In this document: in pieces, positions 1-64,000 of the stretch
Position numbering within the stretch: position 1 is the first letter of the stretch
Layout: the number at the start of each line of letters is the position of its first letter
From: an uncultured virus (IMG/VR IMGVR_UViG_3300031957_001236)
Lineage: Duplodnaviria > Heunggongvirae > Uroviricota > Caudoviricetes
Virus record (IMG/VR): IMGVR_UViG_3300031957_001236
Length of the DNA stretch: 64,000 nt
Direction: 5' to 3' (one strand)
The notes under the pieces: generated by a model
What the model saw: only the letters and a program-made list of their open reading frames with translations
Databases searched by the model: none
Told to the model about the DNA's origin: nothing
Program-made: the position numbers and the translations under genes

Positions 1-71
1 GTATTTTTAGGCTGACCAAGAGTTTTGGAGGTAACAACCTCAGAAAGCAAATGTAGTAACCTATCGTACAT
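1..71 (-). CDS. Partial hypothetical protein, runs off the left window edge (MYDRLLHLLSEVVTSKTLGQPKN...)
   Basis: ATG at 69-71 overlaps the stop of the upstream ORF (TGATG coupling); frame is open to the window edge; absent from the ORF track. Confidence 0.5.
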   Translation of the reverse strand, partial: MYDRLLHLLSEVVTSKTLGQPKN

Positions 72-295
72 CATCTCACCTCAGGAATTTCAATATCAGG
101 GTTTCTCATCTTAAGTTTTAGGGACCAGTTCTCCATCTCTGTTGAACTCCATTGATCTTCTAGCTTTGTCTCCATCTGATCAAGCTTGATCTCAATATCG
201 GTGAGCTTGCTGCTCATCCAAAAAAGACCCACAAATAATGTAATAACAAAACTCACAGGCATCAATGTGTCCTTTGAGAGAACTGTTCTATCCAT
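71..295 (-). CDS. Small membrane protein with one TM helix plus coiled coil; possibly lysis-related
   Basis: Hydrophobic stretch LMPVSFVITLFVGLFWM followed by heptad-like KLTDIEIKLDQMETKLE; GAGG SD upstream. Confidence 0.55.
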   Translation of the reverse strand: MDRTVLSKDTLMPVSFVITLFVGLFWMSSKLTDIEIKLDQMETKLEDQWSSTEMENWSLKLKMRNPDIEIPEVR

Positions 296-315
296 ATGAA
301 AAACCTCGTCAAAGT

Positions 316-333
316 TATTTACTATAGTAAATA
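316..333. promoter_or_regulatory. Perfect 18-bp palindrome TATTTACTATAGTAAATA with a TAAATA late-promoter-like motif on both strands
   Basis: Read directly; lies between a terminator and the 71..295 ORF. Confidence 0.55.
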
Positions 334-352
334 CCCCTAAGTGATTTTAATA

Positions 353-379
353 TAAAAAACCTACCCCCGAAGGGGTAGG
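353..379 (-). terminator. Rho-independent terminator
   Basis: Minus strand CCTACCCC-TTCG-GGGGTAGG followed by TTTTTT (UUCG tetraloop). Confidence 0.85.
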
Positions 380-441
380 CGGCAGCGAAGTTCATCTCCA
401 GCACGAAAGGCGTATTGCACACCCAAGGCGGCTAAAGGTGA

Positions 442-672
442 TCATTTATCCTCGTCTTTCTTCTTACGACGAGTATACTTTCTTTTAGGCTTGGAGGGCT
501 CGTCAACCTCTAGCTTTTTGCTTTTTGTTCTCCGCTGCCTAGTTTTCTTCTCTTGATACTCTAGCTCTGCGGCATCATCGGCATCCTCAAACTGCTCTAC
601 TATTGGCTGTTGTTTAGCAGCAGCCCTAGCCTGTGCGCGAGCCATAGCTCTTTGTCTTGGTGTCATTCTCAT
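442..672 (-). CDS. Small basic hypothetical protein
   Basis: 76 aa ORF with Lys/Arg-rich C-terminus (KPKRKYTRRKKK); ATGA overlap with the upstream gene. Confidence 0.6.
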   Translation of the reverse strand: MRMTPRQRAMARAQARAAAKQQPIVEQFEDADDAAELEYQEKKTRQRRTKSKKLEVDEPSKPKRKYTRRKKKDEDK

Positions 673-2039
673 ATCACTAATTTATTGTTTTTCACTTTTA
701 CATCGTAAAGCTTACCAGTCTTAGGCTGCTCTCCACTCAGTATACTATCTGCTAGAAGAGACTTAACCTCACGGGTGATAAACTTTGCGATGAACCGTGC
801 TCCGTATTGTTCCGAAGTACCGTTCTCAATTATATAGTTAAGAAGTGCCTTGGTTTTACGAACTGGTAGGTTTTTTATCTCCAGTTTTGCTACCTTGAGC
901 AAGTCCTCCTTGCTAAGATAGTTAAAGTGTACCATCTCATCAACCCTACCAATAAACTCAGGGCTGAACTTCTTCTTCACGGACTTCTTAATAGCCTCCT
1001 TAGAGCCCTCGTAGGTGATTGTTTCCTTTCCGAAGCCCAGGGTAGTCTCCCCAATGTTTGCGTCCTTTATACCCTCGTTAGAGGTCATTAGAATGATACT
1101 CTCGGAGAAGTCTAGCTCCTGCCCGTTAGATGCCATAACCTTGCCATCATCCATGAGGGCAAGCATGAAGTCGAATAGTTTAGGTGATGCCTTCTCAATC
1201 TCATCAAAGAGAAGCACCCACTTGTTGCTCTTCTCTGCTTTTACTTGAAGGATAGACTTCTCTGTGCTACCAACATAGCCAGGAGGAGATCCAATAAGTT
1301 TAGCATATTCGTGCTGCTGTGCATACTCAGAACAGTTGATCTTGAAGAAGTTTCCTGAGTAGTGGTCGCCTAGGACCTTAGCCAGCTTGGTCTTACCAAC
1401 GCCTGTGGGACCAATGAACATCAGGGAGACATTCTGGGCGAGGTTGGCTACCATGAGCTTCACATAGCGTACAACGCTGTCAATGGCCTCATCCTGGCCT
1501 ATAACCTCTTTGCGTAGCTCTGCCTCTAGCTTGTGAATATCAGCAAGGGTTTTAAGAGAGCGTTCTTTACCCTCTGGCTGATCGTCAACGAGCCTACTTC
1601 CTGTTCGACGCCTAGTTCTTTTCTTAGGCGCTTTTTCATCAGTTTTATCATACAGTTCTTCTAAGAACGAGTTAAGAAAACCTTTGAGAGTCTCTTGGTT
1701 CAGAGATTGCACAATGTTTTCCAGTTGCAGGTTAGGATACACCTGACAAACTGACATATAAATGCTTTCGATGATGCCTGCATAGACCTGATCGAAATCC
1801 TCTTCATAGGCTTCTTTAATAGTCTGCTCACACTTTGCAAGCAACTTATTACCTTCGACAACAAAATCGTTAATAACCTTGATCTCGTAATCCAGAAGAT
1901 CTATTGATGTAGACTTCTTGATCATCTTATAGACATCTTGCCTATACTTCTCAAGACTATTGGTATCTAACGCACGAACAGAGATAATCTCGTTGATTGC
2001 GTCACAGAATACTTTAAAAGTGTTGCCGTCTTTGGACAT
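669..2039 (-). CDS. ClpA/B/C-family AAA+ ATPase (single D2-type module) with unrelated N-terminal domain
   Basis: VIGQDEAI, Walker A GPTGVGKT, pore loop GSPPGYVG, Walker B LLFDEIEKA, FSPEFIGRVD, YGAR; start probably MSKDG at 2039 (track gives 2066). Confidence 0.85.
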   Translation of the reverse strand: MSKDGNTFKVFCDAINEIISVRALDTNSLEKYRQDVYKMIKKSTSIDLLDYEIKVINDFVVEGNKLLAKCEQTIKEAYEEDFDQVYAGIIESIYMSVCQVYPNLQLENIVQSLNQETLKGFLNSFLEELYDKTDEKAPKKRTRRRTGSRLVDDQPEGKERSLKTLADIHKLEAELRKEVIGQDEAIDSVVRYVKLMVANLAQNVSLMFIGPTGVGKTKLAKVLGDHYSGNFFKINCSEYAQQHEYAKLIGSPPGYVGSTEKSILQVKAEKSNKWVLLFDEIEKASPKLFDFMLALMDDGKVMASNGQELDFSESIILMTSNEGIKDANIGETTLGFGKETITYEGSKEAIKKSVKKKFSPEFIGRVDEMVHFNYLSKEDLLKVAKLEIKNLPVRKTKALLNYIIENGTSEQYGARFIAKFITREVKSLLADSILSGEQPKTGKLYDVKVKNNKLVI

Positions 2040-2044
2040 ATTAA

Positions 2045-2389
2045 TTACTCGCTTAGATCCTTCCATGAAGGGGGTGCCTCGTCCTTCATAGTAGTAGTGC
2101 TTTTGCTCTTGCTGAGTTTTTCTTCTGCTTTGATAAAGGTATCTAAACCTTTAATCGCCGTATTCTGGGCAGATTGCATAAGCTTTAAGCACTCGATCAT
2201 ACATTTGCGAGCGTCCATGTCTCTGATATCATCAGAGTGCGCTGAGTTGTCTACTATCTCTTTGAAGAACTCATACGCTTGTTTGGCTAGGTTTCTATCT
2301 TCTCTAGCCTGCTTGAGCATATCAGCACAAGCCTTCTTTAATCTCTCAGGAGATAAATGATCTGTCTTGGGAATATATACTTTCGCCAT
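2045..2389 (-). CDS. Hypothetical helical protein
   Basis: 114 aa ORF in the co-oriented run; AAGGA SD. Confidence 0.6.
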   Translation of the reverse strand: MAKVYIPKTDHLSPERLKKACADMLKQAREDRNLAKQAYEFFKEIVDNSAHSDDIRDMDARKCMIECLKLMQSAQNTAIKGLDTFIKAEEKLSKSKSTTTMKDEAPPSWKDLSE

Positions 2390-2624
2390 CGCGTTCCTTC
2401 TCCGTTCTAATAGTTATATAGTCACTAACGAACGCTTGGTAACCTTCTAAATCATAGATCTTCCAGACATCTGGGTTTGATTTGTAAGGTTCAGGAACCA
2501 TGGACTGCTGCCATTCCATCCAATCCAGGAACCTTTTAGCGTCCTGAACCATGATGGAGTCTGGTATAGACAGATCGTAGTAGTTGGGGTCAGTATCGTA
2601 TGCAATCGGAATGGAGTCACTCAT
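2346..2624 (-). CDS. Hypothetical protein
   Basis: 92 aa ORF overlapping both neighbours. Confidence 0.55.
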   Translation of the reverse strand: MSDSIPIAYDTDPNYYDLSIPDSIMVQDAKRFLDWMEWQQSMVPEPYKSNPDVWKIYDLEGYQAFVSDYITIRTEKERDGESIYSQDRSFIS

Positions 2625-2901
2625 TTATAGAAAATCCTTTGCTCTTGAGAGTATCCATGACAACGCCTTCCTTTGGGAAAGTAAAGAGAGCCTCACCAGA
2701 CTCATGGTCCCATCGAAGCGTTGCCACGGTATTATCTTCTTCGTATAGGTCGTTAATCGCATTGTACATGGACCACATTTGGACATAAGTATTAAGAGCG
2801 GCCTTGGTCTTATCGTCTGTGGGACGGTTCAGAAAGAACCTCAGTTGATCATCGTAGATATAGTTCTTGTCGCCAATCTTAATCTTAGTGCGGGTCATCA
2901 T
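2617..2901 (-). CDS. Hypothetical protein
   Basis: 94 aa ORF with strong SD AGGAGGTG and TACATA motif upstream. Confidence 0.65.
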   Translation of the reverse strand: MMTRTKIKIGDKNYIYDDQLRFFLNRPTDDKTKAALNTYVQMWSMYNAINDLYEEDNTVATLRWDHESGEALFTFPKEGVVMDTLKSKGFSINE

Positions 2902-2925
2902 GTGACACCTCCTATACTATGTAGG

Positions 2926-3141
2926 TTACTTAGTGGGGAACATCTCAGCGAACGCCTCTTCGCGTGACAAGCCTCGCTCTTTCTGCTCTTTCAGCATACG
3001 GAAACGCTTGCCTGTCTTACGCTGGTAGTCCTCGATGTCCTTGTACTCCTGTATAGTAGGCTCAGGCTGCTTGCCCTTACTAAGTTCTTTTTTCATGGCC
3101 TTCTCGATTAGTTTATCGAGTTGCTTGATGAAGTCTGTCAT
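2926..3141 (-). CDS. Hypothetical protein
   Basis: 71 aa ORF; ATGA overlap with the recA stop. Confidence 0.6.
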   Translation of the reverse strand: MTDFIKQLDKLIEKAMKKELSKGKQPEPTIQEYKDIEDYQRKTGKRFRMLKEQKERGLSREEAFAEMFPTK

Positions 3142-4112
3142 AGTCCTATCTCCTCTCGTAGTGATTTAAACTTATCGTCGGTCATAAAACTCTCGTTGAA
3201 TGTCTTGGCTTGGAACTTAGGTTCGTCCTTGTATTGATACCAAGCACCAGACCTCTCTACTATTTTGTCCTTGACCATAAGATCAAGCACTCCATAGTGC
3301 GGAGTTAGACCTACATCGTATAGTAGTTCAAACTCCGCATCTTGGAAAGGTTTTGTGACCTTGTTCTTTACATTAGCTATCTTACCACGGATACCCACCA
3401 CGCTTTTATTATCGTCTTGTATCCTTTCGTTCTTAGGTGCAGAGGTCATAAAGTTAAGACCGAGGTAGTATTCAAGAGATTTACCACCCGCTGCTGGTGT
3501 TCTAGGATCACCGTACATCACACCTACCTTGTTGCGGATCTGGTTCACAATAACCAGAGCAACCTTATGTTCCCGTAGGAGTGGGTTAATCTTTCTCAAA
3601 CAGGCTCCTGTAACCTTTGCACGCATAGCACCAGTCATCTGGTGTGATTCGTAATCGGTCTTCTCCATCTCCTCACGGCTAGGTGATACAGCAATACTAT
3701 CGTAGCCAATAACGATTGGAGTATCCTTATCAATCTCTCTTATCTCTTTGATAAGAGCCTCCATACTTGCGAAGCAATCTTCTAGCGTAGGCGGTGCAGT
3801 ATAGATAAGGTTCTGTGGATCAATACCTAGCGTTGAGGCAAACTCTGAGTTGTAAGCATTCTCAGCGTCAATAAGAACTGTATGATACCCTTGCTTCTGT
3901 GCGTTCGCAAGAATGTGAGTCACGAATACAGTCTTGGCTGTAGATGCCTCACCGTGGAACTGGGTGATCATACCGATAGGGATTCCCTTTTGGTAGTCAC
4001 CAGAGCAGATCTTGTTGAGAGCGTAGGACCCTGTTGAGACGAACCCAAGGTCAAGGTTCTGATCCGAAAGCAGTCCCGCAGTTTTGAGGGACTTAATTAC
4101 ATCATCGCGCAT
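3138..4112 (-). CDS. recA: RecA/UvsX-family recombinase
   Basis: VSTGSYALN, P-loop GEASTAKT, IDAENA, YDSIA, NQIRNKVGVMYGDPRTPAAGGKSLEYY, VKNKV, SGAWYQY. Confidence 0.93.
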   Translation of the reverse strand: MRDDVIKSLKTAGLLSDQNLDLGFVSTGSYALNKICSGDYQKGIPIGMITQFHGEASTAKTVFVTHILANAQKQGYHTVLIDAENAYNSEFASTLGIDPQNLIYTAPPTLEDCFASMEALIKEIREIDKDTPIVIGYDSIAVSPSREEMEKTDYESHQMTGAMRAKVTGACLRKINPLLREHKVALVIVNQIRNKVGVMYGDPRTPAAGGKSLEYYLGLNFMTSAPKNERIQDDNKSVVGIRGKIANVKNKVTKPFQDAEFELLYDVGLTPHYGVLDLMVKDKIVERSGAWYQYKDEPKFQAKTFNESFMTDDKFKSLREEIGL

Positions 4113-4141
4113 AGTCTATAATAGTTCAAATTTGACTTTTA

Positions 4142-4534
4142 TCAGACTAAATCTCTAAGATCTGGTGCTTGATAGTTAGGTCCTTTGAGGATCTTTCCAT
4201 CCTCTCTACGGATTGGCTTACCATCGTCATCCAGCTTGCTCATGTTACTTTCATGCACTCTTTTGAATGCTTCATCAAAGTTCCAACCGAACTCTACGAA
4301 CATGCCTAAGATGACATACACTATGTCACACGCCTCCTTCATAATCTCAGCAGGAGTGTCCGCATTCACTAGCTCACGGAACTCTTCATTGTTGAGATCG
4401 AAGCGTAGCTTGATGCGATCTGCGTCTTCCTTGGTGAGCTTGGTGAAGTCCTCGCTCATTGTTACAGTTCCCCTGGGCATGTCGTATGCTTTATGGAACT
4501 CGTCTACTCTTTTGTAATGAATTGATTTAGTCAT
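4142..4534 (-). CDS. MazG-like/PRA-PH nucleoside triphosphate pyrophosphohydrolase
   Basis: EEFREL...KEACDIVYV...RVHESNMSKL...RREDGKILKGPNY signature. Confidence 0.85.
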   Translation of the reverse strand: MTKSIHYKRVDEFHKAYDMPRGTVTMSEDFTKLTKEDADRIKLRFDLNNEEFRELVNADTPAEIMKEACDIVYVILGMFVEFGWNFDEAFKRVHESNMSKLDDDGKPIRREDGKILKGPNYQAPDLRDLV

Positions 4535-4537
4535 AAT

Positions 4538-5188
4538 TTATTTAATATGTGCGTTAAGGCGAAAGAAGCTTTCGTGGGTGGCATTTATTCGGCAGCAAGG
4601 TAATTTGTTTTTCCAAAGAGAATAACCACAGCTTAACTGATCTCTGTAACTATTATTTTCAATCTCATTCCACCAAAAATCCATGCAGTCCTTTACTGCT
4701 TTTTGATTATGCCTTCTAGCTATGAATCCACACATATAGTGTGTATTAGATATTTGCGAGAACCCATCTTGAATATACTTCTCTACCTGATCTGTTATAG
4801 TCTTAGGGTCATCTTTCCCACATCTAATGCACTCTTTTGCTTCTCCCATTAGATTATCTATGAAGTAATGATCGAACAAGGCTATGTCGTAATCTTCCAA
4901 ACAATCCGTCAGTATAGGCTCTGGGTCTTGGACGATTCGAGCATTAGCATCAACCCAGAGGCTTACATCGTGATCTTCAAAAAATAAGTGAGGTCGTATC
5001 TTAAATAGCTTTGCACTTCTAACAGGCTTATCGTGGGTTGGGTGCTTGTGAATCACTTCCCAGCCCTTCCCTTCTGCCTGCTGTGGGTTATCTGTAAAGC
5101 ACACATATCTATACTTATCTAACTTTGGAGCTTGGATTAGATTGTCATATCCTCCATAAAGAGCGGTATATATTACTGGATTTTTCAT
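4538..5188 (-). CDS. Glycosyltransferase, DUF616/TOD1-MUCI70-like
   Basis: VIYTALYGGYD, YVCFTD, KIRPHLFF, SLWVDAN, WWNEI...RDQLS. Confidence 0.8.
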   Translation of the reverse strand: MKNPVIYTALYGGYDNLIQAPKLDKYRYVCFTDNPQQAEGKGWEVIHKHPTHDKPVRSAKLFKIRPHLFFEDHDVSLWVDANARIVQDPEPILTDCLEDYDIALFDHYFIDNLMGEAKECIRCGKDDPKTITDQVEKYIQDGFSQISNTHYMCGFIARRHNQKAVKDCMDFWWNEIENNSYRDQLSCGYSLWKNKLPCCRINATHESFFRLNAHIK

Positions 5189-5748
5189 ACCTTTATAAAA
5201 ACCATAAGGTTATTGTATAAGTAGTCGTAAGGCGATTTAATTTTTAACTTAGCTATGTTAACAATCTCTTCGGTCTTATTGGATAATTCGTAACCCCTAA
5301 GTTTGAATTTATCAATCCAATATGATTTAGGTTGTGGATTAAAGTGAGAATAGCCTCGTACATTAGAAGCAGTCACTACAACATTGTCTGATAGAGATAC
5401 TAGATTGTCTACAAACATGTCCGCGAATTCCTCCTCTAAGTGTTCGGCCACTTCAACACTAACCGCTAAATTGAATCGTTCGATATTCAGTTTATTTCTG
5501 AGGTCGTGCTTTATAACAGTATACCCTCTATTAGCGGTATGTTTAACACCCTCATCACTCGCCTCTATACCTACGCAGGATACTGAAAACCCCTCCATAA
5601 GAACTCCGTTACCGCAGCCTACATCAACTATATCGGTGGGCTGCATAACCTCCTGAATAGCTTTAGATAGAAGAGGGTACACGGTTTCCTTAAACGCCAT
5701 CCTTTTCCCGTAGTAGGATTCTCCGTAATATTGGTTTATATCATACAT
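5185..5748 (-). CDS. Class I SAM-dependent methyltransferase
   Basis: IVDVGCGNG motif I; SVEVAEHL...HFNPQPKSYW typical of glycan-cluster methyltransferases. Confidence 0.85.
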   Translation of the reverse strand: MYDINQYYGESYYGKRMAFKETVYPLLSKAIQEVMQPTDIVDVGCGNGVLMEGFSVSCVGIEASDEGVKHTANRGYTVIKHDLRNKLNIERFNLAVSVEVAEHLEEEFADMFVDNLVSLSDNVVVTASNVRGYSHFNPQPKSYWIDKFKLRGYELSNKTEEIVNIAKLKIKSPYDYLYNNLMVFIKV

Positions 5749-6295
5749 CTTGTCGTTCCAAAACAGTTAGCCCGTTATTATTAGTAAATACTTCTTTTAC
5801 TTTCCAATGAGAGTTGTTCTCTAAAAACTCATCAATAGCTGGTTGAAGTCCTTTGTGCCCAAAGGTCTCACCTTCTTCTCCAAAAGTTGTAGTGTCGTGG
5901 AATATGAGATACTTCTTAGCTTTATTTCCATGAAGTTCTAATTCTTGTTTAAGTTGGTCGTACACATGCCAAGTATCAATAAAAAGAAGATCACACTCTT
6001 CTATCTCAATCTTAGTAGTATCTCCTTGAATAAACTTATACGGTATTCCAGCTTTTTCTGCTATCTCCTCTACCTTCTCAATAGGCACATTATGCTTTGA
6101 TGGATTATCTATATCAATGGATGTCATTGTTTTTGGCTTACCTGCTAATAAAGCCCAGGTTGAAACAACCCACCTAACGCCCATTTCCACTACGCTATCA
6201 ACCTCTTCTGAGTATTTCTTTAGAGTGGGTAGATGCTCATTGATGTCCGATACTTTATTACAATGATGCTCGTATATGTTATTGATTAATTCCAT
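5741..6295 (-). CDS. SAM-dependent methyltransferase (Methyltransf_24-like)
   Basis: SDINEHLPTL, VEMGVRWVVST, DLLFIDTWHVYDQL, IFHDT, NNNGLTVL. Confidence 0.8.
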   Translation of the reverse strand: MELINNIYEHHCNKVSDINEHLPTLKKYSEEVDSVVEMGVRWVVSTWALLAGKPKTMTSIDIDNPSKHNVPIEKVEEIAEKAGIPYKFIQGDTTKIEIEECDLLFIDTWHVYDQLKQELELHGNKAKKYLIFHDTTTFGEEGETFGHKGLQPAIDEFLENNSHWKVKEVFTNNNGLTVLERQDV

Positions 6296-6315
6296 GGCTT
6301 ATAATAGTCACTAAC

Positions 6316-6927
6316 CTAAGAATCTTTAGGTATAATTCTCTTTAAATGATTCATGTAGCTATCTCTCTCCGACCAAACAATCCAATTGAAATGCTTAGAT
6401 GTTTCAGAAAGAATCCCGTTATGATCTATATTTGGAAGAAGTGCTATAGATTTACCTTTTAACAAGCAGTTTGTAAACAGCCAATCATCGCCGTAGAATA
6501 TCCTAAGGTCTGGTGGGACTTCAACATAGTCTCCCTTCTCCATCATGAAACAGCATCCTAATCCGTGGTTTCTTTGTCTTATCTCTACAATACTTTTCTG
6601 GGAAGGGTCGAAGTTTATCGCAACCATCCCGTGCTTGTTTTTTATCTTTAGTGCTTCTTCAAAGAAGGACTGGTCAACTAAGAAATCATCATTAAGGATA
6701 ACAACGATTTCATTCTTAGCTGACCTAACACCTATATTCCAAGCAGGGTTTACTCCCACATTCTCTTTTTGCTGTATGATATTAATTTTATCGTTACTTA
6801 TGGTAAAGGAGGGCTTTGCATTAGATACAATTACAATATCATCTATCAGATCATTTTCTAGCAAGCTTCCTAGAAGTTGTGGAAATACAGCAGGTTTCCA
6901 CATGGTAGGTATGATAACTGATATCAT
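6316..6927 (-). CDS. Glycosyltransferase family 2
   Basis: ISVIIPT, NVGVNPAWNIG, ILNDD (DxD), YGDDW. Confidence 0.85.
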   Translation of the reverse strand: MISVIIPTMWKPAVFPQLLGSLLENDLIDDIVIVSNAKPSFTISNDKINIIQQKENVGVNPAWNIGVRSAKNEIVVILNDDFLVDQSFFEEALKIKNKHGMVAINFDPSQKSIVEIRQRNHGLGCCFMMEKGDYVEVPPDLRIFYGDDWLFTNCLLKGKSIALLPNIDHNGILSETSKHFNWIVWSERDSYMNHLKRIIPKDS

Positions 6928-6933
6928 CTTGAT

Positions 6934-7722
6934 TCATACCTCAAGCAAGTCTTTCCAAAGACCAAGTATCTCCTCGTTAGTAAGAACAGTAGGATTATTC
7001 TCAAGCCCCTCAAAGGGGATGCCTGCCTTCTTACACTCAGCTTCCACCAGACCGTAAGTTTCACGCTTGGACATGTGATATACCTTTCCTACTAGGTTAT
7101 ACATTTCGTTCTTGTCCTCCATCTGTCCTAGCATAACTACAAGACCGTTTTCTACATACTCCAGTAGCTCTTTCTCGAAATAGTCTTTGTCCGTAATAAT
7201 ACCAAACATCAGCACTCGTTCAAAGCCATCCTGCAACGCCTTCTCTACGGCCAAATGAGGCTGTTTGTGGGAATCCACGCTCCCTATTACGCCTGCGATC
7301 TTAGACCTGTCAGAGCCTTCCTCAGGAGCTTTCCAATCAACATCAGCTACCATAGGAGGGATGGTGACATACTCATGCTCGTAGTCTTGCCACTCCCTTT
7401 GGTGATCACTCACATATTGAATTACATCGTAGCATTGAGGATCAACCTCTTTTAGAGGAAACAGGTTGGTTTCATGTAGGCTAAGGATATGTTTCTTAAC
7501 ATCAAGCCCATCAGGGATCCTTAGGAAGTGACTGATGATTGTATCCTCTGGATCAACCTTTGCTTCCTGTAGCATCCCTGCCTTACACTTGTCCATATGG
7601 TAATCGTGTGGACCATAGAAAGTGCAGTCGTAACCGTTCTCGTTAAGAAGGTTGGTTAGGTCAATGTGATGTTGTGTAGATCCGCCTGGGGCAGACCATC
7701 CGCTTAGTATTTTAATTTTCAT
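6934..7722 (-). CDS. Glycosyltransferase, GT-B fold (GT4-like)
   Basis: SAPGGST N-terminus, IGSVDSHKQ, SKRETYGLVEAEC; start MKIKIL at 7722 follows a GAGGAG SD. Confidence 0.75.
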   Translation of the reverse strand: MKIKILSGWSAPGGSTQHHIDLTNLLNENGYDCTFYGPHDYHMDKCKAGMLQEAKVDPEDTIISHFLRIPDGLDVKKHILSLHETNLFPLKEVDPQCYDVIQYVSDHQREWQDYEHEYVTIPPMVADVDWKAPEEGSDRSKIAGVIGSVDSHKQPHLAVEKALQDGFERVLMFGIITDKDYFEKELLEYVENGLVVMLGQMEDKNEMYNLVGKVYHMSKRETYGLVEAECKKAGIPFEGLENNPTVLTNEEILGLWKDLLEV

Positions 7723-8881
7723 TCTTAATCTCCTCAAGATTTAGTATCTGTCTGTAAAGGTCTAGCCTAAACTTGACAACTTTGTTGATATCAAAGAACT
7801 CGTCAGTAACCTGCTTGAGGTTATTACCCATTTCCTCTCTACCTTTCTTATCCTTGATCATCTTACTCATAACCCTAACCCACTCAGACTTAGGATTAGA
7901 TGGATCAATAAGATATCCTGTCTCACCGTTGATGATAGTCTCATCATAGCATCCACAGTTTGTAGCTACAAGAGGAATCGCATACCTACCGCACTCAGCT
8001 ACTTTGATCTCACTCTTACTATCATTGAAGTTGTTGAACTCAAGAGGAGCGATAGCCAGATCCATGTGAGTGTAGAACTGTCCGTACCTATCAGGTCCTT
8101 GTGCTGGGTGAACTGTGCTATTGCGTCTGCCCTTCATGAAGCCGAACAGCATACGCTCGTAGTTGTCCCATACATCCTGCTGCCAGTCCTTACCTGTCTC
8201 AGGGTTGACTGGAGGTCTACCGAAGAAGTTCCAGTGAACTCGCTCTCTTCCTGCCTTTTGATTAACGAGAGCAGGAACACCTACGAACTGCTTAAGGTCC
8301 TGCTCATGGTGGATTCCCCCTACCCAGCCTACTCTACATAAGTTCTTAGGAACAACTCTGGGCATGTTCCAGCAAGGTAGGTCATAGTCGATAGCATTCT
8401 TTATAACTGTTAGCGTAGTGTTAGGACCGCAGAAAGGAAGAACTCTCTCTGCGAACTTACGCTGAGTTACTGATACAATATCGGAGTTATTATAGATGAA
8501 CTTAGTTATATCACTAAGACCTTTATCTTTGTAAACACCGTGTAGTCTGTGTCCCTCGTAAACTTCTGTGAGAAGATCGTCAGTATCGTAATGCATGATC
8601 TTACCAAACTCTTTGGCCTTACCTACGATACGAGCAGTGTAAGGTCCACCGAAGTTACTAAGGTTCTGAGTGAACACGATGTCGGCCCACTTCATATCCT
8701 CGTACTCCCAGTCTGGTTGCCATTGACCAGTCTTCTCGTCAATACCTAGAGGGTTCTTGTTGAACTTAACCTCTACCTCTTCAGGGAACTTTTGTTGAAG
8801 CTTTTGGAAAGGGCTCCAAGCTCTATAATACGCACATCCGCCATCATTAGCGGGAACAACAAGTATCTTTAGTTTACTCAT
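7712..8881 (-). CDS. Glycosyltransferase, GT-B fold
   Basis: GGCAYYR, YDTDD, VGWVGGIHH, DLAIAPLEFNNFNDSKSEIKVAE, INGETGYLI; start probably 8881 (track gives 8926). Confidence 0.85.
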   Translation of the reverse strand: MSKLKILVVPANDGGCAYYRAWSPFQKLQQKFPEEVEVKFNKNPLGIDEKTGQWQPDWEYEDMKWADIVFTQNLSNFGGPYTARIVGKAKEFGKIMHYDTDDLLTEVYEGHRLHGVYKDKGLSDITKFIYNNSDIVSVTQRKFAERVLPFCGPNTTLTVIKNAIDYDLPCWNMPRVVPKNLCRVGWVGGIHHEQDLKQFVGVPALVNQKAGRERVHWNFFGRPPVNPETGKDWQQDVWDNYERMLFGFMKGRRNSTVHPAQGPDRYGQFYTHMDLAIAPLEFNNFNDSKSEIKVAECGRYAIPLVATNCGCYDETIINGETGYLIDPSNPKSEWVRVMSKMIKDKKGREEMGNNLKQVTDEFFDINKVVKFRLDLYRQILNLEEIKNEN

Positions 8882-8883
8882 AA

Positions 8884-8914
8884 TAAGAAGAGAGGTGGCT
8901 TTCACCACCTCTCT
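8884..8914 (-). terminator. Stem-loop with GAAA loop; terminator-like
   Basis: Minus strand AGAGAGGTGG-TGAAAG-CCACCTCTCT then TCTTATT; 10-bp perfect stem (8889-8898/8905-8914). Confidence 0.6.
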
Positions 8915-8921
8915 ATTATAG

Positions 8922-9057
8922 TGCAAGTCTGAGTTTTTTAAAGCGCCCGTCTAACGCTTTTTTCGAGTTTCTAGACTGTCTACTTCGCTGCCCGACAGGA
9001 TCCCCTAGAACACTCTAGTAGGATCACCTCCTTCGTCGGGATTGGCTCAGACAGCAT
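8922..9057 (-). ncRNA. Candidate structured ncRNA containing AAGGAGGTGATCC
   Basis: Nested complementary segments GTCTGAG/CTCAGAC, CCCGAC/GTCGGG, GATCC/GGATC, CTAG/CTAG and AAAGCG/CGCTTT in one of the largest intergenic gaps; no family recognised. Confidence 0.45.
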
Positions 9058-9062
9058 CAACA

Positions 9063-9620
9063 TCATGCAACAGGTTCTTCGGGTACTTCTTCGTACTCGT
9101 ACTCAGAATCATCTTCAGCAGCAATCTTAGATGCCTCAGATGAGTGTGATAGGCCAAGACCAGCACCAATAGCTTTTACAGTGCCCACAAGATCAACAGA
9201 GGTGTCTCCTTTGTGAGGTACAAGAGCTTTGGCTGCCTTGACATAATGCTTGCGCTTACGCTGAGAGAAGAGTGTGACAACACCTTCCCATGCAGCAAGG
9301 CCAGGGAGGAAGGTACTAGCAATACCAAACCCTGCGTCGATCATGGCACCGAGATCCTCACCGCTAGGAGCAGCAGGAATATAAGCAGCATCTTCTTTAA
9401 GTTGCTCCTTATCTGCCATTACGACAGTTGTGCCTTCAGGAACTTTAGCCTTGATCTCCTCAGGAAGCTGCTCCCATGGGATGACAGCACCTTGTTGACC
9501 TTCGGCAAGTTGATCAGCGGTGGTAAAGACAGTACCCTCGCCTAGGAATTCCTCAAGCATAGCGCAGGATGTAACACCGAACGCTAGGACTGAGGCTGCG
9601 ATTACATTGATTAGTTTCAT
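9063..9620 (-). CDS. Putative lipoprotein/membrane protein
   Basis: Signal peptide with lipobox MKLINVIAASVLAFGVTS-C; second hydrophobic segment followed by QRKRKH; acidic tail. Confidence 0.7.
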   Translation of the reverse strand: MKLINVIAASVLAFGVTSCAMLEEFLGEGTVFTTADQLAEGQQGAVIPWEQLPEEIKAKVPEGTTVVMADKEQLKEDAAYIPAAPSGEDLGAMIDAGFGIASTFLPGLAAWEGVVTLFSQRKRKHYVKAAKALVPHKGDTSVDLVGTVKAIGAGLGLSHSSEASKIAAEDDSEYEYEEVPEEPVA

Positions 9621-10390
9621 GACAATAGCCTCTTAGTAAAATCATCATCGGAACCCGCATCCGAATCATCTTCTTGAAGAGTGCGTTCCCGTGGCTGTAG
9701 TTCAGGCCGCAGGTTGAGAACTGCCTCTTTCACATCATCGTACTCTTCAAGCTTCACAAGGGAGTGAATATCGTGAAGAGACTCCATCACCTCTGAGATC
9801 ATCTTCTTGCTGCCAAGCGGAGTTGCCTTAGGACGGAACATGGATTGATCGTACTTGGGCCATTGACCTTCCTTCTTCATGTGAAGCTTGAAGTCGTGAC
9901 CAATCTCGGTATCAAGGATACCGTTCTCAGACTGCTCGAAAAGATCAGCGTAGTCAGGATCCATCATGGTCTCGACAATCTTCTGGAACAGGATAACGCC
10001 AATGGAGAAGATCTTGACCTCCTCGTTCTCACGATCATAGGCGTTCAGGTAGTAGCGAGCACGGGGCTTGATCTGGCGAGCAAGATCCTCGTCCTCCTTG
10101 GAACCAGTCTTCCACAGGGCGTAGTAGAGATCGCACAGAGGGCACTTCTCTCCATGCACCTTGCGGCAGTGTACATTCTTCACCGAACCGTCAGGCTGAG
10201 GGACACGGTGGATCTTAGTCTCTGCATAGAAGTTCTTGTCAGAATCAGCAGAGGCAGGAAGGATACGAAGATAAGCCTCGCCCTCCTTTACTTGGTAGAA
10301 CTTGTTCAGGAAGTCCTGATCTCCACCAGCGGCTTTAGGGTTGGTAAGTTGTTGGTGCTTCTGACGAAGCGCGTTTAGGTCAATAGCCAT
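9617..10390 (-). CDS. Single-stranded DNA-binding protein, T4 gp32-like
   Basis: LRILP, Zn motif HCRKVHGEKCPLC, GHDFKL...WPKYDQSMF, acidic C-terminus; next to UvsY-like and helicase genes. Confidence 0.85.
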   Translation of the reverse strand: MAIDLNALRQKHQQLTNPKAAGGDQDFLNKFYQVKEGEAYLRILPASADSDKNFYAETKIHRVPQPDGSVKNVHCRKVHGEKCPLCDLYYALWKTGSKEDEDLARQIKPRARYYLNAYDRENEEVKIFSIGVILFQKIVETMMDPDYADLFEQSENGILDTEIGHDFKLHMKKEGQWPKYDQSMFRPKATPLGSKKMISEVMESLHDIHSLVKLEEYDDVKEAVLNLRPELQPRERTLQEDDSDAGSDDDFTKRLLS

Positions 10391-10414
10391 AGTTAGTTTT
10401 CCTTATATAGTAGT

Positions 10415-10876
10415 TCAGTCAGTGATCATTCTCGTCTCAGCGCGAGAATTTGCAGATAGTTGTACAAGCAGGTCCTTTCTATGAGACATAGATTGGACTA
10501 GTGACTTGAGAAGACCCTGCTTGTAACGCTTCTCCTCAAGATTCTTCTTCATAGTATATAGGGTATCATCACGGCCAACATAGTCATCGACAGCAGCGAC
10601 CGTTGCCCTTGCCCCGGCTTTGATAATAGCATCACGGGCGTCATTTTTCAAGTCCACCTCATGCTTTTCCATCTCTACCTCGTAGTCCTTTACATTCTTA
10701 GTGGCATACTCTAGTAGACCACAGTAGTAGGAATACAGACGAGAGTGCTTAAGGATCTCATCGTTTACAGAAAACTTATCAATACTAAGCAGGCTGTCCG
10801 CGAGCGTAAGGTAAAGATCCATGTCTAGATCCTCGTATGCTCTCAGTAGGTCATCACTCTTCATCGAATAATACAC
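10415..10876 (-). CDS. UvsY-like recombination mediator (coiled coil)
   Basis: LSIDKFSVNDEILKHSRLYSYY...MSHRKDLLVQLSANSRAE; size and position between helicase and SSB. Confidence 0.6.
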   Translation of the reverse strand: MYYSMKSDDLLRAYEDLDMDLYLTLADSLLSIDKFSVNDEILKHSRLYSYYCGLLEYATKNVKDYEVEMEKHEVDLKNDARDAIIKAGARATVAAVDDYVGRDDTLYTMKKNLEEKRYKQGLLKSLVQSMSHRKDLLVQLSANSRAETRMITD

Positions 10877-11225
10877 TCCATAGTTCAGGATTCAGGTGTC
10901 GAAACAATAATAGTCCACGGGTAGCACTCTCTACAACAAATTCGTTAGTTGTTGTAAGATCTACAGTAGCATCCTCGTCATTAGCCCTTAGGCCCATTGT
11001 AGAAAAGATAACATGGAATACCTCATGTAGCAGCGTGGGGCGAAGCACTTTGTCCTCGGCAGTATCATCCAATACTATAGCCATCTTATCGAAGTCGGTG
11101 AGCCCTAAGCACTCATCGCCATCCATGGTTATCTTCTTCTCAAATTTGATAGAGAAGGTGCCCCATCCATAGAACACCTCCCCTACATCCTTAATTTTCT
11201 GCTTCAGGCTCTTGGTTCTCGTCAT
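10854..11225 (-). CDS. Small HEXXH metallopeptidase-like protein
   Basis: TLLHEVFH plus downstream E (NEFVVE); start MTRTK at 11225 follows a GAGG SD. Confidence 0.6.
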   Translation of the reverse strand: MTRTKSLKQKIKDVGEVFYGWGTFSIKFEKKITMDGDECLGLTDFDKMAIVLDDTAEDKVLRPTLLHEVFHVIFSTMGLRANDEDATVDLTTTNEFVVESATRGLLLFRHLNPELWSVLFDEE

Positions 11226-12513
11226 GGTCAACCTCTTGCATAACCAACACATTATAGTTGATGGTCATGGGGATGACGAACCTAGCTTTTCCGTTCCTGG
11301 CTTTCATCACATAGGCACGCATCATACCCTCATCAAACTCTTCTTCGTCTTGGTTGAGAGAGATTGCAAGGTCCACCACACGGAACTTACCGTAGGAATC
11401 TCCTAGGTGTTCATCGGTGATTAGACGGGCTCCACGACCTGCACGGTTGGTCTGAGTAGCAGTCCAGATCAGCATGTCCTGCTCTACACCGATGCCTCGT
11501 AGCTCCTCTGCAATACGCTGCTGGGCTTCATACTCACTCATGCCTTCACGGACTGGACGCAGTAGCTCCATGTAGTCGATGACAAGCACATCAGGCACGA
11601 AGTCCTCGTAGCTCTTAAGTTGATTCAGGTAGGCCCGAATCGTGTTAACATTCGCCATCCCTGTGGGGAACTCCTTGATACGGAGGTTAGCCTTGGGGAA
11701 ACGATCCTGAAAGATCTTGTGACGCTGACGGAGCATCTTCTGCTCACGCTCTTGCCCAAGAAGCTTTTGAGGGATCAGAGTGGAGATAGAGTCGATGCGT
11801 TGACCCACTCTATCTTCACTCATCTCCAACGATATATAAACAACTTTCAGGTTTTCAATCAGACACTTCACTGCCTGATTGGCTAGGTAAAGGGACTTGC
11901 CAACCCCAGGAGGAGCAACAACCATAGCAAGTTCCTTTTTACGAAGACCGCCACCGTTAAGACCACGATCAAGGCTAGGCAGGCAAGTCTTGATGTAATC
12001 ATCGTCATTGACGGTCAGAAGGCGCTCCCAGCGAGCTTCGGTATCTTTGAAGTAGTCTTGTCCGAAGTCCTGGCTGCGAGCAACCAGTAGTGCGTCCTTA
12101 ACTTCCTTCTCGATCTCATCGAAGCGTCCATCTCGCATGAGGTCAACAGACTTGGTTATAGCTTGCTTCATGGACTCTCTGCGAGCAAACTTCTCCACAC
12201 AGTCTACAATGAACTCAGTGTTCTGGACTGTGGAGGCATCAAGGTTGTTGATAAAACAAACTTCGTCCTCATACTCTGCGACAGACTCCGATTGCCTCTT
12301 TCGGTCCTTGCAGAACTCAAGCAGGAAATCGTCATTAGGGAGCTTGTGATACTTCCCAAAGAACTCCGTAATGCCATCGTATAGCGTGGAGTGAATTGGG
12401 TACTCAAAATACTCCGACTTAACGAGCGGAGCGATCTCGTTGAAGAAATCAAGATTACTCTTGGCGAGGTTGAGAATGCCTCGCTGAATGTTGTCTGAAA
12501 AGTTGTATGCCAT
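11191..12513 (-). CDS. dnaB: Replicative helicase, DnaB/T4 gp41 family
   Basis: APPGVGKS, ISLEMSE, IKEFPTG, LVIDYMELL, WTATQTNR, MKARNG. Confidence 0.92.
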   Translation of the reverse strand: MAYNFSDNIQRGILNLAKSNLDFFNEIAPLVKSEYFEYPIHSTLYDGITEFFGKYHKLPNDDFLLEFCKDRKRQSESVAEYEDEVCFINNLDASTVQNTEFIVDCVEKFARRESMKQAITKSVDLMRDGRFDEIEKEVKDALLVARSQDFGQDYFKDTEARWERLLTVNDDDYIKTCLPSLDRGLNGGGLRKKELAMVVAPPGVGKSLYLANQAVKCLIENLKVVYISLEMSEDRVGQRIDSISTLIPQKLLGQEREQKMLRQRHKIFQDRFPKANLRIKEFPTGMANVNTIRAYLNQLKSYEDFVPDVLVIDYMELLRPVREGMSEYEAQQRIAEELRGIGVEQDMLIWTATQTNRAGRGARLITDEHLGDSYGKFRVVDLAISLNQDEEEFDEGMMRAYVMKARNGKARFVIPMTINYNVLVMQEVDHDENQEPEAEN

Positions 12514-12521
12514 ATCGTTGT

Positions 12522-12965
12522 TTATCGTTTGCTTAGGTTCCTGTAACCAGCATGGTTATTATAGAGCGACGACCTGATCTCATCACCCTGTTTCTTCTCA
12601 AAATCCTTTTCTTCCTTTGTTTTGCGCCTTATCTTACCTTCAGCGTGACCTTGCTCAAGCTTGGTTTCATCTAATACTACAGGTCTATAAGGTGAAGCTT
12701 GCTGTTCCGACTGCTTCTTTGCAATATCTAAAAGATCCTCTTTAACCTCTTTAGCTTTAGACTTATCGTTATACACTAAGTTGTGCTGTTTACGCTTGTT
12801 AGTATAGTAGTCGCTCCCATTGAACATTACAGGGACCTCGCCCCAATGCCTGTTGGATAGCTTCTTACATTCAGGACAACGGGAACGGGAAGGCGCTTTA
12901 CTCATAGGCGCTTCCCGTTCCCATATTACTTCACAGTCATGACAAATGAACTCGTATATAGCCAT
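12522..12965 (-). CDS. FmdB-family zinc-ribbon protein
   Basis: MAIYEFICHDC...CPECK...VMFNGSDYY. Confidence 0.75.
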   Translation of the reverse strand: MAIYEFICHDCEVIWEREAPMSKAPSRSRCPECKKLSNRHWGEVPVMFNGSDYYTNKRKQHNLVYNDKSKAKEVKEDLLDIAKKQSEQQASPYRPVVLDETKLEQGHAEGKIRRKTKEEKDFEKKQGDEIRSSLYNNHAGYRNLSKR

Positions 12966-12979
12966 GACCTATTATAGTA

Positions 12980-15900
12980 TCATGGACACCATGGATCAGG
13001 ACAATGTACACAAGAACTGTCGTAAGAAGGTTCTACGAAGGTCATTCCATTAGCGAATTCCGAACACCATCCATCAGATCTTAATCTATCGAAGGATGCA
13101 AGACCGTAAGTGGTTCCGCTGGCTGGAATACACCAGTCATTGAACTTTCTAACGATGCTTAAATCTCCATAAATATCGTTGTAGTTGGGAGTGTAACCTC
13201 CACCTGTGGCAGATCCCATAAGCTGTCCAGTATAGTCCCAAATATTTCCAGACATTATTACTGAGGACATAGTTCCAGCTTCGTTAGCTGGCTGATCCCA
13301 TTCAAAGTCTCCACAGCATTGGTGAGCATCACCAATTCCAGCAGGGTTGTACTGGAAGTACGCACCAAACCTATTATCAGCTACGATAACGCCTGAGAAC
13401 TCTTTAGGGTGATACCAGCTTGTAGCGGTTTCTGGGGTATCGTACACACCATTAATCTGGCACTTTGCTGGGTCAGAAATCCTGTAAACACCGTTTTGAC
13501 CGTAAGGTATATCTTGAGAGTTTACACCGCTGAACACCATAGGTTGTCCGTCAAGAGTGGGCCTGAACAAGATGTGACAAGGTTGACCATTGTTAACCCA
13601 GTCACAATCTGCTCCTTGTGTTGGATCCCACCCGCCAGGGTTGTTATAGTATGCAGTGTAATCCCCTTGATCAAAGTATGTTTCAGGGTTAGGACATAAG
13701 CAGCCTACATTAGGATCACCGTAGGTAGACTTGTATCCGTCAGGACCAGCGAAAGGATCAGTAGGATCATATACAATATCTTCCCAACCACCAGCAGGAC
13801 CAGACAGCACTATAGTAGAAGCATCAGTTCTACCGTAAAATTCAGAGGGAACTTCCCACCAGTAAGCCTCAGTAGAACCCTTAACAACATACTTCTCAAG
13901 GATAATACCGTCACCAGCAAGGTTCTGTCTAGCACCTTCTGGTGTTGCGGAGAACTGGTTTCCTTTAAGGCTGAATGTACAGGTTCCATCAGCAGATGCC
14001 TGAACACCTAAAGTAGAAGCTTTCTTCCACTTATCACCAGTGTTGATATAAAGCGTACTGTTACCAGCATTCATCCAGTTACCTATTACTGCAACATTGG
14101 CAATGTTTGCTTTTGTTGGTCCAGCAATATAAGCTGCATTGGATTTATAGGGTTGCACAGGTGCCTTAGCAGGAGATGGCATATCTATAAAGTTTCCAAA
14201 GATATAGGTATTGAAGTTACCAGTGGTTTGCATACCATCAGAGTGGGACTTTGCAAGAGGTCCAAGATGGTGAATCCAGTTACCTGTAGCGGAAACATTG
14301 TCACCACCGAATTCAATTGCGTCAGCACCTCCCTCTTTTAGATCACATCTTTTAACTATAGAGTTGTTTCTAAGAAGGATCGTTTTACTTGAACCCCAAG
14401 TAACCATACCATCCCTTATAATTGTTCCAGAAACATAAGTGTCAGTTCCTTGAACCTTGTTACAATCTATAGCGTAGATTATGGAGTTGTTCTGTCTTTC
14501 ATAATACTTCTTAACACCTTGGTTATCTGTTATACCATATAAAGGGCAAGGACCTTTTACATCAGTAGGTGCGTTAAGGTTAGTAAGCCAGAAGTTAGGA
14601 TCATAACCTACAGAGTTTTGCTTTGCCCAAATAGCTGCCTTTGCAGCAGGGCTTCCACCTAAACAAGGATCTACAATGAAGTTCTTAAGGATAACATCAT
14701 CAGCTCTAATCTGAATCTTCTTGTAAGAAACAAAGTTTTCGTAGGTTCCTGGTTCGGTAATTTTAATACCTCCTGAATCCTCTGAGTCTAGATCAGGATA
14801 TAGCATTGCGAAACCACTAAGCTGAATATCATCAGCATATTGATCACCTAGTTCTTCAATCTTAAAGTAATCGTTGTTAGGTCCTGTTGTGGACTTCCAT
14901 GGAATAACCCAATCAATACCACAAGCATCAACAAGTGCGCCACTTAAAGGTCCTCCAGAGAAATCAACATCTGCTGGGTTGGCCCCGTAAGGAGGTAGAC
15001 GACCAGGGTATGCAGTTCCCCCTGGGAAAGGTATAGTAGGAGTAAACACGCCTGTAGGAGGACCTGATGCAATGTTTACATAAACAGTGCCAGTAGTCCA
15101 AAGGTTAGCGTTATCCTTTACCTTGTAGGTGAAGGTGTCTTGATTACCTGGAGTTGTGTCGGGGTAATCAATTGCACTATACTCAATCCTTCCGTAAATA
15201 TCTGGGACAGCAGTTCCAGAAGTGGGAGGGGTTACAACTTGAAGAGAGTTTCTTCTAAAGTTCTTACCTCCGAACACAAGATCGTTTGAAAGAACAGAGA
15301 TAGGCTTGCTATCTCCAAAGTATACTGTAGCAGTATCATCCTGAGCGATAGGAGGTGTAAAGATGTTACCACTAACGGGATCTAGATCACCGATAGCACC
15401 TCCACCACCCCAGTTACATGTAGTAGAACCTTTAGGGCCAGCATCAAATAATTGTTTAATAAGGAGACTGGTCATGGCTCCAGCCCAGAATCTCCAGCGA
15501 TACATAGTTCCTTTCCATGCTCTTTGACCAGGAATTCCTACTACAGCAGCCTCATCGAAAAGACTTAATAAATAGCTTCCCTGTTCTGTGCTTCCCCAGT
15601 TAGAGAAAACATCATCATACTCTGCGCCATCTACATCAATAATCTGCTCAGAAACTAAATCACCATCAACATACATGGCAATAGTAACCTCGGGAAGACC
15701 ATCTCCATCCACTGCCTTAACACTTAAAGCTACATGGTGAAGTTGATCCTGGACTAATACACCCTCTGCAATATCAGGGGGTGGGGATGTACCATTAAGC
15801 TCAGACTCAGTAGATCCTACTAGAACTCTAAATCTAGCTTGTAAATCATCGCCTGCAAAAGGTGCGCTGTTTGGACCTTGTAGCAAACTTAAGTTTCGAC

Positions 15901-16399
15901 GGTAGAATGCGTCGGGGGCAGAAGACCCGTGGCCTGTAGTTCCCGAAGTGGAAGGGGCCATAGAGAATATTCTAGGAGGGCCAGTGGTCGTAAGATCATG
16001 AGCCCTAATCCAAGTATCAATTGTAAACTGCTTGTTATTTTGAGCAACCTGAGTAATAACATCAGATCTACCTCTTATAACTCCGTAGGTTGCGGAAGTG
16101 GAGAAGCCTGACATGCAGTATTCTTCGTCGTTAACCCACTCTCCTCCTTGAACAACTAGGGAATAATCGTCTCCCCCAGGAGCTTTGTTGAAAAGGAAAT
16201 CCCCGTCCATGTCATCGAAATCATAATCGAGAACAATGGCAGGGTTGAAGAAGGATGAACCTTCTCTTTGATCATCTCTATAGATGTTTGCAGGAACCTC
16301 GCCCCTGCGAGCATAAACCCAAGCGAGTGCCTTATTTCTTAGTGTTTTAGCGGCACCTAGATATCGGTCACGATACCCGTTTCTACTATTCCAAGCCAT
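12980..16399 (-). CDS. Large probable virion protein: LamG/concanavalin-like domain, Ig-like (Big_9-type) domain and right-handed beta-helix
   Basis: FTIDTWIR...LHHVALS...MYVDG (LamG); PIAQDD...ISVLSND...DTFTYKVKD (Ig-like); IQIRADDVILKN...GNWIHH...HSDGMQ (beta-helix); strong SD GGAGGT. Confidence 0.7.
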   Translation of the reverse strand: MAWNSRNGYRDRYLGAAKTLRNKALAWVYARRGEVPANIYRDDQREGSSFFNPAIVLDYDFDDMDGDFLFNKAPGGDDYSLVVQGGEWVNDEEYCMSGFSTSATYGVIRGRSDVITQVAQNNKQFTIDTWIRAHDLTTTGPPRIFSMAPSTSGTTGHGSSAPDAFYRRNLSLLQGPNSAPFAGDDLQARFRVLVGSTESELNGTSPPPDIAEGVLVQDQLHHVALSVKAVDGDGLPEVTIAMYVDGDLVSEQIIDVDGAEYDDVFSNWGSTEQGSYLLSLFDEAAVVGIPGQRAWKGTMYRWRFWAGAMTSLLIKQLFDAGPKGSTTCNWGGGGAIGDLDPVSGNIFTPPIAQDDTATVYFGDSKPISVLSNDLVFGGKNFRRNSLQVVTPPTSGTAVPDIYGRIEYSAIDYPDTTPGNQDTFTYKVKDNANLWTTGTVYVNIASGPPTGVFTPTIPFPGGTAYPGRLPPYGANPADVDFSGGPLSGALVDACGIDWVIPWKSTTGPNNDYFKIEELGDQYADDIQLSGFAMLYPDLDSEDSGGIKITEPGTYENFVSYKKIQIRADDVILKNFIVDPCLGGSPAAKAAIWAKQNSVGYDPNFWLTNLNAPTDVKGPCPLYGITDNQGVKKYYERQNNSIIYAIDCNKVQGTDTYVSGTIIRDGMVTWGSSKTILLRNNSIVKRCDLKEGGADAIEFGGDNVSATGNWIHHLGPLAKSHSDGMQTTGNFNTYIFGNFIDMPSPAKAPVQPYKSNAAYIAGPTKANIANVAVIGNWMNAGNSTLYINTGDKWKKASTLGVQASADGTCTFSLKGNQFSATPEGARQNLAGDGIILEKYVVKGSTEAYWWEVPSEFYGRTDASTIVLSGPAGGWEDIVYDPTDPFAGPDGYKSTYGDPNVGCLCPNPETYFDQGDYTAYYNNPGGWDPTQGADCDWVNNGQPCHILFRPTLDGQPMVFSGVNSQDIPYGQNGVYRISDPAKCQINGVYDTPETATSWYHPKEFSGVIVADNRFGAYFQYNPAGIGDAHQCCGDFEWDQPANEAGTMSSVIMSGNIWDYTGQLMGSATGGGYTPNYNDIYGDLSIVRKFNDWCIPASGTTYGLASFDRLRSDGWCSEFANGMTFVEPSYDSSCVHCPDPWCP

Positions 16400-16404
16400 A
16401 TAAA

Positions 16405-16445
16405 TACCTCCAAGTATTCAAATATATTTAGAATACTTGGAGGTA
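16405..16445 (-). promoter_or_regulatory. RBS-sequestering hairpin with TAAATA late-promoter motif in the loop
   Basis: 15-bp perfect inverted repeat TACCTCCAAGTATTC/GAATACTTGGAGGTA; one arm contains the SD of the 12980..16399 gene. Confidence 0.75.
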
Positions 16446-16506
16446 AATGAAGATAAAAAATTAGTCTTCCCAGTATGGATCGTTTATATCAGGAAGCTTT
16501 TCAAAC

Positions 16507-18411
16507 TCAGCCGCACTCTCCATCTCCTCCGAGGGTACAGGCTGCTCCGTCTGCGGTTCCAACGGCGTTTTGTTGTCCCATGTATCGTTCGACATTTTCT
16601 CTAGTTAGTGGTATTGCTTGTAGTGGTTCGTTACCTTTTGAGCCCGCTCTATATATAGTCATTCCTTTCAGGTATGGCATATAGTTCACGGCATCTTCGA
16701 TCATAGTAGCAGGATCAAAGGTCTCTGGCAAGTTTATTGTCTTGCTAATGCAGGAGTCTATGAAGCGTTGGATGGTTGCCTGGACAGCCATGTGCTCCTC
16801 AGGAGTGATATCGTAAGCACCTACAAATGCGTGGAGTTCCTTTCCTGCATCGAAATACTCCTGGAAAAGAGGGTCTGCGACGAACTGCTCTTTCCAGACA
16901 TTACCTTGACGCCATCTGCGATTATACATGGCAGAGAAAATAGGCTCAATCCCGCTGCTGACGCCCATAAGCATTGATATAGTTCCAGTTGGGGGAATAG
17001 TAAGCATAACAGCGTTACGAATACCATACTTACGGATGTAATGACGAATCCGAATAGGAAGTGTTTTAGCAAAATCTTCACTTAGGTACTTTTCTCTATC
17101 AAATGCAGGGAATGGTGCCTTGTCCCTCGCTAGATATATACTTGCCTTGTAAGCCTCGTCTCTAATTGTAGCGAACAGTCTTTCTAGGAACTCTAGACTC
17201 TTCTCACTACCATAACGAATGCCTAGCTTGATGAACATGTGGTGAAGACCCATGACACCAAGACCAACACGACGAGATCTTTCACCTACTTCCTTACACT
17301 CAGGAGTGGGGAAGTGGTTGACGGTAAGAACATTATCTAGGAAACGAATACCAGTTCTCACAGTACGGGCTAGGCGTTTCCAATCTACATCGGACCCATC
17401 TTCCAAGCACATGTTAGCAAGATTAACATTCCCAAGGCAACAGTTGCCATAAGAAGGGAGACTAATCTCACCACAGGGATTAGTGGATGCGAGTTCCTCG
17501 AAATACGATACATTGGTGAAAGAGTTTGCTAGATCAATATTATATACGCCAGGGTCACCTGACTCAACAGCATTTGTCCAGATTCTTTCCCAGAGTTTAC
17601 GAGCAGAGATATCTGCCTGACCGACCAGTTCAAAAGTTTCAGTCCAGTCAGCACGATGGAAGTTCTCTGCACGACCGATAGCATCGTCAGCATCAAGGGC
17701 AATCACCTCTAGCTCACGCTCCTCACCCTTGCTGTTGGTAGCACGCAGGACGAAGTTATGATACTCCTTGTTGCCATAGGTGAAGTACCAAGGCTCGTCG
17801 TTTTGCACAGCCTCAATGAACCTGTTGGTAATAGCAACAGAGATATTGAAGTTGTTAAGCTGACCCTGATCTAGCTTGACAGTAAGGAAATCTAGTAGGT
17901 CTGGGTGAGTGACATTAAGAATACCCATAAGAGCCGTGCGACGGTTCTTACCAGACTTGACATGCTCTCCTACCTCATTGATCATCTTGAGGACAGAGAC
18001 GCTGCCAGGAGCAGAGTTCTTTACATTGCCAATGTCATCGCCTTGAGGACGAATCTTAGATACATTAAAACCAATACCACCACCAGCACATGAAATCTTG
18101 TACATGTCCTGAATAGTTTTTCCAATGCTATCGACGCTATCCTCAGGAATGATGACATAACAGTTTAGTAGATTATGCTTGCCAGCATTTCGTCCAGAAC
18201 CATAAATAATGCGACCCCCAGGAACAAAATCGCCGCTAGAAATAGCATCATAAAACCATCCCTCAACTCTTTCTTTATCCTCATCGGGTTCTGCTCCTGC
18301 TACGGTTCTAGCAATTGCTTTTGCTCGCTGTCGCCACTCCTTCTCACCTGGGTAAGCGTAGCGGCTCATAAAGATTTCTTGTCCTAAACTATTTAGCTTG
18401 GCGATGGTCAT
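16507..18411 (-). CDS. nrdJ: Class II (adenosylcobalamin-dependent) ribonucleotide reductase
   Basis: PGGRI, LLNCYV, GGGIG, RRTALM, NNFNISV, TNPCGEISL...CCLG, RRVGLGVMG, TIPPTGTIS, ISKTINLP; C-terminal Cys pair; no beta subunit nearby. Confidence 0.88.
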   Translation of the reverse strand: MTIAKLNSLGQEIFMSRYAYPGEKEWRQRAKAIARTVAGAEPDEDKERVEGWFYDAISSGDFVPGGRIIYGSGRNAGKHNLLNCYVIIPEDSVDSIGKTIQDMYKISCAGGGIGFNVSKIRPQGDDIGNVKNSAPGSVSVLKMINEVGEHVKSGKNRRTALMGILNVTHPDLLDFLTVKLDQGQLNNFNISVAITNRFIEAVQNDEPWYFTYGNKEYHNFVLRATNSKGEERELEVIALDADDAIGRAENFHRADWTETFELVGQADISARKLWERIWTNAVESGDPGVYNIDLANSFTNVSYFEELASTNPCGEISLPSYGNCCLGNVNLANMCLEDGSDVDWKRLARTVRTGIRFLDNVLTVNHFPTPECKEVGERSRRVGLGVMGLHHMFIKLGIRYGSEKSLEFLERLFATIRDEAYKASIYLARDKAPFPAFDREKYLSEDFAKTLPIRIRHYIRKYGIRNAVMLTIPPTGTISMLMGVSSGIEPIFSAMYNRRWRQGNVWKEQFVADPLFQEYFDAGKELHAFVGAYDITPEEHMAVQATIQRFIDSCISKTINLPETFDPATMIEDAVNYMPYLKGMTIYRAGSKGNEPLQAIPLTRENVERYMGQQNAVGTADGAACTLGGDGECG

Positions 18412-19982
18412 TTGATTGTTGATACTCCTTTATCTTTTATTATATTAATCTTCTTGTGTCTCGACATGTGCTGTGCGAGATGCGGGTTGTGTGTAATGAC
18501 GAAAAGAGTCCTGTCCTTCTTGAGATCGTATAGTAGCTCGTAAAGACCGTTGATACCGTCTTCATCCAGGTTTTCTGCGACCTCATCAAAGAACAAGACG
18601 CTACTTTGATGGCCGTTGGACATTGTAAGAAGAGTTTGTAGTCCAAGCATTACTGCTAGGTTAACCTTCCTACGCTCTCCACCGGATAGAGATATATAGT
18701 GACGATGCTTTCCTAGCACTTCAATATTTTCTCGTAATTCCTCATCAAATTCTACAGTAATACGACCGTTTGTTAAATACCCAAGATAATAATTACAATG
18801 GGTATTAAGGTAATCCCTAACAGTTCTAATAACAAAACGCACTAGACCTTTCTCTGAGAACGCCTTGTCCCAGAACCCAAAGATGTCATACTTGATCTCT
18901 AGATCGCCTTTGCGTGCATTTAGAACAGATCGCTCATGTTTTGCCTCAGTAAGTAGTTCTGCGTAGGCGGCTTCGTTCTTCTGCTCACTCCACTTAGCAT
19001 ACTCTGATGGCTTACAAGGTAGACGCTCAATCATGCTGGTGATGTCTAGCAATTCTTTGTCTAGCTCTGCTACCTCTTTCTCGTACTTGTCTACCTTTTG
19101 CTTACAGAAGTCGTAGAACTCTTGTGTCACTTCATCGTTCTTCTCTGTGCCACACTCAGAACATTTCCATGAACTCTTAGCACCTACGCCTTCACGAACT
19201 ACCTTCTTGGCTTTACTGATAGGAGGTCCACCTAGTTGTCTTACTTCCCTCCTGATCGCGTCCATCCTGATCGAGTATTTCGTATTCCTCTTCTCCCACT
19301 CAATGATGCCATCGAGCGTATACTTCTCAAGGATCTCTTGCTGCCTTTTCGATAGCTTAACGCCAGATACTTTTTCCTGGTATTTATCAATGTCTCTCTC
19401 CAGCTTGGTTACAAGAACCTCACACTCTTTGATCTCAGTTCTTATATCACTACGCTTCTTCTTGATCTTGTTCTTCATATCGAAGATGTAATCAAGGTTG
19501 AGGAACCTATTAATGATCTTCCTCTTATCGTCTGGCGTAGCGTCTAGGAAGTCCACATTGGAATGCTGTCCGAACACGGATGCAGCCATGAAGGTCTTGT
19601 AATCCACGCCTATGGCCTTCTCAATGGCCTCCTGTGTCCTACTAGCATGAGCCAGGGAACGATCCTCCCCATTCACACAAAACTTAAGACTAGTAGGCTT
19701 CCTGCTCCGCGTGATCTCGATGTTATCGTTAACCTTGATCTTGACAACACACTTCCTACCTACGGAAGTATTGACCATAGCATCCTCTGTACTCTTGCGA
19801 ATGCTTTTGCCAAATAGTCCGTATACAATAGCTTCCAGAATAACCGATTTTCCTGCCCCATTACTTCCACCTGTATCTTTATTTAGACCTTCAACCCCAA
19901 CAAGTCCCTTGTACTTATTGAAGTTGATCTTGCCCTTCTTGTAAGAATAGAAGTTCTCGAACTCTACACTATTAATCTTCAT
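18408..19982 (-). CDS. SbcC/Rad50/gp46-like recombination ATPase
   Basis: ENFYSY, GSNGAGKS, Zn hook CSEC, signature LSGGERRK, FFDE, VITH. Confidence 0.92.
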   Translation of the reverse strand: MKINSVEFENFYSYKKGKINFNKYKGLVGVEGLNKDTGGSNGAGKSVILEAIVYGLFGKSIRKSTEDAMVNTSVGRKCVVKIKVNDNIEITRSRKPTSLKFCVNGEDRSLAHASRTQEAIEKAIGVDYKTFMAASVFGQHSNVDFLDATPDDKRKIINRFLNLDYIFDMKNKIKKKRSDIRTEIKECEVLVTKLERDIDKYQEKVSGVKLSKRQQEILEKYTLDGIIEWEKRNTKYSIRMDAIRREVRQLGGPPISKAKKVVREGVGAKSSWKCSECGTEKNDEVTQEFYDFCKQKVDKYEKEVAELDKELLDITSMIERLPCKPSEYAKWSEQKNEAAYAELLTEAKHERSVLNARKGDLEIKYDIFGFWDKAFSEKGLVRFVIRTVRDYLNTHCNYYLGYLTNGRITVEFDEELRENIEVLGKHRHYISLSGGERRKVNLAVMLGLQTLLTMSNGHQSSVLFFDEVAENLDEDGINGLYELLYDLKKDRTLFVITHNPHLAQHMSRHKKINIIKDKGVSTIK

Positions 19983-20952
19983 CTCTTAGTTCTACTAGTG
20001 CTTGCTTTAGTTGATCCTTAGTGTAGATGCTCACCGCTTGTTCGAGATAATCTTCTAGGATCTGGTCGTTCACTTGGAACATTGATACATCTGTCTTGTA
20101 GTTACTCAGTTCTTCCTCGTCATAGGTTGGAAGATACTTGATGTCCCACTCACATACATGAGGATACATCTGCTTGAGGTCATAAACATTGTAGTCCATA
20201 TCATCACGCTCTAAAAGCAACCTCACAATTACATACCGATTCCTGTAATCGTTTACATCGTCCAAGGTTCTAGGTGTAACAGTAAGGTGGATAGGACCTG
20301 TGGTCATGTCCACAAACTCTACAGTCTCATCCTCCACAATTGCGTAAAATTTGTCCCCTCCGTCATGGAAGCATGTCGAGTATGGCGTGCCCAGGACTTT
20401 GATGTTCTCTCTCGTATGATGCTGGTGGATGTGACCCAGGAATGTTGTACGATTAAAATCATCAGGACAAATAGCAAAATCGGCATCGCCAGCATTGTTG
20501 AGAGAACCTTCATAACCAAAATGCCCAAAAACAATAGCACCGTCAGGAGACTTAGCCAACTCCTCTTTAATAATCTGCTCATTCTCATAGTGTGGAATGA
20601 AATGGTAGTTGCCTACGACAGTAGGTTTCGTAATGACCTTAATGCTGCCCGCAGACGAGAAGACAGCGTTGCGCTCCAGTAAACTAAGAATGGTAATACC
20701 ATCGTCAGCTTTGCTGGCGCTGTCATGATTACCTCGCAAGATGAACACATTTTTCTTTACTCCTTGAAATAGATTTCTTACATCGAGAATACATTCAGGT
20801 GAAGGACTCCGCTTGTCAAAGACATCACCGAGAAATACGACATTATCAGAAGCCACTCCTTGAATGAGATCTCGGATACATTGGATCTGGCATAGCCGTA
20901 GTTCCCTGTTCGTGTTGTGGAAGTGTGTGTCTCCAATTACTAGTGTCCTCAT
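19972..20952 (-). CDS. SbcD/Mre11/gp47-like nuclease
   Basis: IGDTH, LGDVFD, RGNHD, FGH, LGHIH metallophosphoesterase motifs; adjacent to the SbcC-like gene. Confidence 0.9.
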   Translation of the reverse strand: MRTLVIGDTHFHNTNRELRLCQIQCIRDLIQGVASDNVVFLGDVFDKRSPSPECILDVRNLFQGVKKNVFILRGNHDSASKADDGITILSLLERNAVFSSAGSIKVITKPTVVGNYHFIPHYENEQIIKEELAKSPDGAIVFGHFGYEGSLNNAGDADFAICPDDFNRTTFLGHIHQHHTRENIKVLGTPYSTCFHDGGDKFYAIVEDETVEFVDMTTGPIHLTVTPRTLDDVNDYRNRYVIVRLLLERDDMDYNVYDLKQMYPHVCEWDIKYLPTYDEEELSNYKTDVSMFQVNDQILEDYLEQAVSIYTKDQLKQALVELRDED

Positions 20953-21617
20953 ACTAATGCTCTCCAGGCGACTGGGAACAGTTCTGACATGATATCGTCA
21001 ATGGCAAATGCGTAGTGTTGGGTTTCCTCTTGTGCGTTGTTGTCACTACGCTGTAACGCAACGCGAGCAAATGATGCAAGGGATCCAGTCCAGTACCATT
21101 CTGTGTACATGCACTGTGGTAGGATACCCCTTGCAATCTCAGGGGCAAGCCCCTCTATAATAGATACATCGTATGCGTCTCTAGCAAGATTGACAGCCTG
21201 CTTGTAAATGTCGTAGACTCTCTCCTTGCCTTCAATCTCCTTATCACCTGAGCCCTGCTTGATGCTCTTGTCAGGACGCTCACGCCAGTAATTAGGAGTG
21301 TAGAAATCAGGTTCAAAATCAACATAACGACGCGAGATCTCGTTTTCTACCATGCCTACCTTATGCTTGAAGAGTTGAGTCCTCACAAAGATCGGCGCTT
21401 TTATGTGAAATTGAACCTGAGGATGGGCGAATGGGGTCCAATGGTTATGCTTCGCAAGATAGTTGATGAGCTTCTCATCTTTCTCCGTTAGTTCCTTGCT
21501 CATCTTACTGAACGAAACTCGCGCAGCATTAACCACCGTAAGATCAGACCCCATCCAATCTATAAGACGGACGAAGCCGTGATCCAAACACTCAACAGTA
21601 TAATTTTTATCAATCAT
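20949..21617 (-). CDS. thyX: Flavin-dependent thymidylate synthase
   Basis: VVNAARVSF, HWTPFAH, APIFVRTQLFKH...NEISRRY, APEIARGILPQ, AQEE. Confidence 0.95.
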   Translation of the reverse strand: MIDKNYTVECLDHGFVRLIDWMGSDLTVVNAARVSFSKMSKELTEKDEKLINYLAKHNHWTPFAHPQVQFHIKAPIFVRTQLFKHKVGMVENEISRRYVDFEPDFYTPNYWRERPDKSIKQGSGDKEIEGKERVYDIYKQAVNLARDAYDVSIIEGLAPEIARGILPQCMYTEWYWTGSLASFARVALQRSDNNAQEETQHYAFAIDDIMSELFPVAWRALV

Positions 21618-22722
21618 TAAAATACTCCAATAGTTCTGTCAGGTTTTGGACGGCTCCGTCCTTGTAATGAACCTCTTGACCATCGCCAAATGAACGACCT
21701 ACTTCAGCGTCGATCTTGAGGGGTACTTCAAAGTGGATGTTGAAATCCTTGCGGAGAGTAGGCGTCTCCACCAACTCATTATAGCACACTTCTAGGCACT
21801 CTTGCAAAGAATTCTTCGGGCATGTTATCTCAAGTGAGTCGTGGACAGTAGATACAATCTTAGCTCCCGTTGCTGGTAGAGATTGGCTAAGTCCCTTGAT
21901 GCCACAAAGGATAATGTCTGATGCCGCTGACTGGATAGTAAAGTTGAGACCTTGGCGTAGAGCCCTGCGAACAATCTTGTCATCCTTAGACCTGACATTA
22001 GGTAGTCTTCGCTTGCGTCCGAAGATAGAAGTGATGTAACCGTCCTCCCTGATCATCTCATAGGTATTGTTGATATACGATCCGATACCAGGGAAGACCT
22101 CCATGTAAGTGTTGATGATATGCTCTGCTCGGTCTAGTGAAATTCTGTTATTGTTAGCGAGCGTGAAAGCAGTACCACCATATACGATGAGGAAGGAGGT
22201 TGCCTTAGCAATTTGCCGTTCCTCTTTTAGCACCTTCTCTGCTGGCTTGTTGAACAAGAGTGAGGCAGAGTAGGTGTGTAGATCGACGCCATCTTTGAAT
22301 GCCTTACACATACGCTCATCCTCCGCTACATGCGCGAGAACCCTAAGTTCCATGCCTGCATAGTCGATAGTGATGAACGCCTGATCCTCAGGTGCTACAA
22401 AGATGCGTCGAATGTTATTATTAGTATCCCGAGGAAGCGTATGGAATGATACACCCATCGCCTTCTCAGCATTGTAGGAGCCGCAAGAGAGCCGACCTGT
22501 AACTGTGCCATCGAGCTTGTAGTCACAGTAGACCTTGTTACGACCATTGTATTCAATAGCCGTGTGTAAACCCCGAATGTAGGTCTTGTGAAGCTTCGCT
22601 GCCGCACGATAGTCTAGCAGCCCAGCGATCCACTCTCTTGCTTGTTCTAATTCCTCAGTTGAACGCTCTTGCAGAACACTACGAGCGGTCAGCTTTTCTT
22701 GATCTTCTCGTCTTCTTCGCAC
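21610..22722 (-). CDS. polA: Family A DNA polymerase, part 3 (thumb end, palm, fingers)
   Basis: LLDYRAAAKLHKTY, TVTGRLS, motif A DYAGMELRVLAH, motif B RQIAKATSFLIVYG, NFTIQSAASD, motif C VHDS; GTG start. Confidence 0.9.
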   Translation of the reverse strand: MRRRREDQEKLTARSVLQERSTEELEQAREWIAGLLDYRAAAKLHKTYIRGLHTAIEYNGRNKVYCDYKLDGTVTGRLSCGSYNAEKAMGVSFHTLPRDTNNNIRRIFVAPEDQAFITIDYAGMELRVLAHVAEDERMCKAFKDGVDLHTYSASLLFNKPAEKVLKEERQIAKATSFLIVYGGTAFTLANNNRISLDRAEHIINTYMEVFPGIGSYINNTYEMIREDGYITSIFGRKRRLPNVRSKDDKIVRRALRQGLNFTIQSAASDIILCGIKGLSQSLPATGAKIVSTVHDSLEITCPKNSLQECLEVCYNELVETPTLRKDFNIHFEVPLKIDAEVGRSFGDGQEVHYKDGAVQNLTELLEYFND

Positions 22723-23191
22723 GGTCGTTCAACTCATCTGTAATAAAGTCTAGTAGTTCGTCAAGGGTCGCCTTATCCGTTGATGGTTCACCCTTGCCTG
22801 TTCTCTTCGGAGGATATAGTAGGAAGCCCTGCTCGTCAGTATAAAGAATCTCTCTCAGATCCACAGTAGATGCGAAGTTAGCACCACGCTTCACCTGCTT
22901 GTACATAAGAAGTTCATCCTCCTTAGACATAGATTGTTTGTCCAAGCTCTTACCAACAGAACCTAGTTCCTCTGGTGCTACATGCAGACCTTCATACTCC
23001 ATCTCAGAGAATACAGGTAGCACAGGTGACAGAAGCTTCTCCATCACATGCCAGCAGCCTTCCTCTTGCAGTAGCTCTTCTAGCTTGTGGAAAAGTCGAA
23101 GAGTAAAGTGAGTATCCATAGCGTTGCCATGGAGACAATCACCCAGCGGAATATTAGCCCAATCAAAGTTCTTATCATTTACTGTTAGCAT
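22679..23191 (-). CDS. polA: Family A DNA polymerase, part 2 (ExoIII region plus start of thumb)
   Basis: HGNAMDT (ExoIII-like), FSEMEYEGL, NFASTVDLREILY, TGKGEPSTDKATLDEL. Confidence 0.85.
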   Translation of the reverse strand: MLTVNDKNFDWANIPLGDCLHGNAMDTHFTLRLFHKLEELLQEEGCWHVMEKLLSPVLPVFSEMEYEGLHVAPEELGSVGKSLDKQSMSKEDELLMYKQVKRGANFASTVDLREILYTDEQGFLLYPPKRTGKGEPSTDKATLDELLDFITDELNDRAKKTRRSRKADRS

Positions 23192-24201
23192 TAGAGTTGA
23201 TCAATACCTTCTGGGAAGAATAGCTTGACGAGTTCCTTGAGGCTCTTGGGAACATCCTCGTTCCACAGGTGAGCCATCAGCTTAGTATCATAGACATTCG
23301 TTGGGTAGATTCCAACATTGTGTAGGAATTTCAGGTCGAACTTCGCATTGTGAAACACTTTACGATTGTTAGGGTTCTCCAAGATCTTCTTGATGACCTT
23401 GAGAATGTAGTCAGTATCCTCCCAAGGAGTGTCCTTGTGTAGCAGAGGGATAGCGTAGTTCTTATCCTTGGCAGAGATAGCAATCGTGTTGAGTTTATCA
23501 GTCAGGAAGTTTAGGCCAGTGGTCTCAGTATCCACAGCGATATCTTCGTCTGTATCAGACAGCCAAAGGATATGATCTAGGTCATCATCGCACATGATAA
23601 GTTCGACAGGGATCTTCTCTGCCTTAATACCTGTGATCACCTTGGCGAGAGCGTTCTTAATATCCTGCTCAAAGATGTATCGGTTCTTAGGTTCTGTGTG
23701 TACGGCGTAAGGATGGAAGATAGGTACACAAACGAACTGGTGATTACCTGTGTCGATATCGAATGCGTTGCCTCTCTTGGTCGTGATGCCAGACTTCTTG
23801 GTCACCATCTTGAACGCAAGGTTTCCACATGCGAACACTAGCTTGGGCTTGACCTTATCAATCGTAGCCCATAGGTGCTGGCGACAAGCGTGAGTGTCAG
23901 CAGTCTTCATCTCTGACTCACGCACAGAAGGACACTTTACGGCAGCAGAGAAGGTAATTCTAGCGTCCCCTGGGAGATCTGATTCCACAAGGATACTAGT
24001 AAGCGTCTCCACATCTCGGCTGTTAAAAGGATTACTCCTGCCATTATGAAAGACGAAAGAATCAGAAAGAAAAAGGACATCAGCCTCGTCCAGAGCATCA
24101 TAATCTTGGATGCAATGGGTTGGCTTGTTCCTCTTGAGTTGGGAACATCCTTGACAGAACTGGTGAATTGGGGCTTCTTCATAAAGGTTTGAAAGTTGCA
24201 T
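23191..24201 (-). CDS. polA: Family A DNA polymerase, part 1: UDG family-4-like domain plus 3'-5' exonuclease (ExoI, ExoII)
   Basis: CQGC...VKC...CRQHL...KPKLVFACG...PIFHP (UDG-like); AVDTETTGL, FHNAKFDL, DTKLMAHL. Confidence 0.85.
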   Translation of the reverse strand: MQLSNLYEEAPIHQFCQGCSQLKRNKPTHCIQDYDALDEADVLFLSDSFVFHNGRSNPFNSRDVETLTSILVESDLPGDARITFSAAVKCPSVRESEMKTADTHACRQHLWATIDKVKPKLVFACGNLAFKMVTKKSGITTKRGNAFDIDTGNHQFVCVPIFHPYAVHTEPKNRYIFEQDIKNALAKVITGIKAEKIPVELIMCDDDLDHILWLSDTDEDIAVDTETTGLNFLTDKLNTIAISAKDKNYAIPLLHKDTPWEDTDYILKVIKKILENPNNRKVFHNAKFDLKFLHNVGIYPTNVYDTKLMAHLWNEDVPKSLKELVKLFFPEGIDQL

Positions 24202-24211
24202 TGGGGTTTAC

Positions 24212-24222
24212 ACTATAATAGT
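24212..24222. promoter_or_regulatory. ACTATAATAGT near-palindromic -10-like box between divergent genes
   Basis: 26-bp divergent intergenic gap; same motif at 4116, 6299, 8913, 12969 and 25180. Confidence 0.7.
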
Positions 24223-24227
24223 TAAGT

Positions 24228-24578
24228 ATGAGTAGACATTACATAGACAACAAACGCTTCGAGGACTTAATAGTATTATACCTCCAAGATCGAAAAGCTC
24301 ACGAAGAAGAACTGTTTTCTATGTTCGACTTGCTTATCTCTAATGTCATGGGTGCATTCAACTTTGATGTTGATCCCGAAGACGCCAAGCAAGATTGTTT
24401 CGTATTAATATTGAAGACGCTCCAAAATTTCAATCCTGAAAAAGGGAGCGCCTTCAATTTCTTTACCACAGTTATTGTTAATAATCTAAAGCTGGTTTAC
24501 ACGAAAGATAAAAAGTACGCCGAGAAGATCAAGGCGTTTGAGGAACTGCAAGGGTATCGAGGCCCAACTCAGCCCTGA
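24228..24578 (+). CDS. Late-transcription sigma factor, T4 gp55-like (short)
   Basis: HYIDNKRF N-terminus; DAKQDC...NFNPEKGSAFNFFTTVIVN region-2-like motif. Confidence 0.75.
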   Translation: MSRHYIDNKRFEDLIVLYLQDRKAHEEELFSMFDLLISNVMGAFNFDVDPEDAKQDCFVLILKTLQNFNPEKGSAFNFFTTVIVNNLKLVYTKDKKYAEKIKAFEELQGYRGPTQP

Positions 24579-24861
24579 TCGACATAGGATTATCGAAAAC
24601 CTGAGTCTTCTTACCCTCTACCAATACTAGGCTAGGCGTAGGTGCCTTGAAAATGCAGTACGCATGAGGCAGTTCAAAGTAGTCGATCTCATAGAAGTCG
24701 ATAAGGCTCTCCTCGAAAGCCTCATCCATCTCTTTGAAGATCTTATCTCCCTGAGTATCCCATGGAGAAGTTACAAGGAACATTGTCGCCTCCTTGGTCT
24801 GGCGGCACTGACGAAGAATCTTATTGAGTTGATTCTCAGTCTTCAGTTTCTTCAGTTTCAT
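24529..24861 (-). CDS. Thioredoxin-fold-like protein lacking CxxC
   Basis: FLVTSPWDTQG at the WCxxC position; YEID...PTPSLVLVEG (cis-Pro-like); start probably 24861. Confidence 0.5.
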   Translation of the reverse strand: MKLKKLKTENQLNKILRQCRQTKEATMFLVTSPWDTQGDKIFKEMDEAFEESLIDFYEIDYFELPHAYCIFKAPTPSLVLVEGKKTQVFDNPMSIRAELGLDTLAVPQTP

Positions 24862-25177
24862 CGTCTTCAATAATTTCAGGTTCTTGCGCCTCCGCTTCCT
24901 GCTGACGCTTCTCAAGCTCGGCAGCTAGACGCTCAATGTGCATTCTTTCTAGAGTCTGGAGTCCGACAATAAGAGAAAGCTTGGCGAACTCTTCTTCACT
25001 TAGAATAGGCTCACCACCTTTCTCTCGCTCCATGTTAATGCTTTTTTGAAATCCAGCGTAAGCTTCCGCTTCTTCTTTTGATAGTTTGATTGTAAGTTTC
25101 ATTCGACCTTTACTCCTTTGGTCTACTCGTATTCTACGAATTGAAAGATTGTCAGTTTTAAGTGGTTCATCACTCAT
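24836..25177 (-). CDS. Hypothetical protein
   Basis: 113 aa ORF with acidic C-terminus; preceded by ACTATTATAG box. Confidence 0.65.
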   Translation of the reverse strand: MSDEPLKTDNLSIRRIRVDQRSKGRMKLTIKLSKEEAEAYAGFQKSINMEREKGGEPILSEEEFAKLSLIVGLQTLERMHIERLAAELEKRQQEAEAQEPEIIEDDETEETED

Positions 25178-25179
25178 GG

Positions 25180-25190
25180 ACTATAATAGT
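25180..25190. promoter_or_regulatory. ACTATAATAGT box between divergent genes
   Basis: Identical to the 24212-24222 element; 29-bp divergent gap. Confidence 0.7.
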
Positions 25191-25206
25191 ACGGAAGTAA
25201 ATACTA

Positions 25207-25731
25207 ATGGAAGATAATTACGATTTATCTAAACTCAGGACCAAGCCCAAGCGAAAGAATAGTAGAGCGAAGGGTGCGGCCTTCGAGAACAAAGTCGCCA
25301 AAATACTCAATGAAAGATTCGATACAAATGAATTCGCCAGAACACCAGGGTCAGGAGCTTTCGCAACGACACATACGCTACCGAAACATCTACAAATCCA
25401 GGGAGATCTTATCACTCCTCAAGCATTTGCATACATTATAGAATGCAAGAAGGGGTATAACAACCTCGGCTTCAACTCCATGTTAGATTTTCAATCAAAA
25501 CTTTGGGAGTGGATCGAGCATATGGAGCGGGATGCGGCGTCAGCAGAAAAGCTACCGATTCTTTTTATGGCCCAGGATAGACAGCCTATCATATCAATAC
25601 TTAGGTATAAAGAAGAAATAATAAACTATACTGATTCATATAGTACACTAATAAGTAAAGAAGGTATAGAGTACATCATGTTATACATGGATGACCTTCT
25701 TAAGATACACAATCACTTCTTCTTTAAGTGA
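25207..25731 (+). CDS. Holliday junction resolvase, PD-(D/E)XK (Hjc/T5 D14-like)
   Basis: NSRAKGAAFENKVAKIL, RTPGSGA, GDLI, IIECKKG. Confidence 0.8.
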   Translation: MEDNYDLSKLRTKPKRKNSRAKGAAFENKVAKILNERFDTNEFARTPGSGAFATTHTLPKHLQIQGDLITPQAFAYIIECKKGYNNLGFNSMLDFQSKLWEWIEHMERDAASAEKLPILFMAQDRQPIISILRYKEEIINYTDSYSTLISKEGIEYIMLYMDDLLKIHNHFFFK

Positions 25732-27947
25732 CGAGTATTAATGTAGGAATTACATTCAGCCTTTCCCTTACCTGCCTTAAACTCAGTAGATCCGTCCTTA
25801 TCTACAGTCCACTTAGATGCTCCCATGCTGAATCCTCTCTTGGAATCTGGATCGAGCACATCTAGTAAAGGTTCTAGAACCATTTGGTTCTGATTTTCTC
25901 TGTAGGTGTTACCTGTAGACAGAATGTGAATAGATGACATAGGATTCTTACCTGTACTATCCATACCTATGGAGGCTTGTAGTGCTGCAAAAGCTACTAA
26001 CGAGCCTCTTGATTTATTTTTATCAATGTTGCCGTTACTCTTCCTCTTAACTCCCTGCTCCAGGATAAGTCTTTGAATCTCTCTGTCTACAAGACCTACT
26101 GCTTTCTTTCCACCTTCTTTCTCATACTCTTTCATAGCAGCGTTGAGTATTCTCTTCTGCTCACCAGAAATACCAGCCTGCTCAAGTATACCTCTTATCT
26201 GTCCACTAACAAACTTTCTCGCAGCAGTTGGTGACATTGATCCTGTTTTAAAATCCTTAGATAGTAGCTTTGATACACCATCAGAAGCTCTTTTCATTTT
26301 ACCCAAGACTTCTCTACCCTGTACCTTGTCCTCATCAGATAAGCCTAGCTGGTCCCAGATAAAGTCTCCATGCTTGTTACCGTCTTGCAGTAGTCTAGAA
26401 CACTCACCACCTAGATTGTTACCAGTGCCTAACTTAACCTCTCCTTCGTTGATGTAGGTCTTAAGGGAGTCACCCACCATCCAGTAGCTGTCCTGTATCT
26501 CATCACCTGAATCTTTTATAGACTTTTGTACTTCGGGTGACAGATCCTGAAATTTGACTTTTAGCACACTCCCTTGTGGGAGGGCTATGTCTGGTTTCTC
26601 CCGCAGAACATAATCAACATCAGACTTATCTCCTTTGTCAGCAGTACCTCCAACTCGTACAGCATAATCAGGCTTGAGATCCTTTACAAACTTCATAGAG
26701 TTGATCATGTATGTTCTAAGTGGACCTCGTATAGCTTCCTCAATATCACTGGCAAACTTAATACCTAGTCCGTCCATAGCATCAATCATTTCCTGATACT
26801 TCTCGTCTAGAACATGCTCACCGTCCTCCACCATCTTCTTCATAGCAAGAACATTAAATGCTTGGGCTCCGAATCTAGAACCTAGATCTACCAGGATAGC
26901 AGCAGCCTGCTCAGTGTCTCCATTGAAAGCATAGAACGCAGCTATCTGAACATCCTCACTAGCCTCCTTAACTATATTACTTATGTTACCAGACTCCCCT
27001 GAGATGTTAGCTCTAATATCTTTCTCTGGTATGGTCATAGACTCAGAACCTTCAATCTTATCTGTACAAAGAGATGATAGGTTATTGTTATACTGTTGAG
27101 CCATTAAGTTTATAGGGTTCTGATCAGCAACTGATATAGATATACCGAACTTACCAGCCTCAGTAGGGGACGCAAAGAAGTAAGAATTCCTGTTAGGATC
27201 CTTTCTAACTAGGTTAGAAATATCATTGATTTGATCTACGCCCACATCACAGTCGCGTGATTTAGCATAAGCCTTAGCCAGCTTATCCATAGAATCAAGT
27301 GATCCAGCAAGGTTACTGATATCTATATCGTCTAGTGCGAATCCAATAGCGGCTGTCCTCTCAAATCTAACTGCTCCACCTTCTAGTTCTTTTTGAAGGT
27401 TCCAAGCCAGTGATCCGCGACTCATGCCTCCTAAAACTCTTTGAAGGATTTCAGCCTCCGACATGATACCGTCTTCCTCTAGTAGTTTAGCACTCTCAAA
27501 GATAGACTTTAGCTTCTCGGTTGTTCCTGGTAGTAGGTTTTCTAACTCTTCAAGTCTCTGTTGATCCTCTGGTTTAAGTCTACTTAGAACAGGGTCTACA
27601 ACCTCTTGTTGAACTTCCTCTGTGCCACCTCCCTCTTCTGGCTCTGCTTCTCCTGCCAAAAAGGCAGTCAGTGCATCAAACCCTTCGCCTGGAACAACGG
27701 CACCGTTATTGCCTACCTGCTTTGGGAATGTTCCTTTTGGATTATTGCTAAAGTAAGTAGCCCCATCAGATTGTTTTCCTGCTGTCCAGACTAACCCTAC
27801 TGTGTTAGTTGTGGGGTTGGTTACTTGAATAGCTGATTTCTTAGGAACACCCGCAGCACTAGCAACAACCGAAGTGGCATCCTGTGGCTGTGCTTGCTCA
27901 TTGAGTTTAGAGTAACTCTTTAGTAGTAGTTTAGCGAAGTTTATCAT
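25713..27947 (-). CDS. Large hypothetical protein, probably internal head protein
   Basis: 744 aa; N-terminal ...SKLNEQ; KSDV...DSLK motif. Confidence 0.55.
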   Translation of the reverse strand: MINFAKLLLKSYSKLNEQAQPQDATSVVASAAGVPKKSAIQVTNPTTNTVGLVWTAGKQSDGATYFSNNPKGTFPKQVGNNGAVVPGEGFDALTAFLAGEAEPEEGGGTEEVQQEVVDPVLSRLKPEDQQRLEELENLLPGTTEKLKSIFESAKLLEEDGIMSEAEILQRVLGGMSRGSLAWNLQKELEGGAVRFERTAAIGFALDDIDISNLAGSLDSMDKLAKAYAKSRDCDVGVDQINDISNLVRKDPNRNSYFFASPTEAGKFGISISVADQNPINLMAQQYNNNLSSLCTDKIEGSESMTIPEKDIRANISGESGNISNIVKEASEDVQIAAFYAFNGDTEQAAAILVDLGSRFGAQAFNVLAMKKMVEDGEHVLDEKYQEMIDAMDGLGIKFASDIEEAIRGPLRTYMINSMKFVKDLKPDYAVRVGGTADKGDKSDVDYVLREKPDIALPQGSVLKVKFQDLSPEVQKSIKDSGDEIQDSYWMVGDSLKTYINEGEVKLGTGNNLGGECSRLLQDGNKHGDFIWDQLGLSDEDKVQGREVLGKMKRASDGVSKLLSKDFKTGSMSPTAARKFVSGQIRGILEQAGISGEQKRILNAAMKEYEKEGGKKAVGLVDREIQRLILEQGVKRKSNGNIDKNKSRGSLVAFAALQASIGMDSTGKNPMSSIHILSTGNTYRENQNQMVLEPLLDVLDPDSKRGFSMGASKWTVDKDGSTEFKAGKGKAECNSYINTRHLKKK

Positions 27948-27963
27948 TTTACTATATTATATT

Positions 27964-27997
27964 AAAAGACCCAACCCAACATTAGCTGGGTTGGGTC
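27964..27997 (-). terminator. Rho-independent terminator after the tail tube gene
   Basis: GACCCAACCCA...TGGGTTGGGTC stem followed by TTTT on the minus strand. Confidence 0.8.
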
Positions 27998-28017
27998 AAC
28001 CTACTTTCTATACTCTA

Positions 28018-28611
28018 TCACGCGGTAGTGTCGCCTTCAATGATAAAGAAATCGTATCTGAATGTTACTTCAATGGTATCGAACTCGTTGGTAGAGTAGT
28101 TCTTCTCAGCTTTTGTGAACTTCTTAGGATAAAGACCCTTGAACTTTACAAGCTGTACAGGCTCATTACGACCATTAAGTTCGATAAGCTCTGCGTTGAG
28201 CTTGAACTGACCAGGGGCCTGAAGGAATGCAGAACCGTACTCCCCTGTGATAGGATCGAAGACTGTTCTCATGTACTTGTAAAGCTGATGACCAGTCTTG
28301 GTTGCTAGAAGGTTATCAAAGGTTACTACTAGCTCCTCTTGAGAGGGTCTACCAGGGTAGTAAACCTTGTCGTTAACTCGACCAACCTCGATGTCCTCAA
28401 CTTGGTAACCTATACCGTTTACCTGCTTTGCAGCTAAGGTTAAAGGCTTAGAGAAGGTTTGAGGAACTTCAATCTCGTTTGGAGGGAAGAAGGTCATCTC
28501 CCACTGATATGTTCTTACGGAATCAAGATCTTGTGAGATAACAGGTAGACCTTCACTTTCAGAAAGGTCTCTGTTTAATTGTGTAGCGTAGTAAGAATTT
28601 CTAACTGGCAT
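28018..28611 (-). CDS. Tail tube protein, gp19-like
   Basis: Directly after the sheath gene; VYYPGRP, VTFD, GLYP, IEVTFRYDFF. Confidence 0.85.
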   Translation of the reverse strand: MPVRNSYYATQLNRDLSESEGLPVISQDLDSVRTYQWEMTFFPPNEIEVPQTFSKPLTLAAKQVNGIGYQVEDIEVGRVNDKVYYPGRPSQEELVVTFDNLLATKTGHQLYKYMRTVFDPITGEYGSAFLQAPGQFKLNAELIELNGRNEPVQLVKFKGLYPKKFTKAEKNYSTNEFDTIEVTFRYDFFIIEGDTTA

Positions 28612-28629
28612 GATTTAATCCTCTATTTA

Positions 28630-30735
28630 TCAGGAAGATAGGTTAGCTGATTGGCTAACTAGGTTAAGCTCAAAGACAACGATCTCAGCAGCTTTTGTAG
28701 GCTTGATTAAAACTTTACACCAGAGTTCGTTTCTGTCAACTCGTACAGGTGTGTTAGTAGTTTCATCACAGACAACCTTGAACTCTGTGATACCTCTTCT
28801 TCTGCGAATGTCATCGAGAAGGGGTTGGACAACATTCACTACGCGATCCCAGGTGGTAGAATCGTTAGGCTCGAACACGAACTGACGAGTGGATGCGAGA
28901 AGAATCTTACGAATGATAATCATAAGTCTACGAACATTTACTCTGTCAAGAGCCGAGGCAGTTCTTTGCGCGGTTCTCTGACCGAAGATTGTTAGCCCTT
29001 GTTGAGGGAAGTTAACAAGAGGGTTAACAACATTTCCACCGCTGTACATAGTGTCACGGTCACCTTGGTTTATAGCAACCTCTACATCAACTGGTTTAGT
29101 AAGTCTACCTCTAATGTAACCAGCAGGAGCAAACCAAGCCTCTGCTACTTCATCAGTGAAGCACATCTGTCTTATAGCAAAGATTGCAGGGTCGTACCAG
29201 CGATCAATCTGAGAGAACTGATCGTAAACCTTAACCCAAGGCCAGTAGATTGCGGCATAGTTGCTGCTTATGGCTGCGTTTCTATAGGTTGAAAGACCGT
29301 TACTCCAATCAATAGCTTGTTGAACTCCACCTATACCGTAAGGAGGAGCAACTACTGCTATAAAGTTCTGAGTGCTCTCAGCTAAAGTTATAAGAGTGTT
29401 CTGAACACTGGTTAAGTATACACCAGGAACAGCAGCCATTGAGATGTTAAGAAGGTCATCATCAAGAGCGTAGATGCCTGTCTTATCAGCAGTGTTACCT
29501 ATAAGAGCAGCCTCCCTATCAATACTGGTTGCTGGGATACCGCTGTTACCTCCAGACATGCTAACAGTGCCCTGTAGAATCTTAGCGAATCGTGGGTTAA
29601 CAGCAGCCTCGGATGCGTTGGCAAGGGTTTTTGAAACAGAAGCCGCAGTCTCACCTGAGTAGCCTCCACCCGTTCCTTCTACTTCTCCGCAGCCTATGGA
29701 CTGAATGCCATCGTAGAAAGCGGGGATTGCGGCGGCAGTGAAGTCTACACTCTCAGAGAAGAAGTTAGCCTTGATGTAGGCAGACTTAGCATCAACCTCA
29801 CCAGTGTTGATAACATCCTCAGCGAACGCACCAGATGCGATGAGAGATATATCAAAAGACTCAACGGCAGCACCGTTGTTGTTAACTTGTAGGCTGAGAG
29901 TAGGTCCTCCAGCAGGGAGAATCTCTATTGTATTTCCAGAAACACTACCGTCACTCTTAAGACCATAGTTATAACCGTTACCTGCGTAGAGGGATTCTAC
30001 TTGGTATGAGATTGATCCAGCACCAGACTTGATGAAGGACATTCCAGTTACGGTAAGAGTGGCACACTTATCAGCAGCAACATCGGCACCGCTAACGCTC
30101 TGAGGTACAAGTGCGTCTACTTTAGTCGTATATGTAGCGTCACTGTATGCACTTACAGAAAGAGTAGCCCCTGAACCAGCGTAGCTACCTACCATCCAAC
30201 CAGTAGTAAGGTCAGTAGGATCAAAGTGGAATGCTATTTTTGAGCTTCTAAGACCACCACCTAAAACTTGAGATAGAGCATAGGCTTGGGTGCTTGCTGT
30301 TCCAGCAGGGATAGCAAAGCTTCGTGGAGAGCTAAACTGTGAAAGACCCTGGTTGTCTGTAACTTGAACCTTTAGGTATAGAGGGTTAGTAACTCCATAA
30401 GAGTTAGCGTCAATCGCCATGGAAGGAGCGGAACCCAACCCTAAGGTTGCAGAGGCGTCAGCTTTTGTATCATCATCGACGGCTCTTACAAAGTATACTG
30501 AGTTGGTAGCCTCAAGGATTTCTAAAGCACCTTCAAGACCCTGACCATAAATACCTTCAGAAGGCTCACCAAAGGTTTGAATGAGGCGCTCCTGACTGGT
30601 AATAAGGGTTGGGATGTTCTCAGGACCCTTGTTGGCAAATCCAACAAGACCCACAACAGAAGGGTTAATTGATACAGGGTAGTCAGAGATATCTTTCTCT
30701 AGGACATAAACACCAGGACTCACGAAGTTTGCCAT
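28630..30735 (-). CDS. Contractile tail sheath protein, gp18-like
   Basis: FVSPGVYVLEKDIS, YWPWV, WFAPAGYIRG, FGQRT, DRVNVRRL, FEPND, VCDETTNTP. Confidence 0.96.
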   Translation of the reverse strand: MANFVSPGVYVLEKDISDYPVSINPSVVGLVGFANKGPENIPTLITSQERLIQTFGEPSEGIYGQGLEGALEILEATNSVYFVRAVDDDTKADASATLGLGSAPSMAIDANSYGVTNPLYLKVQVTDNQGLSQFSSPRSFAIPAGTASTQAYALSQVLGGGLRSSKIAFHFDPTDLTTGWMVGSYAGSGATLSVSAYSDATYTTKVDALVPQSVSGADVAADKCATLTVTGMSFIKSGAGSISYQVESLYAGNGYNYGLKSDGSVSGNTIEILPAGGPTLSLQVNNNGAAVESFDISLIASGAFAEDVINTGEVDAKSAYIKANFFSESVDFTAAAIPAFYDGIQSIGCGEVEGTGGGYSGETAASVSKTLANASEAAVNPRFAKILQGTVSMSGGNSGIPATSIDREAALIGNTADKTGIYALDDDLLNISMAAVPGVYLTSVQNTLITLAESTQNFIAVVAPPYGIGGVQQAIDWSNGLSTYRNAAISSNYAAIYWPWVKVYDQFSQIDRWYDPAIFAIRQMCFTDEVAEAWFAPAGYIRGRLTKPVDVEVAINQGDRDTMYSGGNVVNPLVNFPQQGLTIFGQRTAQRTASALDRVNVRRLMIIIRKILLASTRQFVFEPNDSTTWDRVVNVVQPLLDDIRRRRGITEFKVVCDETTNTPVRVDRNELWCKVLIKPTKAAEIVVFELNLVSQSANLSS

Positions 30736-30745
30736 TTAATTTACC

Positions 30746-30925
30746 TCAAGCATTCTTTATTTTGAAGATTCTACGCTTGGCGCAGTTGATTACTTGCTCC
30801 GTGATGTAGGACTCAGGAACAACTATTGTTTTTTTAGGAGACATCCAAACAGTTTCCAAACCTTTCTCTGTCATGAGAAAAATGTCGAAGGCTTGTAGGC
30901 TGTTATTTGTAATTGATTTCATCAT
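30746..30925 (-). CDS. Small hypothetical protein (59 aa, MMKSITNNSLQAFDIFL...KRRIFKIKNA)
   Basis: Below the ORF-track cutoff; AGGAG SD and TATATA motif upstream; fills the gap between gp15-like and sheath genes. Confidence 0.7.
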   Translation of the reverse strand: MMKSITNNSLQAFDIFLMTEKGLETVWMSPKKTIVVPESYITEQVINCAKRRIFKIKNA

Positions 30926-30979
30926 AATTGAACTCCTATTGTATATACCGTCCCCACCCCTGTTTTTGGAAAAGTTTTT

Positions 30980-31747
30980 TTAAGGCATGAACCACGCTTC
31001 TGTATTGAAGTATTCTATCTTCCCTGTGTTAGTTACCTTAAACTTAGGGCTAGGAATATAAGCCTCAACTGACAGGTTAAATGTCTTCCGTATGAGTCTA
31101 TCTTCTTTGTCTCCTACCTCAGAAACAGATGCGTCAGTCTCGGATACTAAGAAGGTCTTAACCACTTCAGAGAAAGGGGTTATTAGGTTCATGCTAGGAT
31201 TAAACTTCATACGAATTGAAGCTGATAGTTGATCCATATCAGAGACATACTTAGTCCACAGATTCAGTGAGTATTCAAGCTTAACTGGGACATCAGCAAA
31301 ACTAATCACTCTCTCGGCTCTTTGAGTATCGTGGTTCCAAATCTTTCTTTGTATAAGAACAGGCTCAAACCTTCTTTTACCTACATCTTCAGACACATTA
31401 GTCATGAGGACTGAGGCATAAGGAAGTATTAGGTTGTTCTCCTGGAACATCTTAGCGACAGCACGCTCTGATCTTCCGTGATGCATGGACACTGTTTGGA
31501 CTCTTTCTTGATCGTCAACATAGTAAAGGTTGAACTGAGAGAGTAAGGCTCTAAGTATCTCCTTGTATACTTTGTTTGAGAACCTAGCATCCTTCATGAT
31601 CTCATAGATTCTATTTTGAAATAAAAGATTAGTAGATCTTCCTCTGGGTAAGTTAGAGAGTTTAACATCAGTCCTCTCAACCATTTCAGACAAGATTTCT
31701 TCTATGGTCTTACCAGTAAAAACGCTTTCTATGTAGTCATCATTCAA
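30980..31747 (-). CDS. Tail terminator/sheath stabiliser, gp15-like
   Basis: LILPYAS...DVPVKLEYSLNLWTKY..DMDQL...FNP; synteny with gp13/14/18. Confidence 0.75.
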   Translation of the reverse strand: MNDDYIESVFTGKTIEEILSEMVERTDVKLSNLPRGRSTNLLFQNRIYEIMKDARFSNKVYKEILRALLSQFNLYYVDDQERVQTVSMHHGRSERAVAKMFQENNLILPYASVLMTNVSEDVGKRRFEPVLIQRKIWNHDTQRAERVISFADVPVKLEYSLNLWTKYVSDMDQLSASIRMKFNPSMNLITPFSEVVKTFLVSETDASVSEVGDKEDRLIRKTFNLSVEAYIPSPKFKVTNTGKIEYFNTEAWFMP

Positions 31748-32303
31748 GATCTAAGTACCCCCCAACATCATCTGCTCTATCAGTAAGAGCTTGGTTTTGA
31801 GATTCCTCATCGTCACGAAGGAGTTTGGCGGTACAGACTAGGTGATAAACACCATACATCTCGAAGCTATCCTCTTGGACTTCAGTGATCTCATACTTTT
31901 GATTTTGAAACTGAGGTTGTATTCTATCTCCCACCTTAGGAGTTCTACTAAGCTCTGCTTCAATGTAAGACTTATTGAACACGAACATTTGATCGTTCGT
32001 TAGCTCAATACCAAAGTTTGATAGGACCTCCTCGACAACACTAGGCTCATAATGTCCATAGACTAGCAGTGGTTCAGAAACTACAGCCTTGTTCTTAGCC
32101 TCTAAATACACATCGTCATAGCTATCCTGTATGTAAGCCTTGAAGTATTTTAAAGGAGAACCAGAGATTCTTATTATCTCATCGTCTATAAGGTTGAACA
32201 GGTTAACATCAGGGTTGTTAGGATCGTAGAAAGACAGTGGAGTCCCTCCCTCCAACTTAGGAAGGTTTTGCATCTGCCTGTTAACTTTGAATCTCTTTGC
32301 CAT
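31740..32303 (-). CDS. Neck protein, gp14-like
   Basis: DEIIRISG...DDVYLE...LSNFGIE...PKVGDRI...YEITEV; synteny. Confidence 0.75.
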   Translation of the reverse strand: MAKRFKVNRQMQNLPKLEGGTPLSFYDPNNPDVNLFNLIDDEIIRISGSPLKYFKAYIQDSYDDVYLEAKNKAVVSEPLLVYGHYEPSVVEEVLSNFGIELTNDQMFVFNKSYIEAELSRTPKVGDRIQPQFQNQKYEITEVQEDSFEMYGVYHLVCTAKLLRDDEESQNQALTDRADDVGGYLDLE

Positions 32304-33175
32304 CAGCCTGTAGTAAACATGGGAGGTTCTTCAACCTCGTTCATTAGCTCGTCCTTTAATGTAGCCTTCTCTTGAATGGCCTCCTGAACAAGCTGTGCTC
32401 CATTGAGTTGGGTGCCCCCACCTGGGCCAGGAACGACTGCGAACTTGCCTCTAATCTGCCCTAGGAGCATCTTAGCGCAGGCACCAGCGTACTTCTGTAT
32501 CCAGTTCCTCATCTTAGGGGTCATGGTCATGGAGTTGATGCCTCTGTATTCAAGAATAGCTACATCCCCTATGGCAGGAGTTGGGTAAAGCTGAAGGTAT
32601 TTGCCATCAAGAATATCCCATCCACCGTCTTGACCTAGAACTCGTCTAGTAGTTTCCATTGTAGACTGGAGAAGATAGTAATCACCTATTCCAAAGTTGT
32701 CGAATAGGTAGTTGTCTTGGAAATACTTGATGAAGAAATCGAATTCTAATGTGCCTGCTTGAGACTGAATACTCAGTAAGCTTTTCTTAAAGGTTACATA
32801 GGAAAGGTTCTTTAAGATATAATTAGGGATTTCGTATACATTGGTCCCAGCAGAAGTGTTAAACGCTGCAAACTGTCTAGTAAAATGAGGAGCGTGGTAG
32901 TCTAGTTCAGTGATAGCTTCATCAATACACATCTTTAACTGATGGTCTACAAGCTCAACCCTTACAACAGGGTGACCTAAAATGGCTAACACATAGTCTC
33001 TAACCTGCTGCTCAAACTCAGTAAATTCTACAAGGTCAGTCTGCTTAGTCTTGTTAAGGTTATCTACATCTATCTCATCCCTATCAGGAGATTGATGATC
33101 ATTCAGATTCTGACTCGCTAGGTTCGAGAAGCTGTTCCCGTATGTCGTTACTGTTGGTCTTCCGACTATTGCCAC
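32303..33175 (-). CDS. Neck protein, gp13-like
   Basis: LGHPVVRVELVDHQL..CIDEA, WIQKY...LGQIRGKF..VPGPGGGTQLNG, PPMFTTG; GTG start after AGGAG. Confidence 0.85.
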   Translation of the reverse strand: MAIVGRPTVTTYGNSFSNLASQNLNDHQSPDRDEIDVDNLNKTKQTDLVEFTEFEQQVRDYVLAILGHPVVRVELVDHQLKMCIDEAITELDYHAPHFTRQFAAFNTSAGTNVYEIPNYILKNLSYVTFKKSLLSIQSQAGTLEFDFFIKYFQDNYLFDNFGIGDYYLLQSTMETTRRVLGQDGGWDILDGKYLQLYPTPAIGDVAILEYRGINSMTMTPKMRNWIQKYAGACAKMLLGQIRGKFAVVPGPGGGTQLNGAQLVQEAIQEKATLKDELMNEVEEPPMFTTG

Positions 33176-33347
33176 TTGATCTCCTCCGTTTAATAGGTTT
33201 TTCTTTTACAGGGCTGATGAGTTTTAAATACTGATAGCTTAACTCTACAGAGGATTCTATGATCTGATTTGGCCTAACCTCTGTTATTTCGTTCTCAATG
33301 TTCAATAACATGGAGAATTTACAAGTGCTCCTGTACTTATACATCAT
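33099..33347 (-). CDS. Small hypothetical protein
   Basis: 82 aa ORF with TATATA motif upstream; overlaps the gp13-like start. Confidence 0.55.
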   Translation of the reverse strand: MMYKYRSTCKFSMLLNIENEITEVRPNQIIESSVELSYQYLKLISPVKEKPIKRRRSSGNSRKTNSNDIREQLLEPSESESE

Positions 33348-33368
33348 TAGTATATAGTGCTTTTAAAT

Positions 33369-33407
33369 AAAAAAGAAGCCCACTCCCCAGATTTTGAGGA
33401 GTGGGCT
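33369..33407 (-). terminator. Rho-independent terminator after the major capsid gene
   Basis: AGCCCACTCC...GGAGTGGGCT stem followed by TCTTTTTT on the minus strand. Confidence 0.85.
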
Positions 33408-33425
33408 CTAATTATTGGTCACCTA

Positions 33426-34955
33426 TCAGGCGTTCTTGAAGGGGATGCTTAGTCCACCGTCACCAACAATTCTGATGATTCTGTAGAATCTTGATGCTGG
33501 AGCAATCGCAACCTTACCGTAACGGGTAAGGATACCCTTTCTGGGCTGGAAGCTCTCAGGATCAGTGATGGTGGGTAGAGCCTGGAAGGGGATGTATGGA
33601 GCATACACGAAACCACCGTCCATGGGGCTACCGCCCTTATAACCCATCATGATCTCACCCTCTGGGTAGAGGGGGTCAACATACAGATCGTAGCGACCCA
33701 TGAACTTACCACGGTACTGAATAGTGCCAGGACCGAAGTTAGTTGGGCCATCACCTTTCTCGATGCCACCAGTTAGGCGAGAAGCGGTCTCAAGAAGAAC
33801 TGCAACAACGGGGGAGCAGATCATCCAGTTACCAGCACCACGCTGAGTAGTCTTGTAGATATCCTGCGAAGCAAGGTTGATAACTGCAAGAAGGTTAGCG
33901 TAGATGTCACCGATATGGCGAGGAGCAAGGTTAAGTGCGCTTGAGTTGAAATCAATCAGGAACACATTCTTGTTGTTGGTGCTAACACCAGGAAGACCAA
34001 GATCAGAACCGTCAGTACCAAGGAATTGGAACTCACCAAAGCTTGAGTCATTATCACCACCAGTGGTGTTGGCCTCACCGTGGAAGTTCATGACATTGGT
34101 GTTGTTAGGCTGATCTAACATACCGTACTTGAACATACCAGCAGAAGTGGTGAGATCGTAAGCAAGACCACGAAGGTCTTCGATAAGCTCACGGTCAACC
34201 TCAAGACGAATCTCCTTACCAAGAAGATCAGTAAGCTCGCGCTCAAGATCTAGGTTGTGGTAAGCCTTAAGGTCTTGTGAAGCCTCAAGGGTCCAGAGGG
34301 CACGCATCTTCTTGGTGCGTGCGATGACAGCCTGCTGCTCGATGTGAAGGCTAACCTCAGGAATGCCAGTACCAGTGAGAAGCTCGCCAGCGGAAACTGA
34401 CCAACCGTGACCACCAGAAGCGGGACCAGTGTTAGGCCACTTGGAGATGGCAGAAGCCATGTTGGCACCATCAGTGAAAGTACCAGATAGGGCAGAAACA
34501 CCGAACTCCTGAGAGGAGGGGAAGGCGTCACCATCAACATCAACACCTTCAGTAGAAGGGTTAACTCTACCAGTGGTAAGACCACGGTAGGTTAGGTTGT
34601 ACTTGCTGTAGAGAGTTTCACGGTCAGCACCGTAAGCTCTGCTAGAACCAAGGTAGAATACCTGTGAGACTGGACCGCTCATAGGCTGGACGCTAACAAG
34701 GCTGTTAGCGATTAGTTCGGGGAAGACCCGGCGAACGAGAGGGAATGCAAACTTCTGGAAAGTACCAAGGGCACCAACGGTGGTGGTTCCACCACCAACA
34801 GCGGCTTCGTCAACGCGATCCTGCTGGGCTGCCTTAAGTTGGTTCTCCAAAAGTTGTGCAGTTACTCTCTTGGTATAATCGTTTTCGATGCCGTCTAGTG
34901 CAGGACCCCACTTTGCAGTAAGCTCATCACTGGCACCCATTTCCATAATATCCAT
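33426..34955 (-). CDS. Major capsid protein, T4 gp23-like
   Basis: LLENQ, PLVRRVFPELIA..LVSVQPMSGP, ARTKKMRALWTLEASQDLKAYH, RGAGNW, YAPYIP, DPESFQPRKGILTRYG. Confidence 0.96.
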   Translation of the reverse strand: MDIMEMGASDELTAKWGPALDGIENDYTKRVTAQLLENQLKAAQQDRVDEAAVGGGTTTVGALGTFQKFAFPLVRRVFPELIANSLVSVQPMSGPVSQVFYLGSSRAYGADRETLYSKYNLTYRGLTTGRVNPSTEGVDVDGDAFPSSQEFGVSALSGTFTDGANMASAISKWPNTGPASGGHGWSVSAGELLTGTGIPEVSLHIEQQAVIARTKKMRALWTLEASQDLKAYHNLDLERELTDLLGKEIRLEVDRELIEDLRGLAYDLTTSAGMFKYGMLDQPNNTNVMNFHGEANTTGGDNDSSFGEFQFLGTDGSDLGLPGVSTNNKNVFLIDFNSSALNLAPRHIGDIYANLLAVINLASQDIYKTTQRGAGNWMICSPVVAVLLETASRLTGGIEKGDGPTNFGPGTIQYRGKFMGRYDLYVDPLYPEGEIMMGYKGGSPMDGGFVYAPYIPFQALPTITDPESFQPRKGILTRYGKVAIAPASRFYRIIRIVGDGGLSIPFKNA

Positions 34956-34981
34956 AACTACAACTCCTTAAAGTTATACGC

Positions 34982-35605
34982 TCATCGCATTAGCTTGAGC
35001 ATTTCTTCGGTTAAGAACTGGTTTCCCATACTTTCCAGTCGTTCATCCTCAACCTCTTCGTCTACATTGTTAGAAACGACTACGGCCTGTTCTGTAGACT
35101 CAAACAGCATAGTCTCCTTTTCTTCCACTAAAGTCTGGACGCTTTCAGTGAGGCTTTGAATCTCATTCTCACGCTTGGCAACCTTTGATTCTAGTAGTTG
35201 AATTGTTTTGGCAAGACGCTCTTGCTCTTTTAGTGACTCAGAAAGCTCACGGGCAAGGACTTCGTTGTCCTCTACAAGCTCACTAGCCTCAGACAATCTC
35301 TTCTCGCTCTCAGCATCAATGTGCTCAGGACGATACTCGACAGCCATGTAGCCCATAAGCTCACGGAATCTTTGTGCATCACGATAAACATCATTGGACT
35401 CATGAAGCTCTTCAAGAGCAGCTTCTTGAATCTGTTGACGCTTCATGGATAGGTAAGCGAAAACCTTGTCGGTAAGTTCACCAACTTCTTCCTGTACTCT
35501 TTCCTCAATTAAACTCTGCATGACATTTGCGATTTCAACAATTGTTTCCTCGCTAATACCCTCAGGGAGTAGTTGGGAGATGTCGTTTATTTTATTTTCA
35601 TCCAT
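34982..35605 (-). CDS. Prohead scaffolding protein, gp22-like
   Basis: Acidic coiled coil between protease and capsid genes; multiple L/I/V-x-E sites. Confidence 0.75.
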   Translation of the reverse strand: MDENKINDISQLLPEGISEETIVEIANVMQSLIEERVQEEVGELTDKVFAYLSMKRQQIQEAALEELHESNDVYRDAQRFRELMGYMAVEYRPEHIDAESEKRLSEASELVEDNEVLARELSESLKEQERLAKTIQLLESKVAKRENEIQSLTESVQTLVEEKETMLFESTEQAVVVSNNVDEEVEDERLESMGNQFLTEEMLKLMR

Positions 35606-35672
35606 GATTGTACTCCAATCTATTGTTATCTATAGATGTATTATAGACTTGTTCGTTTTTTACTATTTTTTC

Positions 35673-36914
35673 TCACTTACCCTCAGAAGCTTTAGCTACT
35701 GCGGCAGCTATCTCTTGTGGGGACTTACCTTGAGCAACCATTCTTTTTCTAAGTTCGCCAACTGCTTTGATTCTATCCTTAATGGCTTGCTCGCTTTTAG
35801 CACCGTAAGGGTTGCCTTGCTCCTTGAGAAGACCTTTAAGCTTGAGCATTGAAGTGTTCTCAGTCGCTAGTCTAGCAGCACCAGAACCTAAAGCCTTTGA
35901 AGCAGCGCCTGCGACGGCACTTTTTGCCTTGTAGAACTTAGAGCTAACAGCTTTCTTAGCGGCAGTACCTAAACCTTGAAGGTGCTTTTTAACAGATCCA
36001 GTGTACTTCTTAGCCTTAAGTGTCTGAGTAACACCAGCCTTTCTTTGAGCAGAAGTTTTTTGGTTTCTAGAAGCAGCATCGCTTGCAGACTTAGCAGCAG
36101 AACCTAGTGCTGCACTAGCACCAGACTTGAGGCTTTTCTTTACACCACCGCCAGACTGTAAAGTTCTACCTGCTGCTCTAGCGCCAGCAGCGCCTGCTCT
36201 ACCAGCGGCTTCGGCTCCTCTCAAAGCAGACCTAGCAGCACCGAAGGCTGCTCTCTTAGCAAGAGCGCCAAGTGCCTCATCAATTTCACTCTGTCTTTGT
36301 CTTTCAACCTTAGCTTCATCAAGACGATCTCTAAGAAGTGTAGTGAAAACCTTCTCCTTAGTTACGCGAGGAAGAATATCGTTCATAATCTCTTCTACGA
36401 GTACGCTTTGACGAGACTCAGCAAGAGATGGGAAGGCACCACGGGTGGAAGGATCAGCAACAAGGTCCCAGGTAATAAGGCGGAAGTCCTCGTTGACATA
36501 ACGCTTACCATCCTGACCCTCAGAAAGAGTACCCATACCGCGAGAGGAAATACCTATCTGAACGCCACCCTCGATAAGTGCTCTAGCAACCTTACCCATG
36601 GGAGTGTCGAGGATCTCAGCCTCACCGATGATTTCATTACCCTTAGCCTCAAGCTTGGTGATAAGGTGAGAGACCTGAGAAAGCTTAACGCTATCATGCT
36701 GTGGGTGGTCAAGCTCGCCCATAAGTCTACGGTTCTTCATAGACTCCTCAAGCTTCTCGATCTCACGGCAAAGAAGCTCCTTGGGATAAATACGCTTGTT
36801 GTTGTTCTCTTCGTCAGCACGCTGGAAAACCCCACGAACTTTCATGGGACCAGTCTTACCCTCGTTGAGGACCTGTAAGTTTTCGATAATGAATACATCT
36901 TCTAGTAACATCAT
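35673..36914 (-). CDS. Prohead protease, gp21-like, with long basic C-terminal extension
   Basis: GVFQRADEENNNKRIYP, MGELDHP, VSHLIT, ILDTPMG, GISSRGMG, WDLVADPSTRGAF. Confidence 0.93.
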   Translation of the reverse strand: MMLLEDVFIIENLQVLNEGKTGPMKVRGVFQRADEENNNKRIYPKELLCREIEKLEESMKNRRLMGELDHPQHDSVKLSQVSHLITKLEAKGNEIIGEAEILDTPMGKVARALIEGGVQIGISSRGMGTLSEGQDGKRYVNEDFRLITWDLVADPSTRGAFPSLAESRQSVLVEEIMNDILPRVTKEKVFTTLLRDRLDEAKVERQRQSEIDEALGALAKRAAFGAARSALRGAEAAGRAGAAGARAAGRTLQSGGGVKKSLKSGASAALGSAAKSASDAASRNQKTSAQRKAGVTQTLKAKKYTGSVKKHLQGLGTAAKKAVSSKFYKAKSAVAGAASKALGSGAARLATENTSMLKLKGLLKEQGNPYGAKSEQAIKDRIKAVGELRKRMVAQGKSPQEIAAAVAKASEGK

Positions 36915-37348
36915 TTACCTTCCTTTTTTTGTTTCTTTTCTCGGCGGGCTTTTGCCGTTAGTTTGACGGCCTTACCTTGACCGTGCTTCACTTTCGTTCT
37001 AGCAGCGTGGCTCTTAATACTGTCCCATGAAGCTTTGGGAGTTGCACTTCCAGGAGTAAATCCTTTTGCGGTTTTTCCTGATACCCTTTGCTGCTTACTC
37101 TTTCCCCAACCTTTCGCTGTAGTAACATACATTCTGTAGGAACCATCAGTTGAGAATATAGTTCCAGGACTCGTCTTAGAGAGAGCCTGTTTTATGGTGT
37201 CATAAACAGGAACCCTACTCTTTCTAGAGGTTGTCTTCTTCCTTGTCCTATAGTTGCCTCTCCCACCGGGATAGCGTTTGTCACTTTTTTCATCGACCCT
37301 TTGAGGATCTTCTCCCCTTAGGGTTCTTAGCATTGAAACCAAGTCCAT
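36911..37348 (-). CDS. Highly basic putative internal head/DNA-binding protein
   Basis: Short leader ending RVDE, then a Lys/Arg-rich body. Confidence 0.6.
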   Translation of the reverse strand: MDLVSMLRTLRGEDPQRVDEKSDKRYPGGRGNYRTRKKTTSRKSRVPVYDTIKQALSKTSPGTIFSTDGSYRMYVTTAKGWGKSKQQRVSGKTAKGFTPGSATPKASWDSIKSHAARTKVKHGQGKAVKLTAKARREKKQKKEGK

Positions 37349-37721
37349 TATGTGCTCCTCCCATTCCTGTGGTTGTAGTTCCTACTGTCATCTCTTGAAG
37401 GAGAGACTTAAGGTGCCTGACTGTCTTAGCGATTTCTTCTTTCAGTTCTTTCTTACTTCTTTCAGGCTTTTCAGGATTTTTAATAACATTTTGTGGATCC
37501 GTTGCCACAGTAGCTGCACGACCAGCCTTCTCCTGAATACCAAAAGATTCAGCTAGAACTGAGTTTACCTGATCTTGTGATACAGGTACTTCCTCAATGT
37601 CAGGGACATTACCAGGAAGAGTCTTCTTTTTAGGTGTAGATGCAGGAGTAGGAGAACCCTGCTCAAGAAGCATTTGAGCAAAGTCTCCTATCCCTAAGCC
37701 ACTATCCTTAAGAGAAGCCAT
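37290..37721 (-). CDS. Putative prohead core protein
   Basis: In the gp67/68 position upstream of the protease; LLE, LAE and LQE sites. Confidence 0.5.
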   Translation of the reverse strand: MASLKDSGLGIGDFAQMLLEQGSPTPASTPKKKTLPGNVPDIEEVPVSQDQVNSVLAESFGIQEKAGRAATVATDPQNVIKNPEKPERSKKELKEEIAKTVRHLKSLLQEMTVGTTTTGMGGAHNGLGFNAKNPKGRRSSKGR

Positions 37722-37726
37722 TGTTA

Positions 37727-38140
37727 TCAGCAGCTTTCGCCGTCTTTGTCCATGGCCTTAGCAGGCTTCTTCTTGGATTTCTTCATCTTGTAGGCTTCGA
37801 TAAGCTCTACAACATCAACAAGCTCGTCTTCATCAAGACCTTCAAGGAGGTCAACCTCTTCAGCTTCCTCTTCGGTAGCCTCTTCTTCGGCTAGAAGCTC
37901 AACCTCTTGGAAAAGCTCTGCCATTTGGTTAGCGTGCTCAAGAAGAGCCTCGTCTGAAAGCTCCTCCTCAAGGGTGGACTCGCAAAGAGGGCAGGTGTGA
38001 GCCTCAGGAGCAGTCTCCTCGGCCTTAGCTTCTTCGATGACCTCTTGCTCCTGAACGGGAGCAACGGACTCTGTAAGTAAACCAGCCTTCTTCCAGGCTG
38101 CGGTGCCGAGTACGGCTTCTCTTAATTGATCTCTGTTCAT
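37727..38140 (-). CDS. Acidic prohead core protein (gp67-like) with CPLC knuckle
   Basis: Very Glu-rich; HTCPLC; start MNRDQL at 38140 follows AGGAG. Confidence 0.55.
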   Translation of the reverse strand: MNRDQLREAVLGTAAWKKAGLLTESVAPVQEQEVIEEAKAEETAPEAHTCPLCESTLEEELSDEALLEHANQMAELFQEVELLAEEEATEEEAEEVDLLEGLDEDELVDVVELIEAYKMKKSKKKPAKAMDKDGESC

Positions 38141-38218
38141 AATAAACTCCTGACGGTTCAACCGTCTGTAGATATGTATACTCAGTTAAATTTAATTGAT
38201 GATTTTTCCTTTTTTTTG

Positions 38219-39103
38219 TTACCCTTCTAGGTTTGGTATAGACCCATCAAACACCACAATACCTAGAGTAGTGCTCTTGGAACCAGACTCGTTCTTAACA
38301 GTAAAGACTGTTCCTTGGAATCCATTTCTAACCCAGGTAGTATCTCCATCAAAAATGAAATACCTTTCGTAATTTGCTTCAGTGGGGGTTCCCTCTATTA
38401 AACCTATTTGATTAGTTGGAACATTTCCAAAGCTAGGGAATCCTACTGTAGCTAGTCCTCCTAGAACAACCTCACTATTAGCATCTCCGAATCCAACAGT
38501 AGAGCCTACATCGGTTTTAGTAGCTAGGTCTAGATCAGGAATATCAAAAGCTTCATTAGATGAGAACTCTAAAGAAGGAGTTAGCTCTGTCCCTATGAAT
38601 GTAAGATCATTAACAGACTGTATATCATTCCACTCCTTATTCTCTGGTTTGATATACATTCCAGGAGAACCTGTAATCATTATGATAAGATCGTATGGGT
38701 AAGAGAACCCTATAGGTGCAGCTGGAGAAGTTAGTGGTGCCTGTACTGTTCCTCCGTCCTGTCTGATTTGAGCCTGACCATTACCAAATACATTTGGGCT
38801 GGCTTGTATTGTTTCTGCGCCACAAGCTCTGGCATCGTGGAATCTGTGGACTGGGTATCCTCCTGCAAATATGTTTGTACTACCTTCAGACGGGCCTGAT
38901 GCAACCCCTCCTAGACCCAAAGGATGAACCACTCCTGGAGGGGGTTTATACACTAAATCAGTTGAAGCTCCTTGAGGTCCTAGGGTTCCTGGCCCAGCTA
39001 TGGCAATAGGCAATCCATTTACTGTCACTGTATCATAAACAGCAGTGGTTATGGCTCCCCCTCCGTGATCTGAGGTATCTCCTTGTCTGGCTATCTTAGG
39101 CAT
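38219..39103 (-). CDS. PAAR-type spike tip protein (gp5.4-like) with C-terminal extension
   Basis: MPKIARQGD..DHGG, VTVNGLPIA, VHRFHDARACG...ASPNVF. Confidence 0.8.
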   Translation of the reverse strand: MPKIARQGDTSDHGGGAITTAVYDTVTVNGLPIAIAGPGTLGPQGASTDLVYKPPPGVVHPLGLGGVASGPSEGSTNIFAGGYPVHRFHDARACGAETIQASPNVFGNGQAQIRQDGGTVQAPLTSPAAPIGFSYPYDLIIMITGSPGMYIKPENKEWNDIQSVNDLTFIGTELTPSLEFSSNEAFDIPDLDLATKTDVGSTVGFGDANSEVVLGGLATVGFPSFGNVPTNQIGLIEGTPTEANYERYFIFDGDTTWVRNGFQGTVFTVKNESGSKSTTLGIVVFDGSIPNLEG

Positions 39104-42100
39104 TAGGGTATTGGCTCTGGTTCTTCGGATTCAGGATCTATATCCAGTCGCTTAATACTAATGGTTGGTATTACATAATCTCTAATGTCATCAATATCTA
39201 GCTTGGGGACCTCAGAAACCTTAGGATATCTTGACGCTACTGTTGGGTTTTCTGCGAACTTACCCAGGAACAGTTTGGACTTTACATCCTCCCAATCCTT
39301 AAACTCAGTAAGGAGTAGGGCTTTTCTTTCAAAAGGAGTTAGAGACTGATAGATACTAGCCCATGAAACCGTATCACCTTTCTTGTTAACAAACTCGGTT
39401 CCTCCTGTCTGTAGATCACTCATGATCTTAAACAGCTTCTTTCCTGGTAGCTCTCTACGAGGAAGGGGTTCTTCATCTGTTTTATAAGGGTGTATGGCTC
39501 CTTTAACATTGTCTTTTTTGAATCTATATGCAGACTGCTCATTAGTAGGAACATCTCCTACCGCTCCAACACCATAGCCCGTGGCTCTTTCTAGAAGAGG
39601 GTGACTAAGAGAAGTCTTATGCTCAGAAGGTTTTGGGTTGAGTCTGAATATAATCTCTCTTTCGTTGAACTTCGTCTGATACGATCTAGATCTACCAAAC
39701 ATTAGATCATCTCGGTCAGTAGGAACGATGCCTATATGCCATGGAATTCTTCTTGGGAATATAGGAAGATTATCATAACCTTGGAATACATCTAAGCTGA
39801 AATCTTCAAACTCTAACAAGGCTTCACCTTTTGCTTCTAAGTGATCGAATAGTGGATCTTCATGATCGACATAGAATTGCATATAAGGGAACGGTTTGTG
39901 CTTAACCCACTCGTTAATCTGCTCCTCATCTTCCATCAATTCAAAAGTTGCCTGAGTATGTCTTACTAAAGCACTTCTTCTAGGTTGATCTTCTAGAGTC
40001 TCAGGTAATAACTTCATAATGTACACATCAGATCTAGCTGTTGAAGTATCATAGGTTTCTTCGATCAATCTAACCTCAGCGGAATCTACGGTCATGCGAA
40101 CCTCATAAGGCTCATTTAGTTTGTACATTATCTTTGAAAGGTCATCGTAATTAGTTATCAGAGCCTTGTCTTTGTCTGAAGCTATTTCAAAGGTGGCAGC
40201 ACTAGTTGGATACCTGTCTCCATCATTAATATAAGTAATGTGTCCAGTCTGATCTGCTTCGTACAAAGTAATACTGTCATCACTAGAAACAGAAACATCT
40301 TGGACTGTACCGTCTGCTTTTATAACCTCTAGTCTCTTATTAACATCGGGAGCTATAACCTTCCATAATCTCATCTGCTCCTTCTCATCATCGTTAGCGT
40401 ACTTTCTATGGTCTAGCTCCCTTCCCACATTCACAGCGAAGTTGATAGCGTCCGCTTCGTTACCTGTTGAGTATACTCTAGCTTTGATATCTTCTTCTCG
40501 TTGACAGTCCTCAAGTAGTCTTATGATAAAATCAGTTCCTACTTTATCTAACCTATTCGTTATGATAAGTTCCCTGATGTAAATAAGTATCTCTTTCTTT
40601 AAATCAGTTCCGTCAGGATACCTAGCATTTTCAAGAAGCTTCTTTATATTAAAGTTCAAGCTTCTCTCTATGTTTATAAGAGGAAGACTTCCATAGGGAA
40701 GATCCGAGAATGGAAGCCTGCCCTGGTTCATCTCATGGACGGACTTAATGTAAAGATGTACGGTGTCTGCGAAGAGGTCACTAGGTAGGTCACCTCTGTT
40801 TGAAGGAAGGAATTCATACGCCTTAGGGTCTCTGTACTTTCTGTTGCTGACAGTAGGATCAAATACCGCCTCCCTATCATTAAATGCGTACTCCCTTCTT
40901 ACCTTACTGCCATCAGGGTTGAATGTAAAGTATACTGTAGGATCGTCCTGTTGACCTCCAAAGTTTATTCCTGTAGCATCTACATCCAAACCTCCTCCAG
41001 TAAGATCTACCCCCTTACTACTTGATCCGAAGCTACCGTCAGAACCTATAGGTGTAGTGTTACTATCGCTACAGTAGCTATTACATTGGTTCTCTACTGC
41101 ATAGTACCAAAGCTCCTCAGATGTTCCTGGAGGAGTATACCCGAATTGCCCAGTAGTAGGACATGCCTCAAAAGGAAGCGAGTTCAAGTATATGTAGAAC
41201 TTTACACATGGTAAGTTCTCACCTAAGCATCTCCATACTTCGCACGATTCCTGACTAACTGTGGGAGGATCAACATCGCTATTAATCGTAGATGTTCTTG
41301 GGGAAGTTTTTCCAGGATCGGAATCGTAATAATCTCTACACAGAAGATCACATCTACTTGGGTTGAAGAAGTAGGGGGTATCCTGGTATGCGAACACTCT
41401 ATTCGAGGTTGATGGTGGACATACAGAATAGTTAGATCCCGTTGCTTGGTTTATCTGAGATAGTCTAAGTTCAGCTTGATCGCAAGGTATTCCGTTTGGT
41501 CCACAAGTATAAACATCACAATAAACAGGACCCTGTGCATCACCTAAGGATTGATCATCACGAACCCCTATAACTATTGGATCTGTAATGATATCATAAT
41601 CTCCTGCATCAACATCGAAGCACTTAATAGTGCATCTTTGCTGACTCCAATAGAGCTTCTCTCCATTGAAAGTGACTGTTTTTCTAGATTGTGGAGATAG
41701 ACACCCTGTCAAATTGGCACCTTGAAGGTTAAGATCTGAGATAGGTATAGACAAGGGTTCGCAGAAGCCTAAGGCACATCTATAAAGATCACAGTTGGCA
41801 AGGACACCTCCACCAGGATCAGTCTCAAAACCTCCTGTAGCATCAACTCCGACAACACCGTCACCACATTGCGTAGTGTTGTTACATCTTTGTTTATTTT
41901 TAAAGAAGGTTATTCCATTTGAATTAAAGCTAGGTGGAAGCTGATCGCATGTTTGATATATGCCTCCGTTTATAGAGGATATCAGTCTGTTAAACTGTTC
42001 GCAATCTTGTCCGTCAATGCAGGCGTATACTTGACATACTACACTTCCGTTATCATCTAGTCCCGTACCTGTAGGAGGGCCAGCGGTTATGCAGTCATTA

Positions 42101-44175
42101 TTACAGTTTGAATCTGTATAATACTTAGCCCCGTTGTATATGATCTCACCACCTAAAGCATCGTCAATGTAACTACAAGACACAATGCCTAGTTGTAAAG
42201 GTGTTTTAGCTGTTGATAAGCACTGAGAGTTTACACACCTGAAGAGGTTACAGAAATCATCTAAGACTCCTCCTTGACCTTCATCAAAATCAAAGTCTAT
42301 TCCTGTGGCATCAATAGGATCACAAACAGCATCACATACTAGCTTTTCTTTATAGTAAAGATTTTGTCCTATGGCAATTGTAGTAGGTAGGGAATCACAG
42401 GTAGGATAGATAGCCGAGTTCCACAGAAGATCTATCTCATTGCATTCTCCTTCTACCTGATCGCAGAGATACATTGGACACGATATGTCAGGAAGTATGT
42501 CTACATTATCAGGGCTTGCACATATGTTATCACAGGTATTTTTAAACTTGTAATATGTCTGTCCTTGAGAAAGGAACAGGTTTGGTATGGTATCACAACT
42601 GGTATGTGACCCAGGTATATCTAGAATGTTTAGATTAACTAAACCACAAGGCTGTCCTACTGGAGCGCATCTATAAACTGGGCAGTAAGTTCCTGGATCA
42701 ACTCCTGTTGTGGTGGGGTCTATGCCCTCACAGAAGTTATTGCACTGTGTTAGGTTCTTAAAGGTAAGCTGACCGTTTAGATCAAAGCTTCCTGGAAGGC
42801 TTTGGCAGTCTGATCCTGTGGAGGGTACATCGCTTCTAGGGAATGTTACTGGCAAACAAGATCCTAAGGATTCCTTGCACTGATACCCTGTACAGATTTG
42901 TTCACAAGAATCATTGCAATCACTAGAACCGTAATAAGTCTCTCCACCTTGAACAACAAAAGCTCCAGCAGGAGGACAGTCTATATTGTTAGGTTGGAAT
43001 TGAGCGGGTAAACAGTTACCTTCAACGCACTTGAAAGCGTCACATGGACAGTTATTAAGGCACTGAGCGTTAGTGGTGTAATAACCATACTGAGCGGCCA
43101 CCTGATTTATAAGTGTGCAAGTGGCCTGTTGAGGGTTGTTTAGGTTAAACAGTATGGCCCAGTCAGCAGCAGTTTTATACTCAGCATCACAGTCATAGTT
43201 ACCCATGCACTTGTATAGTCTACACAGTTGCTGAGAAGGTGTTAATGGACCTCCTGGAGTTATAGGGCCACCGCCTCCACCTCCACCGCCTCCACCAATG
43301 CAGATATCATCACAAACATCTTTGTTTATGTACACCCCAGGTATTACCTGAGCACCCGCTGAACCTGTAGAAGTAGGACAATCATTTCCTGCCCATCCAC
43401 CTTGTTGGAGGAGAGCCAAAGACATATTTGCTAGGAAGCATGGAGTGTTTGGAATCTCGCATAGGTATACAGGGCATAGCTTATCACGATCATCTCCAGG
43501 AGGACCTACGACAGGAGGATTTCCACAACACTTACCTCCAGTAGGGCCACCTAGGTTTTTACACTTCGCATTAGATCTCCACAACCCTCCTGCTTCTTGT
43601 GGTCCATTCTGATCCCAGAACTCGTTGCAATCTTTGTAGCAGTTTGATTGCACTGCTCCACATTTAGGAATATCGTATGGGATAGGCTCTAAATCGCAAG
43701 TATGAATACCACAAGACTGGTTTGGGTTATTGCATGACCACCCGTTGCAGTTTATATTTCCGCAGCAAGACTCACAAGCATTTTGGTCTGAGAATAGTTG
43801 CTGTCCTTGCAACCCTACTAAAGCGGCTACACAATTAGCACCAGCGTCCGTAGAAGGATTACCTCCAGTATCACACGCTCCTACATTAGTTGCTAAATAA
43901 GGGCAGGCGTCTGGATTGTTATACTCAGAAGGATCTATAAGACCTGGGCATGAAGTTATAATATCATTCCTGCTTACAGGGATAGTTATGCATCCTTCCC
44001 CAGCTTGAAGACAAGCTTTATAAGGACAGTCACCTGGATAAGTTACATCACCACGATCATCGTCATCGTCGTTACCACCACCAAATCCACCACAACAGTC
44101 AGGAGGGGGAGGTCCTACTGTAACATCTCCCCTTCCTGCAAGTTTAAGAATACAGTTGGTAAATACTGAAGCCAT
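39103..44175 (-). CDS. Very large cysteine-repeat protein, probably virion-associated
   Basis: 1690 aa; about 13 Cys modules followed by an almost Cys-free C-terminal domain; within the tail operon. Confidence 0.7.
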   Translation of the reverse strand: MASVFTNCILKLAGRGDVTVGPPPPDCCGGFGGGNDDDDDRGDVTYPGDCPYKACLQAGEGCITIPVSRNDIITSCPGLIDPSEYNNPDACPYLATNVGACDTGGNPSTDAGANCVAALVGLQGQQLFSDQNACESCCGNINCNGWSCNNPNQSCGIHTCDLEPIPYDIPKCGAVQSNCYKDCNEFWDQNGPQEAGGLWRSNAKCKNLGGPTGGKCCGNPPVVGPPGDDRDKLCPVYLCEIPNTPCFLANMSLALLQQGGWAGNDCPTSTGSAGAQVIPGVYINKDVCDDICIGGGGGGGGGGPITPGGPLTPSQQLCRLYKCMGNYDCDAEYKTAADWAILFNLNNPQQATCTLINQVAAQYGYYTTNAQCLNNCPCDAFKCVEGNCLPAQFQPNNIDCPPAGAFVVQGGETYYGSSDCNDSCEQICTGYQCKESLGSCLPVTFPRSDVPSTGSDCQSLPGSFDLNGQLTFKNLTQCNNFCEGIDPTTTGVDPGTYCPVYRCAPVGQPCGLVNLNILDIPGSHTSCDTIPNLFLSQGQTYYKFKNTCDNICASPDNVDILPDISCPMYLCDQVEGECNEIDLLWNSAIYPTCDSLPTTIAIGQNLYYKEKLVCDAVCDPIDATGIDFDFDEGQGGVLDDFCNLFRCVNSQCLSTAKTPLQLGIVSCSYIDDALGGEIIYNGAKYYTDSNCNNDCITAGPPTGTGLDDNGSVVCQVYACIDGQDCEQFNRLISSINGGIYQTCDQLPPSFNSNGITFFKNKQRCNNTTQCGDGVVGVDATGGFETDPGGGVLANCDLYRCALGFCEPLSIPISDLNLQGANLTGCLSPQSRKTVTFNGEKLYWSQQRCTIKCFDVDAGDYDIITDPIVIGVRDDQSLGDAQGPVYCDVYTCGPNGIPCDQAELRLSQINQATGSNYSVCPPSTSNRVFAYQDTPYFFNPSRCDLLCRDYYDSDPGKTSPRTSTINSDVDPPTVSQESCEVWRCLGENLPCVKFYIYLNSLPFEACPTTGQFGYTPPGTSEELWYYAVENQCNSYCSDSNTTPIGSDGSFGSSSKGVDLTGGGLDVDATGINFGGQQDDPTVYFTFNPDGSKVRREYAFNDREAVFDPTVSNRKYRDPKAYEFLPSNRGDLPSDLFADTVHLYIKSVHEMNQGRLPFSDLPYGSLPLINIERSLNFNIKKLLENARYPDGTDLKKEILIYIRELIITNRLDKVGTDFIIRLLEDCQREEDIKARVYSTGNEADAINFAVNVGRELDHRKYANDDEKEQMRLWKVIAPDVNKRLEVIKADGTVQDVSVSSDDSITLYEADQTGHITYINDGDRYPTSAATFEIASDKDKALITNYDDLSKIMYKLNEPYEVRMTVDSAEVRLIEETYDTSTARSDVYIMKLLPETLEDQPRRSALVRHTQATFELMEDEEQINEWVKHKPFPYMQFYVDHEDPLFDHLEAKGEALLEFEDFSLDVFQGYDNLPIFPRRIPWHIGIVPTDRDDLMFGRSRSYQTKFNEREIIFRLNPKPSEHKTSLSHPLLERATGYGVGAVGDVPTNEQSAYRFKKDNVKGAIHPYKTDEEPLPRRELPGKKLFKIMSDLQTGGTEFVNKKGDTVSWASIYQSLTPFERKALLLTEFKDWEDVKSKLFLGKFAENPTVASRYPKVSEVPKLDIDDIRDYVIPTISIKRLDIDPESEEPEPIP

Positions 44176-44178
44176 GTA

Positions 44179-46599
44179 TCACAGTAAGGTTATTGTATTA
44201 GAGGTTCCTAGTCCGACAGAGGGAGCATATCCTGCTGGATATCCTATAACAGTGAATTGTACAGAAGGATAGGTGCAGTGAAGACTTGGAGCGTAATTAG
44301 CATTAGATCCACCAGAACCTACAACGCCTTGGTTTCCGTGAGAGTAACCGTCATCATAAGTTAAAAGATCATGGGTGACATGGAAGGAGGAGAAAGCATC
44401 CTTCTGCCTATCATCCGTATTGCCATTTGCTAATGTTCCATAACGCGATATATCACCAAACCCTGTTCCTGGGGATCCTGGGCCGTAATCTCTTTCGTCC
44501 TTAGCGTATCCATCAATTGAGGCGAAGCTACAATAGATTGTAAACCCGTTCTCATCTTTAGCCACATGGATTCCAGCGTATTGCTTCCATCTTGAATTGT
44601 TCACTACGCCAGTATGCCTAATGTAAGCATCATCGCTAACAGCAGGGACACAGTTCAGGTACTGTACCATAACATCAAAGTGCCCCATCCATGGAACATT
44701 AGCCTTGTTTATGTTTACTCTTTTCCTGACGAAGTAGTGCATACTTCCTGACCTACTACGAGAACCTCCATCGTCCTCGTTATACCCTACAGGTCTAGTT
44801 ACTGGATCTATAACATCTGAAAGATCAGAATCCTTAGAGAATGTTAGAGGCTTATCAGGAACGAACTGCGATAGCCAGATTCTATCATTCCGATACTCGC
44901 CAGCAGAGGACTTTGAAGAAGCCCAGTTGGATACTTCCCACTCAGGTAGCAGAGGAATGGACTGAGTGTTGTAAGGAACAAAACCATTAGACTTTAACCA
45001 CTCTAGTCGTGCTGCTGCTGAAGTTGGATTAGATAGGGCGTTATTGGTTTCATTTCCAGCGGCCATTCTAATCAAGGCACCTTCAACACCGTACTTCATT
45101 CCACCCATAACAACTCCAGTACCTACTACCCTAGGCGTTTGTTCAACAGTTGTTTGAAGGCTATCAATATAAGTTCTAACTTTTGTCAGGTTATGTCTAA
45201 GTTCTGATTTACCTACAGCAGGGTTAGCGAAAGAAAGAGGAGGGTTAGCAGCAGCAATACCAGCCCTTTCGTTGTAAGCCAACTCAGTTGTTCTAAAGAA
45301 AGGTCTTATATCAATAATGTCATTATTGGTTATCTTGGTAGCACCTTTTCTAACTACAACATAAGCAATAGGAAGAACAGTTTGACCGACCAGTGCTAGG
45401 TTTGTTGATTCTAGATCCTCTTGAAGAAGAGGAGCCAAGTTCATTAAATCGTCAGGAGAAGGGAAGTTTCCAAACACATTCTCCATACCAACTGTTTGCT
45501 GATTCTGATCAACGATAGGTGATATGATTTGAGCATTACCCTCAGCATCATAAGGATCGTCTACCTTAAAGTAGTTGTTAGGGTTGGTGGCGTTGGTGCT
45601 ATAAGCATTGGTTCCTAGGAAACCTGTGCCGTCTGCTGCCATGTCAATCCCGTCGAAGTTTGGACCTGAGCCTTTAAGACCTATAGCTCCTGCGCCTTTA
45701 ACTAAACCTAACCTTGGTGAGGTTATAGTGGTGGGTGCGTTTCCTGAAGGCTTTGCTATTGTCGTAGACTGAGCATCTACAGGATGAGAGTATACGAATA
45801 GAAGATCTATTCTAGTGTTAGGTATAAAGGTAGACTGGTTAGCGTAGTCATCGTCCTCGAACTGAGGAACTGAAATTGATAGAGTGTTCGATACATTTAC
45901 AATGGATGTTCTAGCAGTGCCACCCCATCTTCTAGTAAAATCAACTGATAGCTGCTGGAGATCTACCTTAACTGGGTCGTAGTTCTTTGAAGTATTTTTC
46001 TGTTTCCATAGCGCCATCTTGTTCTTGGGAAGGTTATAAACACCCGCCTGGACATTCTGAACAAATGACCCAGAATCCACTGTCCACTCTAATGAAAGAC
46101 CTAGCTGACCAGCGGTTTTGTGATGCTGAACATGGTCGTAAAGACCGTTGTTAGCTATCAGGTTAGCGATTAAATCACCAGAAACTTTTCTAAGGATATC
46201 ATCACTTATGCTAATATTAATCCTACCTTGAATGTCTTGATCCATTATGGAGTAAGCACTCTTGGTAAGAGTAGCGATGCCTTTTTGATAAGCATCATTG
46301 ATCCTTGAACTATATCTTCCTGGTCTAACGGATACGCTAAATCCATCTCCAGGAGCAAAGGGTTTTAGCTCGGAGAACTCTGCCCTACCTATACCTGAAG
46401 TATCTGCCTGGGTATCTAACTGATCCTTTAGCCAAAGAATATTCTCCTCTAACTGCTTGATAGGAATGTTGTCAACTTCCCAGTAGTAAGGGTCGTTACT
46501 TTTAAAATATCGTACAGGTTGAACGAACTTATGTGCGCTCTCTTTCCATTGTTTGCTAGAGTTGGGCATCTGGCCCGATCCGAAGAATTCTTGTGACAT
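44179..46599 (-). CDS. Putative tail fibre/baseplate-associated protein
   Basis: 806 aa; N-terminal WEVDNIPIKQLEENILWLK anchor-like motif; RIDL and IIDIRPF motifs. Confidence 0.55.
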   Translation of the reverse strand: MSQEFFGSGQMPNSSKQWKESAHKFVQPVRYFKSNDPYYWEVDNIPIKQLEENILWLKDQLDTQADTSGIGRAEFSELKPFAPGDGFSVSVRPGRYSSRINDAYQKGIATLTKSAYSIMDQDIQGRINISISDDILRKVSGDLIANLIANNGLYDHVQHHKTAGQLGLSLEWTVDSGSFVQNVQAGVYNLPKNKMALWKQKNTSKNYDPVKVDLQQLSVDFTRRWGGTARTSIVNVSNTLSISVPQFEDDDYANQSTFIPNTRIDLLFVYSHPVDAQSTTIAKPSGNAPTTITSPRLGLVKGAGAIGLKGSGPNFDGIDMAADGTGFLGTNAYSTNATNPNNYFKVDDPYDAEGNAQIISPIVDQNQQTVGMENVFGNFPSPDDLMNLAPLLQEDLESTNLALVGQTVLPIAYVVVRKGATKITNNDIIDIRPFFRTTELAYNERAGIAAANPPLSFANPAVGKSELRHNLTKVRTYIDSLQTTVEQTPRVVGTGVVMGGMKYGVEGALIRMAAGNETNNALSNPTSAAARLEWLKSNGFVPYNTQSIPLLPEWEVSNWASSKSSAGEYRNDRIWLSQFVPDKPLTFSKDSDLSDVIDPVTRPVGYNEDDGGSRSRSGSMHYFVRKRVNINKANVPWMGHFDVMVQYLNCVPAVSDDAYIRHTGVVNNSRWKQYAGIHVAKDENGFTIYCSFASIDGYAKDERDYGPGSPGTGFGDISRYGTLANGNTDDRQKDAFSSFHVTHDLLTYDDGYSHGNQGVVGSGGSNANYAPSLHCTYPSVQFTVIGYPAGYAPSVGLGTSNTITLL

Positions 46600-49500
46600 C
46601 AGTTATCCCTCTTTAAATCAAATATGTTAGAAGACTTAAAGCCTCTTCCTAGGCCATCAGTAGTGGGGCTCGCAGACTCTCCCTCTGGGGAAATAGTTGC
46701 TCTGTAAATCGTTACAAGAGGAGGTCTTCCTAAGAAATTCAGAGAACAGTGTTTAGAGTTAGCAAAGGTGTTTGAAGCAGACTCATCAATAACTACTCGT
46801 CTAGCAAAACCTGAATCAACAAACCCAGAGGGGTGATAATAACCTGAGGCTGCTAATGTTGCAGAAGGATCAACCCAGCTAGAAGATAATGTATAAAGAT
46901 CTAAGTGTATACCGGAAGCAACACTATCAATAGCAGAGCAGCTTCCTGAAAGGAAGTACCCTTGTGACATTAGTTGATAAGGTCTGTTATCCTCTACATT
47001 ATTACCATCGAATGCTACAGGAGTTCCTGCTCCAAAGAACAGATCCTTGGCCGCTGAATCAACTGAGAAGTATAGCCTGAAGGGTCCTCTATTTCCTGGA
47101 TTTTGTAGTCCAAAGTAGGAATTATTCCCAGACCTCATATTATTAAGAGCCTCAAACTTTGGAGAAAATACGGCGCTGCATTGAACTCCACTTCCAAAGT
47201 AATCTAGAACTGATAGAGTGCTTACATCAGGATGACCAGCAGAAGCATCATAAGGAGCACCTTCAAACGCTTTGTAGGCTACAGCAGACGAATCAAAACC
47301 TAGTCCAAAGGCTCCGTTTTCTTTTGTGAAGGTGGAGTGAGGTCCAACATAGTTTGATAGAGCAGGATAGGTTCCACTTACACTGCAATACGCAGCATCA
47401 AGATAAGATCCAGGACCAATATTCCATATTCTAAGGTTGTAACACCCGGCATTGTTATCGAGTGCGCTAGGATCGAAGTAAGGCTTATCGGTTAAGGTAG
47501 GTCCTGGAATAAAGTGAACATTAGATACCTTGGCTCTACTTCCATTTAGAACTCTTACGCACATTCCACCAATAGAATAGTTGTTGATGAAATCGTCTTC
47601 AGACATACTGTGCCAAGTATTAGTTAAAATTCCTACATATCTACCCTCACCTATGGCGATTGGGGACTCTGGTGCAGAGTTTGTAGAATCAAACAATGTC
47701 TTTGCAGTTGGAAGGATAGCAGGATAAGTTAAAGTGTTATCGTTAGGGTTAGGTAAGAAGGTCATAGACCCTGCTGAGAAATACGAGGAAGTATTGAAAG
47801 CAAAGTTCTCAGTTCCAGTACCATAGTCAGCAGAAGATACAGAACCTTGAACCTCGTCCCTATCCCAGAAGGAGTGGTGATCACCCATATCTTCCATGAT
47901 AATGTTTGATCCGTTATTAGCTACTAAGCAAGCCCTAGTAGCATGAAGTTCAACAGCAGTGTGGTTCTGAGAGTCCTGGAGACCCCATCCGCTAACATCA
48001 ATGTTAGCTCCGTCTTGTGTCTTATGTGGCTCGAACTTAATTGTAGAGTTTGAATCGGCTAGAGCATCTACACCGAATTGTCCTATTAGAGTAGGACCAC
48101 TAAATCTACAGCTAGAGTTGTTGTTAACGGAAATACCTGCGGACTTTACCTGATTTAGAACTCCCTCAGGACCTATCAGTATAGACGCTGCGTACTTGCC
48201 TCCTCTGAATACAGCCTCAGAGTTATTGTTGGCTCTAAGTAAGCATCCGTCCACGAAACTAGATCTCTTATACGAGATTGGAGATGCTGTTCCACCAGGA
48301 GCAACAAGTCTTCCGTAAACTATCTCACACTTGGAGTTGTCTAGGTCAATGCCTGGGCAAGTATTTGATTGAGAGAAGCCTGATACATCGACTCCCATAT
48401 GGAGAGAGAATGTAGAGAAGGGTGAACTGATGTAAGCTCTCTCATGCTTCTCTGGTCTGAAGGATGAGTTAACCATCTTAAGGTGTCTTCCATTAGAGCA
48501 GAAGCCTATCTGATAGTTATGAGACAATGTTTGAGTTTCGTTTAAGGAAACCAAAGACTCCCTACCACCAACAGTATTGTATACAACATTGGAGTTAAGA
48601 AGATCCATTCCGAAGTCTTGGTTAAGCTCAACCCACATGTTGTCTAGTCTAAGCGTAGACCCAAACCCTTTAAGTCCGGTCTTATTGCCGTACAGAGATA
48701 AGTATCCTTTAAGGTCTATTGTTGAGTTGCGAGCATCAATTCCAGTAAGGTTATAAGAAGAGTTGATGATGGTGTAATCAGGATCGTCGTTTCTAGATTG
48801 ACCGCCAGTTAAAACGGAGTTATCCAGAAGAATACCCGTATCGTGATTCTGTATGTTGAAGAAATAGTTAAGACCTGAGACATATGTGTCAGTCTTGATT
48901 ACTATTTCACTATTAACGGCCTTAAGACCATAGGTCTTTCTGCTATGTCTGGTCGTGGTGGTAAGAGGCTCATAGTTTCTACTAGAACCAAAACCTCTTC
49001 TCAAGTATACCTTTGAATTTTCTATAAGGCATCCTACTTCTTTAGATCTCATGGACCCGCAGTGCTCCAAGGTCACATTTTCACAGTTAGAAACCTTGAT
49101 TCCAACTGTGCCGCTCATTGAAGACTCACTATCATCGTAAGTATAAGGTTCGGAGTAGGAATCCCCTGCGGGGTCAGTGATGAATCCTCTAATAAAAATT
49201 GGCCCATCACAGTTTGATATGTTAATGTGCCTTAAATAGTTTGAGGTAAAGAATCCGTGTATAGGATTATTAGAATTGTTAGGTACAACAGTTCTTCTTA
49301 TAAATGTACCGTCAGTCTCAGCAAAGGTAGAGGCATCTAAGGTTTCCCATGTCCCTTCCGATCCTATCCCAGATCTTGCGGCTATAGGATAGAAAGCTTC
49401 TAAAGTGTTTAGTTTGTCATGTATACCATCAGTCATCCTGTCTGGTCTATAAGAAGCCGAGTTGCCGTCATACGCTACCTGACAAAAAACCCTGGCGGGG

Positions 49501-50075
49501 TACTTTCCTGAAATGGATGCTTGGTTGAATTGATCCCCAATATTAGCTGATGCTAATAAACAAGAAGTATCTTGTTGAGTTAGATACATGTCTGTGGAGG
49601 ATACTGCTACAACGGTATCTTTTAGAACTGTTCTAGAATAAGAACTTGCGCTATAAGCTGTAAGCTTTAATCTGTTTATAATTTCAAGCTTTCCGTCACC
49701 TTCGCACTTAATATTATCAAGATCTAGTCCGCCTGCGTCCCCTGAAACACAAACCTCAATAAGGGTGGGCATTCTAATAATTTCAGGAAGTGCCTTGATA
49801 GCAGATGAAAGATCAGTAAAGAAGTTACAACTAACATCTAAATGCGTAGGGATTGAGGAAGATACGGCCAGAACCATACCAGGAAGGGAAGATGTGGGCC
49901 ACCCAAGCTTCTCCCATAAGTAATCGGTGCGCTCCTCTAAATCATATAATGGAAGGTTATCCTGCTCCCAGTTATAGAAAGAGCTAGTGTCGTGCTTGGT
50001 TACGAATGGGTTCCAGTAGTCGCTTAGTAGGACCCCTGAACTTACCGTATATAAATCTTCTGAGTTGAATGCCAT
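46599..50075 (-). CDS. Putative tail spike with beta-helix (pectin-lyase-like) body
   Basis: N-terminal WEQDNLPLYDLEERTDYLW; repeated GI-x-x-x-NS rungs; start probably 50075. Confidence 0.65.
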   Translation of the reverse strand: MAFNSEDLYTVSSGVLLSDYWNPFVTKHDTSSFYNWEQDNLPLYDLEERTDYLWEKLGWPTSSLPGMVLAVSSSIPTHLDVSCNFFTDLSSAIKALPEIIRMPTLIEVCVSGDAGGLDLDNIKCEGDGKLEIINRLKLTAYSASSYSRTVLKDTVVAVSSTDMYLTQQDTSCLLASANIGDQFNQASISGKYPARVFCQVAYDGNSASYRPDRMTDGIHDKLNTLEAFYPIAARSGIGSEGTWETLDASTFAETDGTFIRRTVVPNNSNNPIHGFFTSNYLRHINISNCDGPIFIRGFITDPAGDSYSEPYTYDDSESSMSGTVGIKVSNCENVTLEHCGSMRSKEVGCLIENSKVYLRRGFGSSRNYEPLTTTTRHSRKTYGLKAVNSEIVIKTDTYVSGLNYFFNIQNHDTGILLDNSVLTGGQSRNDDPDYTIINSSYNLTGIDARNSTIDLKGYLSLYGNKTGLKGFGSTLRLDNMWVELNQDFGMDLLNSNVVYNTVGGRESLVSLNETQTLSHNYQIGFCSNGRHLKMVNSSFRPEKHERAYISSPFSTFSLHMGVDVSGFSQSNTCPGIDLDNSKCEIVYGRLVAPGGTASPISYKRSSFVDGCLLRANNNSEAVFRGGKYAASILIGPEGVLNQVKSAGISVNNNSSCRFSGPTLIGQFGVDALADSNSTIKFEPHKTQDGANIDVSGWGLQDSQNHTAVELHATRACLVANNGSNIIMEDMGDHHSFWDRDEVQGSVSSADYGTGTENFAFNTSSYFSAGSMTFLPNPNDNTLTYPAILPTAKTLFDSTNSAPESPIAIGEGRYVGILTNTWHSMSEDDFINNYSIGGMCVRVLNGSRAKVSNVHFIPGPTLTDKPYFDPSALDNNAGCYNLRIWNIGPGSYLDAAYCSVSGTYPALSNYVGPHSTFTKENGAFGLGFDSSAVAYKAFEGAPYDASAGHPDVSTLSVLDYFGSGVQCSAVFSPKFEALNNMRSGNNSYFGLQNPGNRGPFRLYFSVDSAAKDLFFGAGTPVAFDGNNVEDNRPYQLMSQGYFLSGSCSAIDSVASGIHLDLYTLSSSWVDPSATLAASGYYHPSGFVDSGFARRVVIDESASNTFANSKHCSLNFLGRPPLVTIYRATISPEGESASPTTDGLGRGFKSSNIFDLKRDN

Positions 50076-50076
50076 T

Positions 50077-50658
50077 TTAGAATTGTATTGTCCAAACAAA
50101 TATTAACGAGAAGGATCTCGTTTTTCTTATACCTGGGAAAGGTCTGTAAGCAACTAGAATCGGTGAGTGAGGATCAAGACCTCTAGGGTTTCTCATGAAG
50201 AGACCTATCTCATCAATATCTTCGTCAACATTTAATGTGTTAGGGTCCAAGACTAAAGTAAATCTTACCGTAGTTGGAGTTACTTTATGTATATTACTAA
50301 ACTTTATTCTTGGGAAGTCTTTTGCGGTCCCTAATGATCCATTTTCTATAGCATTGAATTGCTCTATATTCAAACCCGCATTAGGACCGTAAGCATCCTG
50401 AGAAAATTGGTCGTTTAGCTTGAAAGAGGATGCTCCGTAGTTAGTAATATCTCCACCAGAGCCACAAGCAAAGTTTAGAATCTGATAGCCTAGGATGGAT
50501 TGGCTACCTGAAGCTGAGAACAAATGTGATAACGCAACGCCCATACCTGATGTAATGACATTGTTCTCCTCCCACACCAACTCCTTGGTGTGATCATCAT
50601 CGTAGATCTTCCAGATCTCTACATGCCCCTTAGGCTTAAGCTCTTTGGTAACGCTCAT
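50077..50658 (-). CDS. Baseplate/fibre-anchor protein (paralogue 1)
   Basis: KGHVEI...NVITSGMG...EIGLF...LVAYRPF..IRK...WTIQF. Confidence 0.6.
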   Translation of the reverse strand: MSVTKELKPKGHVEIWKIYDDDHTKELVWEENNVITSGMGVALSHLFSASGSQSILGYQILNFACGSGGDITNYGASSFKLNDQFSQDAYGPNAGLNIEQFNAIENGSLGTAKDFPRIKFSNIHKVTPTTVRFTLVLDPNTLNVDEDIDEIGLFMRNPRGLDPHSPILVAYRPFPGIRKTRSFSLIFVWTIQF

Positions 50659-50711
50659 GGCTATACTTAATTATATACTTCTTGTGAATGCTGAAAGCGA
50701 GTTTGCTAACC

Positions 50712-51368
50712 TCATTGAAAATCTATGGACCAATCTACATCTATGGAGAACTGATCCGTCTTGGTAATTGAATGCTGTAGTATCTTGTAGGCGGATAGGA
50801 CAGGTCTATCGTCTGATCTAAACTTTCTAGGATTTCTTATGAAAAGACCGAACTCCTTAAGATCCTTTCCTATAGCAGCACCCTCATCTATGTTAAGTTT
50901 TATATGCATTGCATCCTCCACAAATCTAGTAGTTGAGGACCTTTCTAGGAATGCAACTGGCTGTTCTTTATAGACATAGGAAAGTTCGTCTGGAGCCAAG
51001 AACTGTTCTTCTACCGCTATTATCTTCTTGTTATCTACATGAACAGTAGTATCAGTCCCGTACTCAGAATAAGTTAAAGGCGCTGAAAGCTCATAAAAGT
51101 TATTCTCTACACCCTCTGGTAGCAAACCTTCCCATCCGTCGAACTGCTCATCTGTGAGTGGGGCAGTATCCACATAAGATTCTGTTCCCATTTGAAAGTA
51201 TGCGAATTGGAAGTCTCCTACATTACCATCAAACAGTTCTGAGTTGGTTGTGAAAAGGTTAACCAGTGCTATCCCCAGCCCATCTGTAATTATGTTACAC
51301 TCTTCAGAGCAGACTTGCTCTCTGACCCCGTTCTTATAAACTTTTGTTATTGTTACTCTACCTTTCAT
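50712..51368 (-). CDS. Baseplate/fibre-anchor protein (paralogue 2)
   Basis: KGRVTI...NIITDGLG...EFGLF...LSAYK...ITK...WSIDF. Confidence 0.6.
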   Translation of the reverse strand: MKGRVTITKVYKNGVREQVCSEECNIITDGLGIALVNLFTTNSELFDGNVGDFQFAYFQMGTESYVDTAPLTDEQFDGWEGLLPEGVENNFYELSAPLTYSEYGTDTTVHVDNKKIIAVEEQFLAPDELSYVYKEQPVAFLERSSTTRFVEDAMHIKLNIDEGAAIGKDLKEFGLFIRNPRKFRSDDRPVLSAYKILQHSITKTDQFSIDVDWSIDFQ

Positions 51369-53104
51369 AGGAATTTAAGCCTCCATATAACTTTCACATC
51401 TCCGTGATGGTTAAGACCTTGATCGGATCCAGAATCCCTAGAAACCACAATGTTGTCATTAAAGGTTTTCCTAGCCATAAGCTTCATTTTAAAAGGGTCA
51501 CCAGAATCTACATCTTTATTGTAGGGAGGTTGTATCTTCAGTTCGTTTAGTGTTTTTTGTAGGTCTAGAGTGAATAAGCCTGCCTCAAATATACCTCCGT
51601 AGAAGTTAGAAACTATCGCATCAGGCTGTGGTATGATCGTTATGCAAGATAACTCTCCAACGGATGAGAAGTCTGAATTGGCTGATACTATAAGCCTACC
51701 TGATGCGTCAGCAGTGTCACCTAAAGTAGGGTAGTAGGCTCTTATAAACCCGTCCTTATCCATAGTTCTTAGCTCTGCATAAGACCCACTAACGCCAACC
51801 GCAGATGCCGTTAGAGAACTGAAATCACCGCCCTCAACAGAGGCTACAGTAATACCGCTTGTTGGTGCATAACATCCTACATGGTAACTTAAATTGTCCG
51901 AAGTTATAGAGGATGCCCCAGCACCTACATCCCAACCTACCAAGTAACTACTTACATAAATATCATCAAAAGAGTTGAAGTTCTTATTATGATACCCGTC
52001 TATAACCAAATCGGATATAGTTTCAACCGAGTATATTGCGTTAGGCTCAAGCTCAGTGTTTACAGGGTTTGGCATCTCAGGAGCATTAGCTACAGCATTG
52101 TACGCTGAGGTATCCGTGTAAAGAGTTCCTACAGAGTTACTTCCTAGCATTATTCCTGATAATGATACAGGGGCTGAATATTCGGAATAGTCTCCTACAT
52201 TAGATTCAGCCAAGGTTGGAACATAATCAGTTGGGAAGTTGCTCATCACGGCCATGGGTCTTGAAACATAAATGCTACCTAGAGAATCTCTAACATCTGG
52301 ATTTGCAAACCCTAGTCCTGTGGCATCAAAAGGAAGTGATGGATATATCCTAACCCTATACACGGACCCAGACCCTGTTTCGGATCTAGGAACAACGCAA
52401 GCTCTGTACCACCCATTACCTAGATTCTTCAGGAACCCCGTTGAGAACTGTGAATTAGTCGTAGTATCTCTGCTGACATCTAGTAGCTCACCATTCCCAC
52501 TAGAATCCCATTTAATTACAAGGTAGGTGTCAGTCCCGTTCTGGTCTATGCCAATCGTACTGTACCTATTTCCATCAACCTTGTCTGGAGGTAGCTCTGG
52601 TCTATACTTTAGATCTAAGGAGAAAGATATCTTATCATCTATTCCATCAGTCTGCTTTCCATTAAAGTAAGTGTCCTGGCATAAGGACTTACCTTCTTTG
52701 TCAGTTGATATAGAGCTTGCTGTTAACAGGAAAACATTACTGGTAGTGTCTGGGGCAGTTACTCCTGATACGGCACTTACGCTTAGATTAAAGCTCTCCC
52801 ATGCTGCGTTCGTTAAATCTTCTGAATAGTCTACAGCATTTAGATTATAAAACTTGTGCTTATTCTCAAGGTAACCCAAGGTTCCTTTTCCAAAAGCTAA
52901 CCCCTGTATCGTATAGTTAGAAGCATCCAACCTAGATTGATTATCTCCTGTAGACCCACGAACACCCTCAGCAACTATAGAGGAAGGTGTTGTTAGAAGT
53001 GAAACCATAGTCTCACCAAACCCATCCATGATAAGGTTGTCCTCTTTTAGAATAGTTTTAGCGATGCCATTAACTACCGATATGATCTCTACTTCGCCCT
53101 TCAT
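51365..53104 (-). CDS. Baseplate/fibre-anchor protein (paralogue 3) with inserted beta-sandwich module
   Basis: KGEVEI...NLIMDGFG...EAGLF...LMARKTF...WRLKF; insert YSEDLTNAAW...LGNGWYR. Confidence 0.6.
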   Translation of the reverse strand: MKGEVEIISVVNGIAKTILKEDNLIMDGFGETMVSLLTTPSSIVAEGVRGSTGDNQSRLDASNYTIQGLAFGKGTLGYLENKHKFYNLNAVDYSEDLTNAAWESFNLSVSAVSGVTAPDTTSNVFLLTASSISTDKEGKSLCQDTYFNGKQTDGIDDKISFSLDLKYRPELPPDKVDGNRYSTIGIDQNGTDTYLVIKWDSSGNGELLDVSRDTTTNSQFSTGFLKNLGNGWYRACVVPRSETGSGSVYRVRIYPSLPFDATGLGFANPDVRDSLGSIYVSRPMAVMSNFPTDYVPTLAESNVGDYSEYSAPVSLSGIMLGSNSVGTLYTDTSAYNAVANAPEMPNPVNTELEPNAIYSVETISDLVIDGYHNKNFNSFDDIYVSSYLVGWDVGAGASSITSDNLSYHVGCYAPTSGITVASVEGGDFSSLTASAVGVSGSYAELRTMDKDGFIRAYYPTLGDTADASGRLIVSANSDFSSVGELSCITIIPQPDAIVSNFYGGIFEAGLFTLDLQKTLNELKIQPPYNKDVDSGDPFKMKLMARKTFNDNIVVSRDSGSDQGLNHHGDVKVIWRLKFL

Positions 53105-56100
53105 CAGTTATAAAACTCCAATTCATTATATCTCTTATCAGTAAACCAAGTCGTATCGTTTTGATAAGAGGCTGGGTGTATTCTGTAGTTCATTCTACCA
53201 CCGCCACTAGTTCCGTAGAGATCCTCAGTCTCAGAGTTATCTCTAGACGATATTTGTTCAGAAACATATCTAAAGTGTCTGAATGCCCTTAGTATATTCT
53301 CAGGCGATATTGGGTATTGTACACTTACTTCGGTAACCATGTGACTACCAAGTTCAAGACCCTCCATACCTAAATCATCAGGAGATAACAAGTAGTCTTC
53401 TTTTTGAGAAAACTCTCCCACATACTTCGTGTTATCTATGAACACCTCTGTAGAGGTTGAGTCAGTTAGAAGATCCTCTGTTACCCAACGAGATTTTATG
53501 TAAGCATAAACCTTAGAGTAAAGCCTTGGCTTCTCTGGGGTTTGAATCACTGGAGAAGTAAAGGCGTAGGTAATCTTCTCTCCATCCAGAAGAATCTCCC
53601 CATCATCATTTACATACATCTTTGTTCCATTAGGAACTACTGACCCATCAGGCTTGTAGAAAATAACTGATGAAACGGTAGCGTCTTCTGCCTTGGAGAA
53701 GTTTGGTATCTCTACGACCTCGTTTGTTCTAGTGCAGTAGTTGAAATAGTTATCAACTATCTGCATACCTTTGTAGATCCAGTATTTTCTAGAGGTATCT
53801 GCCGTGTCAGACTCCGAGGAGTACATTGGGAATAGCTCTATCACATAACTCTGATCTAATCTATGCACTTGATTATGAGCTTGGAAGTAGCTTACTGGTA
53901 CTTTTACTGGTCTGTTCTTAGTGCTGAACTTTATCTTGTTAACCTTTATATTGCTAGTGTCTAGGGATAACAAGGATAGTTTTGCAGGCTCGCCTGATTC
54001 GTAGCAAGGTATTAAATTATCTATAAGGCTGTCCTGCTGCATATCGAAAGTATGAGCAAGCTCATTCTTGGTTCTAGATATGCCATTACGGTTTCCTGTT
54101 ATATAAGATGCATCATACATCTTCCAAGTTCCGTCTGGCATGTAGTTCCAGAATACTGTGTTACCATTAGCATCAGTTTCAGGAACAGTGTGAATCCAAA
54201 CACCTAATGACCCGCCTCCTATTCTGTTGCTGTATTCCTCAAGGAACTGAGAGCTTACCTCAAAGCTGAAATCATGCTCAGGAACTAGCTTGTTAACCCT
54301 AGGACCGTAAGTTCCTCTAAGCCCGTTATCTGGTCCTATATGATATCTTAATCGAGGCAACCCTTCAACGGATTTCATAGCTATGAGGTTCTTACCGACT
54401 AAGTGTGTAGGACCTCCTAAAATGCTCCTGTCAGATGATAGGTTAAAGCATGATATAGCATTGCGAGACCCTGATCTAGAATCTACAACCTCTACACCAC
54501 TTAGCATTCCAAAGCAGCGTCTTTCTGCATTAGTTCCTACATATAAGTCGTTTAGGGTATTACCGTCGTAAAAATCAACTAGACTTGCCGCAGATAAAGA
54601 GAAGACATTTTCATCAGACACAGAGCCTGATATTTTATTATAATCGTTATCGTATTCTGATCCTCTTATAGTTAGCTTTGCATTGTAAGCAAGGGGTCCA
54701 AATGCATGTGATATCACACTGAGTCCACCGTCTTCTAAAGAGTTTAGCTCTGAATCAGATACAGAGTGGAATCCTAGCTGCTTCAAGTAAGAATCGTATA
54801 GTCTATGGATTCCTGCAAACAAGCTCTTGCACCCTGGCTTGGTTTGTCCAAACTCAAAATCGTAATAGTTTGATATGGAATCCTCCCCTGTGTTGAGTAA
54901 GTAGTTGGTTAAGCTTTCAACGCTATCTCTAAAGGATGAAGTATCTAACAGTCGGCTATTCTGATCATAAATAGCTTTAGCTTTTGCTCTGGTCTTCTCC
55001 TCTAACAGTTTGTTAATTAGGATTACGACCTCTGACAAATTACTTCTGTCAACAAAGAAATGCTCTGCATCTTTTTCTATACTAGAGGTATTGGCGTAAG
55101 TCTGTGCGCCTCTTATCTCGTAGCAGGCTGAAGTCTCTACTCCGTTGTATATTGATGAGGAGTCTACTGTTTCACACTTGTCCCATACTCCGCTAACTGG
55201 AAATACAACGGGAGTATATTCGTATGAGCTTGGTTGCCATCCTAAAGGTAGGTACTCATACAAGGTATCGTCGGACTGATTTGGACTATAAGTTACTGTT
55301 GTTGACGAAACCCCGTTATAAAAACTGGGTTGGTTATACCCTGTTCTAGCGTACCACTCCCCCTTGGTTAAAGTCTTAGAGTGGTTTCTTCTGCGTACCG
55401 CCGTTCTTGGTGCCTCAGCGGTATAGGGTCCTGATGCGGTTAACGGGTTTGTAATAGTGTTAGCCTGACCGAAGATAATCTGCTCTCTTTTAAAGCAGGG
55501 CAAGTAACCATGGATAATATGAGTCTTGGTAGGATCCTCTACAAAGGAAGGAGTATAAATATCTCTACCCCTTAAACCTAAATCAGGATGCCTCATGTTC
55601 AAACTAGAAGCCTGCCAAGATGCAGCTAGTCCAGAAGGAGATTGAAGCTCGACAACAGCGTATTTAACCTTAGGGAAGAAATAATCTCCTGAAGATATTT
55701 GTTCGACTCCGCTTATATCAACATGTACTCTAGGTATAGACTTAGCGGGGCTGAAATCTTCTACTGAAGCTAGTGAGTTAGTAAAGTCGTATCGGTTATA
55801 GTTTGATGATTGGAAGAAATCCATATCAAACCCTCCACCCGATACCGTGAAATCAAAGTGAGAGGACTTAGCATTCCACATTGGAAGATACTTAAGTCTT
55901 CTCTTATCAAAGCTATTGATTATGTAATCGTGATTTGGTGGAGTGTTTAAAACATCCGTGAAGAACAGGAAGGTACTGTTATACTTCTTTATAGGTTGAT
56001 TACCAGATACTGTATTGCTAAGTACAAATGTCTTAAAAGTATCGACATATTGAGAGCTTACACCTAAGCACTTAAGCTCTTCTGAGAAGAAGTCTACTAA

Positions 56101-57690
56101 ATCCTCATTCAGATCACAGTCCGTATAGAACTTCTCCTCCTCCCAAGGTGGTATCTCAAAAGCTCTTCCTCTATAATTGAACCTGAAGCTTCTATCGTCT
56201 GGGTTGAACCTATAGCCTCTAATGTTGAAAAGGTCAGGGAATTTTCTTACTGCTCTTAGCAGTATGTGATCAACAGTATATCTTATATTAATCTCTAGGT
56301 TGGCTGGGTCATACTCTCCGTTATTAAACTCAAGAGATTTTCTGTGTGTCCAGGACTCTAAGCTATCAAACTGTGGTGAAGCCGTAGCTAGAAGATAGAA
56401 CATTAGCTGAGGAATATAAGACTCATAGAACTCAGATATAGCCTCCTGGAAATCTATACCCGTTCCTGGTAAAATGCTATTGATGAGTGCTATAAGCCCA
56501 TCCTTAGTACCTTTCTTCTTGTAAAGGTCTACAGCATTTCTTAGTTGTCTTCTCCAAGATGAAATGTCGTTGTTGTAAAACTTCCATCCAATGATGTCTG
56601 CTAAGTATGGAAGTAATTCTGGAGGACAGTCATCTATGGATTTCACAGATCTAAGTTTCTCGTTGTACTCATTTATGTCTGCGAACATGAAGGATACCGC
56701 CTTCATGAATCTAGAGAACGGGGCTAATCTACTTTCTGCATCAGGAGCTTGAGATGAATCGAAATACTCTTGAAGTAGATCTCTCATGTAAGTATCATCT
56801 CCAGATGAATACTTATTACCGTAAATTACATCAATTAGAGTAAGGTATCTATCAAGCTGTTGGCTTCCGCTAGTCCAAGTATCTACTCCAGAAGAATAGC
56901 TTGGGTGGATGTAGTAACCATACAAGGGGGTTCCGTAAATCCATTCTCCTCCGAACTGAACTCCTGATAAACTTCTACCATCTTGGTTATACCAAAGAAA
57001 CTTAAATACAGTTTTTATGGCATCATTTAAGGTTAGAGTCTGTCCCTGAAATAGCTTATCGCAATATAAATCAAGAAGGGCTGAAGAGGGGTCGTAGAAT
57101 TCGAGGGGGGTTGAGTCTGCTGCTCCGTATCCAGCAGGTTGATTTAAATAATAAAACCACGATAGCGTATCTGATAAATAGTCATGAGTTCCTTGATGAG
57201 TATTTGAAAATGCGCTGGAGGTGGTATCGTCTAAATCAACTAAAACGGGAGGTCTTTTTGATCTAACCCCGAATGCAGGAATGGTTGGTAGAAAGGTTCC
57301 TGAAAGGTAACTTTTAAACTCTTCTGATGTTGAGAAATCAGAAAAAGACTTGCCTACCTTATTAAGTATTTTTAGCTCGAAGTCCCTCGGAGAAAGCTCT
57401 GTTAAATTATTCTGGGGCACGAACAGTGCGGCCAATCCTGAAAAGGTATTTAGATCAAAGTTACCTGCATCAAAGGTGCTTGAAAAGTTTATAGGTCTTC
57501 TACCAATAGACTTGTCGTAACTAGGGTTTGATTGAATACAAGCATTTATGAGGTTAATTATTCCTGCGCTAACCTTGTCTATAGGATTTGTTTCAAACCC
57601 ACTTAAATCAATATCCCTCTCCTTGTAAATAGAAGGAGTTAGAATATCAACTATCTCGTCATAGTTTCTTTTGAAGTAGCGATTAGACAT
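53104..57690 (-). CDS. Baseplate wedge protein, gp7/P2 gpI-like
   Basis: IDDCPPELLPYLADIIGW...RRQLRNAVDLYKKKGT; follows the gp6-like gene. Confidence 0.75.
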   Translation of the reverse strand: MSNRYFKRNYDEIVDILTPSIYKERDIDLSGFETNPIDKVSAGIINLINACIQSNPSYDKSIGRRPINFSSTFDAGNFDLNTFSGLAALFVPQNNLTELSPRDFELKILNKVGKSFSDFSTSEEFKSYLSGTFLPTIPAFGVRSKRPPVLVDLDDTTSSAFSNTHQGTHDYLSDTLSWFYYLNQPAGYGAADSTPLEFYDPSSALLDLYCDKLFQGQTLTLNDAIKTVFKFLWYNQDGRSLSGVQFGGEWIYGTPLYGYYIHPSYSSGVDTWTSGSQQLDRYLTLIDVIYGNKYSSGDDTYMRDLLQEYFDSSQAPDAESRLAPFSRFMKAVSFMFADINEYNEKLRSVKSIDDCPPELLPYLADIIGWKFYNNDISSWRRQLRNAVDLYKKKGTKDGLIALINSILPGTGIDFQEAISEFYESYIPQLMFYLLATASPQFDSLESWTHRKSLEFNNGEYDPANLEINIRYTVDHILLRAVRKFPDLFNIRGYRFNPDDRSFRFNYRGRAFEIPPWEEEKFYTDCDLNEDLVDFFSEELKCLGVSSQYVDTFKTFVLSNTVSGNQPIKKYNSTFLFFTDVLNTPPNHDYIINSFDKRRLKYLPMWNAKSSHFDFTVSGGGFDMDFFQSSNYNRYDFTNSLASVEDFSPAKSIPRVHVDISGVEQISSGDYFFPKVKYAVVELQSPSGLAASWQASSLNMRHPDLGLRGRDIYTPSFVEDPTKTHIIHGYLPCFKREQIIFGQANTITNPLTASGPYTAEAPRTAVRRRNHSKTLTKGEWYARTGYNQPSFYNGVSSTTVTYSPNQSDDTLYEYLPLGWQPSSYEYTPVVFPVSGVWDKCETVDSSSIYNGVETSACYEIRGAQTYANTSSIEKDAEHFFVDRSNLSEVVILINKLLEEKTRAKAKAIYDQNSRLLDTSSFRDSVESLTNYLLNTGEDSISNYYDFEFGQTKPGCKSLFAGIHRLYDSYLKQLGFHSVSDSELNSLEDGGLSVISHAFGPLAYNAKLTIRGSEYDNDYNKISGSVSDENVFSLSAASLVDFYDGNTLNDLYVGTNAERRCFGMLSGVEVVDSRSGSRNAISCFNLSSDRSILGGPTHLVGKNLIAMKSVEGLPRLRYHIGPDNGLRGTYGPRVNKLVPEHDFSFEVSSQFLEEYSNRIGGGSLGVWIHTVPETDANGNTVFWNYMPDGTWKMYDASYITGNRNGISRTKNELAHTFDMQQDSLIDNLIPCYESGEPAKLSLLSLDTSNIKVNKIKFSTKNRPVKVPVSYFQAHNQVHRLDQSYVIELFPMYSSESDTADTSRKYWIYKGMQIVDNYFNYCTRTNEVVEIPNFSKAEDATVSSVIFYKPDGSVVPNGTKMYVNDDGEILLDGEKITYAFTSPVIQTPEKPRLYSKVYAYIKSRWVTEDLLTDSTSTEVFIDNTKYVGEFSQKEDYLLSPDDLGMEGLELGSHMVTEVSVQYPISPENILRAFRHFRYVSEQISSRDNSETEDLYGTSGGGRMNYRIHPASYQNDTTWFTDKRYNELEFYN

Positions 57691-59254
57691 ATTCTATATT
57701 TATAACAAGGTTGTTTAGCTGAAGAATCTCATTGAACTCCAGTCGAATATCGTTATCAAGGTTGTCTACTCGACAGACACGAACTTCGTCTACATTATCG
57801 AAGACTGCTCTGTTTATATCTGCAAGAAGGACTCGCTCACCAAACTCTCTGTTGTCAACATTGAAGAAGTTGCTTACCTCGGTTGAAGCTTTTCTGATAA
57901 TCTCACCCTCCTTTGGCTTGAACTTATCAGATACAGAAATTGTAACAACAAGATCTAAAGTTCTAATAAGACCATCGACTAGTACGATCTCATCAGTTAG
58001 CATCTTCTTTCCTTCAACGGCTTCAAGGAATGCATTCTTAAATGCAATAGATGCTTTCTGTAGTTGATTAGTCGATGCCTTCTCAAGTATGAATAGGTCA
58101 ACGATGTTAGCTGATGAGTAGGATTTTCGTGCGGAGGCTGTTGCTTTGGCTGATGAACCAGTAGGTCCTACGAATCTGGCTGCGAAGGACTTGTAATCAT
58201 CTAAAGAAACTAGTCTGTCCTGAGTTCTGAAGTTAAGGGGTCCGTACTTCTTAGCCTTATCAACAGTTTCAGCCTCGGCTCCACCCGTTATGGATTGAAT
58301 GTTTTCTATCTGAATTTGTTTTCCACCCGTTGCTCTTGTAGAAGTATTGATATAGCTTCTAGGAACATTACCTCTTGAACCCCCACCAACTCTGTAAGTT
58401 ACTACATAATCAGAACTGTTTGGAGGAATTACTCCGTTTGTACCGTCTCCAAATATTACAGTAGCACGATAGTCATCATCGTATCGTATTGAGAAGATCT
58501 TCTGATCTGTAGAAGATGCAGCGTACAGGCTTTCTACTTCAACATATACTCCACTTGTAGTTGTATCGTCAGAGTTTATGAAAACTTGAACACTTCCTTC
58601 AATAACAGGACCCTCAGTCAGACCTATCTCCTTTACATTGTCCACCTCATTGAAAGGTCCTGCTTCCCTTGCGAAACTGCCTTCCAGTAGTGCAAGGTTT
58701 GTCCATACGCCAGGAGCGTCTGCATCGGCGTTCTCTAAAGATATACTTGAATCAGACTTAGGATCGTCTAGTAGACCGTTTGTTATGGTGTATAGTGTAT
58801 ATGTTACTGGCTGACCGTCATCGGGAGAAGTAACAGTAATGACCCTGTTCTGTGGTGGAATGGTGTAGTCCGCTGGAGTATCCACAGTAGCTCTTGCCCC
58901 TCCTGCCCCAGCTACAGGACCTCTTAATCTAATACCTATAAGCTCCAGCAGCTTCCTTACATTAACTCTATCCTTAGCTGTCTTAATGAATGATTCATGA
59001 GCCAACATGTCGCTCTTGTAAGACATGACACTTCCCATATAAGCTACTAGCTCTATGAACATCATACCGAGATCGGACTCTTCAAAGTTATTGTAATCGT
59101 TAGGATAAACTGCCTTTACATAATCAATAAGAGCCTCTCTAAGAGTTGCGAAGTCTGTGGCCGTAAAGTCTACTAAATCTCCTCTGTACTCCTCGTCTAC
59201 GGGAGATACTTTTAAGAAGTCTGACTTGGCTGTTGTATATGGGATATTACTCAT
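57683..59254 (-). CDS. Baseplate wedge protein, gp6/baseplate J-like
   Basis: DFTATDF...YNNFEESDLGMMFIELVAY, IFGDGTNGVIPP, YRVGGGSRGN, GGAEAET, QDRLVSLDDY. Confidence 0.92.
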   Translation of the reverse strand: MSNIPYTTAKSDFLKVSPVDEEYRGDLVDFTATDFATLREALIDYVKAVYPNDYNNFEESDLGMMFIELVAYMGSVMSYKSDMLAHESFIKTAKDRVNVRKLLELIGIRLRGPVAGAGGARATVDTPADYTIPPQNRVITVTSPDDGQPVTYTLYTITNGLLDDPKSDSSISLENADADAPGVWTNLALLEGSFAREAGPFNEVDNVKEIGLTEGPVIEGSVQVFINSDDTTTSGVYVEVESLYAASSTDQKIFSIRYDDDYRATVIFGDGTNGVIPPNSSDYVVTYRVGGGSRGNVPRSYINTSTRATGGKQIQIENIQSITGGAEAETVDKAKKYGPLNFRTQDRLVSLDDYKSFAARFVGPTGSSAKATASARKSYSSANIVDLFILEKASTNQLQKASIAFKNAFLEAVEGKKMLTDEIVLVDGLIRTLDLVVTISVSDKFKPKEGEIIRKASTEVSNFFNVDNREFGERVLLADINRAVFDNVDEVRVCRVDNLDNDIRLEFNEILQLNNLVINIEYV

Positions 59255-59691
59255 AGTGTTACCTGCACATCCGCTATGGCGTTAGTGCCCGTATCTACAA
59301 CGGACAGTTTTATTAAGATACCTGAAAGACCAGAATACTTAACCGTGTCTACAGGATTCACTTTCAATTCTAAAATCCTAATAGAGGGTAGGTAATTTTC
59401 AATGCTCGTTACGATGTCGAACTCAATCTGGTTTATGGCGTCTTCGTTGTAAGGATCAAAAAGGAACCTTCGTATACCTATTCCGAAGTTAGGAAGCATC
59501 ACCCTCTCACCTCTATCCGTCAGAAGAAGCTGTGTTATCTGAGACTTGAGAAGGGCAGACCCGTACTCACTGGTCACATAGTTTTTAGTATTTTTTCCAA
59601 AGGGATAGCCTACGCCTAGAACCTTGTCGCTGTTAACAAGAGTTACAGACTTGTCTACCTCCCTACTAGGCTGTGAACCGAACAGTACCAT
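59251..59691 (-). CDS. Baseplate wedge subunit, gp25/GPW-like
   Basis: LLLTDRGERVMLPNFG.GIRRFLFDP. Confidence 0.92.
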   Translation of the reverse strand: MVLFGSQPSREVDKSVTLVNSDKVLGVGYPFGKNTKNYVTSEYGSALLKSQITQLLLTDRGERVMLPNFGIGIRRFLFDPYNEDAINQIEFDIVTSIENYLPSIRILELKVNPVDTVKYSGLSGILIKLSVVDTGTNAIADVQVTL

Positions 59692-62396
59692 CAGACATCA
59701 ATATCCTCGAAGAATCCTTTGTGAGCTATGTAGTTTTTATAAGCTTCACTTATATTTAGAGGCTTACTATAAACTTTAAAACTTCCGATGTGGCCTGTCA
59801 ATCCGCTGTAGAAACCGTGGCCTGTAGACATGAATCCACCAGAGCTTGTGTCTACAGGAATGCCGTCAGTCCACCCCCCACCAACAATCCAAGGAGTGAA
59901 GAACACATCATTAACTGGGCCGTTGGCTAGGTCTGAGGTCTGTGCGTTAACAAGCTTTGTCCTATCGTAGAAAAAGCTTGGGTTGTCTGAATCTATAGGT
60001 GATATGAAGGTAGGGATTCTTGCTGGTTCCTTTTCAGGTGTTCCGAAGACCTCGCTATAAGACTTGGATGAAAGAAGTTCTCCATTCAAGAATACTGATA
60101 TGAGATCGTTTCTCACATCCATGGATACGGATAAGTGTTGGAAATCACCAGATAGATCAAGTAGTTTGTAACCGCTAGAAGTGGTTGCTGTGACATCTAT
60201 CGACATACTAAGGTATGTATTAACTTGATTATCACAGTCCCCTGATCTAATAAACTCAACATCGGTTCCATTGATAGACTGAGTTGGAGCAATAAAGAAG
60301 CTTACAGAGCTTGTTGTTGAGGACGCATCTATACCTAAAGTAGAACCGGGGTTTAGATCAGTTCCCCTAGCCTGAACAGATTGCTGGGTTATTTGTGGGT
60401 CTCTTGTGAAACCCATAAGCATACCTTTAACAGTCTTAGTTCCAAACTGGTTTGATTGTGTCTCTGCGTTTCCTGTGAACGAGCCTCCTATGTTTTCGTT
60501 AGCAAGTATTATCTTGTAGAAATTGAAATCAGTCCAACTTGCGTCCGAAGCCTGAAGGTTCATGTCGGAGGAGGCGTCAGTTCTTTCAAAGAAGTTTGAG
60601 GAACCACAGAAGTTTGGCATGTGAAGCCACATATCAAAAGAACAACCGGAAGTGTTGTACATGAGGTTCTGCATCTCCGGTGTCTGTGGTAACCTTAGAT
60701 AAGATCCTAGTCCTGAAGGAGCAAAGGTTCCCACTGAATCATTTAAGTAGGTATACCGCACTATACCGTCTAGCTTTGGAATAGAAAGACCACTGACAAA
60801 TACTGACTGTAAGCTCTTTCCTACTAGCTGCGCGTTGTTGTAGCCACCCTCTGTGTAATCGTTTAGAATACTGAACTCGGTTGAGCTAGGCTTCTCTACA
60901 TCAGGAACTAAGAAAGAGTAACAAGCTATCAATGCCTTCGTCGTAATATCATCCGTAATAGTTAAAGCAGGTGATGTTGTAGAGGATACCTCGTTCAAGT
61001 CTACGATAGACCCTGTACCTATATCTGCTACTTCGATTGGATCAATTATTGTTCTTCTGTTAGCGTCTGTAGCTCTTACGAAGGTTGGTCTAAGAGGAAG
61101 GATAATATCATCAACCTCTCCGTGATCAAAGGTCAGTATGCGCTGCTTCTGAATTGATATGTTAAGGTTTATATTACCTAGGTAGGAGAAGTCGTTAACT
61201 GGAACTTCCCCAGGTCTAAAGAAGTTCTGTGTTCCAAACAGGTCCTGAGACTTTACCGCAATCTCTATCTGCTTCTTCCTCTTGTTTATCTTTCTATCGT
61301 ATTCGTCTAGAGTGCTAAACAGTTGTTGTTTTATGTTTATGATTAAGGCCGAGTCCTCTGTGTATCCCGAAGCTTCTAGTTTCTGTCTTTGTTTTTTAAG
61401 CTCATGGACTGCGACATTCTTCTGACCAAAGAGGGTGGTTAGGAAGGTGTCCTTATCGTAATACTTCTTTAGATTGTCAGAGTCATCAATTTGATTAACA
61501 TCTAAAATCGTATCAAAGTATCTCTCAAGTTCCTTAATCGAGAATGAGGTTCCCTTTCCTCCTAGGTTTGCTGGGTGCTCAAGCCTCCACTTGCTAGGGT
61601 CTGGGACGAATCCTATATCAGCTTCTGACGGTAAAGAACCTCCTTGATATCTCTTGCCCTGGCTATCGTAATACAGCCCGTCCTCTGACAAGAGGTACTG
61701 CCCTGATTTGGACTTAGGAGGCCCGTAGACGAGCCTGAAGATGGGTTCGGGCTCTCCGTCATCTCCTACGGCAGAAGTCGTTATACCGTTCAGTACAGGC
61801 TCTCTGGTGGGATCAGAGACACGCTCCCGAATGATCTCATCAATGTTCGTCAGTTGATTGTTTACGCTTTCAATATAGTTTAAAGCGTTCTGTATTTCAG
61901 ACTTGGCTACAATCAGAGAAACCGTAGTAGGATACTTAGGTCCAGAGTTATCGTTGCCCTTGTCGAGCCACTGTTCTACTTGACCAATACAGTCCTCAAT
62001 CTGCTGTATGAACTCTTCGGCTACTTGATAGTTCTCCCATAAGGCAGCACCCGCCCCAGCCAAAGCTCCAAGGAACTCCCCTATCTCCCCTAGGAAATCA
62101 AGCTCACCATTCTCTATACCATTCTTGGAAGATCCTGATAAAAACACTAGCTTACCTGTAGTAGTGTCGAACTCTACGATTCCAGTATCTCTGAATAGTT
62201 TCTTTACAGCAGTAGCCATGGCTGCTTGAGCAGCAGCCTTGCCTTTAATCAAACCCTGAGAGAACCCACCTAGCATAGAGGTTGGCAGTAAACTTAATAT
62301 TTCCTTACTGAAATCGACCAAACACTTAGGCGCACCATACTGCATACCTAGTTCACCCAGAGGGTCATTCAGTAGATTTGGATTAAATTTAACCAT
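59691..62396 (-). CDS. Large structural protein with helical N-terminus and LamG-like C-terminus
   Basis: SFDMWLH...FQHLSVS...VFLNG...GHIGSFKVYSKPL; between the gp5-like and gp25 genes. Confidence 0.55.
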   Translation of the reverse strand: MVKFNPNLLNDPLGELGMQYGAPKCLVDFSKEILSLLPTSMLGGFSQGLIKGKAAAQAAMATAVKKLFRDTGIVEFDTTTGKLVFLSGSSKNGIENGELDFLGEIGEFLGALAGAGAALWENYQVAEEFIQQIEDCIGQVEQWLDKGNDNSGPKYPTTVSLIVAKSEIQNALNYIESVNNQLTNIDEIIRERVSDPTREPVLNGITTSAVGDDGEPEPIFRLVYGPPKSKSGQYLLSEDGLYYDSQGKRYQGGSLPSEADIGFVPDPSKWRLEHPANLGGKGTSFSIKELERYFDTILDVNQIDDSDNLKKYYDKDTFLTTLFGQKNVAVHELKKQRQKLEASGYTEDSALIINIKQQLFSTLDEYDRKINKRKKQIEIAVKSQDLFGTQNFFRPGEVPVNDFSYLGNINLNISIQKQRILTFDHGEVDDIILPLRPTFVRATDANRRTIIDPIEVADIGTGSIVDLNEVSSTTSPALTITDDITTKALIACYSFLVPDVEKPSSTEFSILNDYTEGGYNNAQLVGKSLQSVFVSGLSIPKLDGIVRYTYLNDSVGTFAPSGLGSYLRLPQTPEMQNLMYNTSGCSFDMWLHMPNFCGSSNFFERTDASSDMNLQASDASWTDFNFYKIILANENIGGSFTGNAETQSNQFGTKTVKGMLMGFTRDPQITQQSVQARGTDLNPGSTLGIDASSTTSSVSFFIAPTQSINGTDVEFIRSGDCDNQVNTYLSMSIDVTATTSSGYKLLDLSGDFQHLSVSMDVRNDLISVFLNGELLSSKSYSEVFGTPEKEPARIPTFISPIDSDNPSFFYDRTKLVNAQTSDLANGPVNDVFFTPWIVGGGWTDGIPVDTSSGGFMSTGHGFYSGLTGHIGSFKVYSKPLNISEAYKNYIAHKGFFEDIDV

Positions 62397-63420
62397 TAGA
62401 TAATGCTCTCTCTTCGTCGTTAGTTAGCTCTGGTGAAGGAACAGCCACAGTTCCAGGAGGGCCTGGATTGAGGTTTATCTTCGCCCCTTCAATATTTACA
62501 TCTCCAGCAGCGGCAATGTTAATGTTCTGGCCGGATTGCAGGTTTATATCTTTCTCCGCGTTTACATTAACGGAACCGTTTGTTCGTAATTGAATGATTG
62601 AGTCAGGTCCGTCTGCTACAAGAAGTATCCTTGAATCCTCAGCGTTAACCTTTATCACGATATCGTTGTGATAACTCTCCATGTTAATCTGTCCGCAGGC
62701 ATTATCTTCATCCGAATCCTTCATAACATCCTTGCGAGATCTGTTATAAATGTCGATTCTCCTGCCTCCGTCTAAACAAACATGAATAGATCCTTCTAGA
62801 GATAGAAGATCTATGTTCCTTGTAACATTCAACTCAGCAGACTCAGGACCCATAAGCCCTTCATACTGATCCCCTGTCAGCTTTAGCTTATCAAAGCCAT
62901 TGTTGTTGTATAAACCAATGGAATCATTCTGTCCATTGTCAGCGATTATCATCCTGTGATCCGTTGCACCCTTTACTGATACAAACCTTTCATCGTCTGA
63001 CTCGTTTCTCTTTGAAGATATTTCAACACCGTTTCCGTCACGGTTATAAAGCCCTATGCTATCCGGGCTGATCGTATGAGAATAAGGGTCAGTCTGCCCG
63101 AAGTATGGAATGTGATCAGTTAAAGGAGTTTCCTTTATAATCTTATTCTCTAGCTCCTGTTCACTATCAACAACTGTGCTTAGGTAGATCCAATCATCCG
63201 CGTTCGCTGGCTTAATTATGACTACTAGATCCGTTTCTTTTGGAATAGCGATCAAACCACCCGATGAATATTTAACAGGACTAGAATACTTAACATCAAC
63301 AATATCGTTGGAATCAGCAAGTGCTACCTGGAAAGTTCCCGCGCTTCGACCATCAACATTATTAACAACATGACCCACCTTAGCTTGAAAAGAGCCTTTA
63401 TGTAAATCCTTATATTTCAT
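62389..63420 (-). CDS. Baseplate central spike, gp5/VgrG-tip-like, no lysozyme domain
   Basis: OB-fold-like GGLIAIPKETDLVVI; C-terminal beta repeats VNVNAEKDINLQSGQNINIAAAGDVNIEGAKINLN. Confidence 0.75.
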   Translation of the reverse strand: MKYKDLHKGSFQAKVGHVVNNVDGRSAGTFQVALADSNDIVDVKYSSPVKYSSGGLIAIPKETDLVVIIKPANADDWIYLSTVVDSEQELENKIIKETPLTDHIPYFGQTDPYSHTISPDSIGLYNRDGNGVEISSKRNESDDERFVSVKGATDHRMIIADNGQNDSIGLYNNNGFDKLKLTGDQYEGLMGPESAELNVTRNIDLLSLEGSIHVCLDGGRRIDIYNRSRKDVMKDSDEDNACGQINMESYHNDIVIKVNAEDSRILLVADGPDSIIQLRTNGSVNVNAEKDINLQSGQNINIAAAGDVNIEGAKINLNPGPPGTVAVPSPELTNDEERALSNG

Positions 63421-63998
63421 TATTTAAGATCCCTTGAGAATACATTTGAGGTGGTAGAGTCTTTTATAATCGTGAACTCTGAGTACGCATCAGACTCTCC
63501 TATAACATGCTTAAACCCTACAAATCTCCAGAATCCGCTGTAAATGCTGTTAACCCTATCGTCATCTGCTACCATCTCTACACCATGGCGATTCTTTAGA
63601 AATAAACAAAAATCATTTATCAAATCTATTTCTGATAAATTATAGTATGGCAAAGTTCTAATAGAAGCTTTGTAAGGTTTTGAAAAAAGCTCATAGAAGT
63701 TGTCCATATAACTTGCTAAAGTTACAGAGGGCGCGGATTCAGAGACATAAGTTAATCCTATGAAAGCGGGGTCAGTTAAGTGATAAAATAACTCTTCTGA
63801 TAATTTATCCTCGTCGGTCATTTGAACTCCTAACTTATTTGCTATCTGAGATATTCTTGCCTTGTCTTTAAATAAATCAGAAACATACTTCTTTATGTCT
63901 TCCTGTTTCAACTGCTCTTCATTAGTATCAGAAGCATCTAATAAGAAGTAAACTAATTGTCTTATGGTGCTGCTATAAGTGCTTAGTAAGATACCTTG
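63420..63998 (-). CDS. Partial ORF (C-terminus), possibly baseplate hub protein
   Basis: Frame stays open from the track start (63911) to the window edge; ends YSGFWRFVGFKHVI...SEFTIIK, resembling hub C-termini; directly upstream of the spike gene. Confidence 0.55.
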   Translation of the reverse strand, partial: QGILLSTYSSTIRQLVYFLLDASDTNEEQLKQEDIKKYVSDLFKDKARISQIANKLGVQMTDEDKLSEELFYHLTDPAFIGLTYVSESAPSVTLASYMDNFYELFSKPYKASIRTLPYYNLSEIDLINDFCLFLKNRHGVEMVADDDRVNSIYSGFWRFVGFKHVIGESDAYSEFTIIKDSTTSNVFSRDLK

Positions 63999-64000
63999 AT

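Follow-up and report, generated by a model that had tools for sequence, protein, structure and literature searches.

Two bacterial systems are the closest described counterparts of the phage locus reported here. The first is rreB, a small mRNA of Bradyrhizobiaceae with related rre genes (Hahn et al., PMC5711450). As described there, rreB exposes a 5' seed of its complementarity to 16S rRNA while the rest is paired, co-sediments with the 30S subunit and is weakly translated. Mutation of its GUG start to UAG leaves the RNA ribosome-bound and extends its half-life from 10 to 37 min, and a 14-nt version without the 5' extension is found mainly in the soluble fraction (PMC5711450). The purpose of such extended Shine-Dalgarno (SD) RNAs is left open in that description. 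The second system is STAB-SD, located in the 5' UTR of the Bacillus thuringiensis cry3A mRNA, which shields the downstream coding sequence from RNase J1 (PMC4113751). In S. aureus, pairing 3' of the canonical SD is described as fitting on the ribosome (PMC13009471).

A locus with features of both is present in an uncultured phage (IMG/VR IMGVR_UViG_3300031957_001236), of which a stretch of 64,000 nt, referred to as the window, was analysed. The phage is T4-like, with gp23, gp32, a late sigma factor and a family A-like DNA polymerase, but lacks a close cultured relative, as the closest cultured gp23 is only 29.9% identical. Alongside the T4-like morphogenesis genes stands the family A-like polymerase (21610-23191), which looks split into overlapping ORFs (21610-22722 and 22679-23191), as it does in the related genome G002. 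All carriers of the element belong to one group of uncultured aquatic phages; in a host search of 185,579 species genomes, neither the element pattern nor gp32 was matched.

The element lies on the minus strand in the 181-nt gap of a gene series that runs from a gp32-like ssDNA-binding protein (9617..10390; Pfam PF08804, E 1.8e-17) through a 185-aa lipoprotein-like gene (9063..9620; signal-peptide-like N-terminus and Cys19 by inspection) to a glycosyltransferase (7712..8881; PF00534). The lipoprotein-like protein is family-wide, with its gene immediately behind gp32; it has 242 relatives and matched no Pfam or PHROG family; the glycosyltransferase gene is swapped for a different gene in carriers L009 and L010. 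The whole structured element spans 8922..9056, and its core of ~105 nt (8940-9040) lies between the lipoprotein-like stop and an intrinsic terminator-like hairpin (8889..8914, minus strand). The sequence-only reading had noted this GAAA-loop hairpin as following the closing stem. The hairpin is present, but it is an ordinary terminator, and relatives lacking the element have a hairpin of different sequence at the same place. Between element and terminator is a TATAAT-like promoter box (8915..8920, minus strand) that recurs just ahead of many starts in the phage family.

Plus-strand positions 9021-9033 read GGATCACCTCCTT, the sole perfect copy in the window, and the minus strand carries AAGGAGGUGAUCC, a 13-nt complement of the 16S 3' end by sequence match and predicted pairing, 29 nt behind the lipoprotein-like stop. 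The identity of the motif with the 16S 3' end agrees with the oligonucleotide table of PMC6943124 and the title of a cited Era paper. Position 9034 is G or A among relatives, either of which can pair with U, and the base after GAUCC breaks the match, so that the complement is 13 nt perfect, or 14 with G/A opposite U. An order-3 Markov model of window composition gives an expected 0.0075 copies of the exact 13-mer per window, and six matches with at most two mismatches are found against 1.69 expected. In a scan of some 250,000 windows this rarity is not decisive by itself, and phage DNA commonly contains the 12-mer. The only start within 25 nt downstream is that of GTG-TTC-TAG (9005..9013, minus strand), 13 nt after AGGAGG. 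Both the perfect complement and the absence of a real ORF at SD spacing, as first read from the sequence, are thus borne out, although a GUG at this distance may be weakly usable.

The distribution of the element is narrow. Among 58 viral loci with the lipoprotein-like gene, it is found in 10 and missing at the same site in 45; the other three end too early. In the lipoprotein tree the carriers group on a single branch, which holds 7 of 36 non-redundant rows and has support of 95/89, and a single gain is the simplest reading of this pattern. Scans of viral sequences with patterns that cover portions of the element gave no copy outside this clade among the matches listed: nine non-clade matches of one scan resembled coding-region matches, and six of these scored 13-14 bits with a covariance model, against 156 for the window. 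A metagenome scan with a pattern that omitted the SD returned carriers in 12 of 13 matches, all with the 13-mer intact. The covariance model, run on 46 sources, recovered only the window and G002 copies, one in each, and in cultured phages blastn with the element as query yielded short chance matches only.

Within the clade the core is nearly frozen. The six distinct cores vary at 11 of 106 columns, and divergent carriers differ by 0-7 substitutions per ~103 nt of core versus 30-64% of fourfold sites in the adjacent gene (Fisher p 2e-9 to 7e-17, the carrier pairs being non-independent and the core bounds picked from the alignment). Compared with L009, for example, the window has 0/101 core substitutions and 25/83 fourfold differences (p 2e-10); compared with L011, 3/101 and 37/80 (p 6e-13). 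Judged by this contrast, the core is under strong purifying selection. The 13-mer is no more invariant than the rest of the core (P=0.22), so SD-specific selection is not demonstrable within the element, and ~70 further invariant bases beyond the SD are unexplained by the SD alone. One carrier locus, L261:655-802, is a mosaic with an L009-type 5' flank and an L004-type core and 3' flank, which suggests recombination within the element.

The minus-strand RNA has a predicted minimum free energy (MFE) of -44.9 kcal/mol (z -2.20; 1 of 200 shuffles equally good), a moderate advantage over shuffled sequence. It is closed by an outer stem, P0 (9046-9052 with 8927-8933), that is preserved by differing sequences: in each of 11 variants, the flank duplex is equalled or beaten by only 1-18 of 300 shuffles. 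Hairpin H1 (8999..9025) pairs the GAUCC of the motif with a GGAUC inside the element that copies the 16S sequence, below an upper stem of CUAGA/UCUAG; H2 (8976..8998), a CUGUC/GACAG stem with a purine-rich loop, is intact in all six cores and grows from 5 to 7 bp through paired insertions on both strands in one subclade; and H3 (8940..8960), supported by fold and alignment, is invariant and includes two U-G pairs. The nested stems proposed from the sequence alone (CCCGAC/GTCGGG, GATCC/GGATC, CTAG/CTAG and GTCTGAG/CTCAGAC) are all part of the MFE structure, but CCCGAC/GTCGGG carries a C-A mismatch in three of the six cores and RNAalifold prefers its competitor, H2. Covariation is thin, with a double change in 1 of 31 RNAalifold pairs. 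The broader proposal that the minus strand carries a conserved 3' element, structured and non-coding, is nevertheless supported, and such an element could capture 30S subunits or protect the RNA.

These predictions allow for two states. In free RNA the GAUCC-GGAUC pairing has a probability of 0.85-0.99, and in the window core the first six bases of the motif are unpaired with probability 0.5-1.0 versus 0.0-0.3 for GAUCC. An invariant linker, CUAGAAACUC (8965..8974, minus strand), is complementary to the H1 loop and 3' strand, and could form an alternative long hairpin. Its duplex is worth -11.6 to -12.3 kcal/mol, equalled by 8-23 of 1000 shuffles, and the pair adjoining it is G-U, A-U, U-A or G/G across variants. 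The long hairpin lies 1.5-6 kcal/mol above the MFE, with a probability of at most 0.03 in free RNA. When the motif is forced open, it becomes the MFE in four of the six cores, but with full flanks only in the window variant (1 of 11), and the switch is accordingly put forward as a hypothesis. Opening the motif is predicted to cost 8-10 kcal/mol versus -23.0 gained by the duplex with the 13-nt tail, a net of -13 to -15 in all 11 variants.

Evidence on transcription comes from four RNA runs examined of 18 listed. In one, a 445-nt contig from a relative spans 8923-9352, covering the 3' half of the lipoprotein-like gene and the whole element and ending at the base of the closing stem, although such contigs carry neither strand nor true ends and DNA carry-over is possible. 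The other three contain gp32 or lipoprotein sequence only, leaving the element uncovered. The glycosyltransferase gene has no contig in the four runs, which contigs cannot turn into proof of absence. By joining gene and element, this contig weakly suggests that the lipoprotein transcript has the element as its 3' tail.

The reading that we consider best, with a probability of about 0.52, is that the element docks 30S subunits without productive initiation, either as part of the gp32-lipoprotein transcript, whose folded 3' tail it would be, or as a small RNA processed from this transcript; all readings that include 30S binding are, taken together, quite probable. In this model, the 16S tail would first seed on the exposed AAGGAG and displace the RNA's own GGAUC copy. 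The released strand would then zip with CUAGAAACUC into the long hairpin, which would start 5 nt beyond the duplex and sequester the only GUG, so that the subunit is held and little or no protein is started. Finally, and this is the weakest step, the bound subunit would have a local effect, protecting the RNA against decay in the manner of STAB-SD, and the outcome would be a stable ribosome-tethered RNA of about 130-150 nt. A role as a global shut-off device is less likely. To our knowledge, described phage control of host ribosomes works via proteins. A phage RNA that holds the 30S subunit by its anti-SD tail without initiating would, if the model is true, add an RNA route, and no description of such a phage RNA was found in the literature searched. 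One relevant catalogue (PMC10690425) mentions neither 16S nor Shine in its main text, and its readable supplements contain no match; the element may still be an unnamed candidate in its alignment archives or PDFs (mmc1-5).

An unlikely rival is that the RNA is abundant and acts in trans as a sponge that blocks the anti-SDs of many subunits and tilts translation towards leaderless phage mRNAs, in line with the idea, from the initial reading, that the element and leaderless mRNAs form a translation-takeover system. The very stable predicted duplex, the location of the element where an operon represented in RNA libraries ends and the TATA-like boxes near many phage starts are all compatible with this. 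However, under a crude first-ATG classification that scores boxes within 12 nt of the start, such boxes precede 12 of 59 window genes and, in carrier G002, 12 of 117; in G003, a 99%-complete relative in which the element is missing and no 16S-tail complement of 10 nt or more was found, they precede 16 of 115. As a non-carrier has as many of these starts, the leaderless-like programme is family-wide and independent of the element, and the proposed coupling is not supported. SD-like motifs also precede 26 of 59 window genes (45 of 117 in G002 and 52 of 115 in G003), with AAGGAG upstream of the major capsid gene, and the phage's SD-led genes would themselves suffer under a global anti-SD block. 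In addition, 20-fold overproduction of ribosome-binding rreB left growth unchanged, and its describers dispute simple sequestration (PMC5711450). As a separate matter, the near-palindromic TAT(A/T)ATA box found 3-8 nt before many ATGs (e.g., at 4112, 6295, 12965 and 24228 in the window, and also in G002 and G003) is likely a phage promoter yielding leaderless mRNAs. A late-sigma-like gene is found at 24228-24578 (PHROG 234, weak).

Complements without a start codon also occur in other phages. In JA11 (L329; MH389777 165,879-165,889) and Y3 (L326; KY984068 174,249-174,259), a start-less complement of 11-13 nt follows a stop codon at 0-9 nt, with a structured region and a terminator behind it, and has been retained although the flanks align poorly. 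The site is syntenic, close to a DNA polymerase III gene, and a predicted hairpin half-hides the complement; SNUABM_13 (L399) resembles this arrangement. In a second T4-like family (L330-L355), GGAGGTGATCC is found in 12 of 46 upstream regions, as a complement of 11-16 nt that follows a tiny membrane-protein-like gene and precedes what we take to be a cytidyltransferase-like gene. Nine of the 12 have an AUG behind the motif and a short ORF, in the manner of rreB, and three lack a start and sit in a hairpin loop, which suggests that the complement can persist without a reading frame. In 9NA (L398), Bas82 (L397) and AVIO78A (L400), a 14-nt complement lies in a hairpin within an unannotated gap downstream of the capsid gene region, at a distance of 150-230 nt from the annotated stop; 11 nt after AGGAGG, a UUG opens a 17-codon frame. 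Bas82 infects E. coli, and its complement (L397:895-925; PQ850612 about 17,890-17,910) makes the class accessible to experiment in a laboratory strain. More start-less AGGAGGTGATCC sites occur in intergenic structured contexts of other viral contigs (L283, L207, L269 and L286).

These elements resemble that of the window in being intergenic complements of 11-14 nt that are partly paired and mostly placed after a stop and before a terminator. Unlike it, some have an AUG or UUG mini-ORF, and neither profile nor covariance-model searches show any of them to be homologous to it. Because every query that found them contained the SD, they document recurrence, not enrichment. No description of these start-less extended-SD elements was found in the literature searched. 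It is conceivable, though doubtful, that switchable RNAs acting without protein have arisen repeatedly in unrelated phages, clamping the 16S tail and then refolding to prevent initiation, and that the window element is one of these, parking or titrating host 30S subunits during infection while its conserved downstream body contacts the ribosome further.

The recurrence of the complement after stop codons in unrelated phages also bears on whether the element might be a structured RNA that serves a different purpose (protein binding, catalysis or sensing), with the 16S match a coincidence or a mere stabiliser. Such a purpose would accommodate the unpaired linkers and loops, which are as invariant as the motif, and the burial of half of the motif within H1. 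Nor is AGGAGGTGATCC rare in phage DNA: of 130 distinct contexts among the matches listed in pattern scans, 77 are inside ORFs and 34 are ordinary SDs, with 12 start-less and 7 representing the window-type element. We regard this explanation as unlikely, since a motif so seldom expected by chance falls inside a 105-nt conserved intergenic element, its complement recurs elsewhere, and no Rfam family exceeds threshold. Rfam 15 gave no matches in the window, and the best scores in the element region are 18.5-19.3 bits against gathering thresholds of 56-102. Ribozyme, riboswitch, tmRNA, SRP and CRISPR-repeat identities were dropped because Rfam and ARAGORN gave nothing.

Alternatively, the element could be an ultra-short mRNA like rreB, in which weak initiation at GUG-UUC-UAG and the translation of two codons, as a means of controlling ribosome cycling or turnover, are the function. 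Its GUG-UUC-UAG is invariant in all 11 variants, an invariance that the surrounding bases match equally; rreB likewise pairs an extended SD with a GUG (PMC5711450), and the UUG frame of the 9NA/Bas82 analogue and the AUG of 9 of the 12 second-family members fit the same idea. What makes it quite improbable is the spacing of 13 nt from AGGAGG, versus 7 nt in rreB (PMC5711450), the predicted location of the GUG in the H1 loop, or in a paired region in the alternative state, and the lack of AUG, GUG or UUG soon after the motif in JA11, SNUABM_13 and L330-L332.

The remaining readings fare worse. The nested palindromes around CTAGA/TCTAG and the neighbouring gp32 and helicase genes would suit a DNA-level site (an origin, recombination site or protein-binding palindrome) in a replication gene cluster, but G-U-type variation, a remodelled closing stem, absence from 45 related loci and a single copy in both the window and G002 make this very unlikely. 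Still less probable is a plus-strand RNA that mimics the 16S tail, serving as an anti-SD decoy, as had been proposed, or as bait for tail-binding proteins such as Era. The plus strand folds about equally well (z -2.09), and the promoter-like box is nearly palindromic (TATTAT in L011), but the neighbouring genes and terminator are all on the minus strand, the two U-G pairs of H3 become mismatches on the plus strand, and all analogues examined are in SD orientation, some with AUG; no positive evidence for the decoy emerged. Hardly credible, finally, is that the 27-aa ORF (8980..9063, minus strand) offered as an alternative encodes a real peptide: it exists, is coupled by TGATG in the window and has third positions as the two variable sites of its first 13 shared codons, but in L002, whose lipoprotein is 99% identical, a single inserted nucleotide disrupts the TGATG frame, the L004, L009 and L011 types have no ATG, L011 has no upstream start in frame, the C-termini fall in two frames and synonymous sites are almost frozen, so that start, frame and stop are not conserved, no codon-type substitution pattern is seen and the ORF is rejected as a gene.

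Docking of the 30S subunit without initiation thus remains the preferred reading, and it places the element closest to rreB. As far as rreB is described in PMC5711450, both carry extended complementarity to the 16S 3' end that reaches 5' past AGGAGG, both expose the 5' seed and hold the remainder in a hairpin (for the element, by predicted pairing in six cores), and both are about 140-165 nt long with a terminator at the end and a GUG downstream. The differences are equally clear. Complementarity to 16S is 17 nt in rreB and at least 16 nt in rre genes, versus 13-14 nt in the element. The bacterial rreB has its own promoter, whereas the element is in the 3' UTR of a phage operon. The GUG of rreB, 7 nt from AGGAGG, opens a conserved 14-aa peptide, and rre genes in general combine this spacing with a conserved ORF of 14-18 aa; in all 11 variants of the element this combination is absent, and the more distant GUG opens two codons, with no conserved peptide and no sequence similarity to rreB beyond the motif.

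The Caulobacter sRNA CC2171 (Rfam RF01867) has a consensus that opens with the same extended SD, but its GUG follows 1 nt after GAUCC, and the CC2171 model does not match the element. A sub-threshold CC2171 match (52 bits, E 1.8e-08) was obtained on a different viral contig, at L101:29-197; with an extended SD and a GUG at its start, this sequence is, judged by these features, an rre-like RNA on a viral contig.

STAB-SD, as described in PMC4113751, is an SD-like sequence from which translation is not initiated and which is proposed to bind the 30S subunit and protect the RNA; the element likewise has no start at initiation distance from its SD-like sequence. The two differ in position and context: STAB-SD is in a 5' UTR and protects the coding sequence downstream, whereas the element is behind a stop codon, right before a terminator-like hairpin, and within a conserved structure of ~100 nt. 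By analogy, the element most likely works like rreB or STAB-SD while belonging to neither family, and it could help to explain why extended-SD RNAs such as rreB exist.
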